Below are positions 1 through 64,000 of a stretch of DNA of 64,000 bases, one piece after another; position 1 is the first letter of the stretch, and each line of letters begins with the position of its first letter. The notes below the pieces were generated by a model. The model had not been told where the DNA came from. It did no database searches and worked only from the letters and a program-made list of their open reading frames with translations. This DNA is from the human T2T-CHM13v2.0 reference genome, Homo sapiens. The stretch is taken from the NCBI RefSeq assembly GCF_009914755.1, contig NC_060930.1. One strand, 5' to 3'. A program made the translations under genes and the position numbers.

Positions 1-709
1 CTGAGAGAGTCCTGGAAGGCTTTACAATGCTGGTCACATATAAGGTGACCCTTCAAAGAGGAGTAGGATTTTGTCAGATGGACAGAAGGGAGGGCAGGAC
101 ATTCCATAAAAGGGAACGTTCAATGCAAAGGCCCAGAGTCTTAACATAGCATGTTTGGGAGAACAAAAAGTGATTTAGTATAAATGGAGGCTTGGAGCAA
201 ATTATTTAGAGATGATGACTGATACTCTCCCTAAGTATATAGATACTTGACAGTCCAAAAGAAAATTAGATATGTAATTCAGAATTTTAGAGCAGAAATA
301 AGTGGAGTTTGCTAGACAAAGCCCCTCTAAGTAACTATGTCTTGGTGAAGATTTGTCTCACCCAAATTAACTAAGGGCAAAGTCAACACTAGATTTCTTG
401 TCCACTAATCGACTTTGTTTGAAGTTGCCTGTGTGCCACACAGCCAGCTCTGACACCAGATTCAAACTGTTTGGCCTCATATTAGAAGTAGGGCCTTCAG
501 GAACACACATACACACACAACATCCAATGACTATAAGGTCGGAGGGCAGGTGGGAAAATGGTAATTTTTCACTTCAATAGTTTATAATACTGAACATCTT
601 TGAATGTTCTAATAAGAAAAAAACAAGAGAAGACATAAAAAGAATGAGGTAATACTATTATCTCTGCCAATGACAGAATAGGGGTCTAGCATTGTACTTG
701 TTGCATAGC

Positions 710-904
710 CAGTGGTGTGCTGGCAAATGTTTAACAGCCAGTATGCAGGGAAGGAATGGAACAGGGAGCTCATCTGTAGGGTTTTCCAGTTTCTATAGTG
801 TAAGTATGCTTCTGTGGCTGATTTCAAGCTACCACTGTGGTATAATGGAGATGCTAACAATTGGTTCTCAGAAGTTAGTACAAGCTGGTTTAAGTGCACC
901 ACTG
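710..904 (-). mobile_element. MER63-like hAT DNA transposon MITE
   Basis: TIRs CAGTGGTGTG...GCACCACTG; internal GATTTCAAGCTACC motif. Confidence 0.7.
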
Positions 905-1363
905 CTAGCAGAACTCAATAAGCATCCAGTAGATCCATCAACAACGAACCAACCACCACCTACAGGGCCTTCAACTTCCGCTGGCTTCAGTCAATGATTA
1001 AGCCACAGCTGCCCATTCCTGGCAGACAAAATGAAATAGTTAATCTATCTAGCTAAGAAGTGCTGCACTTCACAGAATATAAAGAGGCTAAACCCTCCTT
1101 TCCTAGCACTACGGCCCTCCTCTTCCCTACCTTAGCTCACCAGCATGGACTTGATCTTGGTCTAAATGATGCTGTTGTCCATCACACTTCCAGGAACAAG
1201 TATGACAAAAGCATTGGCCAGAACCAATGAAAAGATTCCTTTTGGAGTACTTAAGTCATTTAGCCTTGCTTGTGAAATTATTCTGAAATGAGGCAGGTGG
1301 AAGTTCAGCAGCAGTCATGCCAAAATCAAAGTCAAGTATGACATTCAGATATAATACTGAATG

Positions 1364-1670
1364 GGCTGGGCATGATGCCTCACACCTGTATTCTCAGCAC
1401 TTTGGAAGGCGGAGGCAGACAGATCACTTGAGTTCAGGAGTGTGAGACCAGCCTGGACAACATGGTGAAACCCCATCTCTACTAAAAATACAAAAATTAG
1501 CTGGGCATGGTGGCAGGTGCCTATAATCCCAGCTACTTGGGAGCCTAGGCAGGAGAATCACTCCACCGGAGGTGGAGGTTGCAGTGAGCTGAGATCTCAC
1601 CACTGCACTCGAGCCTGGGCAACAGAGTGAGACTCCATCTGAAATAAATAAATAAATTTTTCAAAAAGAG
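1364..1670 (+). mobile_element. Alu (AluS)
   Basis: Dimeric Alu, (TAAA)n tail, TSD ATAATACTGAATG. Confidence 0.95.
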
Positions 1671-4600
1671 ATAATACTGAATGATGAGAGGCGCCTATAT
1701 GGAAGCCTGATGATATTCACAAGCAACCAATAGAAAGGCAGCAGTTTATTTGCCACTATTAACATCACTGATGGTGTTGCACCCTTAATATAGATGAATA
1801 TGGATAAAAGTTCTGGAAAAAGTGCTAGTCTGCTTGCTTTCTTAGGACCTGAGCCATTCATCCCCCAGTCATGCTAAAGTGAGTATTTGAATGGTCTTTT
1901 AAAGAAAGGCTTTCTAGGGCTAGAAAACTGTGCTGGTAGCTTCCTCTGCAGGCCTTAACCACTTTATCAGCCCATCTGGCACTTCTATAACACTCACTGG
2001 GAGGCTTTCTGACTCTCCTAGCTTCAACCTAGCATTCTGATCTGCTGAATTGACTTTCTGATTCAACCGGGCCACCCTTCCAGCTCTCTGCTGCCCCCTT
2101 CTGTCGCCAAGCAGTAACGACTACGTTGGCCCCATCTTTTGGACAGGAATCTTGTACTCAAAACCAGTGACTTCTCTGTTCTTTCCCTTTTGGCCTCTGC
2201 ATGTTTCTCTGAACTGTTAACAACTCTTCCTGCTTTGTACTCTGGTTTGGCTTCAAAGACAGCTGTCTCTCCTGGACTTTTTCACAACTTCTCAGTTAAC
2301 ATTTGTGAGTCCTTTCCTGAATTTCCTCTTTTTATCTCATTAATAAAGAACATATTCAAACAAACAATTCAAGGACATCTGCTTCTTTCCTTCTATACTC
2401 ATTCCTAAGGGAAATTCTTCCCTTTACAGATTTTCAAACAACAGCCTCAATGGAAGTCACAGATTTCCATTACGAGAGCTAACATTTCATTTTCTCTATA
2501 GTCCTACATTTTTCACTTTTTTTTTTCACAGTCCTTATTTATACAGATTTCTGGGTTGGAGTTAGTTTAGCCAGCTGGTCTGGCCCTGGCATTCTAGCGA
2601 CTAGACTATGATGTCTAGACCTCAAAAGGGCAAATTGTGTAGGTCTTTCTGAGAAAATTAGAATATTACTTCCCGTGTGGATGTCCAGGAAACTTCCACT
2701 GGAAATTTATCAAAACTGGGGAGATGATGATTAATAACATCCAAAGAATAATCTAATATGTACACAAATGAGAGAAAAGTGAAAATAGGAACATTGTCTT
2801 GGTATGGACAAAGGGTTTGCTATGGCAGTCACCAGGCTAGTTTGTGTAGCCATGAGTTGAGGTTTCCTAACAAAACAAAGAGGTTCTTACCTCCAGAATG
2901 CTACTGGACCCACAAATATCAGGGACAGATTTGATGACTTCTTTAAGTTCCCTTCTTTAGGTTCTCACCTAGCAGTCTATAATTTTAGGATTGTGGAGAA
3001 TATTAGCAATAATTAAACATGGCAGCCCTTAATCAATGGCATTTAGACAAGAAGATGATGCATTAAACATGCTGTTTTCACTGTCCTCCCCATCTTCACC
3101 CCTGTGCAGCCCTGTTAAGAATGAACACATTAATAATTTACAAACGCGCACATATGCTAATCTATTTTCTAAAGTGATGGAAAGATTCATAGTTTGCCAG
3201 TGTCCGTTCCAAACAGCATGATTTATTGAGGATTAAGGTTTAAGCTTATCCTCTCTAAATTCATCCTCAGTAATAAGATTTTGGTTCATTTGAATGTAAA
3301 TGCTGCAGCTGAGTATCCAGAAGCTGCGTTTATTTAAATCCCTATCCAAGATATTACTGAACATGTTGCCTACATGTCTGACATAACTTTTTTGAAAGTA
3401 AGTTAACATTTACTCAGAAGTGAGCTGAGTCCACAATCAAATCACCTCATTTCTATTTTAAATAATTGTACTTTATTTCACCTTTAAACTTACCTTGGGT
3501 ACGTTCCACTTTTATTTTTTAAAATAGTATTTTTCTGTCGCTGAATAAAACCAGCTGACCCAAAGCAACTTCTATGCTGACAATTTGATCAAAGTAGATC
3601 ACTCTGAAGTAAGCATGACATATTCTGAGTAACGCAATATGCTTATTACAAAACAGCGTAAAAATGGCTTCATTACAATGTCAGTAGATAAAGACATTAC
3701 TAATATTGGATTTTACATATTCTAAGGAAGGAATGGGACAGACTATTTTTGGCTTTGAATGTGACAGACATAATTTCATCAGTCATAAAAATAAACCCAT
3801 GGTATGCAGATCTATCATTATATAAATGTGGAAAATTATACTCAATTAAAGTTTAATTTAAAGCAGTGAATATAACCAATATTTGATATACATACATATC
3901 AGAATTTAAGATTGAACGTAGTTAATATTACTGGAAAAAAATAATAAATTATTCAATTATCTTCTGTTTACACTGCACCCAGAAATATTTTGTAAAATCT
4001 CGCCTGCTTCAATTGTAAGTGGTTAGAAACTAGCAATAAATTAGTAAGTCTTGAATTCCTAGGTTTTAAATTTCAGGCAGCCAAATTGAAAAAAATACAA
4101 GATTGATAAAGTCATAAAAACTTTATGTAAACACATAGTTCACTGCTTTGAATTAAAGAGTAAACATAAAGATTAGTCACTAATTTGCTGATGGTTCTTA
4201 ACATTTCTTGGACATCTGCCAACATTTGTACATTTAAAGCTAGTAAAGAAACCAGAATTTCTTCAATCTTGCCACTAGATGGCATAGACTTGGAGACTCA
4301 GCCTTGGCTTAAAAGTAGTTTAAGCAAAACACAAAACACAGAATCTTTGTATGGTGGACATAGAGAAGAAAAGTTTGTATTAACTTGGGTCAAAGAGGAT
4401 AAGAAGAAGAATAAATAAATAATATTTCCCTACATCATATTTAAGTTTTCCGTATGAAAGTTTAGAATACAAGAATTTTATAATTTGTCATACATGGGAA
4501 CAGGGAAGAAAATTGGTGGTAAAAAATAAAATATATTCCTTGAAATTTATCCATTTTTAGCTATGAAAAAATTACCACAGGATAGGGAAGGATTAAAACC

Positions 4601-4786
4601 AGTGATTCCCCCTTTCCCCACTTTTGGAATGAACACAGGTAAATATATGCATGCAACTATTAGGAACAGATTAAAAATTAGTTGAATTTAAATTGAAAAC
4701 ATCTGGTGATCTATTGTGCAATTTAAATGCCTTAAATTTAGCTTTTTATTGATAAATATTCATGCTGATTTTCATTCCAAATAACA

Positions 4787-6090
4787 TTTTTAACAGCTTT
4801 ATTGAGATAAAATTTATATACCATAAAATCCAGCCATTCAAAGTGCACAATTCAGTGCTTGCTAGTATAGTCACAGGGTTGTACAACCATCACCATAATG
4901 TCAGGACATTTTTGTCCCCCTTGAAAGAATCCCTGTGTCTATTGGCTGTCATATCCATCCCCCTCCCTGTCCCACCTCATCAGCAACCTCTCATCTATTT
5001 GGTGTCTCTATGGACTTGCCTATTCTGGATATTTCATATAAATAGAATCATACAACATATGGTCTTTTGTGACTGATTTTGTTCATTTAGCATAATGTTT
5101 TCAAGATTTATCCGTATTTCAGTATGTATCAGAACTTCATTCCTTCTTAGGGCTGAAAATATTCCATTGTATAGATATCCCACATTTTCCTTATTCATTA
5201 ATCAGTTGAACATTTGGATTGTTTCTACTTTTTGGCTATTATGAATCATACTACTATGAACACTGGTGTAGAGGTATCTGTTTGAATTTGTTTTCAAATT
5301 TTGGAGTACATACCTAGGAGTGGCATTGCTGGGTTATTGGTAATTCTGCTTAACTTTCACAACAGCTCCACCTTTTACATTCCCACCAGCAACGTACAAA
5401 CATCTCAATTTATCTATATTTCTCCTTGGCAACATTTACTATTTCTGGGGTTTTTGTGTTTGCTTGTTTGTTTGTTTGTTTGTTTGTTTTGTATTGCCAT
5501 CCTAGAGGGTGTGAAATGGTATTTCATTGTGGCTTGACTTGCACTTCCCTAATGCCTGATGATATAAACCATCTTTTCATGTGCTTACTGGTCATTTGTA
5601 TATTTTCTTTAAAGAAATATCTATTCAAATCCTTTGCCTATTTGTAACTGGGTTGTTCGTCTTTTTTTATTGAGTTCTATGAGTTCTTTGTGTATTCTGA
5701 ATATAAATCTCTTATCAGACACGTGGTTTCCAAATATTATTCCTGTGCTGTGGATTGTCTTTTCACTTTCTTAATGGCATCCTCTGTAGGGCAAACTTTT
5801 AAAAAAATTGTACATAGTTTAATTCACCATTTTTTTGGTCACCTTTGCTTTTGGTGTCGTATCTAAGAAACTATTGTCTAACACAAAGTCACTAAGATTT
5901 ACTCCTATGTTTTCTTATAAGAGTTTGATTGCTCTTACATGAGATTTATGATCCATTTTGAGTTAACTATGTACCTCACATACAGTGTGAGGTAGAGCTC
6001 CAACTTCATTCTTTTGCATTTGGATATAGAGGTGTCTCACCATTATTTGTTGAAAAGACTATTATTGCCCGATTACTGAATTGTTTTGGT
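4787..6090 (-). mobile_element. L1MB-type LINE-1 3' fragment
   Basis: Antisense L1M 3'UTR (CAGCTTTATTGAGATAAAATTTATATACC...) followed by an ORF2 end. Confidence 0.85.
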
Positions 6091-7054
6091 CCAAGTAACA
6101 TTTTGTATCTTAAATAATTTGCATCGTTTGAAAGTAAAATTAAGAAGTATTATACCAGATGCTTTACTGAGGCTCAAACATTCAAAGGTTATACATTTCA
6201 AATAAGTTTGTGATTTCAACACAACTCTATGCCTAGCATCAGTAGATATGCAATAAAATGTTGATAAATGAATAAACATACAAACCTGTTTAATTTTTGT
6301 TTTCAAAAATCAAGTTATGTATCTCCACCTTCATTTTGCTTCATATATTTTATTTACAAACTACAAAATTCTGAGATTTCATAATACAGGACACTAGTAA
6401 ATTTACTAAATGCTTGTTGATGTCTATTTGCTTCTTGATAAAAGTTGTTAATGTAAGAAAACTTGTTTAGAAGACTACATATATTGAAAAAGCATCTGGC
6501 TAAGTGGTCCAATTTACCTGGAACCTTTTTTTTTTTAAACATTTCTCATCAGTGCTGTCTCTCAAACTAACCAATCTGCTGGTAGCAACCACACATGATA
6601 TACAAAATGCATCATCAACTTACCTAAGAAAAGTTAGTAATTACTTAAGAAAAGTACTATACAATGTGAGGATCATAACAATTAACACCAATTATTGAAC
6701 ATTGTACAGGTACTTTATGTCTGGTTAAGCTAATGGCCTAGAGTGGCAAAATTAGTATGCTGTGGAACCTGTGCTGAAACCCAGATCTGACTCCAAAAAC
6801 AATGTTGCTGGCCTCTTTATTGTGTCATCCGAAGACAGTATGGATTGTGTTAAATTCCCCTATGAAGACCTAACACAGGTGTCTCTAGATAAGTAGACAG
6901 GATTTGTATTTATAATGGTAACACTGAGGAGGTTCAGGGGCGCATAAGATCCCCCATTTCAAAATGTGTTCCCCACCCAATATATTACTACAAATGTACA
7001 CACAACTGTAAACAGCATAACAGAATGTGAAGCATGACAGCATTCATCATTTGT

Positions 7055-7745
7055 TCTTTTATTCATTCATTCAGCAAATATTTAGAGTGCTGGTTATGAA
7101 CTAGACATTATCCTAGGCATTGGAGATTCATCAATAAACAAGACAATGTTCTTGCAATCATGGACCTTCTTGAGAGTGAATAGACTGAGATAAGAAATAC
7201 AGGTATCTAAAAATAGAATAAGATCATTTTTGGTGGTGAAAAAGCTATGAAGAAAATTCAAAAGGATGATTAAATAAAGAGTTATGAGAGGGGAAGGGCT
7301 ACTTTGGCTCAGAGAGTCAGCAAAGGTCTCTGTGAAAGTAATATTTGGACCCATACCAAAAACATGAAAAGGAGTGAGCTATGTGAAGATCTGGGAAAAA
7401 GGAGTTCTAGGTAGAGGGAACAGCAAGTGAAAACACATGGAGGTGAGAATGAGCCTAGCTGTTGGAGGAAGAGATAGAGATAGGTGATGGAACATAGTAG
7501 ATGAGGGTGAGAGTGGTGGAGATGAAGTCTGGACAATAGGCTTCACATAAGCTCTTGTCCATCACAATAAGGAGTTTGGTTATTAATCTAATCATTTTGG
7601 GTAAACATTAGAGAATTTTAAGCAAAAAATAATATTGCCAGTGAATATGGTGAGAAGTAATTCAAGATATATTTTACAGGTAGAACCAGGAGAGCTTGTT
7701 GAAGTATCATATATACAGGTGAGAAAGAGAAAGAGTTAGATTCAT
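7055..7745 (-). mobile_element. L2 LINE fragment
   Basis: (ATTC)n-CAGCAAATATTT antisense L2 3' end followed by purine-rich L2 body. Confidence 0.75.
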
Positions 7746-8148
7746 GAAGCCAGGTACTTACACTGTAAAACATAATTCATACTTCTATTTTTGCAAAATA
7801 GAAATTGCAAATTTCCTAACATTATTGAAATTAAAAGAAAAACTGTGCTTCCTCTCTTCCTCGTCTTCTGCATCTCATCCCCACAGAGAATTGTATCATC
7901 ATCACATCAGTTTCTGCATTCCAATAATTTTAGTCACACCATGCCTGTGCTGTGAATGACACATAGTTTATTGTACCAATGTGCTATGCACAGGAGGAAA
8001 GACAGAGTTATTCTTTCCAAGAAAACAAAAATCAACTATCTTGCCATATTCACCAAAGTGCTTTTCCCTTAAATAATTGAGTGTGTCCCTAGTGGTAAAC
8101 GCGTCTGGGATTACTTGCCCCATCCATAGCCCCTTCTCTGAAAACTAC

Positions 8149-8510
8149 TGATAAGGTTTGGCTCTGTGTCCCATCCCCCACAACTCACTTTGGATTGTAA
8201 TAATCCCCACGTGTGATGGGAGAGACCCGGTGGGAGGTAATTGTATCTTGGGGGCGAGTTTTTCCCATGCTGTTCTCGTGATAGTGAATAAGTCTCATGA
8301 GATCTGATGGTTTTATAAAGGGGAGTTCCCCTACAGAAGCTCTCTTGTCTGCCAGCATGTAAGACGTCCCTTTCCTCTTCCTTTGTCTTCCACCATGATT
8401 GTGAGGCCTCCCCAGCCATGTGGAACTGTGAGTCCATTAAACCTCTTTCCTTTATAAATTACGTGGTCTCGGGTATGTCTTTATTAGCAACATGAGAAGA
8501 GATTAATACA
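8149..8510 (+). mobile_element. THE1 (THE1C-like) MaLR solo LTR
   Basis: TGATAAGGTTTGG...TAATACA; perfect 5-bp TSD ACTAC. Confidence 0.92.
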
Positions 8511-10272
8511 ACTACCTTTACCTATAATCTCACCCAAGGAACCAGCCCAGACATCCATGTTTGTACCATGTAATTTCATTCCCTACCCCCAACACATACG
8601 CGATTGGATCAGGATTGCCGGCTAGTTTATTAGTAGATAAAAGCGTTGATAAAGCAAAGACAAAGAGAGCCCACTAGTGTTAGGTTCTGGAACTGACAAG
8701 TCACGGAGAGAGAACTTGAAACCATACCAAGGTGAGACAAAGCCAAGTACATGCTGCAGTTATGGGGAAAAGAAACTGTAGCGGGTCAGGAGACGGGAAA
8801 GACCAGACCGGTATAAAGACAGATAGTGGAAGACCAAAACATAGAAACAAGAGAGCATGCAGACTTAGAATTCAACAATCTAATGGTTTGGGTGGGTGTT
8901 TTGCAACCAGAAGTCCTGGCTGAAACAATCCCCTACTCCATTCAACATATACAAATACCTGACTTTAACTCAACTTTTATTAGGAAAAAATCTAAAGCCT
9001 GGCTATAGTGGGCCATTGGTGGATATTTTTGACCAACTGACCTATCTTCCATTCAATGAAACAAGATTCTGTCTCAGAGTATGGATCTTCCAAGATAGCT
9101 CGAGATCGTCAAGATCATTAAACCCTCTGTGACTCATGGAAAGGGAAGGAGTTTAAAAATTTTATCTCCTCTTTCCAAAAATCCCTAACTGGTATTCCAT
9201 GACACTTAAAAAAACTTTCATGATTGAAACTACAACAAAAGGCTTTTTTTTCTGGCCAATATTGCATGTACTATCACTAATTTTCTAGCTGAGATTAGAA
9301 TATGTATAGTGATAAGATGAAGTATATGAAAGTTACATTATCATATTGTGCTATATTGTAGAACCAAAACAAAAAGAAATTGTGAAGGTCTGTCACTGGA
9401 AATGTGTGAGAACCTGATAAGAAAAAGGGAGTCTGGAATGTGACAAAATCCATGGATAAATATAACTAAGTGTAGCAAAACTCGAACAATAGATATTCTG
9501 GGCACTAAAAGATCTAAAATAGAAACAAGGACAAAATGATATATTTTTAACTGTATATTCACACACATACTGTATTCCTATGTAGGTATGCCCTATACAT
9601 ATGTGTATATGAATACATGAAGAAAAGGCCAGGGGAAGACACACCAGCTGATAATAACTGTGATTACCTCTGGAAAAGCTACATGAGTGGTCAACAGGGA
9701 CTTGGGCTTCATCTATAATGTCTGACTTTTTTTTACATGAAATACTTACATCATTAAACATACTTTTTAATTATTTAGAAAAATATTGAACAAACAAGAA
9801 TGAAAAAAGAAAAAGCTGCATAAGAAACTGTGCTAATGTGAAAATAGTTGCAAAATATAGGGATGTGGTGTTACCCAGTTTGCCAACCTGTGAACCTATG
9901 GAAGTCATGGCTAAAAGTTTACAAATTCATGCTACCAGATTCTGACACAAAACTTTAACGAGTCTTTACCATCAGCTGTTTTATTGAAATGAGAAGAAAT
10001 AAGATTTATCTACATACTGCCCAATGGCATAATTAGATAATTCTAGATTCCCTTAGAGTTCAGTTCTCAACAAAAGATGAACAGTCCTGGGCTCTTTCTC
10101 AACCAACCTTGATAAAATCTGAAAAGCTGTCCCTGTCAGGAAAGCTGGTAACAGATTAGCTGAAGCAGTAGTGCTGATAAGGAGCTTCAAACCCTTAAAG
10201 TCTGAGGTGCCTCTATTGCAAAAAATTAGCTGTGGACAAATAGGAAACAACAAATAACAGGCGACCTGTTCT

Positions 10273-10652
10273 TTTTTTTTTTTTTTTTTAATTATACTTT
10301 AAGTTTTAGGGTACGTGTGCACAATGTGCAGGTTAGTTACATATGTATACATGTGCCATGTTGGTGTGCTGCACCCATTAACTCGTCATTTAGCATTAGG
10401 TATATCTCCTAAAGCTATCCCTCCCCCCTCCCCCCACCCCTCAACAGTCCCCAGAGTGTGATGTTCCCCTTCCTGTGTCCATGTGTTCTCATTGTTCAAT
10501 TCCCACCTATGAGTGAGAATATGCGGTGTTTGGTTTTTTGTTCTTGCGATAGTTTACTGAGAATGATGATTTCCAATTTCATCCATGTCCCTACAAAGGA
10601 CATGAACTCATCATTTTTTATGGCTGCATAGTATTCCATGGTGTATATGTGG
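10273..10652 (-). mobile_element. Young 5'-truncated L1PA (L1PA2/3-like)
   Basis: Poly(T) plus near-consensus L1PA 3'UTR; perfect 16-bp TSD ACAGGCGACCTGTTCT (10257-10272 and 10653-10668); non-Ta GAG diagnostic. Confidence 0.93.
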
Positions 10653-11369
10653 ACAGGCGACCTGTTCTAAGAATTGCTGTTAAGGCACAACCTAAGATTG
10701 ATATATCAAATAGTTGTCCCTCTCGTCATTTCTTAATCACCCCATTCAAAGCACCCTAAGTTATACAACACATAACTGAAATTTCTAACATTGAACCAAA
10801 AACCACCCCAACCATTTATCAGAATGCTAATCACACTTTTAAAACATTACTTTCAAAAAAGAAAAATTAAAAGAAAGAAACAGAATGAGAAATTCACTTG
10901 CTTGTGTGCTAGATATTTTAAACCTTTTCAAAATCATGACCTAACCTAAAATGTTCTAGAAGCACAAAGTAAAATCATATTTATATCCATGTGCCTTACA
11001 GACATCCTCCTTACCTCATTGAAGGTATTCTGAAGGAAAATTTGAGAGATCATTTTGGTACTAAAATGAAAGGTCCCTCTTTAAAAATGTATATAGAATG
11101 TTAGGAAAATATTCAAAATGTCTAGGAGAAAGACTAGAAGAGAGATTTCCCTTGGAGTATTTTTCTTCTGTTTTTGAAAGGAAAAACACAAATAAATTAG
11201 TGAAGATATCAATTTAAAAGCACTCATATTCCCCGCTTTTCTGTGCACATTACTGAATACTGTAAATAGGGTGTATGAACTTCCAATTGATTTTCCACAA
11301 ATAACTACAGATTTGCACACATTTATTCATTCTTTTACAGTGCCCTGTGGGTCCAATACATTCATTTGC

Positions 11370-11475
11370 ACAGTGGCTAGAGACAGTCTAGGAGAGATGC
11401 TGCAGGCCCCAAAGCAAGTGGGGCTAACTGGACTATGTGAGAATTGAACCCATGACCTTGGCCTCCACTAGGCTA
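11370..11475 (-). mobile_element. Ancient tRNA-derived SINE relic (MamSINE1-like)
   Basis: GCTAACTGG...ATTGAACCCATGACCTTGGCC is the antisense of a tRNA-like head. Confidence 0.45.
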
Positions 11476-11716
11476 TAATCAAAAGAGTTAATAACCGACC
11501 AACAACTGCTCAGATAACGGCAATTTCCAAGCATAACAATAAGAAGAACAGTACTTCAGAAAATAAAATTTTAAGTATGCTGTTGAAAACCTGGATAGCA
11601 AATAGTGGAGCAAAAAATAAATACCTGCTTTCTAGTCAAGTCCAAAATACTTTCTTATTGTTGTTGTTGTTAAATCTCAGATAACTTTTGGTGAAATAAT
11701 TTTGAATGTATATTTT

Positions 11717-12037
11717 ATTTCTTCTTCTTCTTTGTTTTTTGTTTGTTTGTTTGTTTTGAGACAGTTTCCCTCAGTTGCCCAGGCTGCAGTGCAGTGGCGC
11801 AATCTCGGCTTATCACAACCTCCACCTCCAATGCTCAAGCGATTCTCCTACCTCAGCCTCCCGAGTAGCTGGGATTATGGGCATGCACCACTATACCCAG
11901 CTAATCTGTGTATTTTTGGTAGAGACAGGTTTTCATCATTTTGCCAAGACTAGTCTCAAACTCCTGGCCTCAAGTCATTCTCCCAGCTCAGCCTCCCAAA
12001 GTGCTGGGATTACAGGCATGAGCCATCACACCTGGCC
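11717..12037 (-). mobile_element. Alu
   Basis: Antisense Alu; TSD core AATGTATATTTT. Confidence 0.95.
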
Positions 12038-12371
12038 TCAAATGTATATTTTTAACCTAAAGTGTTTCTTATGTGTAGTTAAACAAGTCTTTATCCATTC
12101 AAAAAATATATGAGACTGTTAAGAGTTCATCGCTATGGGAACAATAATAAGCTATTGATGAGAAAGGACTGAGTAATAAGCTAAAGTAGAAACAAGTTAG
12201 TAATCCATTAACTTGTAAGTTAGTTACTAGCTTCTGTACGTGTATCTGCTACAGAAAAAACAAAAGCAACCACAATGTTCAACACAAGCTACCAGCAACG
12301 TTCAGCTCCATAAACAGCTCTCCATAGGTCCCAGATGAAGAGAAGGGCCAGACAAACCGAAAGTGAGGAAC

Positions 12372-12650
12372 TGTAATGGTTAATTTTATGGGCTGACTGG
12401 GCTAGGCCAAAGTACCCAGTACTTGGTCAAACATCAATCTAGAGTCTCCTGTGAAGGTATTTTATGGATGTTATTATTATGTAAACAGTAGATTTAGAAT
12501 AAAGCAGATCATCCCTCATAATGTGTGTGGGCCTACTCTGCTTAGGTGAAGGCCTTAAAAGAAAACAGACTGAGTATCTACGGAGGAAGAAAGGATTTTG
12601 CCTGTAGCCTACTTTCATTCTCAAACTGCAGCATGAACTCTTCCCTGGGA
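12372..12650 (+). mobile_element. MLT2 (ERVL LTR) 5' fragment
   Basis: TGTAATGGTTAATTTTATG...TTGGTCAAACATC...GCAGATCATCCCTCATAATGTG. Confidence 0.7.
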
Positions 12651-13065
12651 CTGTAGGAGGGCAGAGGTGGACTAAGGGGGACCTGTCAGATGCTGTACTT
12701 CAGGAAAGAAATGATAGTGACCCTAGTCATTAGGTGGTAGACATGCAATTCCATCAATACATGGGTGGGAGAATTCCAAATTGGAGCTGCATCTCTTTGG
12801 AAATACTGGGTCCTGAAGGCTGCCGCTGATTATACCATAGAACGATGACCAAGCCTTATGCATGGATCCAGCTAAGTATTCTTACAAGTTCCTGAGGCGG
12901 GCAGGCAGGAAAATCAACCAGCTACTTTGCAATTACCGTAACTATATTTATAATTATGGTCATGTGCCACATAACAATGTTACAGTCAATGGCCAACTGT
13001 ATATATGACTGTGGCCCCATGAGATTATAATGGACCTGAAAAACTATCACTCAGTGATGTCATAG

Positions 13066-13829
13066 TGAAACTGCCTTTGCAAGATTGTAACTGAGGAGAT
13101 TATGACAGTGAAAGAGATCAGACCTAACCGACTCTATCTTGCTTCTAACCCCTAAGCTGTCCTTGTTTATTCCTGAGCAAGGAACTTTGGGAAGGAATTC
13201 AGTTCATGGTTTGACTCTGAAACAACATTGATAACAGCCCTTTCCTGAAAAGACCCCCTTCTTGCCTGGGGTCCAGTCTGCCTTTGCAGGACTACCAAAT
13301 TACCTACAAGATTGGAAATTGCAGTTTGGGGGTCACGCAGCCTCTGGGTCCAAGAGTCTGAACCTCCCCAGGGGGTCACACAGCCTCTGGCTCCAAGAGT
13401 CTGAACCTCCCCAAATTGCTCCTGGGGATATCGTCAATATTGTAAAACCTAAGATCAGGGCTTGAGATATGTTGCAGACCCTGCACTCGATGGATCAGCT
13501 GACACCACCCACACCAGTAATCTGGGCCAACCAGTTCTGCCATCTCACCCAGAACAGAAGACATTTAAAAAACCTAACTTCAACCCCCTATGATTCCATT
13601 TCCAACCTGACCAATCAGCACTCCCCACTTCCCAAGGCCCTACCCGTCAAATTAGCTTTAAAAACTCTGATCCCTGAATGTTTGGGGAGACTGATTTGAA
13701 TAATAATAAAACTCCAGTCCCCTGCACAGCAGCTCTGCATGAATTACTCTTTCTCCATTGCAAATTCCTTGTCTCGATAAATCAGTTCTGTCCAGGCAGC
13801 AGGCAAGGCGAACCCACTGGGCGGTTACA
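13066..13829 (+). mobile_element. LTR8-family solo LTR (LTR8B-like, ERV1)
   Basis: TGAAACTGCCTTTGC...GGGCGGTTACA; 4-bp TSD ATAG; AATAAA at ~13704. Confidence 0.85.
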
Positions 13830-13935
13830 ATAGCCATTGTGAAATTGTAGTGCGTAACACATTACTTACAAGTTTGTGATGATGCTGGTATAAACAAATC
13901 TTGGTGCTGCCAGTCTTACAAAAGCATAACATTAT

Positions 13936-14249
13936 GGCCGGTCGCGGTGGCTCACACCTGTAATCCCAGAACTTTGGGAGGCTGAGGCAGGTGGATCGCC
14001 TGAAGTTAGGAGTTTGAGAACAGCCTGGCCAACATGGTGAAACCTGGTCTCTACTAAAAAAGAAAAAAATACAAAAGAATTAGCCAGACGTGGTGGCGTG
14101 CACTGCTGTCCTAGCTACTCAGGAGGCTGAGGCAAGAGAATTATTTGAACCCAGGTGGCGGAGGTTGGCAGTGAGCCAAAATCATGCCACCACACTCCAG
14201 CCTGGGTGACAGAGCCAGACTCCATCTCTTAAAAAAAAAAAAAAAAAAA
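13936..14249 (+). mobile_element. Alu (AluS)
   Basis: Full Alu, poly(A), TSD AAAAGCATAACA. Confidence 0.95.
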
Positions 14250-14891
14250 GCATAACACATGCAATTATGTGCAGTATAACTGTGTTACTAGTTTATGTAT
14301 TTCCTACACTACGCTTTTTACTGTTATTTTAAAGTGTACTCCATTTACATATATATATATTTTTTAAAGTTTATGTACCACCAGGGATGAGGTTAAAACA
14401 AAATGTTAACTATAAAACAACGTCAGTCAGGTCCTTCAGGAGGTATCCCAGAAGAAGACATTGTTACCATAGGAGATGACAGTTCCATGCACACTATTGT
14501 CCCTGAAGACCTTATGGGACAGGATGTGGAGGTGAAAGACAGTGATATTGATGATCCTGACCCTGTGTAGGCCCCAGTTAATGTGTGTCTCTGTGTCTTC
14601 ATTTTTAATTTTAAAAAAGTTTAAAAAGTAAAAAATCAAAAAAAGTTAAAATAGAAAAAAGTTTATAGGATAAGGATATAAAAAATGTTTTTGTACAGCT
14701 ATATAATGTGTTTGTGTTTAAGCTAAGGATTATTACAAAAGAGTCAAAAAGTTTAAAAATTAAAAAGTTTATAAAGCAATAAAATTATAGTAAGCTAAGG
14801 TTAACTTATTATTGAAGAAAGAAAAAATTTTAAATAAATTTGTGTAGCCTAAGTGTACAGTGTTTATAAAGTCTACAGTAGTAAGCAATAA

Positions 14892-15410
<519 letters not shown>

Positions 15411-15975
15411 TAGAGTAACATACTATACAGGTTTGTAGCCTACAAGCAATAGACTATACCTGTAGCCTAGGCCTATAGTAGGCTATACCATCTAGGTTTG
15501 TGTAGGTACACTCTATGATGTTCACACAAGTAAGTCACCTAACAAATGCATTTCTCACAATGTACTCCTGTCGTTAAGTGACGCATGACTGTACAGCTAA
15601 ATAAACCTGAGAAGTTCTGGTTTCATGACTATAAGGAGAGAATGTGGTACCAGAGGGACACAGTTTGCTCTGCATTCTAGAAAAAGGGAGCAATGACTTT
15701 TCTAGTCTATCTCTAGAATTATCCCCAATAGACAAAATCCTAGCTATGTTTTCATAGTCTGCCTCCTTGACATATACCTTCTTACAACACTGATGAATGA
15801 TGAGGCTTTCGTGGCTTGGTGGGCCATGAGGATCATCCAACTTAGTCCTCTTATGCCGATCTATGCCCAATTAATAACTTAAGTGTAATGTCACTTCCCA
15901 TGGAGATTTTCCTGTAAGAAGCAAGTTCCCATAGTAGCAACCATAAACATTTTTTCTTCTTTTTTAAAATTTTGA

Positions 15976-16265
15976 GGTATGGGCATGGTGGCTTATACCT
16001 GTAATCCTACCACTTTGGGGGCTGAACGAGGAGGATCACTTGAGCCCAAAAGTTTGAGACCAGCTTGGGCAGTATAGGGAGATTTTTGTCTCTACAAAAA
16101 ATTTAAAAATTAGCCAGGCATGATGACACAAGCCTGTAGTCCCATCTACTCAGGAGGCTGAAGCAGGGGGATCGCTTGAGCTCAGGAAGTCAAAGCTGCA
16201 GTGAGCCATGTTCACACCACTGCACTCCAGCCTGGGTGACAGAGCAAGACCTTGTCTCAAAAAAA
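15976..16265 (+). mobile_element. Alu (AluJ)
   Basis: J-type motifs (GGATCACTTGAGCCC, GGATCGCTTGAGC). Confidence 0.9.
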
Positions 16266-16274
16266 TTTTTAGAA

Positions 16275-17575
16275 TAAATTTTATTGTGCATATTTAAGGT
16301 ATACAGCATGATGTTATGAGATACATATGTACAGTAAAATGGTTACTATAGTGAAACAAATTAACATATCCATCATCTCACATAGTTATCCACCTTTCCC
16401 TCCTGTGGCAAGAGCAGCTATAATCTACTCATTTAGCAAAAATATTGAATACAATGCACCATTATTTAATATAGTCCTCATGCTATATATTAGACCTTTA
16501 GACTTGGTCAGCCTACATATCTGCTACTATCTATGAAGAACTTTAAACCTGCGTCTCCCAATTTTCTCCCCTCCACCTGAGCCTCGTAGCCACTGTTTTA
16601 GTTTCAATCTCCATTTATTTGACCTTTTTTTTTTTAAGATTCCACATATAAGTGAAATCATGCAATATTTTTCTTTTGTTTTGTCTGGCTTGTTTCACTT
16701 ACCAGGTCCATCCATGTTGTGGGAAATGGCAGGATCTCCTCCTTTTTTAAGGCTGAATAATATTCTATTGTATAAACGTATACCACAGTTTCTTTATCCA
16801 TTCATCTGCTGACAGACACCTAGGTTGTTTTCATATCCTGGCTATTGTGAATAATGCTGCAATGAATATGGGAGTATAGATATCTTTAAGAGGTAGTGCT
16901 TTCATTTCCGTTGTGTATATACCCCAAAAGAGAGATTGCTAGGCCATATGGTAATTCCATTTTTTATTTATTTAGGAACTTCCATATTGTTTTCCATAAT
17001 GGTTGTACCAATTTACATTCCAACCAACAGTGTGCAAAAGTTCCCTTTTCTTCACACCCTTGCCAACACCTGTTATCTCCTGGCTTTTTGTTAACAGCTA
17101 TCCTACCAGGTGTGAGATGATATCTCACAGTGATTTTGATTCGGATTTCCTTGATGATTAGTGATGCTGAATACCTTTTCATAGACCTCTTGGCCATTTT
17201 TGTGTCTTCTTTGGAGAAATGTCTATTCAGGTACTTTGCCTATTTTTAAATTAGCTTATATGTTTTCTTGCTTTTGAGTTGCATACTTTCTTTATACATT
17301 TTTGATATTAACCCTATATCAAATAGATGGCTTGCAAATATTTTTTCCCAATCTATAGATTGCCTTTTCATTTTGTTGACTGTTTCCTTTGCTGTACAGC
17401 TTTTTAGTTTAATGTAGTCTAATGTATTTATTTTTACTTTTATGGCCCGAGCTTTTGGTGTGATATCCAAGAAATCAATGCCAAGGTCGATGTCAAGGAG
17501 ATTTTTCCCTATGTTTTTTTCTAGGAGTTTTATGGTTTTAGGTCTTACATTTAGGTTATTTATTTCATTCTGAGT
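16275..17575 (-). mobile_element. L1MA-type LINE-1 3' fragment
   Basis: Minus-strand ORFs 16964-17197 and 17246-17644 match the L1 ORF2 C-terminus (RYHLTP, HCWLECKLVQPLWK, KTIKLLE), with frameshifts. Confidence 0.9.
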
Positions 17576-17604
17576 TAAAAGTATAAACTTTAAAATTTGC
17601 TTGA

Positions 17605-17875
17605 CACTTTGGGAGGCCAAGACAAAAGGATCACTTGAGCCCAAGAGTTCAAGACCAGCCTGGACAACATAGTGAAACCTTGTCTCTACTAAAAATAAAT
17701 AATAATTTTTAAAAAACTAGTCAGGTGTCATGGTGAATGCCTATAGTCCCAGCTACTTGGGAGGCTGAAGTGGGAGGATCTCTTGAACCTGGGAGGTCAC
17801 TGCTGCAGTGAGCTATGATCATGTGATTGTACTCCAGCCTGGGCAACAGAGCAAGTCCCTGTCTCAAAAAAAAAA
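17605..17875 (+). mobile_element. Alu (AluJ, 5'-truncated)
   Basis: Begins CACTTTGGGAGG; A tail. Confidence 0.9.
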
Positions 17876-18139
17876 TTGCTAGCATTATACATTTCATTGT
17901 AAATTAATAAGTTGGTTCAAAGTTCATTTACAGTGATACTATGTGTGTAACATACAAATTAATCCTCTTGAATCTGAATGCTCAGAAAATTTCAAGTTTC
18001 CTGTGTCTTGCTCATTGACAAGAGAATAGACATTTATTAGGAAGAATTCAGGGGAAAAACTGAAGGAATGAGATGTGCAAAGTCACAGAACCAGGAAAGA
18101 GAGTGATACCATCATTTAACACAAATGAAGCAGAGACTG

Positions 18140-19540
<1,401 letters not shown>

Positions 19541-21337
19541 TCTTGAGTCTTTATCTTCTCCCTATTCTCGCAATCCAACAGCAAATATGTCCTATTGATA
19601 TTTGATTCAAATTATTTTCAAAACTCACCCTTCCTCCCTTTTCTTCAGTTGCTCAAGTGCTGTCAAGACTTCTTTGTTTGTCTCAGACCTGTTTCCGTCT
19701 TCCCAACAACCCTCCCTGCTTCTTTTTGCTCTTCTCTCCAAGCCATCCTCCATCCTGCTGCCAGACTAATTTTCTAGAACACCAGTTACCTTATGTCATT
19801 AAGTCGCTCAAAAAACTTCTAGAGTTCCTCATTTACTCTTATTCCCTCTTCAGCCTGACATCTGACCAAGCCGAGATTGGTTCTCCCTAGACATTCCATA
19901 ACCACCTCCTTCCATGCTTTAGCCAAGATGGACTTCTCACTGTCCAAGTCATTGAGTATGCTCTCCCTTCTGACTGATAAACCATCTGACTTTTCTCAGG
20001 TAATCAACCTCACCTGGCCTTCAAGAATCAACTCACAAGCCTTTTATAGAAGAGGAGGAGGGGTAGGAATTAAAAATAATTACTAAACAATTTTATCTAT
20101 CTTACCTTATCTCGGCTAGAAAGAAGGGAGAAGGGAAACAAGAAGGGGAAACTGGTTAAGAAAATAAATTGTAAGGTCTATATTAACATAGAAATTAATA
20201 AACATATAATATTGAATCTAGTATCACTCTTGACCAATCATTCACATACTTTTGATAGTGAAGTTCTCTGTTTACTTCAGATACTAACATCTAGTTTATA
20301 CAGGATAAACGACTCCTGTATTAAGGTTTCTAACCTACTATTCAGTATGAAAACGATGCTAATTGATGGGTTTTGGACTCAGCTTTGCAATTGGAGCACT
20401 GTGGAAAAATACCTGGGGAGCTTTTTGAAATCACACACACTCCAGGAGATCCCGTTTTCATCTCTTTCAATGGCTATGCCCTCTAGCTAAGAATCCCTGC
20501 TGCCCTGTGAGTCTTCTCACTGGTGGGAGTGGACCACTTTCCTCAGGTACAGGTTTGAGAGCCACTGCAGGGTATGTTGGGTGGCAAAAAGCAGAACGGT
20601 TACAAATTTGAGGTTAGTTATTCCTGTGAAAAAGAAAACACAAAACATTATAGTAATTAATTGAGTGACTCCAGTTCCTCAGAATATAAAGAATAGACCC
20701 AGGAAAGTACTAAATGTTACACAAGGAGACTTTTTTCCTCCCTAAATGGTCACAAAAGAATTTTTTAAACATGTAAGAAATGTAATATCAAAGTAAAAAT
20801 AAATCAGCCAACCAGACTGTCTCCAATCTGTTGGGTGATATATTTAGCATATTTTGTAATTAAATGAGCTGACTTTTAAAGTTGTTTTGAGACTACAACT
20901 ACTTAATTTACCTAATAAGACTGCATGGCACTCTACATATTATCCATTGTTAGCTGTACTCATACTGCTATGTCTTGTAGAGAGACTAAGCTGCTTTTTC
21001 CTGCAACATTGTATTAATGGTTTTAATGACGTGGACATAATTTCACAGGGGCAGTATTTTATTTTTACTCAGTTCATGAACATCAAACAACCCCAAGCTG
21101 TTTTGATAACTAGCATCCTCAACCTGTGCTATTGCTGTTTGCTCACAGCAATGATAACCACTGTTTATTTAGCATCATGAAGTTTAATGACTTTGTATTT
21201 CCTTCTATTAACAAAACTCACAGAACTCTGAAATAAGTAGGCCCGTAGCTCTGATGAAAAACCCTAAAGTTCCAGAACTTCAAATTTTATCTTAGAATTT
21301 TAAAACCAGTGGGGCTTGGGCCACTACCTACTCCACG

Positions 21338-21486
21338 GGTTCTCACTTATGGTGAGCATCAGAATCTCTTGGGGAGCTTGTTAAATACACAAATTCCCAG
21401 GCTGGGAGGTTTCAATGAGGCTCAGAAACCTGCATTTAAAACAAGAACTCAAGATAGTCTTTGAACTTCAGTTTGAAAATTACTGA
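21338..21486. mobile_element. MER5A-like hAT MITE
   Basis: GCATCAGAATCTCTTGGGGAGCTTGTTAAA...CTGCATTTAAAACAAG...AGTTTGAAAATTACTG. Confidence 0.6.
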
Positions 21487-21494
21487 CCAACACC

Positions 21495-21620
21495 CTCACT
21501 TATACATGATGAAACTGAGCCCCAGACAGGGTAAGTGACTTACTCAGGGTCACTTAGCTAGATAATGACAATCAAGTGTAGAACTGATGCAGCCTAATCC
21601 TTAGTTCTGTGCTCTTCCCA
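21495..21620 (-). mobile_element. MIR
   Basis: GATGAAACTGAGCCCCAGACAGGGTAAGTGACTTACTCAGGGTCAC core. Confidence 0.7.
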
Positions 21621-22324
21621 CGCTTACACCCTTACTGTTTAGACTGCCCATCTGGGTTCCTACAATATGGGAGGTCACCTATCTATTACTCCCATGAAAA
21701 GAAGTTCATGGACAATATTCTATAGATGCCACAGACAGAAGGAAGTAAGCACTGTGGGAATAATAGAAGAAAGGCTGTTAAAGCTGTTACCTTCATCTTT
21801 CTGAATTTCAGTTTCTTATCTGTATGCAAGCACCAATGGATCATTAGAGCAAAATACCAAGAGCTTGTGAGATGGAAAAAGATTACTATAAGATGGTAAG
21901 TTTACTCACTCCCTTAATATGACTAAAATAGCTAAAAAAAAAAAAGGGTTCCTAATAATGAAATATCAGAAAGGCTACACTCTGAATTTACTTTTTCTTT
22001 CTGAATTTCAGTTTCCTGTCTATAAAAAGGTATGCTAAAACTACATACTAGGCAGCATGATCTTGAGTACAGCAATAGCACATGAACAGTGCTTCATAAA
22101 ATCCTAGAACATGGTATATACTCAATACATTCTATAATTTTTTTAAGTATTATCATATGGTGGAAGGGCCAAGCTAATTAAAATGGGCCAGGCTAATTAC
22201 AATTACATACATACCAAAGTAGAATTATTGATACCTCCCATCCCTAGAGTGCTGCAGAAATTACAAAACATGGCAGCTAGATCATGTAAGACACATTTAC
22301 AAGCTTAAGGAGAACACCTATGTA

Positions 22325-22760
22325 GGGTAACATGGATGAATCTAATGGAATATAATATTGGGCAAAAGAAGCAAGACACAGTAACATAAATACTATGATT
22401 CCATTTATAAAAGTTAAATACAGGCAAAACTAAACTATATTGCTTGGGAATGCATAGTTAGGCAGCAAAACTATAAAGCAAAGCCAGGAATTCAGGAATT
22501 CTCTCTTTCTTCTCTCCCCTTCCCCTCGTCTTCCTAGAAAACAAAAACACCAGGGTAGTGGTTTCCTCTGAAGGGTACCGAGGGGTTTGCCCAGAGGAAA
22601 GGCACATGAGTGCTTAAAAGGGTGCTAGCCTTGTTTTACTTATTGACTTGGATGGTGGTTAAATGGGTGTTGCCTTTAGAATAATGTGCCAATTTTTTTT
22701 GTTGTTTTGTGCATTTCTATTTTATATACTGTATTTCACAACAAAGTTTTAAAAAGATTT
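22325..22760 (+). mobile_element. L1ME-type 3' fragment
   Basis: ATGATTCCATTTATAAAAGTTAAATACAGGCAAAACTAAACTATATT motif. Confidence 0.7.
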
Positions 22761-23982
22761 TTAAAAGACACATTTAGTAGATAAAGCTGAAGGGAGTTAC
22801 TCAACATTCCTATTATAGATATTTGGTTGTCTCTCCACGTGGACTACTAAGATAATGGAATTCAGCTGCACAGTGGGTCTATGTAAATATCCATTTGTGT
22901 ACTGACAAAGAGGACTCATGCCCTGGAGCTGTTGTGATGTTTAACTGAAAGGCATTTGATCAGAGGTTGCCAGGATCCATTAGACATTAAATATATCATC
23001 AACCTAATTACATATGACTTACTAGTTCAGTGCTGATTATATCCGAAATCATCAGAGTCTTAAAAATAGTCATGCTTGTTTGTCCCAACAATGTTTTCAA
23101 CCATAGTTTCTGTGGTTCCAACCACATATGGAGAAATAATATACGTCCTCACGGGGAGAAGAGTGATTTCTGAGTTTTAAAAAGTCGAAGGTTGTCATTT
23201 TGCCACTTTGAGAATATCCCTTGATCTAGTTTGATCTATGTATGTTCCACCTAGAGACTAAATTAAAACTCTAGCCAAAATATTAAAGGATGGAAATATA
23301 GTCCATGACTGTGGTTTATCATTCCATTATTAGAATTGACTAGCAGTATTTTGACACCTAGATAGGACTGCTTTGGTGTGTCTAGGTGTATTGTATTATT
23401 TAAGTTACATAATATTAGAAACTTAAAATAAAAACAACTTGGTATCAGAATTGGTGACTGAGTTCGAGTTTGGTATTCAGCTGTTTCCATGCAACTGAAT
23501 TGTTAAAATGCTTACAATTTCCTGTGATTTATTTTCTAAAGCAAGAAAAGGGACCTAACATTAATATGCCTCTTTTAGATTAATTAGATTTACTTTAATG
23601 AAATATACAAACAAGAAAGTATAATTTATATGTATAGTTTAAAGAATAATAATAAAACACCCATTTACCTACCATACAGCTTAAGAAATAGAACATAACC
23701 AAAACCTTCATTTCCCTTTCTCCCCCATAAGAGGCAAATGCTACGCTACGCTGAATTTTGTGAATATCATTCCATGCTTTTCTTTGCAGCTTTACCACGG
23801 GTATGATACATATAATTATGCATATTGTTTGGTTTACCTGTTTTTAAGCTTTATATAAATGAAATCATGTGGTAGCATTCTTCAATAACTTTTCTTCATT
23901 CATTATTGTACTTTTGAGATTTATCACATCAGTAAATGTATCTCTACTTCATTCATTTTAAATGCTATATATTCAGTATACC

Positions 23983-24415
23983 GTGACAGCAGTATCATAT
24001 ACTTTCAGGGCACTGCCAATATTTCTTCAACAATTGCCATTTCCGTATACACCAGCCCTTCACCTGCCAATGCCTCCATTTTTTGCCTGAAGGCTTTCTC
24101 TGGCCATCAGTGACTACTCAGTCTGAACACACAACGGGCTGAAAATACCAAGGAATTAACGTTTCTCGGGAGCAGTTCTCAACCAATAACTTGGATAAAC
24201 TGGAAGTAAGTGTTGTAAACTGTCCCCCAGAGTTCCCCAGCAGGATCAAACTCCAATTGCCCACAGTGATAATGTGATAACACACCTTTATTGGTTTTCT
24301 TCCCATCTGTTTAACTTCCCCATTATCTACTGGTGTTTCTTGGGAACATATCCCAAACAAAACCCTTTCCACTCATTGCCACAGGTCTGTCTCTGGAGGC
24401 ACACAAACTAAGACA
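23983..24415 (+). mobile_element. LTR16-like ERVL solo LTR
   Basis: CCAGAGTTCCCCAGCAGGAT...GCCCACAGTG; ends CAAACTAAGACA. Confidence 0.6.
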
Positions 24416-25709
24416 GCAGGGAAATTAAACTTAAGAACCTCCAAATACCTGATTCTGCTATGCCTCCAAGATAATGTAGCCATGCTCCAGATTTCTTCAG
24501 GGATGTCTGAGAGTTAAGCTCCTCTCAAAATCCAAAATAGGAAACAGAAATAAAAGTCCTCGGCCTGTTCGGCCCTCACTTAGTTAGCACATGTAAAACT
24601 GAAACACAACTTTCCTGAATCTCTTCCTTCTCTCTCTTTCTTCTCTCCCCTTCCCCTTTTATTCCTAGAAAAATAGACAAGCTTTTCTTTAACTTTCCCT
24701 ACATCCTGTCTTCCTTCCCGGTTGGAAAGCAAGCTTTCTGAGTTCACTACCATTGACTGAAGGGACATCCTTTCTATACTACGGTAGAACTCTGTGTTCT
24801 AGGTCATCCAGGCTCAGCCCTGGGTATGTTAAGTAGGAAAGATTAAGGAATTTATAAAATTCTCTCTCAAAACTTGTATACATTTATTTTTTAATTTCAG
24901 AAACTATCACTTGTCTTTACCTTTAATTCTTTCTGAAACATCCATTTCCCTGGTAGAGGTTAGACAGTAAAGAAAAAATACATAGGAGAAAAAAGGAAAC
25001 AAAAGGCAAATGAAGAACACAAAATTTCAGGACCTATTCATAGAAAAATAGGCCAATTTCAAACAAACAGTTCTCCCAAGACTCAAAGAAACTAAAGGCA
25101 AGTTGGCTTTCCTTAAAAAAAAAAAAATTATCCTGAAAGAATAACAAGAGATCGATCAAAAGAGAGATGAAGCAAGAACAGGAGATAAACAGTGGGTGTG
25201 TGGAGCTCAGAGATGAATAGAAGCATAAGATGAAATTATTACAGAGGTGAAATTCTCATTAGAGTCAACAAATGGTAACACATATATATGGATAAAAATA
25301 CAGTCTAGGACAAAAAGAAAGCCCTTGAGTAAATAACATAAAACGAATTGGAAAAGAACAGAGATAAAATAAGAAAGGAGGTGGTATGGACATTAAACAA
25401 ATAATCACTTTCATGGAAGAAAATAATATATGGAATGGGAAAAATTCAAATATATAATTGAATATAATTTTCTTGAAACAAAATCTCAAATCTATAGATT
25501 ACAAAGACATAGCTTAGCCAAATTCCTGAAAATGTTGATGAAGGCTAATTAGTAAGATAACTTAAAAATGGATTTAGAGCAGCAGGTTGTAAGAAGTTAC
25601 ACAGCAGAAAAGAAGCACATGAACCAACTCTACCAAAATGAGAAAGAATAGGAGGAAATGAACTGAAGAGGTATTTAAGATCCTGGCATTTAGTAAGCCG
25701 ACCATGGTA

Positions 25710-25900
25710 TGGTTGTTAAGAGGCCAGCGCTGTAAACTGCCTAGATTTGGATCCCATCCCTGCCGTTTATTACCTGTGTGACCAAAGCAAGTTATTTTGC
25801 CTCTTGGTGCCTCAATTTTCTTAATTTTAAAATGGAGGTGATATTAGCCACCCACATAACACAGTGACTGTGAAAATTGAGAAAATACATTTAGTCTTCT
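25710..25900 (+). mobile_element. MIR
   Basis: TGTGTGACC...CAAGTTA...GCCTCAATTTTCTTAATTTTAAAATGG core. Confidence 0.7.
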
Positions 25901-26106
25901 TTAAAAAATGCCTTTCATATTCAGCATTGTCAATTATTATTAAGTTCAACAGAGCTTGGTGATTCTCTGAAGGTGAGAGAGTAAGAGACAGGGAAGACAC
26001 GAGTTGATTCCTAGGTTTCAGGATGTGACAATCATAATGCCATTCACTATAGAGAGAATACAGAACAAGGGTAATACAGAAGAAATGATTTTTTTTAATT
26101 CTCAAT

Positions 26107-26468
26107 TGATATAGTCCCCACCCAAACCTCATCTTGAACTGTAGTTCCTGTAATTCCTATGTGTCGTGGGAAGGACCAGGTGGAGATAATTGAATCATGA
26201 GGATGATTTCCCCTATCCTACTCTCGTGATAGTGAATTAGTTCTCACGAGATCTAGTGGTTTCATAAGGGGCTCTCCACCAACGCTCTGCACTTCTCCTT
26301 GCTGCCACCATGTGAAGAAGGACATGTTTGCTTCCCCTTCTGCCATGATCGTAAGTTTCCTGAGGCCTCCCAGCTATGCTGAACTGTGAGTCAATTAAAC
26401 CTCTTTCCATTATAAATTATCCAGTCTTGGGTATGTCTTTATTAGCGGTGTGAGAACAGACTAATACA
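26107..26468 (+). mobile_element. THE1 (THE1D-like) solo LTR
   Basis: TG...CTAATACA; perfect TSD TCAAT. Confidence 0.9.
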
Positions 26469-26785
26469 TCAATTATAATGGATTCATTTTGAACATGTTA
26501 AGATTGACTTATCTTTGAGAAGATAGGTAGAGAGGTCCTGTGGGCACCTAGAACTCACCTAGGGCTGAAGGCAGGTGTACATGGCTTTAATGTGTGTGCA
26601 GAAGCCATGAATGTGGATAAGATCTCCTTTGTGATGTACATAATGAAAGAAGAAAAAGGGCGAGAACTGAACCTGTGGAATATTCCCATTTATCAGCTGG
26701 CAGAAGACTAAGGCCTGTGACAAAGGATCAGTGGAAAAATAAAGAAGAAGGAGAGGATAAATGATGAATCAAAGGCACAAGGACA

Positions 26786-26898
26786 GGCTGGGCACAGTGG
26801 CTCATGCCTGTAATCTCAGCACTTTGGGAGCCCAAGGTGAGTGGATCACTTGAGCTCAGGAGTTCAAGACCAGCTTGGGCAAAATGGGAAGACCCCAT
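26786..26898 (+). mobile_element. Alu left monomer / FLAM
   Basis: Left arm only, followed by a TA-rich repeat. Confidence 0.85.
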
Positions 26899-26907
26899 GG
26901 TGGGAGG

Positions 26908-27029
26908 GATATATACATATATGTATATACATAAATAGTTGTGTGTATATATACACACACATATACAGTTGTATATACGTATATATATATATAGTTGTGT
27001 ATATATACACACACACACATATATATATA
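26908..27029. repeat. Compound (TA)/(CA)/(TG) microsatellite
   Basis: Directly visible; repeated ATAGTTGTGT units. Confidence 0.9.
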
Positions 27030-27189
27030 ACAAGTACATTGGAGAGGCTGTGTTCAGGAGCACAGATGAACAGGTTGGCCTTTGCCAAGGGAAGCACATA
27101 TTTTCCACCGAGAAAGAGAACGATGAGGGTGTGCGTGGAAGCAGGTTAAGTGTGTAGACTGTAGTTGGTAAAGCTGAAAGAGCTCTTAC

Positions 27190-27577
27190 TGAAAGATTCT
27201 CCCCGGGGCCTGAAAGTTTAAGGGAATGAATAACTCCGCCCTCCTCAGGCCCAGTCCCAAGGTGCAAGGCCACTTGTGCTAGCAGCATGCGTCAGCAAGA
27301 TAGCAGAAGCAGGAAGAGAGCTGGCCGGAAGATATGTACCCTGTGAAGACCGAGAGAGAGGCCGTCCAGGTACCACGTAGCAGTTACATCAGACTGAGAC
27401 ACTTCCTGTTTACAGGAGACTATAAAACCCCTGCCCCATCCTCATTTGGTGCTGATGCCATTTTCAGCCTCAGCACGCCTGCACCCAGGCGCTCATTAAA
27501 ACAGCATGTTGCTCCCCACTGCCTCGTGTTGTCTGTTGGCGCGCTGTCGGGGTTCGAACCGATACAAGAACCTTCCA
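27190..27577 (+). mobile_element. MER48 solo LTR (ERV1), EVADR promoter
   Basis: TG...CA termini, 388 bp, 5-bp TSD CTTAC/CCTAC; TATA at 27421; ATTAAA at 27495; resembles the recalled MER48 consensus. Confidence 0.85.
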
Positions 27578-30500
27578 CCTACCTGGTGCTTTGGCCTCAT
27601 CTATAAGGTAAAAGCAAAGCCATCTGTTGCTAAATATTGGAAACTCTGTGTAGCAGTGAAGATTAGAAGTAGTTAATGATTGGAGGATGACCCCTCTCAA
27701 AAAAAAAAAAAAGTTACATTGAGGGCCCCGCAGACATTGAATGAAAAATATGAACTCAAGTCAAAAAATTGTTTTCGCATTTTTTTCCAGCAGCTTTTCC
27801 ACTGTCCTGAAACAAGATAGAGAATCTGAGGTAAGATATGATCTGAAAAATGTTTGACATGGCTGCTTTTGCCATAAAAACAAAGTAGAAAATAATTAAA
27901 TGTAGTCCATTTCTAGAGTTACCTAAGTGTAGTGTTGGCTTATAAGACAGAATACCTGGACCCTGCCTCATGTGTGCCTATTGTTTGCTGAAAGGATTTT
28001 AATCCTATAATAAAATCTCTCACAACATGCCATGGAAAGTATTTCCTAGAATTCTTAAAAACTAATGAGAAGGAAGCTTGAATATGCTGATTAACATGGA
28101 AGCTTGTTACTGGAAAAGAAAAGCAAAACTGAAAGATATTGTTTTAATATCCTTTCAGCTACTCTAAAAGATTACATAACTGCACATAGAACAAGCTATA
28201 TAAAGTACAAGGCTTAGTCAAAGAAACATCAGGCTAATACCTGAGTTTTCATACTTAATACAAAAGTCTAAAATATTTCTTACCCCCGACCTGAATATGG
28301 CTTCAACTTCTCATACAATGTACTACTAGCCTAATAGATATTTTAGAATTAATTATTGCAAGTAGTTCATGTATATAAATGCATTTTTATTCAACTTTAA
28401 GTAGTTTGTTTCATTGTTTTGAGTATAAATAAGCAATCTCATCAATGATCACTTCAAAGATACAGTTTATTAAATATCTTAATCATTATTCACAAAGCAT
28501 TATAGGATTATTAGTAAAGCTCCCTAATAGATAGTATTATTATTTTCACTCTTTCCAAGGAGTCAGTTGTCAATATAAAAAAATACGTTTAGAGAATGGG
28601 TCAGTAAAGCAGCAATTTGAATAATGAAGGATATTTGAACGATTGAAGGATAATGAATCAAACTGAGGCAAACAAAGGAAGTGAGAATGAAGAATAAAGT
28701 GATGTAAAGAATTAATATAAGAATAGTAAGGAGCATTTTATAAATAAACCGTTAAAAGCAAGTTCTTCACAATAAACAAACTCTGAACAATGAGTCTATG
28801 AGGAGCTGCCACTGAACTTTAAGTTGCTCAAACACACTAACTGTGGAAGAGTAGTACAAATGACAAGTAGGCTTCCCACCAAGCAAAACTAGAAAATCAA
28901 AATTTGTTTCCAGCAGTAGCACATCTTCAAGTCCCTCCTCCTCACTTCCTCCTTTCTTTTTTCTTTGCCAAAACAAAACAGATCTACTTAAAAGGCCAAA
29001 GGCCACTGGAGAAAGAGTTTATGATCAGACAACCCAGGTGTCCTATGTCTAAAAGGGAAATACAGGTCTTGAAATGAGATAGACTGTGAAAATAATGAAT
29101 TAGTTAGAATTCATAGGGAAAGAACTTCATTCCTTAACACTTATCATCATGGTATTGTTTCTGCGGTGTGTTATTACTTCAGTAACTTCTTCCTGTAATG
29201 ATCTAGGTTACATGTAGGTATGTATTTATCACAATAATCTGATGGCTGTCTAATAACTAGTCACATACATGACATCTCTACTTCATAATAGTAGGAGCAA
29301 CTTACTCTAATCTGACTAAAGTAAAATATGATACATAAGCCTTTTTAATTCTGCAATAACCCATTCATCTTTATTATTAATAGATTTTTAAAATTACCAG
29401 TACGTATTTTTCTGAAATGTGTGCAATCAATCCTTTGTCAATTCTTTACTACTACGATCTGAAGAAAGTTGCAATCCAAAGAGAATAAGGGTTACAATTA
29501 TACTTGAAGATGAGAGTGCTAAAAATCTGTGATATGTTTGAAAACCTAGCAAATGGGTGACTCATACTTTCATTACCTTACTTGCTGCCTAGTAAACTAA
29601 ACTGGGTGCCTAAAATTCCCTTTGTTTATTTTCAACTTCAATTATATATGCACAGTATTTTAATTACTTAGCATCTATTGTTCCAGGTGCTTAGATTTTT
29701 CCACATCAAAATTCTCCAGTTTCCATTGTGTTATTTCCTGTTATAAGATTATTCAAAGTAGTTTTTTTCTTTATTGTTGTTTTTCAAAGGGAGGCAGACT
29801 GACCAGTCGTGTTTGGGGTTATTTCACAATGCTAGTTCCTTCCTGTATACAAATTCACACACGCACCCATATTCATACAAATGCTGGCCTTGGGTAAAAA
29901 AAATAAGGTTGCCAAACATTTGAAGTCTTCAGACCATTCTTTCTTTGTTCCTCCTTTGGGGAGCACCACCTCCCCTTCAATTATTCTGCATCCTGCATTT
30001 TCTCCTCTTCCTTACAAAGAGCCTGGTATCAGTCACAGCTCCTGGCACTCCTGAGTTACATGGCCTACTTCTGAGGCACGCAAAGATTTGGTAGCAAAGC
30101 AAAGGGAAGGGAAGTGGCAGACCTGTCTCTCAGCTGCCAGCTGCAATCTTTCTCGCACACCAGTGCCTCTCCTTCTTACAAGTTACGTCCTGTCGGTAGA
30201 CGGACTGGCCCAACAACAAGGTTATATCTATTGAGGTTAAACTTGCCCCAAACAGTGTTTGTTGGAGCAGAGAGGCAGAAAGCGTACAAAATAGGAAGGT
30301 GAGTTCTCGAAAGAGTTAAAATCCAGCCTTAAAAATTCCACATATGCTCAGTCAGGTAAATCATCATGAATTTTTTACTGATATTTTGTCCTAGAAGATA
30401 GTGATATTAACATATTCTAGAAAAGAAAAACCTTGATTCAGTAAAAACCTCCTTAAGTGAGAGATACATGATTAAATGTTGATGACAAAATATATTTTGA

Positions 30501-31980
30501 GGTTATCTCAAAGTTTAATGAAGTTCTAAATATATAGAATGATTGAATATACACTTTAAGAAAACATGCAATAGGTGACTGGATAGAGCTGAAAAAGAGG
30601 CATCCATATATTTTAGATTGTTCATTTCTTGTATATTTGATTTTATGTATGAGAGTGTTTGTTATCCTGATTTAGAATGAAATGACTTTGAGTGGTATTT
30701 GTGGATTCAATTTTTTTCTAGCCTGAGGAATAATCTATTGTAGAAAAGTTGAAAAGTTGCTCTAATTCGCTAATATTTCAAAGCATCATTTATTTTCTCA
30801 GGGAAAGGACCAGAAAACTCGGATCCAAACTTAAAATGTCAATACTCATAGTTTAGCATTTCAAAATGAATAACTACATGGAGTTACCAGTGATACTTTT
30901 AAAATTTATATTTTTGCTATGTGTACTGTTTCAACAAAGTCATGAGTATACCAAAGCGAGCTAACAGTCTTCATTCCAAAATGTTGCCCCAAAATAATTT
31001 CTGAACCACATGACAGATGTTTGATACAGATGACTAAATTTCCTGTCATGTTTGTTTATTGTTAATAGTAAAACCAACAGAGAGTGCTAGACTTTAGACA
31101 CTAATATCTTCAAAATATGGACTTACATGAAACTAGACAGCAATATCATCTTAAAGTACTTTTTTCTCTTAAACAAACAAATCGAAAAAAGCAAAGATCA
31201 GAGATGAAAGGAAGAAAAGTATATCGAGTGACACCATGTGTCAGCCAGACACTGGGATAGATGCTTCATATACCTTAGGTCATTTAACGTTATAGTTAAG
31301 TAGAAAATGTTTTAAAATTGTGGAGGTGTTTAACTAGTTTTTCATTTTCTAAGCCAGCACAGCTGTTGACTCACCTGTTCATAATGCAGAGATTATTTGT
31401 TCTGCCCTACGTTTCTGTTGCACAACATTTTCCCTCTCTTAAAAGTCATTTATTGAATCATCATCTGTCTCAGGCTTGATACGGTATAGCCTCTGAAAGA
31501 CTGGTTTAGTACTTAAACCCACCTTTCAAAATATTTCCAGTGCAGGCCATTCAGTGTTCCAGGTACCTAATGAGTCATTTTCTTCTTCCCAGTCTACCAA
31601 GCAGGATCTCAAAGCCTCCTTTATCTTTCTGGGTGTATACAGAGTCATTAAGCTCAAATATGTCCTTTGCCAATGGACTTGAGGGTTGGGTTTAGTTATT
31701 AACTTGGTGAGTCTCCACCCAGCTAACTATTCTAGGAAATCATTTGGTGAGTCAGGCATTCTTGTATTCACATTGCAGCGGCCAGTCATCTGCCCTAAGT
31801 GCTGCCGCCGAAGACTGAATGTCCTGGAAAGTTTGCTGTCACATCTCCATTATGACAAAAGCATTGTGCCGAACAGATGAAAAAATGCATTGTCAACGGA
31901 ATCTTTTATGTTTGTTTGTCTTCCTTTAAGCAACATTGCCTTACTTGTTATAAAAGATAAATAAATATTTGTTCATTTCA
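27450..31980 (+). ncRNA. EVADR: LTR-driven three-exon lncRNA EVADR (LINC01610): exons ~27450-27607, 27791-27830, 31779-~31980
   Basis: TATAAAA at 27421 in the MER48 LTR; donor AAG|GTAAAA (27607); acceptor TTTTTTCCAG| (27790); donor GAG|GTAAGA (27830); acceptor CATTGCAG| (31778); AATAAA at 31960-31965. Spliced length ~400 nt and position upstream of FAM135A match the recalled EVADR. Confidence 0.85.
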
Positions 31981-32595
31981 ATTCTGATGAGTCTGTGAGC
32001 TGTTACCATCAAGCACAGAGCAGCAACCTACTTTGGGATTGAGAAAGTGGGAAATCTGAAGTGAAAGTCTATGGTGATTAAACAAAACTGAAAACTAAGC
32101 CACTCCTCTTCCATCTGGTAGAGAAATTGTGACCATATGCCCTTCTCTCCACTAAGAGGAAAGACCAGACTCACTGGTTCACTGGTATGTTTTCCTTATA
32201 GTAGACTGTGGTATGACAATGCCAAGTGATAAAACTTCTATGACACCCCTCTCTCCAGTTGATCCAAAGAACTTGGAGGGGAGGAAGAGGGGAGAGATGT
32301 GAGGAGACACAGCAAGTTAGGCACCTCTGCTTTTTCGCAGGAGCAAAAATAATAGGTTCTTATCTACTTGGAAGGTGAGGATACTACTAATTCATAAAAC
32401 AACATGAACACAGTTAATTTTCTAAATGCCAAGACATAAAAAAAAAATAATCTTCTTTAGGAAAAAATTGTTTCTAAAATAAAATAATAAATTTGTATTG
32501 AATTCTTACTATGTAATAGGTGCTAAACCAAGCACCTTACATGCTTTTGCTCACAACAACTCCATAATGTTGCTGTTATTTCACCATTTTACTGA

Positions 32596-33273
<678 letters not shown>

Positions 33274-34289
33274 ACAAATAAAGAAATTTAGGACAGTAAC
33301 TGTCCCAGAGTTGCACAGCTGAGCCCAAATTTAGATGATTTCATTGCATTTGTTTTTAAGCACCAGACTATTAAATTAGGTTTTCTTATTTTTGAAGAGC
33401 CAGAACTAACGGCAAGTATGTTGTATTGCCTATATAGCAAGGAATTAAAAGAAAACTAATGTGACTAGCATGTAGCCTTACAATTAGTTTGTGTTTTATA
33501 TGTATAATACATATATATAACATATCATATATACAATAACTTGTTTTGATATTAATTTTACCATTTTTTTTAAAAATCACATGATGAAACTTTCAAAGTA
33601 ATTATTCCAAGACAATGAGAAATAACTGTATCAAAACATAGCTAAAATTCATAACATAGGCAGCATCAAGATTCAGTCCCAAAAGCAGAACCTACTGAAA
33701 GTTATAAAGTTAAAAAAAAAAAGACAGTATTCACATTTGACAAAGATGGGTTGTGGTGGCTCAAGTGTGCATTATTCTTATCTTTTCACATATGTTTAGA
33801 ATATTTTACATAGAAATATATTTATAAAAACATGGATCATTACCTATGCAGAACTTCTGGCCATTATCCTTACCTTGATTATACCCTAGGGAACCTTATT
33901 TTCCAACTTTGTATGTGAGCTCATAGGGAAAACCAGAAATAATAAAAAGAATATATGCTAGGTAGAAGCCTGTCTGAAAACATAATCTTTTTCTGGGAAA
34001 ATATAAAAGGACTATAGAGCAAGATGGTTTTTAACAACAAATTCTTTTAAAATACCATGTGATATAACTAAAAAGAAAAAAACTTCCAAATTGATTTGAT
34101 CAGGTTTACAAATCTGATATCAACAGTTGACAAATGCCAAAACAAAACAAAAAAACCAAGGGAGACTACTTGAGGAAGAAGAGAAAGAAGTAAAAAGAAA
34201 GGAAAGGAAATTAAACAAAATAGCATTTATGGATATAGATGAAGTAATGTTAAATACAATCTGCCAAATCAAATTCAAAAATATATTAA

Positions 34290-34590
34290 GACTGGGAGTG
34301 GTGGCTCATGCCTATAATCCCAGCACTTTGGGAGGCCGAGGCAGGCAGATCCTTGAGTCCAGAAGTTCAAGACCAACCCAGGCCATAGGGTGAAACCCCA
34401 TCTCTACAAAAAACACAAAAATTAGCCAGGCATGGTGGCACATGCCTGTAGTCCCTGCTACTTGGGAGGCTGAGGCAGGAGGATCAGTTTGAGCCCAGGA
34501 TGCAAGTAGCCGAGATTGCGTTATTGCACTCCAGCCTGGGCGACAGAGCGAGACCCTGTCTCAAAACAAAAAACAAACAAACAAACAAAA
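34290..34590 (+). mobile_element. Alu (AluJ)
   Basis: Dimeric Alu with (CAAA)n tail. Confidence 0.9.
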
Positions 34591-34845
34591 TATATATTAA
34601 AAGAAAAATCTGTTCCCACCAAGGAAATTTTACTCTCATGAAATTAAAGGACAGTTTAATCTAGAACACTAGACATAACCATGTGGCATTTATATGTCAA
34701 ATGAGAAAATAAAAATAGATATCAAAAGGTACCTAATACATTAGGTACCTAATACATTCAATGCCAATTCCTCATTTTTAAAACACCCACAATATACTAG
34801 AAGTAGATAGATATCTCCCAAACATAATAAATAATATTATTTATT

Positions 34846-35270
34846 GTATTAGTCAAGGGAACACCAGCTGCTATAACTTATAAATTCTGTGGTTTAATAA
34901 AATATGTTGATTTCTTATTCCTCTGTTGTTCAACTAGTGGCAGTGTCAAGGAGGTGAGGAGAGCATAATTTCAGAGTGCGACGTGTGAGGTACTGTCTTC
35001 AAGATCAAGATACTCAGGCTGATGGAGCCTCTACCATCTTCAATACATAGTTTCTCAGGCTGCCCTGAGAATTAGCATCTAACCAGCAAACAGGGAACAA
35101 AAGGAGAATATACATGGGACATTTTAAGTGGCACTCATTACTTCCACTAACATCCCACTAATTAGAACTTCGTATATTGTTGCTTCTAACTGCAAAAAAG
35201 GCTGGGAAATGTAATCTCTCTGTGTACCAGAAGAAAAACTGGGTTTGGTCAACAGTTAGCCAGTTTCTGC
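34846..35270 (-). mobile_element. MLT1 (J/K-like) MaLR LTR
   Basis: TGTATTAGTCAAGG...GCTGCTATAAC...GGCTGGGAAATGTAATCT. Confidence 0.6.
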
Positions 35271-36485
35271 TGAACCTATTCTACTGGTTATCACATAGTC
35301 TTTTATTCTTCTTCCTACACAAGCTAACCTCTTTCTCAAAAGAGACAATTCAAAATCCCAGCCAGTCACTATGTCCAGCTCAAAATACAGGATCTCCAAG
35401 TGATAATGATGTACAGTTCTTTCTCTATCTGATAAAAATGTGGCCTTATAGTTCAGCAACATATCAATTAAAATGATAAATTATCTGCCCATTTCCTTCC
35501 CCCCCACCCCCCCCACACACAGGAATATAGCACTTATTACCTTTTAATTTACTATATACCTATCTCCTTTGTTTGGTGTCACCTTCCACTAGAACTTAAA
35601 CTCCATGATAGCAGATTTTTGCCTCCCCACCCTTCCATTGCTGTATTCTCAGTGTCTACAAGTAAATAATTGTTAAATATTTATTTACCTTGCCCAAAAT
35701 AAGCATGTATTATTTTTACAGTAAAATTAATTTTAAACAGAAATGCAAATATCTTGGGAAGTGGTTAAGCATCATTCATACCTTGGTTTCAATTTCCCAC
35801 ATCTCACTGATAGAACTGAATCACCACTTTTGGAGCTGGGGTTTGTATAGGCAGGGAAAGAGAGTAGGATGGTGGAATGTAGGACTATGGAGAACTGAAA
35901 CGGCATGAAGACACTGGTCTGCAAGAGACCAAAAAAGTGGAGTCAAGAGGTGAAAGACAGGATCAGAATGAAAGGTGAGAGAGTAACAAACTTTGGTTTG
36001 AGCCACAAGAGTAATTAATTAGTTAATTAACTGATTAGGAACTTGTAAACTCCTTCATTCAATAGTAACATATTGATTTTTATCTGCCAAAACTGTGATG
36101 AGTATTTGGGATTAAAAAATGAACAAGAGACAGAGCATGACCTCGAGAAACTCATATCTGGTTTTGGGGGACAAAATATCGTGAGTATATGAGTGTGATG
36201 AGGGAGATGTGAATGGAATGTTATGACAACACAGAAAGAAAGCAATTAAACAGGCCATGGCCAAGTGGCGGACAGATCCAAGAAAAGTTTCAGGAAGAAA
36301 GAACCTGAGTCTTAGAAGAGAGGATACCATTTGTGATGGTTTCAAGGCAAAGGAGAGAAAGGCATAATGCATTCAGAAGACTGGACTTTAGGGAGTGAGT
36401 AAGGGGGTTGGAGATGTTAGCAGGTGACAGATTGTGAAGGTTCATTCTTGTCCAGTTCTAATTCCTTTAAGCCACCAAGCTGTCC

Positions 36486-36487
<2 letters not shown>

Positions 36488-36529
<42 letters not shown>
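36488..36529. repeat. (AC)21 microsatellite
   Basis: Perfect dinucleotide run. Confidence 0.97.
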
Positions 36530-36531
<2 letters not shown>

Positions 36532-38206
36532 CATGAAGGGGAGTTCTACTCCTTACATATAACTCCTTTTCATTTTTAATCTGTCTCATTGTTTTGGTAC
36601 TTTGGAAATACTCTTATCTAAATATCAACCTTGATGCCCACTGGAAAGCAATTGTAGTCCTCATCTCTGGAAAAGCTTCCTCAAGCCATCCTATTCATAC
36701 TCTCCTCCTGGTTCCATTTGCTCCAGAACCCTTTATTTCCCTCTGCCAAAGTTACTTCCATCCCAGATGCAGACATTATAAGCCTTTATAAGCTTTGCTA
36801 AGACATGTGCACTTGAACCTAGACAGCCACCAAAGAATTTTAATCCTAAGCATGATAACATAATAAAATTTACATTTTATAAAAATCACTCAGCAGTGTA
36901 GAGGATGGCTTGGAAGGGCATAAACTGGTAGCAGAAGACATTTAGAGTAAACTAAAAAAAAATAAAGGCTGACATTATGCCTTGTTATTATCAGTAAAAT
37001 AAAATATAGTTTTAGATAAATGACTGTTCATATCAGTCATAACAGAACATTCCAGTCCAGGTATGTTAAAGATCTGTTTGTTATTTGCCCTGTGGAGATA
37101 AAGGGAAAGGTGAGCAAATAATAGTATCTTCATTAGAATTTAAAAATCATCTAACATTAAATTTTATGCTCTCTGCCTACATGTAAGAAAGGCAAACTAT
37201 TAATTTGTTTAAAGGATTCATTAAACTGATTTCAGAAAAGACATAATTTTATTACCCTTTATTTTACTTTATTTATCTTTATTTTACTGTGTCTAGCAAG
37301 ACCAAAAATAATAAACTAACTCTTTAAAGATAAAAAAGATAAGTGGGTTATATCTGGATTTTTTTCCTAAAGGCTCAGAATTTTAATTAAGTATTATCTT
37401 AACATGTGTTCTTAATAAATTGTTTCATAAATGAGATAAGGTACATGAGAGTATAAAGTATATTTAATTGGAGCCTGCTTTGTGCAAAGCACTCTGGCAG
37501 ATAGAAAGAAGAGTAAAAGATGTTCCCTGCCTCAAAGAAACTTTTATATAATATATATCCCAGAAACACTCAATTTAAGATTAATACCTTCTTAGCCAAG
37601 AGAGTATACATGAAGCGTTTGTGACTATCTCAAAAACACAAGCACGATAAACAAAATATTCAGCTTCTAGACTGACAGCTTGTAAAGAATTGAGCAGACC
37701 AAACTGGGCCCAAAATCTACTTCACTCATCCTCTCCTGCTTAATGAAATATCCTGAGAAAATATCAAACGCATATTGAAAGAAATGAAAGCAATAAACTA
37801 ATTAGAACTGACAAGGTTATCTTAAAACAGGAGAATCACAGATGATGGAGACCATGACATTAGCATCTTTTTCACAACACAGAAGAAACTGAGGACTCAG
37901 GTGATTAATATGTCTTGCCTAGATTCATACAGTTTAGGGACAGCACTAGAGTTTGAATCCAATTCCCCAAATTATTAGTAGTCTTTTCATTTTACCACAT
38001 TGACAGGTAGAAGAATAGACCTCCCCAAACAATATGAAATAGCAATTATTTTCTGCATTTAGATATAGTCCAGCCCAAGTCTTCTCTAATTTATAAAAAT
38101 ATCTTTGAGAGAAAGGAGAGTTTTTGAAAAAATATATTTTAATCTTTAATCCCTTCTACTTTGCTATTCTAATACCATGGTAAGGACAATCTAAAGTAAA
38201 AATTCT

Positions 38207-38514
38207 TTTTTCTTCTTCTTCTTTTTGGAGACAGAGTCTCACTCGCTCTGTCGCCCAGGCTGGAGTGAAGTGGCATGATCTCGGCTCACTTCAACCTCCA
38301 TCTCCTGGGTTCAAGTGATTCTCATGCCTCAGCCTCCTGAGTAGCTGGGACTACAGTTGTGCATCACCACGCCTGGCTAACTTTTTGTATTTTTAGTAGA
38401 GATGGGGTTTTGCCATGTTGCCCAGGCTGGTCTCAAACTCCTGGGCTCAGGCAATCTGCCTGCCTCGGCCTCTCAAAGTGCTAGGATTACAGACATGAGG
38501 CACCACACCCTACC
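38207..38514 (-). mobile_element. Alu (AluJ)
   Basis: Antisense Alu; TSD TAAAGTAAAAATTCT. Confidence 0.93.
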
Positions 38515-38757
38515 TAAAGTAAAAATTCTCTAAGAAATTGGAAGATACCCCTATTTTGATTCTAAGAGACTGGAAATCTGCGTTATCTAAGTCCCATGGC
38601 ACTGTGCATGAGAAGGTAGAAGGAATCTTAGGCAGGGGTAGAAAGTGAGCCAAAGTGCCAAGACTGAAATATGATCGGTTTAGCTAAGGCAAAGGTTAAG
38701 ATGGAAAGGTAGGTAGGTGCTAAATTGTGAAGGGCCTTTAAAAAAATCAAATGAAAA

Positions 38758-38998
38758 ATACATATATGTATATGTAGATACATATATACGTGTATGTAGA
38801 TACATATATACGTATATGTAGATACATATATATGTGTATGTAGATACATATATAGTGTATGTAGACACATATATGTGTATGTAGATACGTAGATACATGT
38901 ATGTGTATAGAAAATACATACATATATGTAGATACATATGTAGATATATAGATATATATATGTTGATACATACATATATGTATGTATGTATACATATA
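38758..38998. repeat. TA-rich minisatellite (TATGTAGATACATA core, ~22-24 bp period)
   Basis: Directly visible degenerate tandem units. Confidence 0.9.
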
Positions 38999-39149
38999 AT
39001 GTTTTTCTAGAAAAAGTCTATCAGGCGACGAAAGACAATAATGCCTGAGAAAGAAAATAAGAGAAGTTCTATAATTGCTCTAATTTACTGCATGGAGAAA
39101 GTGTCCATGTTGTGCATCAGGGAGAGGAACGCAGACAAAGCCTGGTGAT

Positions 39150-41570
39150 CTCTGAGTTGAGAAAAACCTGGAAGTCAGAGGAGGCCATGGTAGGTAATGT
39201 TTGCAGGGTGGAGTAGAGGAGTGGTAACAGCTACATAGAGAATTCCAAAAATCTGCAGATCTCCCATGAATCTTCAGCTGGGTAATGAAAAGTGCATTTA
39301 TGTACAAATTCCATCTGAAGCTGGGGGAAACACTTGAAAAGAATTATTTCAAACAATTCCAAGTGTTCATACAGGGTTGGATATAATGCCTCTTCCTACC
39401 AAAGAGAGTGGAAAATGTCATAATTCACAAGATATCATGGAATACTCACAGAGCTGTGCCTCATATTAGGGAAAAATTGACCCTAGACTAAATGCTGCTC
39501 TTGTCCCATGTACCAAAGCATAAAAGCAAGATCTGAAAGATTCAAACTGTTTCCAAGTGACTTAACTGCACCCCATGACAAGTTTAAGAATATTTATAGG
39601 AATACAAAAATGCCAAAAACCAGCAAAGCAAAATTTACAATGTTGGCCATTGAATCATAAATTATTTGGAATTCAAAGAAAGGGGAAAATATAACCCATC
39701 ATAAGGGGAAAAACCCAACCCATTGACATTGACCCAGAAATGATAAAGGTGACAAGATAAGGATTCATGTACAAGGACATTAACAGTCATAATTATATCA
39801 TATATTCAAGAAACTAGAGGAAACATTGAACATGTAAAATAGAAACATGGATAATACAAAAAAGACATAAAATTCTAGAGTTAAGGTCAGCAAACGTTAT
39901 TTATAAAGAGTCAGAAAGTAAATATTTCAGGCTTTGCAGGCCACTTAAAGTATTCTTTCTTACGAAAACCTTTTAAAATGTAAAATCATTCCTAGCTCGT
40001 GGACTATACAAAAAAAGGGCCAAGGGATAATTGTCCATGGGTCATATTTTGCTACCTCCTGTTCTAGAGGGTAAATCTACAATGTCTGAAATGGAAAATA
40101 CATTGAATATGATTAATAGCAGAGTAGGCAAGTAGAAGAAAAGTGAACTTGAAGACATAGCAATAGAAACTATTCAAAATGAAACACAGAGAACACAAAA
40201 CACTAAAGAAAAAAGAACAGAGCTTGAGTAGGTTATAGGACTACTATAAGCTGTCTAATATATGCATAATTATAGTTCCCAAAGGAAATGAAAAATATTT
40301 GAAAATATAATGGCCGAAAATATTCCAAAATTTGGTGAAAAGTCTAAACCCATAGATCCATGAACCAACAAACCTGAAGCATAAAAAAAGTGAAGAAAAT
40401 TATACCAGGGCACATTACGGTCAAACTGCTTTTTTAAACGAAGAAAAGATTTTAAAAGCAGACAGAAGGGAGAAAAAAAGCCACATTACACAACTAGGAA
40501 TCAAAATAAAGGTAACAGCAGATTTCTTGTTGGAAACAATGCAAGAACACAGTGGAGCAGCATCTTTAAAACATTGGGAAAAAAAGTCACTCTAGAATTC
40601 TATGCCCTATGAAGATATCTTTCAAAAAGAAAGTTACAGTCATGACATTTTAAGACATGCAGAAGCAGAAAGTATACATCACTAGCACACCTACATTCTA
40701 AGAAGTGTTAAAGGTCAAGAACAAAACAATACCAGATGAGAATCTAAGTCAACACTAAAACATAAAGAGCACTGGAAATGATAACTATGTGGGAAAATAC
40801 AAAAGAATTTATCACATATTTAAATGTCTTTTAAAAATAATTGACCATTTAAAGCAAAAAAATGCATTGTGAGGTTTATAACACATGTAGAAATAAAATG
40901 TATGACAACAGCACAAAGCATGGGAATGGAAAATGGAAGTATAGTGTTATAAGGTTTTTTAATACACGTAAGGTATGTAATACACTTGACATTGGATCAT
41001 GGTAAGCAAAAACTGTATATGATAAACCTTCAAATAACCTCCGAAATACCATAAAAAGAGCAATTGCTAATAAGCCAACAAAGGAGATAAAATTGAATCA
41101 TTAAAAAATATTAATGCAAAATAAGTTTAAAAAAGAATAAAAGAGGGGAAAAGAACAGATAGTGCAAATAGAAAACAAGCAACAACATGATACATTTAAA
41201 CCAAAACATCCATAAATACATTAAATACAAGTGGTATAAACATATCAATTACAAGCCAGATTGAGACCTCCAAGAAATCCACTTTAAACATAAAGACAAA
41301 AGTAGGTTAAAAGTAAAAAGATAGGAAATTCTATATCATAGTAACATAAATCAAAATAAAGTTGAAATGATTGTATTAATACAATACTAAGTAGATTTCA
41401 GAGCAAAAAATTTCACTCGGGAAAATGAAGGCCATTTCATAATGGTGAATTATTCATATAAATTCATTGAGAGGACCTAACTATCCTAAACGAATATGCA
41501 CTTAATAAAAGCGTGTCAAAATACATGAAGTAAACACACATAAAACTACAAAGAGAAATGGATAATGCCT
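39150..41570 (+). mobile_element. Old L1M relic (5'/ORF1 to endonuclease start)
   Basis: A-rich sense strand with L1 motifs (GTGAACTTGAAGACATAGCAATAGAAACTAT, AAGTAGATTTCAGAGCAAA). Confidence 0.75.
39881..40061 (+). mobile_element. MER58-like hAT-Charlie MITE inside the L1
   Basis: Perfect 8-bp TSD TTCTAGAG; GGTCAGCAAAC...AGTAAATATTTCAGGCTTTGCAGGCC. Confidence 0.8.
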
Positions 41571-41979
41571 ACTGCGTTGAAATTTTGTTATAAGGAGCAG
41601 AAATAATGTATATTAAGACTAGCACTCAGCAGATGATAAAGGTTCAAGATGTTATCTACTGTTACTAGTATCAGAAAACTAAAAGATATTATAGTAGTTT
41701 ATGCAATGCTTAAAGTTTTACTCAACTTTTTTTGTTTTTGCTGTAAAATGTAGATTTAAAATCTACAAATTACATTAATTTCCATTCACATTGTACCTTA
41801 AATCCTTTCTCCAGTCTCACCAGAAGAGATGTTCCTCTTTTTGTTCAAGTTTGACTTTTCCTTGGACTACAGAAGCATTTTGAAACAGACAAAATATTTT
41901 GAAAGAAAGGTCAGACAAGACATGGAAATGGAATGGACAGGAAACTAAAAAAAGGGAAGCATCAAATATAGCTGTGTTA

Positions 41980-42242
41980 GACATAAACATGGGAACAGTA
42001 GACGCTATGGACTACTAGAGGAGGAACGGAGGCAGTGGAGTGTGGGTTGAAAAACTACTTGCTGGGTACTATGCTCACTATCTGGGTACAATATACCCCT
42101 GTAACAAATCTGAACATACACCTTCTATATCTAAAATAGAAGTCGAAATTAAAATGTGTGTGTGTGTGTGTATATATATACACACGTATATATATATGTA
42201 TATATATGTGTATATATATGTGTGTATGTACATATATATATA
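41980..42242 (+). mobile_element. Older primate L1 3' tip with (TG)/(TA) microsatellite tail
   Basis: GGGTTGAAAAACTAC...GGGTACTATGCTCACTA...CTAAAATA, then repeat at 42155-42242. Confidence 0.8.
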
Positions 42243-42411
42243 GTTGTGGAATAACTTTGACTATATCTCATTTTTAATTTTCAAATAATGACCATACTTA
42301 CAACAGGAATATTTTAAAAATCATAAAGCCCAGTAAGGAAAAAGCCAGCTTAATTTTTTTTTTTAGTAAATTAATGTTTAACATCTGACAAATATGAGAC
42401 ATCCTTCATGA

Positions 42412-42729
<318 letters not shown>

Positions 42730-43255
42730 TTCATGAGGCTGTTTTCAAATTTACAATATTCATTTCTTCTACTGTCTCAATCTTTAGCTGAACCAATGTT
42801 GTGCAACCGAGAAAGGGAGAGATAACCTGATCTTTGGATTAAGAGAATACTCCACAGTTAGAAGGGTTTAGCAAACATTCAAAAACACTCCATGCCAAAG
42901 TTAAATTATGTAAACCAATTACAAGATAGAAAGGATTCCAAATCTTATATTCCTTGAGCACAACATAGATTGAAAAGGACACATATATAACATAAAATGT
43001 TAATGTACATTAAATGTGACACAAAACTGTTTATTAGCAGCATAATGGGTGACACCAAACTTGGGAAGATAAATATGGGAAGTAAATTTAGAATCAGGAA
43101 ATTTCTAGACAAATTTCTAAAGGAATTCAAAGTCTATATAATGTGATTATCTTCTTATATTTGAGAGAAAACAGACCTAGAGAAGATAAGAGACTCTCAA
43201 GATAACACAGTATACTGTAGACTCTAGAATTAGAACCAGGTAATCTGACAATTAG

Positions 43256-43638
<383 letters not shown>

Positions 43639-44707
43639 TGAATTTTCTTATTTCTTTAAGAGATTATTTTATATTCTTCTATCAATAGATAATTACCAGG
43701 AAGTCCTGCTAAATCTCTAGGTTAGTTAAGTGCTCCTCTTCTGGGTTCCCAGACAACCCCGTACCTACCCCAATTTTAACTCTGTAGCAGAACTTGTTTT
43801 TTTTTTGTTTTTACATGCCTGTCTACCCCTGCTAGATTGCAAACTCTGAGATTTTAGACTGACCCTTAACTTTCATTATATCCCTCAGTAACTAGCACAG
43901 TATTTGGCAAATATCTAATAAGCTATATATATATATATAATGGTTGAACTGATTTGACTTTTTTTGAAGGCTCACCATGATCCTTGTCAACTTCTCCAGC
44001 CTCACATCCCTAAACAGTGGCATAGAAGTCTTAGTTTTAGTTCAGCACAAAGACCAGTTTCTTACTGTACAGCTTCTGTTCAAGCAATCCTTTTCCCTTT
44101 ACTCCTCCCAACCGCCACCACAAGACATCCCACTTCAACTCTCTGGAATCATTTTCTCCTGGAAGTTTTTCCTGACCCATGACCTCTTCCCAAAGTTGGA
44201 TTAATGCTTCTTCTGAGCTTCAATAGCTCTCTGTGCATTTATCTCTGCACTATACACATTACATCATAGGGTAATAATGCAAACACTCCACCCAAGTTCT
44301 TTTTCATTCATGTTGGTATCTTCCAAGATTAGCACACTGCCTGGCACACAGCAGATGAGTTAACAATGTGATTTGAATAAAAAGAACGTGGAACAGGGAA
44401 AGAATCTTGGCACACTGTGTGTTTTAGGGATGCACGGACGTGGAAATGCAAATAATTGGTTGTTTACTATATTTTCCTAAGACATGGCTGGAACTAAAAA
44501 AAAAACAGAAAAAGCCTTTCCAATTTTGAGGCTAAAGTTCAAGTCACAAAACAAGCAATAAAAGCCTGTTTAGCAAGGATAGTAAAATGGTATAGGGCTA
44601 TAAAAGAAGGGACAAATTAGAAATCAGGAAAGCAGGCCATTCATACAAATGCAAATAAATTGGTTCACAGGATAAGAGGACACCCAATCATGTAAAAACT
44701 GGTACAA

Positions 44708-45059
<352 letters not shown>

Positions 45060-45519
45060 TTACAAGACCTCACCATTACTTTCAAATGAATGCACAAAGC
45101 TTTTCCCTTCTAATTCATTCTTATTGTGGTAAAATATACATAACAGAAAATTTACCATTTTAACCATTTTTAAGTGCACAGTTCAGTAGCATTATGTCCA
45201 TTCATTGTTGTGCAACCAACACCACTATCCATCCTAGATTCATTTTTAAAACAAGAGTCGCAGCTGAAATTTTCCTTTCATTAACTCAGCTTTAGCAACA
45301 TACTGAACTTTATGCACCACAAAAGTTTTTGCCAGATAAGGTTCAGAAACAGGGAAGAGTGAAATAAATCAATGATCCTTCGTGGGCTTCTGTTAACGGA
45401 ATGTATTAGCGAAAGGCTTCACTTCATCAGCCCCCTCCCGCCCTTTTTGGCGTCATAAACCAAGAAACAACCAGATCAGCACCCACATCTCCCAAGATGC
45501 AAACACTGGGTCCCGAAAG

Positions 45520-46700
45520 GCATCTGTCCTGCCCCGGCGCAGATCCCCTGCAGCCTCCTTTCCTACTGCACAAATCGACTAGCGCAGGGACCGGGCTCTC
45601 TACCCGGGACTGCACGGAGGAGCTAAAGAGAGAAAAGGAGAAACAACATTGTGAGAAAAACGGCTAAAGTTCTCGAACTCCGTGTTTTTGCCCTCTTCTT
45701 GTTCACTACTCTTCAACCACCTCCAAGTTCCATCCCTTAAACCCACAAGCGAGCCCCTTTTCTTGACGCGCGCCTTTTATTGACGCAAACCTCCCGTTCT
45801 CGCGGGAACTTGGGAACGGGAGCCTGGTAGGGAGGACAAATCTCTCGAAATCTCAGTTGGCGCTGGAGCTGGAGGGGCAGTTGAAGCTCCTGAAGGGCGG
45901 GGCACGGAGCTTGAAGGGGCGGGGCCTAGCCTCAGAGAGGGGAGGGAAGAGGCGGGAGGAGGAGGTGAGAGAGGCCGGGGGCGGGGCCGTGCGGCCGGGG
46001 ACCTGTTGATCGCAGGTATAGCCGGCTGGCCCGGGCTCCCTCGGGACTGGGGCGACTGCGCATGCTCGCTGGCCGCGCTGGGCCAGTAGCCGAGCCGCGG
46101 TGACGAACCGGCTCCGCGGTTGCGGTGTTTGCGGTTGCTGTGATGGCGATGTGAGGGGGCCCGGGGCGGGATGGTGCTGACCCGGGTCGGGCCGTCTTCT
46201 TGCAGCTGGACAACGAGCTCCTCCGTTCGACAGGCGGGGGAAGAGGCCGAGCCGGGCGAGAGGTAACCCCCTTACTGTCCCCTCTGGCTCCCCCGGCTCC
46301 CGACACCCACGACCCCTCCCTCCGTCCCTCTTGCCCAGGGGCCAGGAAGGAAGCGGCCTCCTCTTCGTCCGCCGTTCGCCCGCCGCGGCCCCTCACCCGA
46401 CTGCTGGCGGTCGGAGCCTGGCCCCGGCCCCGTTGAAGGTCGGTGGGGACGGCGGTGCGGAGCGCTCTGAGGGAGGCGAGGGGCCGCGGCGCGCTGCTCT
46501 CCCGGTGCCCGCGGCCGCCCCTGCCCCTGCGCGCGTCCCTCGACCCGTTCTTCCTGAACCTCGCGCCTAGCGTGTTTGCCCTTCACCCCTGCTCCATCTT
46601 CGTCGCTCTGTCCCTCCTTTACCCGCTTTCGTGGTTCTGCTTTTTCATCCCGCGCCTCCCACGTGTCTTTTTGCCCGGGTGGTCCCTCCTTGGGAAGCAG
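45520..46700. promoter_or_regulatory. CpG-island promoter of FAM135A
   Basis: Sharp GC/CpG enrichment; GC boxes (GGGCGGGG at ~45896, 45917, 45979); NRF1-like TGCGCATGCT at 46057; TGACG half-sites at 45764 and 45781; BANP/ZBTB33-like TCTCGCGGGA at 45798-45807. Confidence 0.9.
46070..46262 (+). other. FAM135A: FAM135A exon 1 (5'UTR; TSS approximate)
   Basis: Lies in the CpG island downstream of GC boxes; donor GAGAG|GTAACC at 46262/46263. Confidence 0.75.
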
Positions 46701-47850
46701 CGTATCTCTGTGCTTCCATCCCTTGCCTGGCTCTTCCCTGTCCGGAGCTCCTTACCCTGGCCGACCAGGTTTCTCACTCTTGTTACCTCCATAATTTCTT
46801 CCTTGGTTTTATTTTCCTCTCATCCACCTCCTTTCGGTACTTCCTCCTGGTTCCCTTTTTGTTAGTTGCCGATTGTGTTTTGCTTTAGCATCGCTTTGCA
46901 TTGGAGTTCATTCCATGCCCCATCTTAGCTTCGGAAACCCTCACTGCCTTCTCTTTCCTCTGGTACCCTGCTTCATCGCTTTCTGTCTAATGGCCCCTAT
47001 CCTCACGTCCTTTTCCATTCTGCACCCAGTGAGTCTCTAATCTTAATTTTTTCCCCTCCAAAACTCTTCCACCCTCCCCCCCCCATTTGTATAAGTCAAG
47101 CCTCTTAACTTCATTCCATTTGTTTTACTTTTTATTAAATCTCTGAAGACTTCTTTGTGACATACCCTTCTAGTCCTTGCTGCTTTCTGCCTAAGCTAGG
47201 TATCCACTCAATGTTTCTAGTTCATCTTCCAGTTTAATAACATTTCTTCTTTCTTTACCGGTTGGTGGAAGTATCATCAAAAGAGTGACAGTAGCAACAA
47301 ATCGGTTACACTTACTGATTAAAGCTTTAATTTTTAAGAATTATGTTTACCTGGCATGCCTGGGAAAGCAACTTGAGTACAGACTAAATGAAACTATAAT
47401 GGGTTAAGACTTGTTAAAGGTTGACCTACAAACATACACTTAAAATTTGGAAATTTTCTTGTCCTCCATTAGGTGTAGCTGTCCAAGAACTAATCTTAAA
47501 TGAAATTTAACAGAATTTCTTTTTTAAAATGTATTATTAATTTGTTTTATACATTTGCTATTGCAATTGATTGCATAATTTTCCTGAGAGTCTCTGTTCT
47601 CTAATAAATGCATACAATTTCTGCTACCTTTAGAATTAGTGTGCTTATAGGAGACATACGTGAGAAGTATTAAATTTTTTAATTGAGCAGAAGAACTTTC
47701 TAAACGGTTTTGTAATTTTTTTCCTCCATTGCATTGTGATCAAGATTTGGCTTAAATAAAACTTCTCTTTCCATAAATAATGGTATAGTATCTTATTTTG
47801 AAGGCATCTGCTGAAGCAATTATGTTTAGTGAAGTTTGTCTTTATTGTAG

Positions 47851-47936
47851 GGTTGAAGATCAACTGGATTATGTATTTGGTTCTGGAATCTCAAAGCAGT
47901 CCACAAACAAATTCTTCCTTATGTTGTCTGTGTCAG
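47851..47936 (+). other. FAM135A: FAM135A exon 2 (5'UTR, 86 nt)
   Basis: Acceptor TTTGTCTTTATTGTAG|G and donor TCAG|GTAGGA; fits the recalled exon layout. Confidence 0.7.
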
Positions 47937-49203
47937 GTAGGAATTAAGTTTTCTGTTTCTGTTTTAAGAAGGGAAATACCAAGGCAAAAAAAAAAGTGTA
48001 GTTCCTTATTCAAAGTGATTTAAAGTAAAACTAGGAGGCTCTGGTGTCATCAAACCACACTTCTTTGAGAAGAACTAGCAATTGTGTATGGTAAGAGGTG
48101 ATGCACTCATCAGCTTTTAAGATTTTTTAAAAATGATTTTTCAAATGCAAATAAAGAAACTGCTGCTTCTCAAGGAAGCTTGCACTTCCTTCAAATAAAA
48201 AGCCAGGTCTTTTTATTTTTAGGTAAACATTCATTTTAAAAAAGTAAATGCCTACAAATTCTTGCTGGTATTTTTAGTGAGTTGGTTCCTGTGCTCTTAT
48301 AAATTAAATAGGGATTTGTGGTGGACAGCAGGCAGAAGACTAGAATTTCTAGTCAGAATATATGAACTCTTATGATGACTCATGACATTAGTTTGTAGAA
48401 CCCACTTAACCTGTGTATCTCAGTATCTCCAGCTGTAAAGTAATTAATAGCAAAGCAAGCCCTAATCATTTAAACATGCTTAGGGCCACCGCAGACAAAA
48501 ATTGCTATATAAATACTTAGTTTTTATCTCTTTAATTTTAGACTGTGTAGTAAGAGTATAATTGACTGCTTAAATCCCAAATCAAACATTTCTTTTTTAA
48601 ATTTCAGACTTCTGTGAAAAGTCTAGTAGAATGCTGGTGAACTGTGGACTAGCACTCTATTAGACTTTTCTAATGTACTAGATAGATGTACCAAATAAAA
48701 TGACCTGGCTTTGAAAGAAGTGCAAGCTTCCTTGAGAAGCAGCAGTTCTAATGTACTAGAGTTTTCTAATTAGTACATTAACTAATGTTCACACATTAGT
48801 TAATGTTCATACACAGTGAAACAGACACTGCAGCATTCAGTTTGTAAAACAGATATTCCTTTTGTTTGCCACGAGTTGACACTGAAAGGAAATGTAAGAG
48901 TTACACCTATATCTTTAGTTAATCCTTAATTTTCTGTTTTATATTTTTATTTTGTTTACATTAAATAAAATCTTTATTTTGTTTACATTAAATCCTTGTT
49001 GTGAGGGCTGTTTAGGGGGTAGAAAAGCCAAGGATTTCCTTTGCTTTGATTCTAGGTATTGAGGAAAAAGTGCTTTAACATTGAGTTTTTTATATGTACA
49101 TGTGTGCATTTAAATAAATGGATGGAGCTGAGGGCATATAGATTTGAAGTGTTTTTTCATGAGTTGTTTGTCAGGAAGAAGGTTTAGAGATGACTAGGAA
49201 TAA

Positions 49204-49336
49204 GGTGGGGTGTGGTGGCTCATGCCTGTAATTCTAGCACTTGGGGAGGCTGAGGCAGGAGGATCTCTTGAGGCCAGGAGTTCAAGACCAGCCTGGGCAA
49301 CAGAGCGAAACCCTCTCCTAATTAAAAGAAAGAAAG
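49204..49336 (+). mobile_element. FLAM / Alu monomer
   Basis: Single arm; flanking GGAATAAG duplication. Confidence 0.85.
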
Positions 49337-49819
49337 AGGAATAAGAAGCAGAATGGTAATATAGAAGAAATCATTCTTAATGGACTCAGTGGTTTTTCAG
49401 AAAAGTTACAAAGCATAAGTGATTAGGCAGGTCTAGGTTTTTCAGAAGGAATAAGGTGAAACAACTCCACAGTAGGTTCACATTTTATTTTTAAAGATTG
49501 GCAGTTGTTAACAGGTACATACTTGGTTATTGATAATGTGCTAAATTTAGAAGAAATATTAGCTTCTTTTTTCCTAATAGAAATGTAAAAGTATCAGGCA
49601 TATTATACCATTAAGAGACATCTCCTACTTGAGTAACTAACCCTTCAGGTAGTTCTTATTTTGATGAAAAAAATTTGATAAACTATCTCTCAACCGAGAA
49701 ACCATTCTGAGAAAATTATAGCATATTTCCTTTTATGGCATTAGGTCTCTATGAGATCATACAGAATATAGAACATATTTCTAAATTATGTTATAAATAT
49801 ATTGATAATAGACTGGGAC

Positions 49820-50071
49820 TTTTTTTTTTTTTTTGACAGAGTCCCACTGTATTGCCTCTACCTCCCGGATTCAAGCGATTCATGTGCCTCAGCCTCCCAA
49901 GTAGCTGGAATTACATGCCCAGGCCACCACACCTGGCTAATTTTTGTATTTTTAGTAGAGATGGGGTTTCACCATATTGGCCAGCAGGTCTCAAACTCCT
50001 GGCCTCAAGTGATTCTCCCGCCTCAGCCACCCAAAGTGCTGGGATTACAGGCATGAACTACTATGCCTGGC
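49820..50071 (-). mobile_element. Alu with right-arm deletion
   Basis: Antisense Alu lacking the CCCAGGCTGGAGTGCAG segment. Confidence 0.9.
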
Positions 50072-50869
50072 TGTAGTCTGGGACATTTCTGTTAAGTGTT
50101 ATGAAATGTTCTTTTGCTACTGGTCTTAATTTAACCTGAACTAGAATAAGTATTCCTTTATTGAAATACCCTTGAAGTTGCCTATAGGATGCAGCTGTTT
50201 CATTCATGATTGTTTTTAGAGCAGTGTTAACTATGACACTTGCTCTTTGATGTCTTCAGATTGCCAGCAAGTCAAGGGCTTACATTGGAAATACTGCTAT
50301 CTATAAATGTCTAAGCAGCAAGGTCAGCCCTTATTGGCAATAAAAAATGTAAGACTGTGGAAGCCTGTATACCCTTTACCATCTCTTTTATCTTTTGGAA
50401 TTGAGAATCCCAGATTTTTAGAACAGCCTCAGGTTTACTATATTTGGTATCATCAACAGAGAAACATATAGCTTTTTAAAACATAGTTTGTCTTATATTC
50501 TAAAAAGCGATTCTCATTGTCTTTCCTTTGGAAGATGTCCTTTCTCACCCTCTCCACCAAAGAGAAAAAATTAGTGTTCTATTTTTTTCTTAAGTATTTC
50601 TATAATTCATGCAATATGGCATATGGCTGGCCCTCATGAGTTCATTTTGATGAGTGAGGAATGGCTGCAAAAGTTTCTAGACAAGGGATTTTCCTTACTT
50701 TGTGCCCTTTAGTGTAATGATTCTACTAAGCTCACCTTTGCTGTGAATCACTTTTAAAATGAGATAATGTTTGTGATAAAAGTTGTATATGTGAGTGATT
50801 GTAGGGCAAAAGAAGGTCATGAGTGATGATGATCTACAGAGTGAGGCAAGTGACAGCTGGCTTGGTCAT

Positions 50870-51176
<307 letters not shown>

Positions 51177-51698
51177 TGGCCTGGTCATTTTAGAGCAGGG
51201 ATATAATCCAGTGACTGAGCATGTTTAGTCTCTGTAAGAGGGAGCTTACTTACAAAGTTGGGCAGGAGGTCAGGGCCTCAGCCAATCAAGAAGGAAACTG
51301 AATGTAAATCAAGAAATACGACTATAACTCAGATAGTCGGGCTGAACCAAACCAATACAGACCTAACCAATTCAGGTGGCCAGAATTTACACCAGATAGC
51401 AGGTTTGGGGATGCAAGACTAATCCACATGTCACTGGCTGATTGTTTGCAGTTTACTGCTGTATGGTCTGACTTGGTCAAGATTAGCTCAAAGACTGTAA
51501 GGGCCAGAGCTTATGTTGATTGGAGTTCTGTGCTATAGGTGACTGGGATTTAGGAAAGATGGCAGCTAGGTGTACCTTCTGCCAAGAAACTCATTTTCCT
51601 ACTCCGCTGGGTCGGCTACAGAACATGACTGTTACAATAATACTTGGTTATTTACAACAGAACAGCATTCTCAAGATTTCTAAGAGTATTCCTGTTTT

Positions 51699-52016
<318 letters not shown>

Positions 52017-53196
52017 TTATTCCTTTAGAGAAGGCCCAAGAACATCAATGCAAAATTAGACTACCTAGTATTAAATGTACTGCATTAACCTCCTTCTAGA
52101 TTTAGAACATCTCTCTGTTCCCATCATTCCCATCTTATTTCTGTTGAGCAAACTTGAATTTAATTAAATAGTATGCAGATTACGTGTTTTTCCCTCGGTT
52201 GGTCTCAGATCTGGAATGTCAGTCTCAGTTCCCACATATTGTCATAGTGTAAGCCCCTCATCTAATTGTGTGTGAATCTGCTGTTCCTTCATTTGGTATC
52301 AGTTCTCATATGTCTCTCATAATGTGAGCCTCTCATTACATTGAATGAACATTTCAAAGTATGTATATTTTTTGTACAATATGGCCCCTGAATCCACGTT
52401 TACTACATTCTCTGGTGTTCAGGTGAAGAAATCGAATTTTTTCTTAAAGCTAAAGGAAAAAGTGAATATATTGTGCATAATGAGAGTGATATATTCGTTG
52501 CTAACATGAGGCCTAAGGGATTTTTAAGCGTTTTTAATTCGGTCTGTAGGCGACTTTTGCCTTATGTGGTATCTTTTGGGCATCATTATTCAGACTATCA
52601 GTATTTTGGGCTTTGAACCAATTTGTTTCATGGATGCTAACTTGGAAGTAGAAACTGGAGCTGTTGTCACCATAGTTTATGGAAGCAGTACCGTTTTTCC
52701 TTAGAGTGACAAAAGGGAGTGTCTGGAATCTCCAATTTGTTCAACTTCTTTACCCTCTAGCTTAGGAGAAAGAACATCCTCAGGGCATCTGTGGGTTCAT
52801 AATTCAGGAGTCAAGGCTGTTTGATGATTTCTGTGAGAGAATCTGATCATTCCCTGTGGTCTCCAGTCCATCTTGAGGGACCTGTGTCTCTTAGTTTTGG
52901 ATGTGTCCATTTCCTCTTTTAGGTTCTGAAGCACTCATGAATTCTGACTATGTGCAAGGTGTAGTTAGCTATTGTTTTAGGATCACTGTGGATGGTGCAG
53001 GAACGTCTCCCACATTTTTCCAGATATCCATGCCTGGACTCTCCTTTGTGGATATTGGATGTAACTCAGCTGATCTGATGGGAGCGAAGATGCCTGTAGT
53101 CTTAGGAACTTTGTATGGTTTTATGTACTTAGTACTATATTTGAAGGAGTTAACTATACACTCCAGCAGTTAAAGGGATGGCTTGGTATTCCTAGA

Positions 53197-53979
53197 CTAT
53201 GCTATCCAATAGAAGTATGTGAGATGTATAATTTAAATTTTTCTAATAACCACATTTAAAAAATTAAAAATAAGTAAAATTAATTTTAATAGTAATTTAA
53301 TCCATATTTTCAAAACATTATTTCAAGATGTGATAAATATTTTAAAAACATATTAATGAGATATTTATGTTCTTTTTTGTACTAAGTCTTTGAAATTCTT
53401 TGTATACTTTATACTTACAGCATACCTCAGCACACACTACTTTTTTTTTTTTGTTTTTGGAGACAGAGTCTTACTGTGTCGCCCAGGCTGGAGTGTGTGG
53501 CGTGATCTCAGCTCACTGCAGCCTCAACCTCCTGGGCTCAAGCAGTCCTCCCACCTCAGCTTTCTGAGTAGCTAGGACCACAAGTGTGCACTACCACACC
53601 CAGCTAATTTTTGTATTTTATATAGAGACACGGTTTTGCCATGTTGCCCAGGCTGGTCTCGAACTCCTGAGAGCTCAAGCAGTCTGCTTGTCTCAGCCTC
53701 CCAAAGTGCTGGGATTATAGGTGTGAGCCACCACGCCTGGCCCACACTACTTTTTTTTAGTGTTCTACATTTTTAACTATTAAGGTAAAATGTAATCCCA
53801 TCAAAATGATAAAGCTATGTTTAATGGAAAAATATTTTACACTGCTTCTGTGTTTGGATTTAAATTTAAATTAATTTAAAATTAAATAAAATTAAAAATT
53901 CAGTTTTTCAGTCACAGTAGTCACATTTCACTCGTTCAGTGGACACATGTTACAATGGCCACCATGTTGGACAGAGCAG
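53197..53979. mobile_element. MER3/MER33-like Charlie element interrupted by an AluJ
   Basis: Ends CTATGCTATCCAATAGAA... and ...TTGGACAGAGCAG next to CTAGA sites. Confidence 0.65.
53441..53742 (-). mobile_element. Alu (AluJ)
   Basis: TSD CACACTACTTTTTTT. Confidence 0.93.
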
Positions 53980-55344
53980 CTCTAGAGGACCAAGAATGTC
54001 TTTCAGATTAATCAGTAAGTTTGTTTCTTTGAGAGTAAGCTAACTTTCCCCAAGGTATTAATAAGGTAGTTGTCAGATTGTTTACCCTATCAGGTTTGAC
54101 TGGCAGAGAAATCAAATCCCTTCTTGTCTCTAAGGGCTTTTCACGTAAGTTTCTCACTTAGTTTCAGAGTCATTTCCTGTTTGGGATCCCCCTCTAGCTT
54201 TTTTGGATTGGTGTTTGTAGTTTACTTGGCTGGATTCTCACTTAGTGACCTGGGATATGACCCAGTAAGGAGCCCCATTTGAATAGACCTCCAGATGATT
54301 TCAGTTTTATGTCACTTTGCCAGGGCCAGTAGAACAGAATGAACAATTCAGTCTCCGGTAAGTCAGCTGATTCCAGTCATTTCAAAGGCATAGGTTTAAA
54401 GTAACAGGTTCCAAACCAGCCAGCAGACTGTGCAGGAGGGTCATGAAACTCTTAGCTTCTTGTAGATACAGAGAGTTCCTTGCAATGGAGAATCTGCCGT
54501 GCATCATCTGGGTAAAAGGAAAAAAGCTCTTTCTGCAACTTCTTGAGATGACAGACCTGAGTTTTTTTGGTTCATAAGTGGCGTTAAGAATCTGTGTAAG
54601 CAAGAGATTTTGCACTGTTCGCCCACAGAATGAATTTGCTCTGTTGTTGAATTTTGTTAGAAATACACAGTTTGTTTAGTTTTTATAACTAGTTGGTGGC
54701 ATCTAAAATTAAGGAGATTTCACCTTTAGGGACAAAAAAGACTTCCAACTACCTCTTGAAAATTTAGAAGACCCTGATAGTGTTACGCCAGCAAGAACTG
54801 ACTGGAGCTAAGTAGCCATTGCTCCCTATAGCTGGAAAACAAGTAGTTTCTAAGAAGAGGATCAAACAGATCCCCTTTCACTCCAACAGTCCTCTGAATT
54901 TTTTTTCCCTTGCTCTCTTTTGCCTGCTCTCCTTTTCCTTTAGTCCCTTTTTTGTATTTTTTCTTCTACTACAAAAATAAAAATATTCCTTCTGTTAGGC
55001 AGAGGGGAGGTAGTGGAAAACAGATTTGTCAGCATCATTATGTATATATATGTACATGTATGTTTCTATTTAGGGGATAATCAATACAAAAGAGGTAGAT
55101 TAAAGGAAATTAGGCAGCAACAATAGAACAAAAAGCACAACAGGATACAAGAGTAAGAGTGGAAGAAACTGCAAACAGGCCTTGAACTTATACTGATAAA
55201 GGAATTTTATCACCAAAATTTGTTCATGCATATTTCTGCTTTCAGTATATCAGTGTAATAATTCCTTTCTCCAAGTTGGTTGAGTTTCAATTGAAGACAA
55301 GTAATAATAGTTACTATTTATGGAATCTTTAATGCTAATTTATT

Positions 55345-55900
55345 TTTCCTTAAATATTAAGTTGAGTACTATGTGCCAGACAATAGGAATATAGCAGTGA
55401 ACAAAGTAGTCAGAATGTCCTGCCTTCGTGGAACTTTCATTTTAGTGGAGGAGAAACATTAAAGACTAATAAGTAAAATATTTAGTATGTTAGGTGGGGA
55501 TAGGTGCTGAGGAAAAAATAAAGGACTAAAGAGATATGGTATGCCAGGAATAAAGAATTAATATTTTTGATAGTGCAGCCAGAAAAGGCCTAATTGAGAA
55601 GCTGGTATTTGAGTCAAGGCCAGAGGGAACTGAAGGAGTGAGTCCTGTGGATATCTGGAGAGAAGAATGTTCCAGGGAACAACGAGTGCAGAGGCCCTGA
55701 GACAGGAATATATTTCATGCGTTCAAAGAGTAGAAAGGAAATAAGTATGATGGGAGTGAGGAGAATCGTAGGAGATGAAGTCAGAGAAGATTCAGATTAC
55801 ATCATATAATTTTATAAGCCATTTTAAGGCAGTAAGATTGGAAGCCACAGAGGGTTTGGAACAGAGGAGAGAGACAAAAGCTGGTTTTTTGAAAATAGCC
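55345..55900 (-). mobile_element. L2 fragment
   Basis: TTGAGTACTATGTGCCAG...GCAGTGAACAAA...GAGGCCCTGAG. Confidence 0.7.
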
Positions 55901-55914
55901 TGAAGAGGGGGAAT

Positions 55915-57545
55915 ATATTAGTTAGGGTATAGAGTAGGTATAGCTGCTGTAACAAAGAGTTACGAGACATGAAAGTCTGAGCAGTCTAGGTAGGGAAGAC
56001 ATTCGGTAATCCAGAATTTGTCCATTTTTTTGCTTTACCGTTCTTGAGGACTTGGTCCTAATCTATGTGATCAAAACTAGGGACACTGTCAAGTTGGTAT
56101 TCCAGCCTGTAAGAAAAAGGGAAGCAGATGAAGTCCAGAGCAAAGAATTTCCTTTTAAACAAGTGAAGCAGATATTACATGTTTCACTTCAGTTTACATT
56201 CCATGGATAGGATCACTTGACATCAAGGGAGGTTGGGAAATATAGTCTCAGGCTGGGTGACCATTTGGCTAAAAGGAAGGGAAAACAGATGTGACAAGCA
56301 GTCTACCACAGTCTGCCACTTTGGCCTTCATCCTACCTGTTGATAATATTCCTATATTTCTTCCTCAAGGGAGACAACCCATAGTACCATCCATTAGTTG
56401 CATTAATCCAAGCTCACTGAGAGGCACAGTACTTTAGATCTGCAAGTCCAGTGACCTATAAACAAATCACAGTTATCTACTCCTCCTCCATCCCTCCCAC
56501 ACATACCCAACATATTATAGTGGATCAGAAACAGGAAAACAGTAATAAAATCTCCCATTTGGGAAAATAAACAATGAAAAAACTCTTTTCATGAGAATGA
56601 TGAAGATCTCATGCCCTCGCAGTGGATTAATATCCTTAGTTCTGCTTTCTGGTAAGAATGAATGTCAATATTCATTGCATTAAGATCCCTGTCTTTGCTG
56701 TCTGGGTGTTTCTTCCTTACATTAACCTCTGTGGCCACATCTGAAGTTGATGTTGAAAGTTTGCCCACTTTGAAGGCTATTCAGTTTTCATAGCCTGCTT
56801 CTTGCTACTGCAGGTTTTCCAGCTTGCAAGTTACACAGTCACAAGCCTTTGCACCCTAGCTTATAATTTATTTGACAAATACTATTCCGTCAGAAACATA
56901 ATAGGATTCTTTTACGTTTCTCTCCATTCAGTTCTCTGTGCCAGTAACTACACCAAAGTTATTTTCTGGATGTGGTTCTTAAGCCTGCCTTATTTATTTC
57001 TGTCTATGCACCCAACATCTTTTGATGGCCTCATTTTAATGAAGCACATCCTCATCCCTCATTTTAATGGTCACTGTCTTAAAACTATTTGAAACAACAA
57101 GTATTGGTGGGATAGCAGCATCCTTAATCTAATCTTAACTGCAGAGCTGGATCCCTTTGTTTTGTCAAGAATTCCTTTGACCAAGGCACTAAACCTGACA
57201 TGGGGTATTGGCTGCAAGGCCCCACATTTAAGCGGCCTTATTTCTTTCCATCTTTGCTTACAAACTAGCCAATTCTTGCTTGAGTAAACATGGCGAAGAA
57301 CCACCAACACCCGGTATTGTGGCATTTTTCATGTACTTTTTCTGGGACTATGGGCTTTTTATGGGCACTAGTTTTGCAGATTATTGTAGGCAACAGTTTA
57401 ATCAATTGTTTTATTTCCACATAACAGTGGTTATTAGTATCGTAGTAGTATGTTCTCCTTTTGCCTGCTACCTAATTACTAAGCTAGTACCACGTTTTAG
57501 GATTTTGTTATAGCAGTATCTTAATTCTGATATTAATTTCTATAT
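55915..57545. mobile_element. MLT1 LTR plus MaLR internal relics
   Basis: TATTAGTTAGGG...GCTGCTGTAACAAA...GGGAAATATAGTCT; boundaries uncertain. Confidence 0.5.
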
Positions 57546-58380
57546 TAAGGAAAAGGCCAGCTTACTGAGTTAGGTGGTATGGGTGCTATCTGGACCCAAA
57601 TCCCAAACCTATATTTTAAGCATTATGCTATTCATATATATATTCTATATATCTAATATATATTTATATATATAAAATACATATTACACACACACACAGA
57701 GTATACCTCTTTCTGATGGCTAGTTAACTTTTGAGATCAAGAACTTAGCTATACCTCATACTTACTACAATTCCTAGCCTATAGTAGGTGTTCAATAAAT
57801 GTTTGAATGAACAAATACCCATTTTATACCTGAGTAAGTTAAGGCATAGAGACTTGGCCAAACTTTACTTAGAATCAAAACCAGAACATAATCTAAACCC
57901 TGCACACAAGAATATATGTACAGGAGAAGCTATCTTCGACATCATTTCCACAAAATGGGGAATATCTTATATAAAGATAGCATTGTTTGATCTTAGAAAT
58001 AGTTACCAGAAAATCTTTTGATGTGACTATTAAAGTTTAAAATAGCAGTTATGGGAGCTGGTAAAGTCTACATCTTTATAATGGAGAGAAGAAAAACTCT
58101 GTATCAAAGAGTGAACGTGGTCTTTATTCCAACATTTTTAGTACCTAAAATAATTATACCAAGGACAAAAGATAGATTTTTTTAAAATTTAAGCAGTATT
58201 TGAAATGTGAGGAAAACTATCCATAGCACATTGAAGCAATCATTGTGTCAAAGTATTTTAAATAGTTCTTTATACACACATACATACATATATGCATACA
58301 TGCACACACATACATATATACGTACTCAGGGAGTTACTTTAAAATGGTGAGTTCCACCTCTTAAAAATTAATGAGCTTAG

Positions 58381-58692
<312 letters not shown>

Positions 58693-58997
58693 AAAAATTA
58701 ATGAGCTTATAATGTTTTGTGTATTCATGAGGGTTCCTACTGAACTAAGAAAGTACTCTATTTGTTATTGTACTTTGAATTATATGTAAGTGAATCCTTA
58801 ATAGAGATATAATAGTTAATATTGATATTGAAATTGTGAATGAAAAAAGTCTCTAAAACTTATTCATAAGCCTTCGAAGGACATATATCTTTTATATAAA
58901 TTGAAAATAGTAAGTAACTAACAAAACATAGGTTTCCTTAAGACAGACTTTTTTATGTCTACTATTTGGTTTGAGATGTTACTTTTTTTTCTCATAG

Positions 58998-59091
58998 GGG
59001 GAACGGTGTATTTTTAACAACGGGAATCAGTAACTGGAAGTACAAGATTGGTTATTTAATAATGTTAAAAATGAGGCTTTGAAAAGCAGAG
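58998..59091 (+). other. FAM135A: FAM135A exon 3 (5'UTR, 94 nt)
   Basis: Acceptor TTTTTTTTCTCATAG|G and strong donor AGAG|GTAAGA. Confidence 0.8.
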
Positions 59092-59172
59092 GTAAGAATA
59101 TAACTTTTTTGCACTTAATTCTTAATAGATTCGAGTATTTGCCAAATTTCTATGAAGAACTGCTTCAAGAAT

Positions 59173-59612
59173 TGGGAAGGGTCTGAGATTTTACCCCACT
59201 TGCAAGCTGACAAGTTAGTCTGCCACGGTGCCATGGATGTTGGCAGGACATGAGAGTCATGGATCAAGGTCGAGGATTGTTTATGCTCATAGCACTAGCA
59301 AGAGTACCAGGTGACACCTGTATGTGAGTAGTTTGTGTTACAGGAGAAGAACCCTGAATTAGGGGAACCTGAGTCTTTTAGAATGGACAGTAAACCTGCC
59401 TGACTTTTTTCCTGGAGGGAGGCTTTATCTGTATTATACAGAACAGTAGACAAATCTGCCCTTTGTTCTAGTATAAGACACTATCTCTGACTTCTAAGAT
59501 TGTTCATTATACAAACATCCGTGAAAAGATAGTCTGGAACAAAGGCTGTCTATGTCTCTGCTTGTGAGACGTGTAGAAACATGAGAGATTTGTGAAGAAT
59601 TGTCTTCCAACA
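59173..59612 (-). mobile_element. ERV solo LTR (LTR47-like)
   Basis: TG...CA, ~440 bp; GGTCTGAGATTTTACCCCACTTGCAAGCT and GAATTGTCTTCCAACA ends; family name from recall, no clear TSD. Confidence 0.6.
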
Positions 59613-59808
59613 CTTTCTTACTCTAAATTGCTTTCTACACTTAGCTTACTTAACAGTCCAAGAAGTTATTCTTTAAATATGTACTGTTGATAAGGATGAT
59701 TGTTATAATTTTTTTTAAATAGTGAAAAAATGGAAACTACTGAAGTCACCCAACAATAGGGGATTGTTTAATTATAACATGTTCCCAGTGTCATAGTTAA
59801 CAATTAAT

Positions 59809-60129
<321 letters not shown>

Positions 60130-60862
60130 TTATTGACATATATGTTCACTGAATAATTAAGTGAAATAAGCAGATGATAAAATGTACATGTGGTTTGATC
60201 CCACTATTAAAAAATTTTACAAATGCACACACATGAAGAACGTACCAAAGTATGTATTTCAGTGGATGGAATTGTGAATGTTTTCTATTTGTGCTTGTCT
60301 ATTTTCTTTTCTTCAACTTCTTTGCAATTGAATACTTTAGAATTTGTAATAAAGGAAAAAATCTCTTTCTCTTTAAATTTAAAAGTGAAAAGTGATTTAA
60401 GAATTTTTTTCTTCACTTAAAGAAAAACCTTTCATCAGCTTAACTGGGGATTGAAGAGTGTTAATTTTTTTTTGACTCTGGAGTTACTTACATGTGCAAT
60501 GTAGCACAAGAAGAGAATATTAGATATCTTCACTATTAAAAAAGTTCCTATCTATAAGAGATAAAGTTGAGTTTCTTTTAGCAATATGTTGTATTATTTA
60601 TTATCACATAAATGTCATCAAGGGTAACAAATCTTAGAAAAAGCTTTCTGACAGGACAATCTTAAATTATAGAGAGTAGTGCAGCTTAGTAAGTATACAT
60701 TCTGGTCCTATTTAGTTGGGTTAGGTTGTTAAGTACACTGAAATAATTTGTTTTTATTTTCTGCCTATGTGTCATATTCTAAAATATGTATAAATAATAG
60801 CATTTTTATAAGTTGGCATTTTTGTTACGCTTCTCATGATTTTTTCCCTTTCCTTAACAAAG

Positions 60863-61027
<165 letters not shown>

Positions 61028-61530
61028 TAAATTTAAATTTAATTACATATTTTTATTCCAGCATATATAAGGAAAACAATGAACTATATTCAAGTAATTA
61101 TTTTCTCAGATAAATTTTATTTATTAAATAGATATTTTGGGATTATTCACATGAATTTAATGATAATGCTGGATATACTGAACCTGTGTTTATGAATTTG
61201 TAGTGAGCCTTGAGAGGACTTTACTGTAAATGTATAAGGTCTAATTTTTGCTCTTTAAAATCTTATAGTATAATGGGAAAAAATAAGACATGCATACAAA
61301 GCAACTAAATAGAAATACAAACATACATGATGAAGCTTATTTCACTTGATTTTTCTGTATCAGTGAATGTAGTTTTATAATATCATTTTTAATTATTAAC
61401 TATTACACTGTGACATGTTATAATTTAACAGTCACCCACTGTTGGGTATTTCATTTGTTTTCATCTTTTCACTATTTCACGAAAACACTAAAACAATAAT
61501 CTTTATCAATGGTACCTATAAAGCAATGTA

Positions 61531-61560
61531 ATAACTTCTTGGCGTTTTGGCTAAGATCAA
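61531..61560 (+). pseudogene. 3'-truncated U2 snRNA retrocopy (U2 nt 1-30)
   Basis: ATAACTTCTTGGCGTTTTGGCTAAGATCAA vs U2 ATCGCTTCTCGGCCTTTTGGCTAAGATCAA: 26/30 identity starting at U2 position 1. Confidence 0.8.
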
Positions 61561-61789
61561 TAAGTATGTATAAGAGGTGCTCTAGGAATCAACAGAAAGA
61601 CGTCTTTCTGGTTTAGTATGTTAGAAAAGGCATTATGGAGGGATAAGATCAAAGTATGGCTAAGACTTGGATAGGCAAAGTATAAAGTGAAAGATCATAT
61701 TTGTAGAAGAGAACAGCATGATTCAGTACAGCCACATGAATCAAGTGTTGGAAATAGAAACGAACATGTTATTTTTAAGAATAATTAGG

Positions 61790-62106
61790 GGCCAGGTGTG
61801 GTGGCTCACACCTGTAATCCCAGGACTTTGGGAGGCCGAGGCGGGCAGATCACCAGAGGTCAGGAGTTTGAGACCAACCTGGCCAACATGGTGAAACCCT
61901 ACCTCTACTAAAAATACAAAAATTAGCCGGGCGTGGTGGTGCACGCCTGTAATCCCAGCTACTTAGGAGTCTGAGGCAGGAGAATCGCTTGAATCCAGGA
62001 GACAGAGTTTGCAGTGAGCCGAGATTGCGCTAGTGCACTCCAGCCTGGGCAACAGAGCAAGACTCCATCTCAAGGAACGTTAAAAAAAATAAAAATTAAA
62101 AAAAAA
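61790..62106 (+). mobile_element. Alu (AluS)
   Basis: TSD AAGAATA(A/T)TTAGG. Confidence 0.95.
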
Positions 62107-62555
62107 GAATATTTAGGAAATTGGATATTTTCTAGGAGAATTACAGAAGAAAGGTAGTAAAGAATGGCAAGGTTATATTTGTGAAAGACTTTAATGTCTA
62201 GAGAAGAGTTGACACTAGGGATTTGGGTAACCATCAATAGTTTCTAAGTAAGGATAAAATTTTATCACTATTATTACAATAAGCACTTACTAACATGATG
62301 GATATTATGATACATTAGACTGATGGTTGTGTAGAAGAAATAGAAACCTAGGAAACAGTTTAGAGGCACTTGATAGTAACTCAAGATATAAATCTGGAGA
62401 TCTATACAAAGAGTGGTGGCAGTGGGACTAACAGAAGAAGTAGAGCAAGAGATTCTCTATTTTTTTTTTTTGCCTTGACCTTGCCATCTTGTTGAAAAAA
62501 TAAAAACAGCTGTGCCTGTGCTGTGGTCTGCTCTATATGGTCTCTAATTTCTTAG

Positions 62556-62917
<362 letters not shown>

Positions 62918-63737
62918 GAGAGCAGAAGATGCAAGTCTCCTTCAATTGACACACTGTTACTTCCACTGCATTCCATTGGCCAAGCAAGTCACAGTGCGAG
63001 GTCACGAGTCAGGCTGGTGGCTTTTTGGCCAGTACAATTCACTTAAAAAACTTTGTGGACTGTCCATATGGCTGATAAGTTTATTCCATGCTTTAAAGCC
63101 CACAGCCACAGTTGTTTTTGAGACATGCTTGCTCTCTAGATAGCATATCTACCAATCTCTGCTACTTGGGGATTAGAATTCTGTGGGATCATGCCCATCA
63201 ACTTTCTAAAAATCCTTTTGTCATGCTGAGAACGTCTGCTTACATCTTAATTCTTTTAGTGATCTTAAGAAAGGAAGCTACAGCTACATCCTTGAGTTGA
63301 TCTTTGTTCAAGGGCTTTGTTTTATTTTCAGGAGACTGCAGATGAAACAGTTTTATTTTCCAACCCAGCAAGTTCTAGTTGCTCTAGATTTCTTCTAGAT
63401 TCTGCTTATAAAATGACTAGCTCTTTCTTTAGTTCATCTCTATCTTGCAGAACCTTATACTTAGCTAGGAGCAACCAGTTGGCGTTTTTGGTATTCTGCT
63501 TGGAAATTAATTTGCTAAGTCCAAAAGTTTCTTAGATACATTTTCTGAATTATTCCAGGTTAGTGTAAGATAGCATATTACATCACTCCATAACATGGTT
63601 ACCATTTTCCTCATCTCCTATAGTTTCCTCATTATTTTTCCACCATTTGTAGCTGTAACTGTTAGTTTGGCCCCAGAATTAATGCCACTTATTTTAAGTT
63701 TTTGTTATGGCACACACCACTTCTAGGTATCGATTTC

Positions 63738-64000
63738 TGTATTGTTTATTGTCACAATAATGCAGCTAACCACAAACACAAAGACTCAATGGCATTATGG
63801 CAATAAACATTTATTTTTGCTCCTAAGTCTGTGGATCATCTCAACGGTTCTACTGATCTAGGGTGGCTTGGCTCATCTTTGCTGGGCTCACTTCATGAAT
63901 GCACAGTCAGATGGCAGATTGGCCGGGCACTAGCTGGATGCAGAGTGGCCTCAGCTGGGCAGTCTCAGTTCTGTTTCACAGTCTCTCATCCTGCAGCTTA
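63738..64000 (-). mobile_element. MLT1 (G/H-like) LTR, runs off the window
   Basis: TGTATT...CACAATAATGCAGC...CAATAAACATTTATT...GCTGGGCTCACT. Confidence 0.6.

What the first reader, a model, noticed from the sequence alone, without database searches (positions are those of the whole stretch)
27506..31880. Hidden spliced micropeptide ORF(s) in the LTR-driven 'non-coding' EVADR transcript
Seen in sequence: ATG 27506 (AGCATGT, A at -3) lies in the MER48 R/U5 and stays open for 34 codons to the exon 1 donor (phase 0). With exon 2 it gives 43 aa, MLLPTASCCLLARCRGSNRYKNLPPTWCFGLIYKQLFHCPETR* (TAG 27818-27820). That stop is only 10 nt upstream of the last junction, so it should escape NMD under the 50-55 nt rule. 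The CAGCAG acceptor could drop one Gln. If exon 2 is skipped, exon 1 joins exon 3 in frame to give a 67-aa Cys/Arg-rich ORF (...IYK-RPVICPKCCRRRLNVLESLLSHLHYDKSIVPNR*, TGA ending 31880). Only a 14-codon cap-proximal ORF (ATG 27455) precedes it. Established: EVADR is adenocarcinoma-associated. Inference: a de novo LTR+L2+unique-sequence microprotein or a tumour-restricted HLA peptide source. I cannot confirm whether its translation has been reported.
Basis: partly seen in the sequence, partly recalled or inferred. Interest (0 to 1): 0.8.

Follow-up and report, generated by a model that had tools for sequence, protein, structure and literature searches.

The report
Chance short ORF in EVADR lncRNA
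The short reading frames are really there in the retroviral-LTR-driven cancer RNA EVADR, but they are no longer than chance gives, match no known protein, and were already listed and checked without result by the RNA's discoverers, so this is an ordinary untested candidate.

Summary
ATG 27506 opens 34 codons to the exon end at 27607. With the annotated 40-nt exon this gives 43 codons, with TAG 10 nt before the last junction. A hypothetical join of 27607 to 31779 gives 67 codons.

The ATG lies in a 388-bp solo MER48 LTR (27190-27577, TG...CA, 5-bp target duplication matching 4 of 5). MER48 belongs to HERVH48 in the HERV-H/F supergroup. Two-LTR copies elsewhere carry a tRNA-Phe primer site. The family is roughly 20-45 My old.

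The 43-codon ORF is within chance: 2048 of 5000 shuffles have one as long. The start codon is a CpG-decay product, present in only 5 of 29 other copies. No domain, homologue or Atlas neighbour was found.

Gibb et al. 2015 already listed three EVADR ORFs, scored the RNA as non-coding, and found no peptides in K562 small-peptide proteomics. My library searches found no report of translation.

RefSeq has one transcript and no skipping isoform. In that RefSeq model, four upstream ATGs precede 27506. In the RACE-defined LTR transcript, 27506 is effectively the first AUG, so low-level translation or an HLA ligand is possible but unshown.

Verdict: known locus, ordinary ORF, low interest.

The parts
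27185..27189 (.). Left copy of the 5-bp target-site duplication (CTTAC)
   Evidence: it matches the right flank at 4 of 5 bases. In 24 other full-ended copies the 5-bp flanks match 5/5 in 8 and 4/5 in 3. The offset control gave 0 of 24 at either level.
27190..27577 (+). Solo MER48 LTR (HERVH48, HERV-H/F supergroup, ERV1), 388 bp, TG...CA
   Evidence: genomic copies are 84-89% identical, and nearly all end at these bounds; there is no second copy in the 64-kb window; no primer-binding site follows it (best 8/18). Named MER48 in print (PMC4375928). Listed as a 388-bp solo LTR in PMC11007075.
27578..27582 (.). Right copy of the target-site duplication (CCTAC)
27421..27427 (+). TATA box of the LTR (TATAAAA)
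   Evidence: One search gives the position. The overlapping heptamer 27422-27428 is identical in 24 of 29 other copies. Gibb 2015 mapped three RACE 5' ends downstream of it.
27451..27457 (+). Zone of the main transcription start (inferred, not read from a figure)
   Evidence: My arithmetic. The paper gives a 394-nt main RNA (397 nt predicted) with 127 nt supplied by MER48. The window gives the LTR end at 27577 and exons of 40 and about 200 nt. The paper's figure with the exact base is not held.
27455..27499 (+). 14-codon upstream ORF whose ATG is 0-4 nt from, or cut by, the main 5' end
   Evidence: with the TSS arithmetic above.
27495..27500 (+). LTR's own poly(A) hexamer ATTAAA, marking the R region; it must be read through for EVADR to form
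   Evidence: One search gives the position. It is identical in 24 of 29 copies. Read-through is an inference.
27506..27607 (+). First 34 codons of the candidate ORF. The first 24 are LTR-derived (to 27577) and the last 10 come from flanking DNA.
   Evidence: The ATG is present at the homologous place in 5 of 29 other copies. Columns 27505-27506 read CG in 13, CA in 7, TG in 5 and other in 4 of 29.
27249..27607 (+). Exon as annotated in RefSeq NR_125857.1. It starts in LTR U3, upstream of the RACE-defined start.
27334..27606 (+). 90-codon ORF, out of frame with and overlapping the 27506 frame. It is present only in RNAs that start upstream, as in the RefSeq model.
   Evidence: It is reached in 371 of 5000 shuffles of the 673-nt model.
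27788..27793 (+). CAGCAG tandem (NAGNAG) acceptor
   Evidence: Use of the second AG was not tested.
27791..27830 (+). 40-nt middle exon. It holds the last 9 codons and the TAG (27818-27820) of the 43-codon ORF.
31779..31981 (+). Last exon. 31779-31880 would extend the ORF to 67 codons only if the 40-nt exon were skipped.
   Evidence: AATAAA is at 31960.
26766..26836 (+). RefSeq first exon, inside a masked repeat (26779-26887) that I read by eye as Alu-like

Best explanation
EVADR is what its discoverers said: a short, spliced, polyadenylated RNA started by the TATA promoter of a solo MER48 (HERVH48) LTR that entered the catarrhine lineage some tens of millions of years ago.

The 43-codon frame from ATG 27506 is a by-product rather than a selected gene. 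A CpG in the LTR's R/U5 region decayed to CpA and made an ATG. The frame then stays open, by chance, through the LTR end, 10 codons of flank and 9 codons of the 40-nt exon.

In the main transcript this is effectively the first AUG, about 50 nt from the cap, with a purine at -3. Its stop should not trigger NMD. Scanning ribosomes may therefore initiate there at some level. If so, the product would be a basic, Cys-rich, domain-less peptide with no evidence of function.

Shown here: the anatomy, the family, the age bracket, the chance statistics, the origin of the start codon, and the absence of relatives.
Inferred: the exact TSS, any translation, and the lack of function.
For: ORF geometry.

Chance:
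- 2048 of 5000 shuffles have an ORF of 43 codons or more.
- 723 of 5000 have one from the first ATG.

Start codon is derived:
- ATG is at the homologous place in 5 of 29 other copies.
- The first column is G in 19, A in 7, C in 2 and T in 1.
- The dinucleotide is CG 13, CA 7, TG 5, other 4. This is the CpG-decay pattern.

No relatives:
- Pfam gave 0 families for the 34-aa piece. For the 33-aa piece it gave two hits far below cut-off (12.8 bits against 33.2, and 7.5 against 24).
- The word search with the contiguous 56-aa genomic ORF found no candidate.
- The Atlas gave no usable hit.
- There is no hydrophobic segment of transmembrane strength (maximum 19-residue Kyte-Doolittle 0.36).

Print (Gibb 2015, section 23): CPC score -1.29, three putative ORFs listed, and no evidence of translation in K562 small-peptide proteomic sets, although K562 expresses EVADR at 122 FPKM (section 27).

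RNA-level function is reported instead:
- A conserved secondary structure with compensatory changes (section 32).
- My fold of the spliced RNA is modestly more stable than shuffles (z -2.08; 6 of 300 shuffles as low).
- Reviews relate a YBX1-scaffold role (PMC9735521 passages) and miRNA sponging (PMC11890851 passages).

Library searches for EVADR with peptide (38 papers), ribosome (9), antigen (49, of which 25 listed), ENSG00000237643 (2) and LINC01610 (2) turned up no report of an EVADR peptide. I saw listings for these, and read passages of eleven papers other than Gibb 2015.
Against: - In the RACE-defined transcript, 27506 is effectively the first AUG. It has an adequate context (A at -3), a leader of about 50 nt and an NMD-safe stop. 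These features favour some initiation.
- EVADR is said to bring YBX1 and its mRNAs to polyribosomes (as retold by PMC9735521; the primary paper is not held). That places the RNA in the cytoplasm near ribosomes.
[quoted passage not shown] Coding constraint could also produce this. I could not examine codon-level patterns because there are no primate sequences here and the alignments are in closed supplements.
- Shotgun proteomics of the period was insensitive to short, Cys-rich, basic peptides, so the K562 negative is weak.
- Ribo-seq ORF catalogues keep their lists in supplements, which were closed. A listing there would not have been seen.
Confidence: 0.7

Rival explanations
1. The 43-codon frame is translated at an appreciable level in EVADR-high adenocarcinomas. 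The peptide has no selected function, but it is degraded and feeds tumour-restricted HLA class I ligands, partly encoded by LTR sequence.
For: - First usable AUG of the main transcript, from TSS arithmetic.
- A at -3.
- Stop 10 nt before the last junction, so no NMD under the 50-55-nt rule (with established knowledge).
- High, tumour-restricted expression: 25-53% of five adenocarcinoma types, with almost none in normal tissue (Gibb 2015 abstract and section 27).
- Polyribosome association is retold by PMC9735521.
Against: - No peptide evidence in K562 sets.
- No report was found in any library search.
- The AUG is paired in the predicted minimum-energy fold, which is weak evidence.
- In RNAs that start upstream, as in the RefSeq model, four upstream ATGs, including a 90-codon overlapping ORF, would intercept ribosomes.
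Confidence: 0.2
2. The ORF encodes a functional, selected de novo microprotein of catarrhine primates, and the reported exon conservation reflects coding constraint.
For: Exons are reported as unusually conserved in apes and Old World monkeys, with both splice junctions kept (Gibb 2015 section 32 and discussion passages).
Against: - The ORF length is at chance level.
- The start codon comes from CpG decay.
- No domain, homologue, signal-like or membrane segment was found.
- The authors explain the conservation by RNA structure, with 19 of 39 stem substitutions compensatory.
- CPC score is -1.29.
Confidence: 0.05
3. An isoform that skips the 40-nt exon exists and is translated into the 67-aa form.
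For: - The join is in frame.
- A 40-nt exon is small.
[quoted passage not shown] The primary paper, Yari 2023, is not held, so the variant's structure is unknown to me.
- Gibb's RT-PCR and RACE reverse primer spans the 27830|31779 junction, so those assays could not have seen skipping.
Against: - RefSeq has one transcript and no such junction.
- Gibb 2015 describes a single isoform from RNA-seq (section 27).
- The 40-nt exon has a T-rich tract before its acceptor and a GAG|GTAAGA donor, both close to consensus by eye.
- The 67-codon length is reached in 501 of 5000 shuffles.
Confidence: 0.05

Closest known systems
EVADR / LINC01610 as described by Gibb et al. 2015 (PMC4375928)
   Same: Same locus, same MER48 LTR promoter and same three exons. 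Its ORFs were already listed there and checked against K562 small-peptide proteomics.
   Different: Added here:
- The exact LTR bounds and target-site duplication.
- The CpG-decay origin of the ATG.
- The chance statistics.
- The point that their junction-spanning primer could not see exon skipping.
Which three ORFs they listed is in a closed supplement (their Figure S2).
lncRNA-encoded peptides of colorectal cancer, such as the HOXB-AS3 peptide (named in PMC11890851)
   Same: A short AUG-initiated frame in an RNA annotated as non-coding and expressed in colorectal tumours.
   Different: That peptide has experimental support, as cited there. I did not read the primary paper. The EVADR frame has none, and its length is at chance level.
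Suppressyn, the HERVH48-derived host protein (PMC12228294 passages)
   Same: It comes from the same retroviral family as the MER48 LTR.
   Different: Suppressyn descends from a viral gene. The EVADR frame lies in non-coding LTR R/U5 plus host flank and has no viral protein ancestry.
Tumour antigens from LTR-initiated transcripts (a class recalled from my own knowledge; no paper read here)
   Same: A tumour-restricted transcript started by a de-repressed LTR could supply non-self-like peptides.
   Different: Membership needs an HLA-bound peptide observed by mass spectrometry or a T-cell response. None is known for EVADR from my searches.

Membership tests
MER48 LTR of HERVH48 (HERV-H/F supergroup, ERV1) | Sequence similarity over the full length to other genomic copies, with shared ends | tested here: met
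   40 further matches at 84-89% identity (177 candidates, 40 scored). 39 of them span most of the element, nearly all over query 41-428; the 41st row is a partial match; 29 copies are 85.3-89.1% identical.
MER48 LTR of HERVH48 (HERV-H/F supergroup, ERV1) | LTR hallmarks: TG...CA ends, TATA box, poly(A) hexamer, target-site duplication | tested here: met
   TG/CA ends, TATAAAA at 27421, ATTAAA at 27495, and 5-bp flanks matching 4 of 5. The family norm is 5 bp, matching 5/5 in 8 of 24 copies, with control 0 of 24.
MER48 LTR of HERVH48 (HERV-H/F supergroup, ERV1) | The name MER48 assigned to this copy by a repeat library | not testable with these tools
   No Dfam or RepeatMasker library was available. 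The name is taken from print: PMC4375928 and the PMC11007075 table (388-bp solo MER48). The link of MER48 to HERVH48I comes from tables in PMC4724089 and PMC5753468.
MER48 LTR of HERVH48 (HERV-H/F supergroup, ERV1) | Primer-binding site type in two-LTR copies | tested here: met
   the 18-mer lying 2 nt after the 5' LTR matches the tRNA-Phe(GAA) 3' end at 17/18 (L003) and 15/18 (L005), out of 49 human tRNA genes tried. Both pairs have a 5/5 outer target duplication. This fits the 'F' of the H/F supergroup.
MER48 LTR of HERVH48 (HERV-H/F supergroup, ERV1) | Core-gene (pol) relationship | not tested
   Left out. It would have needed proviral interiors, which may hold envelope remnants.
Translated small ORF / microprotein gene | AUG-initiated frame in a capped, spliced, polyadenylated RNA, reachable by scanning | tested here: met
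   with the TSS arithmetic. Met for the LTR-initiated RNA only, not for the RefSeq model, which has four upstream ATGs.
Translated small ORF / microprotein gene | ORF longer than chance | tested here: not met
   2048 of 5000 shuffles for 43 codons, and 501 of 5000 for the hypothetical 67 codons.
Translated small ORF / microprotein gene | Homologues, domains or a recognisable sequence class | tested here: not met
   Caveat: only the pieces and the contiguous genomic ORF could be searched, not the spliced peptides.
Translated small ORF / microprotein gene | Ribosome footprints with periodicity, or detected peptide | not testable with these tools
   No reads or spectra were available. The published K562 check was negative.
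Translated small ORF / microprotein gene | Frame and start kept in orthologues, with coding-type substitution pattern | not testable with these tools
   No primate genomes were available. The alignments in Gibb's Additional file 3 are closed.
NAGNAG tandem acceptor | Two AG acceptors 3 nt apart, both used | tested here: inconclusive
   The CAGCAG motif is present at 27788-27793. Use of the second AG was not testable.

The most novel reading that the evidence does not exclude
A start codon born by CpG decay in the R/U5 of a roughly 30-My-old solo LTR made the first AUG of a tumour-restricted RNA. In EVADR-high adenocarcinomas this 43-codon frame, of which 24 codons are LTR-derived, is translated and supplies shared, tumour-restricted HLA ligands.
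Probability: 0.15. Interest if true: 0.55.

Novelty: already known. Interest (0 to 1): 0.2.

Why it matters
If the frame were translated, EVADR's wide and tumour-restricted expression would make it a shared non-mutational antigen source. That would be of practical interest. As it stands, the locus, its LTR promoter and the existence of short ORFs are all published, and the ORF has no feature beyond chance.

What this check adds is:
- A clean anatomy: solo LTR bounds, target duplication, and family typing by a tRNA-Phe primer site.
- The origin of the ATG.
- A caution that the RefSeq transcript model and the RACE-defined transcript give opposite answers on whether 27506 can be reached by scanning ribosomes.

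Tried and rejected
I then used the contiguous 56-aa genomic ORF and found no candidates.
2. Pfam on the two pieces gave only sub-threshold noise.
3. The Atlas search gave no usable hit.
4. Rfam on the whole window at gathering thresholds gave 0 matches.
5. I tested the L2 origin of the 40-nt exon, and repeat content of the last exon, by genome self-search. Only self matches came back, which cannot detect an old, diverged repeat.
6. Structure prediction and searches with the spliced 43-aa and 67-aa peptides were not done. A joined sequence may not be typed into a call, and no reference form exists for it.
7. Paper search was badly designed. It did not force the term EVADR, and none of its 25 listed papers holds it. 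It says nothing.
8. The primary papers of Lu 2022 and Yari 2023 are not held. Their content is known to me only as retold in reviews.
9. The pair L017/L024 was dropped from dating. Its outer flanks match 0 of 5 and no primer site follows it.
10. I considered a retained internal fragment after the LTR, because TGGTGC follows shortly after it. I rejected this: the best primer-site match is 8/18, and a 4/5 target duplication closes the element.

Supplements of Gibb 2015 (Figure S2 with the ORFs, Additional file 3 with the primate alignments) and the lists of Ribo-seq ORF catalogues were closed. They may bear directly on the claims.


Full report
OBSERVATION

- ATG 27506-27508 has A at -3 and T at +4.
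- The frame runs 34 codons to the exon end at 27607, and a GT follows.
- With annotated exon 27791-27830 the frame closes at TAG 27818-27820. That gives 43 codons, with the stop 10 nt before the last junction.
- The acceptor is a CAGCAG tandem at 27788-27793.
- Joining 27607 directly to the last exon at 31779 keeps the frame and gives 67 codons ending at 31880.
- ATG 27455 opens 14 codons.
- Unspliced, the same ATG gives a 56-codon genomic ORF ending at 27676.

ANNOTATION AND THE 5' END

RefSeq has one transcript, NR_125857.1. Its exons are 26766-26836, 27249-27607, 27791-27830 and 31779-31981. No isoform lacks the 40-nt exon. In that model the RNA starts in an upstream repeat-derived exon. 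Four ATGs precede 27506, at 26804, 27287, 27334 and 27455. The one at 27334 opens 90 codons that run to 27606 and overlap the candidate frame.

Gibb et al. 2015 (PMC4375928) report different starts. I read the abstract, sections 23, 27 and 32, and passages. By RLM-RACE in K562 they mapped three 5' ends, all downstream of the LTR's TATA box. [quoted passage not shown] The LTR ends at 27577 (see below) and the downstream exons are 40 and about 200 nt. My arithmetic therefore puts the main start between 27451 and 27457. The figure that shows the base is not held.

On any of these solutions the ATG at 27455 is cut, or lies within 4 nt of the cap. By established knowledge of scanning, recognition there is poor. 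So 27506 is effectively the first AUG of the main RNA, about 50 nt from the cap.

THE VIRUS REMNANT: REAL, SOLO, FAMILY AND AGE

A genome self-search with 27150-27650 returned 41 rows (177 candidates, 40 scored), one of them the window copy itself. The other copies are 84-89% identical, and almost all end at query 41-428, which is window 27190-27577.

Evidence that the element is a solo LTR:
- It is 388 bp, begins with TG and ends with CA.
- No second copy lies in the 64-kb window.
- Its 5-bp flanks, CTTAC and CCTAC, match at 4 of 5.
- Among 24 other copies aligned to both ends, the 5-bp flanks match 5/5 in 8 and 4/5 in 3. An offset control gave 0 of 24 at either level.
- PMC11007075 (passages) lists the EVADR element as a 388-bp solitary MER48.

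The name comes from print.
- Gibb 2015 calls it MER48 of the ERV1 class.
- Tables in PMC4724089 and PMC5753468 pair MER48 with the internal sequence HERVH48I, in the HERVHF supergroup (passages).
- A table in PMC12228294 labels HERVH48I (MER48) as HERV-Fb. Vargiu et al. use that label for another group.

As a test of my own, I compared the 18 bases after each LTR with the 3' ends of 49 human tRNA genes, one per anticodon.
- Two copies matched tRNA-Phe(GAA) at 17/18 and 15/18, with a 2-nt spacer.
- One more copy matched at 12/18. No other copy reached 14/18.
- The window copy scored 8/18.
- The two matching copies are the 5' LTRs of two same-strand pairs whose outer flanks match 5 of 5. They are therefore true two-LTR proviruses primed by tRNA-Phe, which fits the H/F supergroup.
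- I did not fetch proviral interiors and did not type a core gene.

Age estimates:
- The window copy differs from 29 other copies by a median Kimura distance of 0.138, or 0.103 without CpG sites. These 29 are the best-scoring copies, so the sample leans towards similar ones.
- All 435 pairs among the 30 copies have a median distance of 0.152, range 0.079-0.222.
- Halving these distances and using a recalled neutral rate of about 2.2e-9 per site per year gives roughly 31-35 My. Slower primate rates would give more.
- The two confirmed LTR pairs differ by 0.079 and 0.130. At the same rate this is about 18 and 30 My.
- Gibb 2015 found this insertion in apes and Old World monkeys but not in New World monkeys or prosimians (abstract and section 32). 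That brackets it between those two splits.

These estimates agree on some tens of millions of years.

WHERE THE START CODON CAME FROM

- ATG stands at the homologous place in only 5 of 29 other copies.
- The first column is G in 19, A in 7, C in 2 and T in 1. The next two columns are T in 27 and G in 26.
- The dinucleotide at 27505-27506 is CG in 13, CA in 7, TG in 5 and other in 4. This is the signature of CpG decay.

The ATG is thus a derived CpG-to-CpA change and not a feature of the family. It lies 6 nt after the LTR's own ATTAAA hexamer at 27495, which is identical in 24 of 29 copies. Of the 34 exon-1 codons, 24 are LTR-derived and 10 come from flanking DNA.

IS THE ORF MORE THAN CHANCE?

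No. In 5000 dinucleotide-preserving shuffles:
- For the 394-nt RNA, the longest ATG ORF reaches 43 codons in 2048 shuffles. The first-ATG ORF does so in 723.
- For the hypothetical 354-nt skipped RNA, the figures for 67 codons are 501 and 227.
- The 90-codon ORF of the RefSeq model is reached in 371 of 5000.

THE PUTATIVE PEPTIDES

Properties were computed in a script on the joined annotated exons, and the letters were not printed.
- The 43-aa form has pI 9.3 and 5 Cys, with a maximum 19-residue hydropathy of 0.36.
- The 67-aa form has pI 9.8, 7 Cys and 12 Arg+Lys, with a maximum of 0.49.
- Neither has a membrane-type segment.

Searches:
- Pfam finds nothing for the 34-aa piece. For the 33-aa piece it gives only two far sub-threshold hits.
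With the contiguous 56-aa genomic ORF, whose first 34 residues are shared with both spliced forms and whose length range of 31-98 aa covers both, it found no candidate in the named public sources.
- The Atlas gave no usable hit.
- The spliced peptides themselves could not be submitted to the search or structure tools.

WHAT IS IN PRINT ON CODING

Section 23 of Gibb 2015 reports the following:
- CPC score -1.29.
- Three putative ORFs from ORF Finder, one with a non-AUG start.
- No evidence of translation in several K562 proteomic sets aimed at small peptides.

The ORFs were therefore not hidden.

In the held library:
- 76 papers hold 'EVADR'.
- 38 also hold 'peptide', 9 'ribosome', and 49 'antigen', of which 25 were listed.
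- 2 hold ENSG00000237643 and 2 hold LINC01610.

From the listings, and from passages of eleven papers besides Gibb 2015, none reports an EVADR-encoded peptide. This says nothing about lists in supplementary tables, or about papers that are not held.

WHAT IS IN PRINT ON FUNCTION AND ISOFORMS

- Gibb 2015 argue for a conserved RNA structure. 19 of 39 stem substitutions are compensatory (section 32).
- My own fold of the spliced RNA is modestly more stable than shuffles, with z -2.08 and 6 of 300 shuffles as low.
- Reviews retell that EVADR scaffolds YBX1 and brings EMT-factor mRNAs to polyribosomes (PMC9735521).
- Reviews also retell that EVADR variants sponge miR-7 and miR-29b (PMC11890851).
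[quoted passage not shown] No other held paper names it, and the primary paper is not held. I cannot say whether it is the exon-skipped form.
- Gibb's RT-PCR and RACE reverse primer covers the last 15 nt of the 40-nt exon and the first 6 nt of the last exon. Those assays could not have detected skipping. Their single-isoform statement rests on RNA-seq.

MECHANISM AND VERDICT

The most likely reading is as follows.
1. A de-repressed solo LTR fires from its TATA box.
2. The RNA reads through the LTR's own poly(A) hexamer (inference).
3. It is spliced twice and acts, if at all, as an RNA.
4. The 43-codon frame is a chance frame whose ATG arose by CpG decay.

Because it is the first AUG of the main RNA and its stop is NMD-safe, some translation is plausible. 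A tumour-restricted HLA ligand also cannot be excluded. Neither is shown, and the one published check was negative. The 67-aa form needs a junction for which I found no evidence.

The locus and its ORFs are already known, and the interest is low.

Noticed in passing
window 26766-26836 and 27249-27607: RefSeq NR_125857.1 starts in an upstream repeat-derived exon and enters the LTR at 27249, in U3. The published RACE ends lie about 200 nt further downstream. The two models disagree on which ATG comes first. The longest ORF of the RefSeq model is a different, 90-codon frame (27334-27606).
   Followed up: partly
window 27583-27806 (-) and 31523-31772 (-): The predicted antisense lncRNA LOC105377847 has an exon that begins 6 nt after the LTR end and covers EVADR intron 1 and part of the 40-nt exon. 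Its first exon ends 7 nt before EVADR's last exon. Gibb 2015 found the LTR bidirectional in reporters but saw no antisense transcription in vivo.
   Followed up: no
window 27490-27509: The 3' primer of Gibb's promoter-reporter fragments ends at 27509. All their constructs therefore carry ATG 27506 just upstream of the luciferase ORF. Whether that affected the readings cannot be told without the vector junction.
   Followed up: no
window 27506-27676: If intron 1 is retained, the same ATG gives a 56-codon ORF with a different C-terminus.
   Followed up: partly
window 26904-27036 and 26728-27288 (-): A TA/CA-rich microsatellite lies about 150 bp upstream of the LTR. A 186-aa ORF on the minus strand runs through it and the neighbouring repeat. 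This is probably a low-complexity artefact.
   Followed up: no
L003/L007 (C23, about 68.13 Mb) and L005/L011 (C8, about 63.57 Mb): These are two MER48-flanked proviruses, about 6.8 and 3.4 kb long. Each has a perfect 5-bp outer target duplication and a tRNA-Phe primer site. Their LTR divergences are 0.079 and 0.130. The interiors were not fetched.
   Followed up: partly
L017/L024 and C8:85712198-85712497: A third same-strand LTR pair on C8 has no matching outer flanks and no primer site. An inverted partial copy abuts it. It looks like a rearranged cluster rather than a simple provirus.
   Followed up: no
whole window: No Rfam family reaches its gathering score anywhere in the 64 kb.
   Followed up: yes
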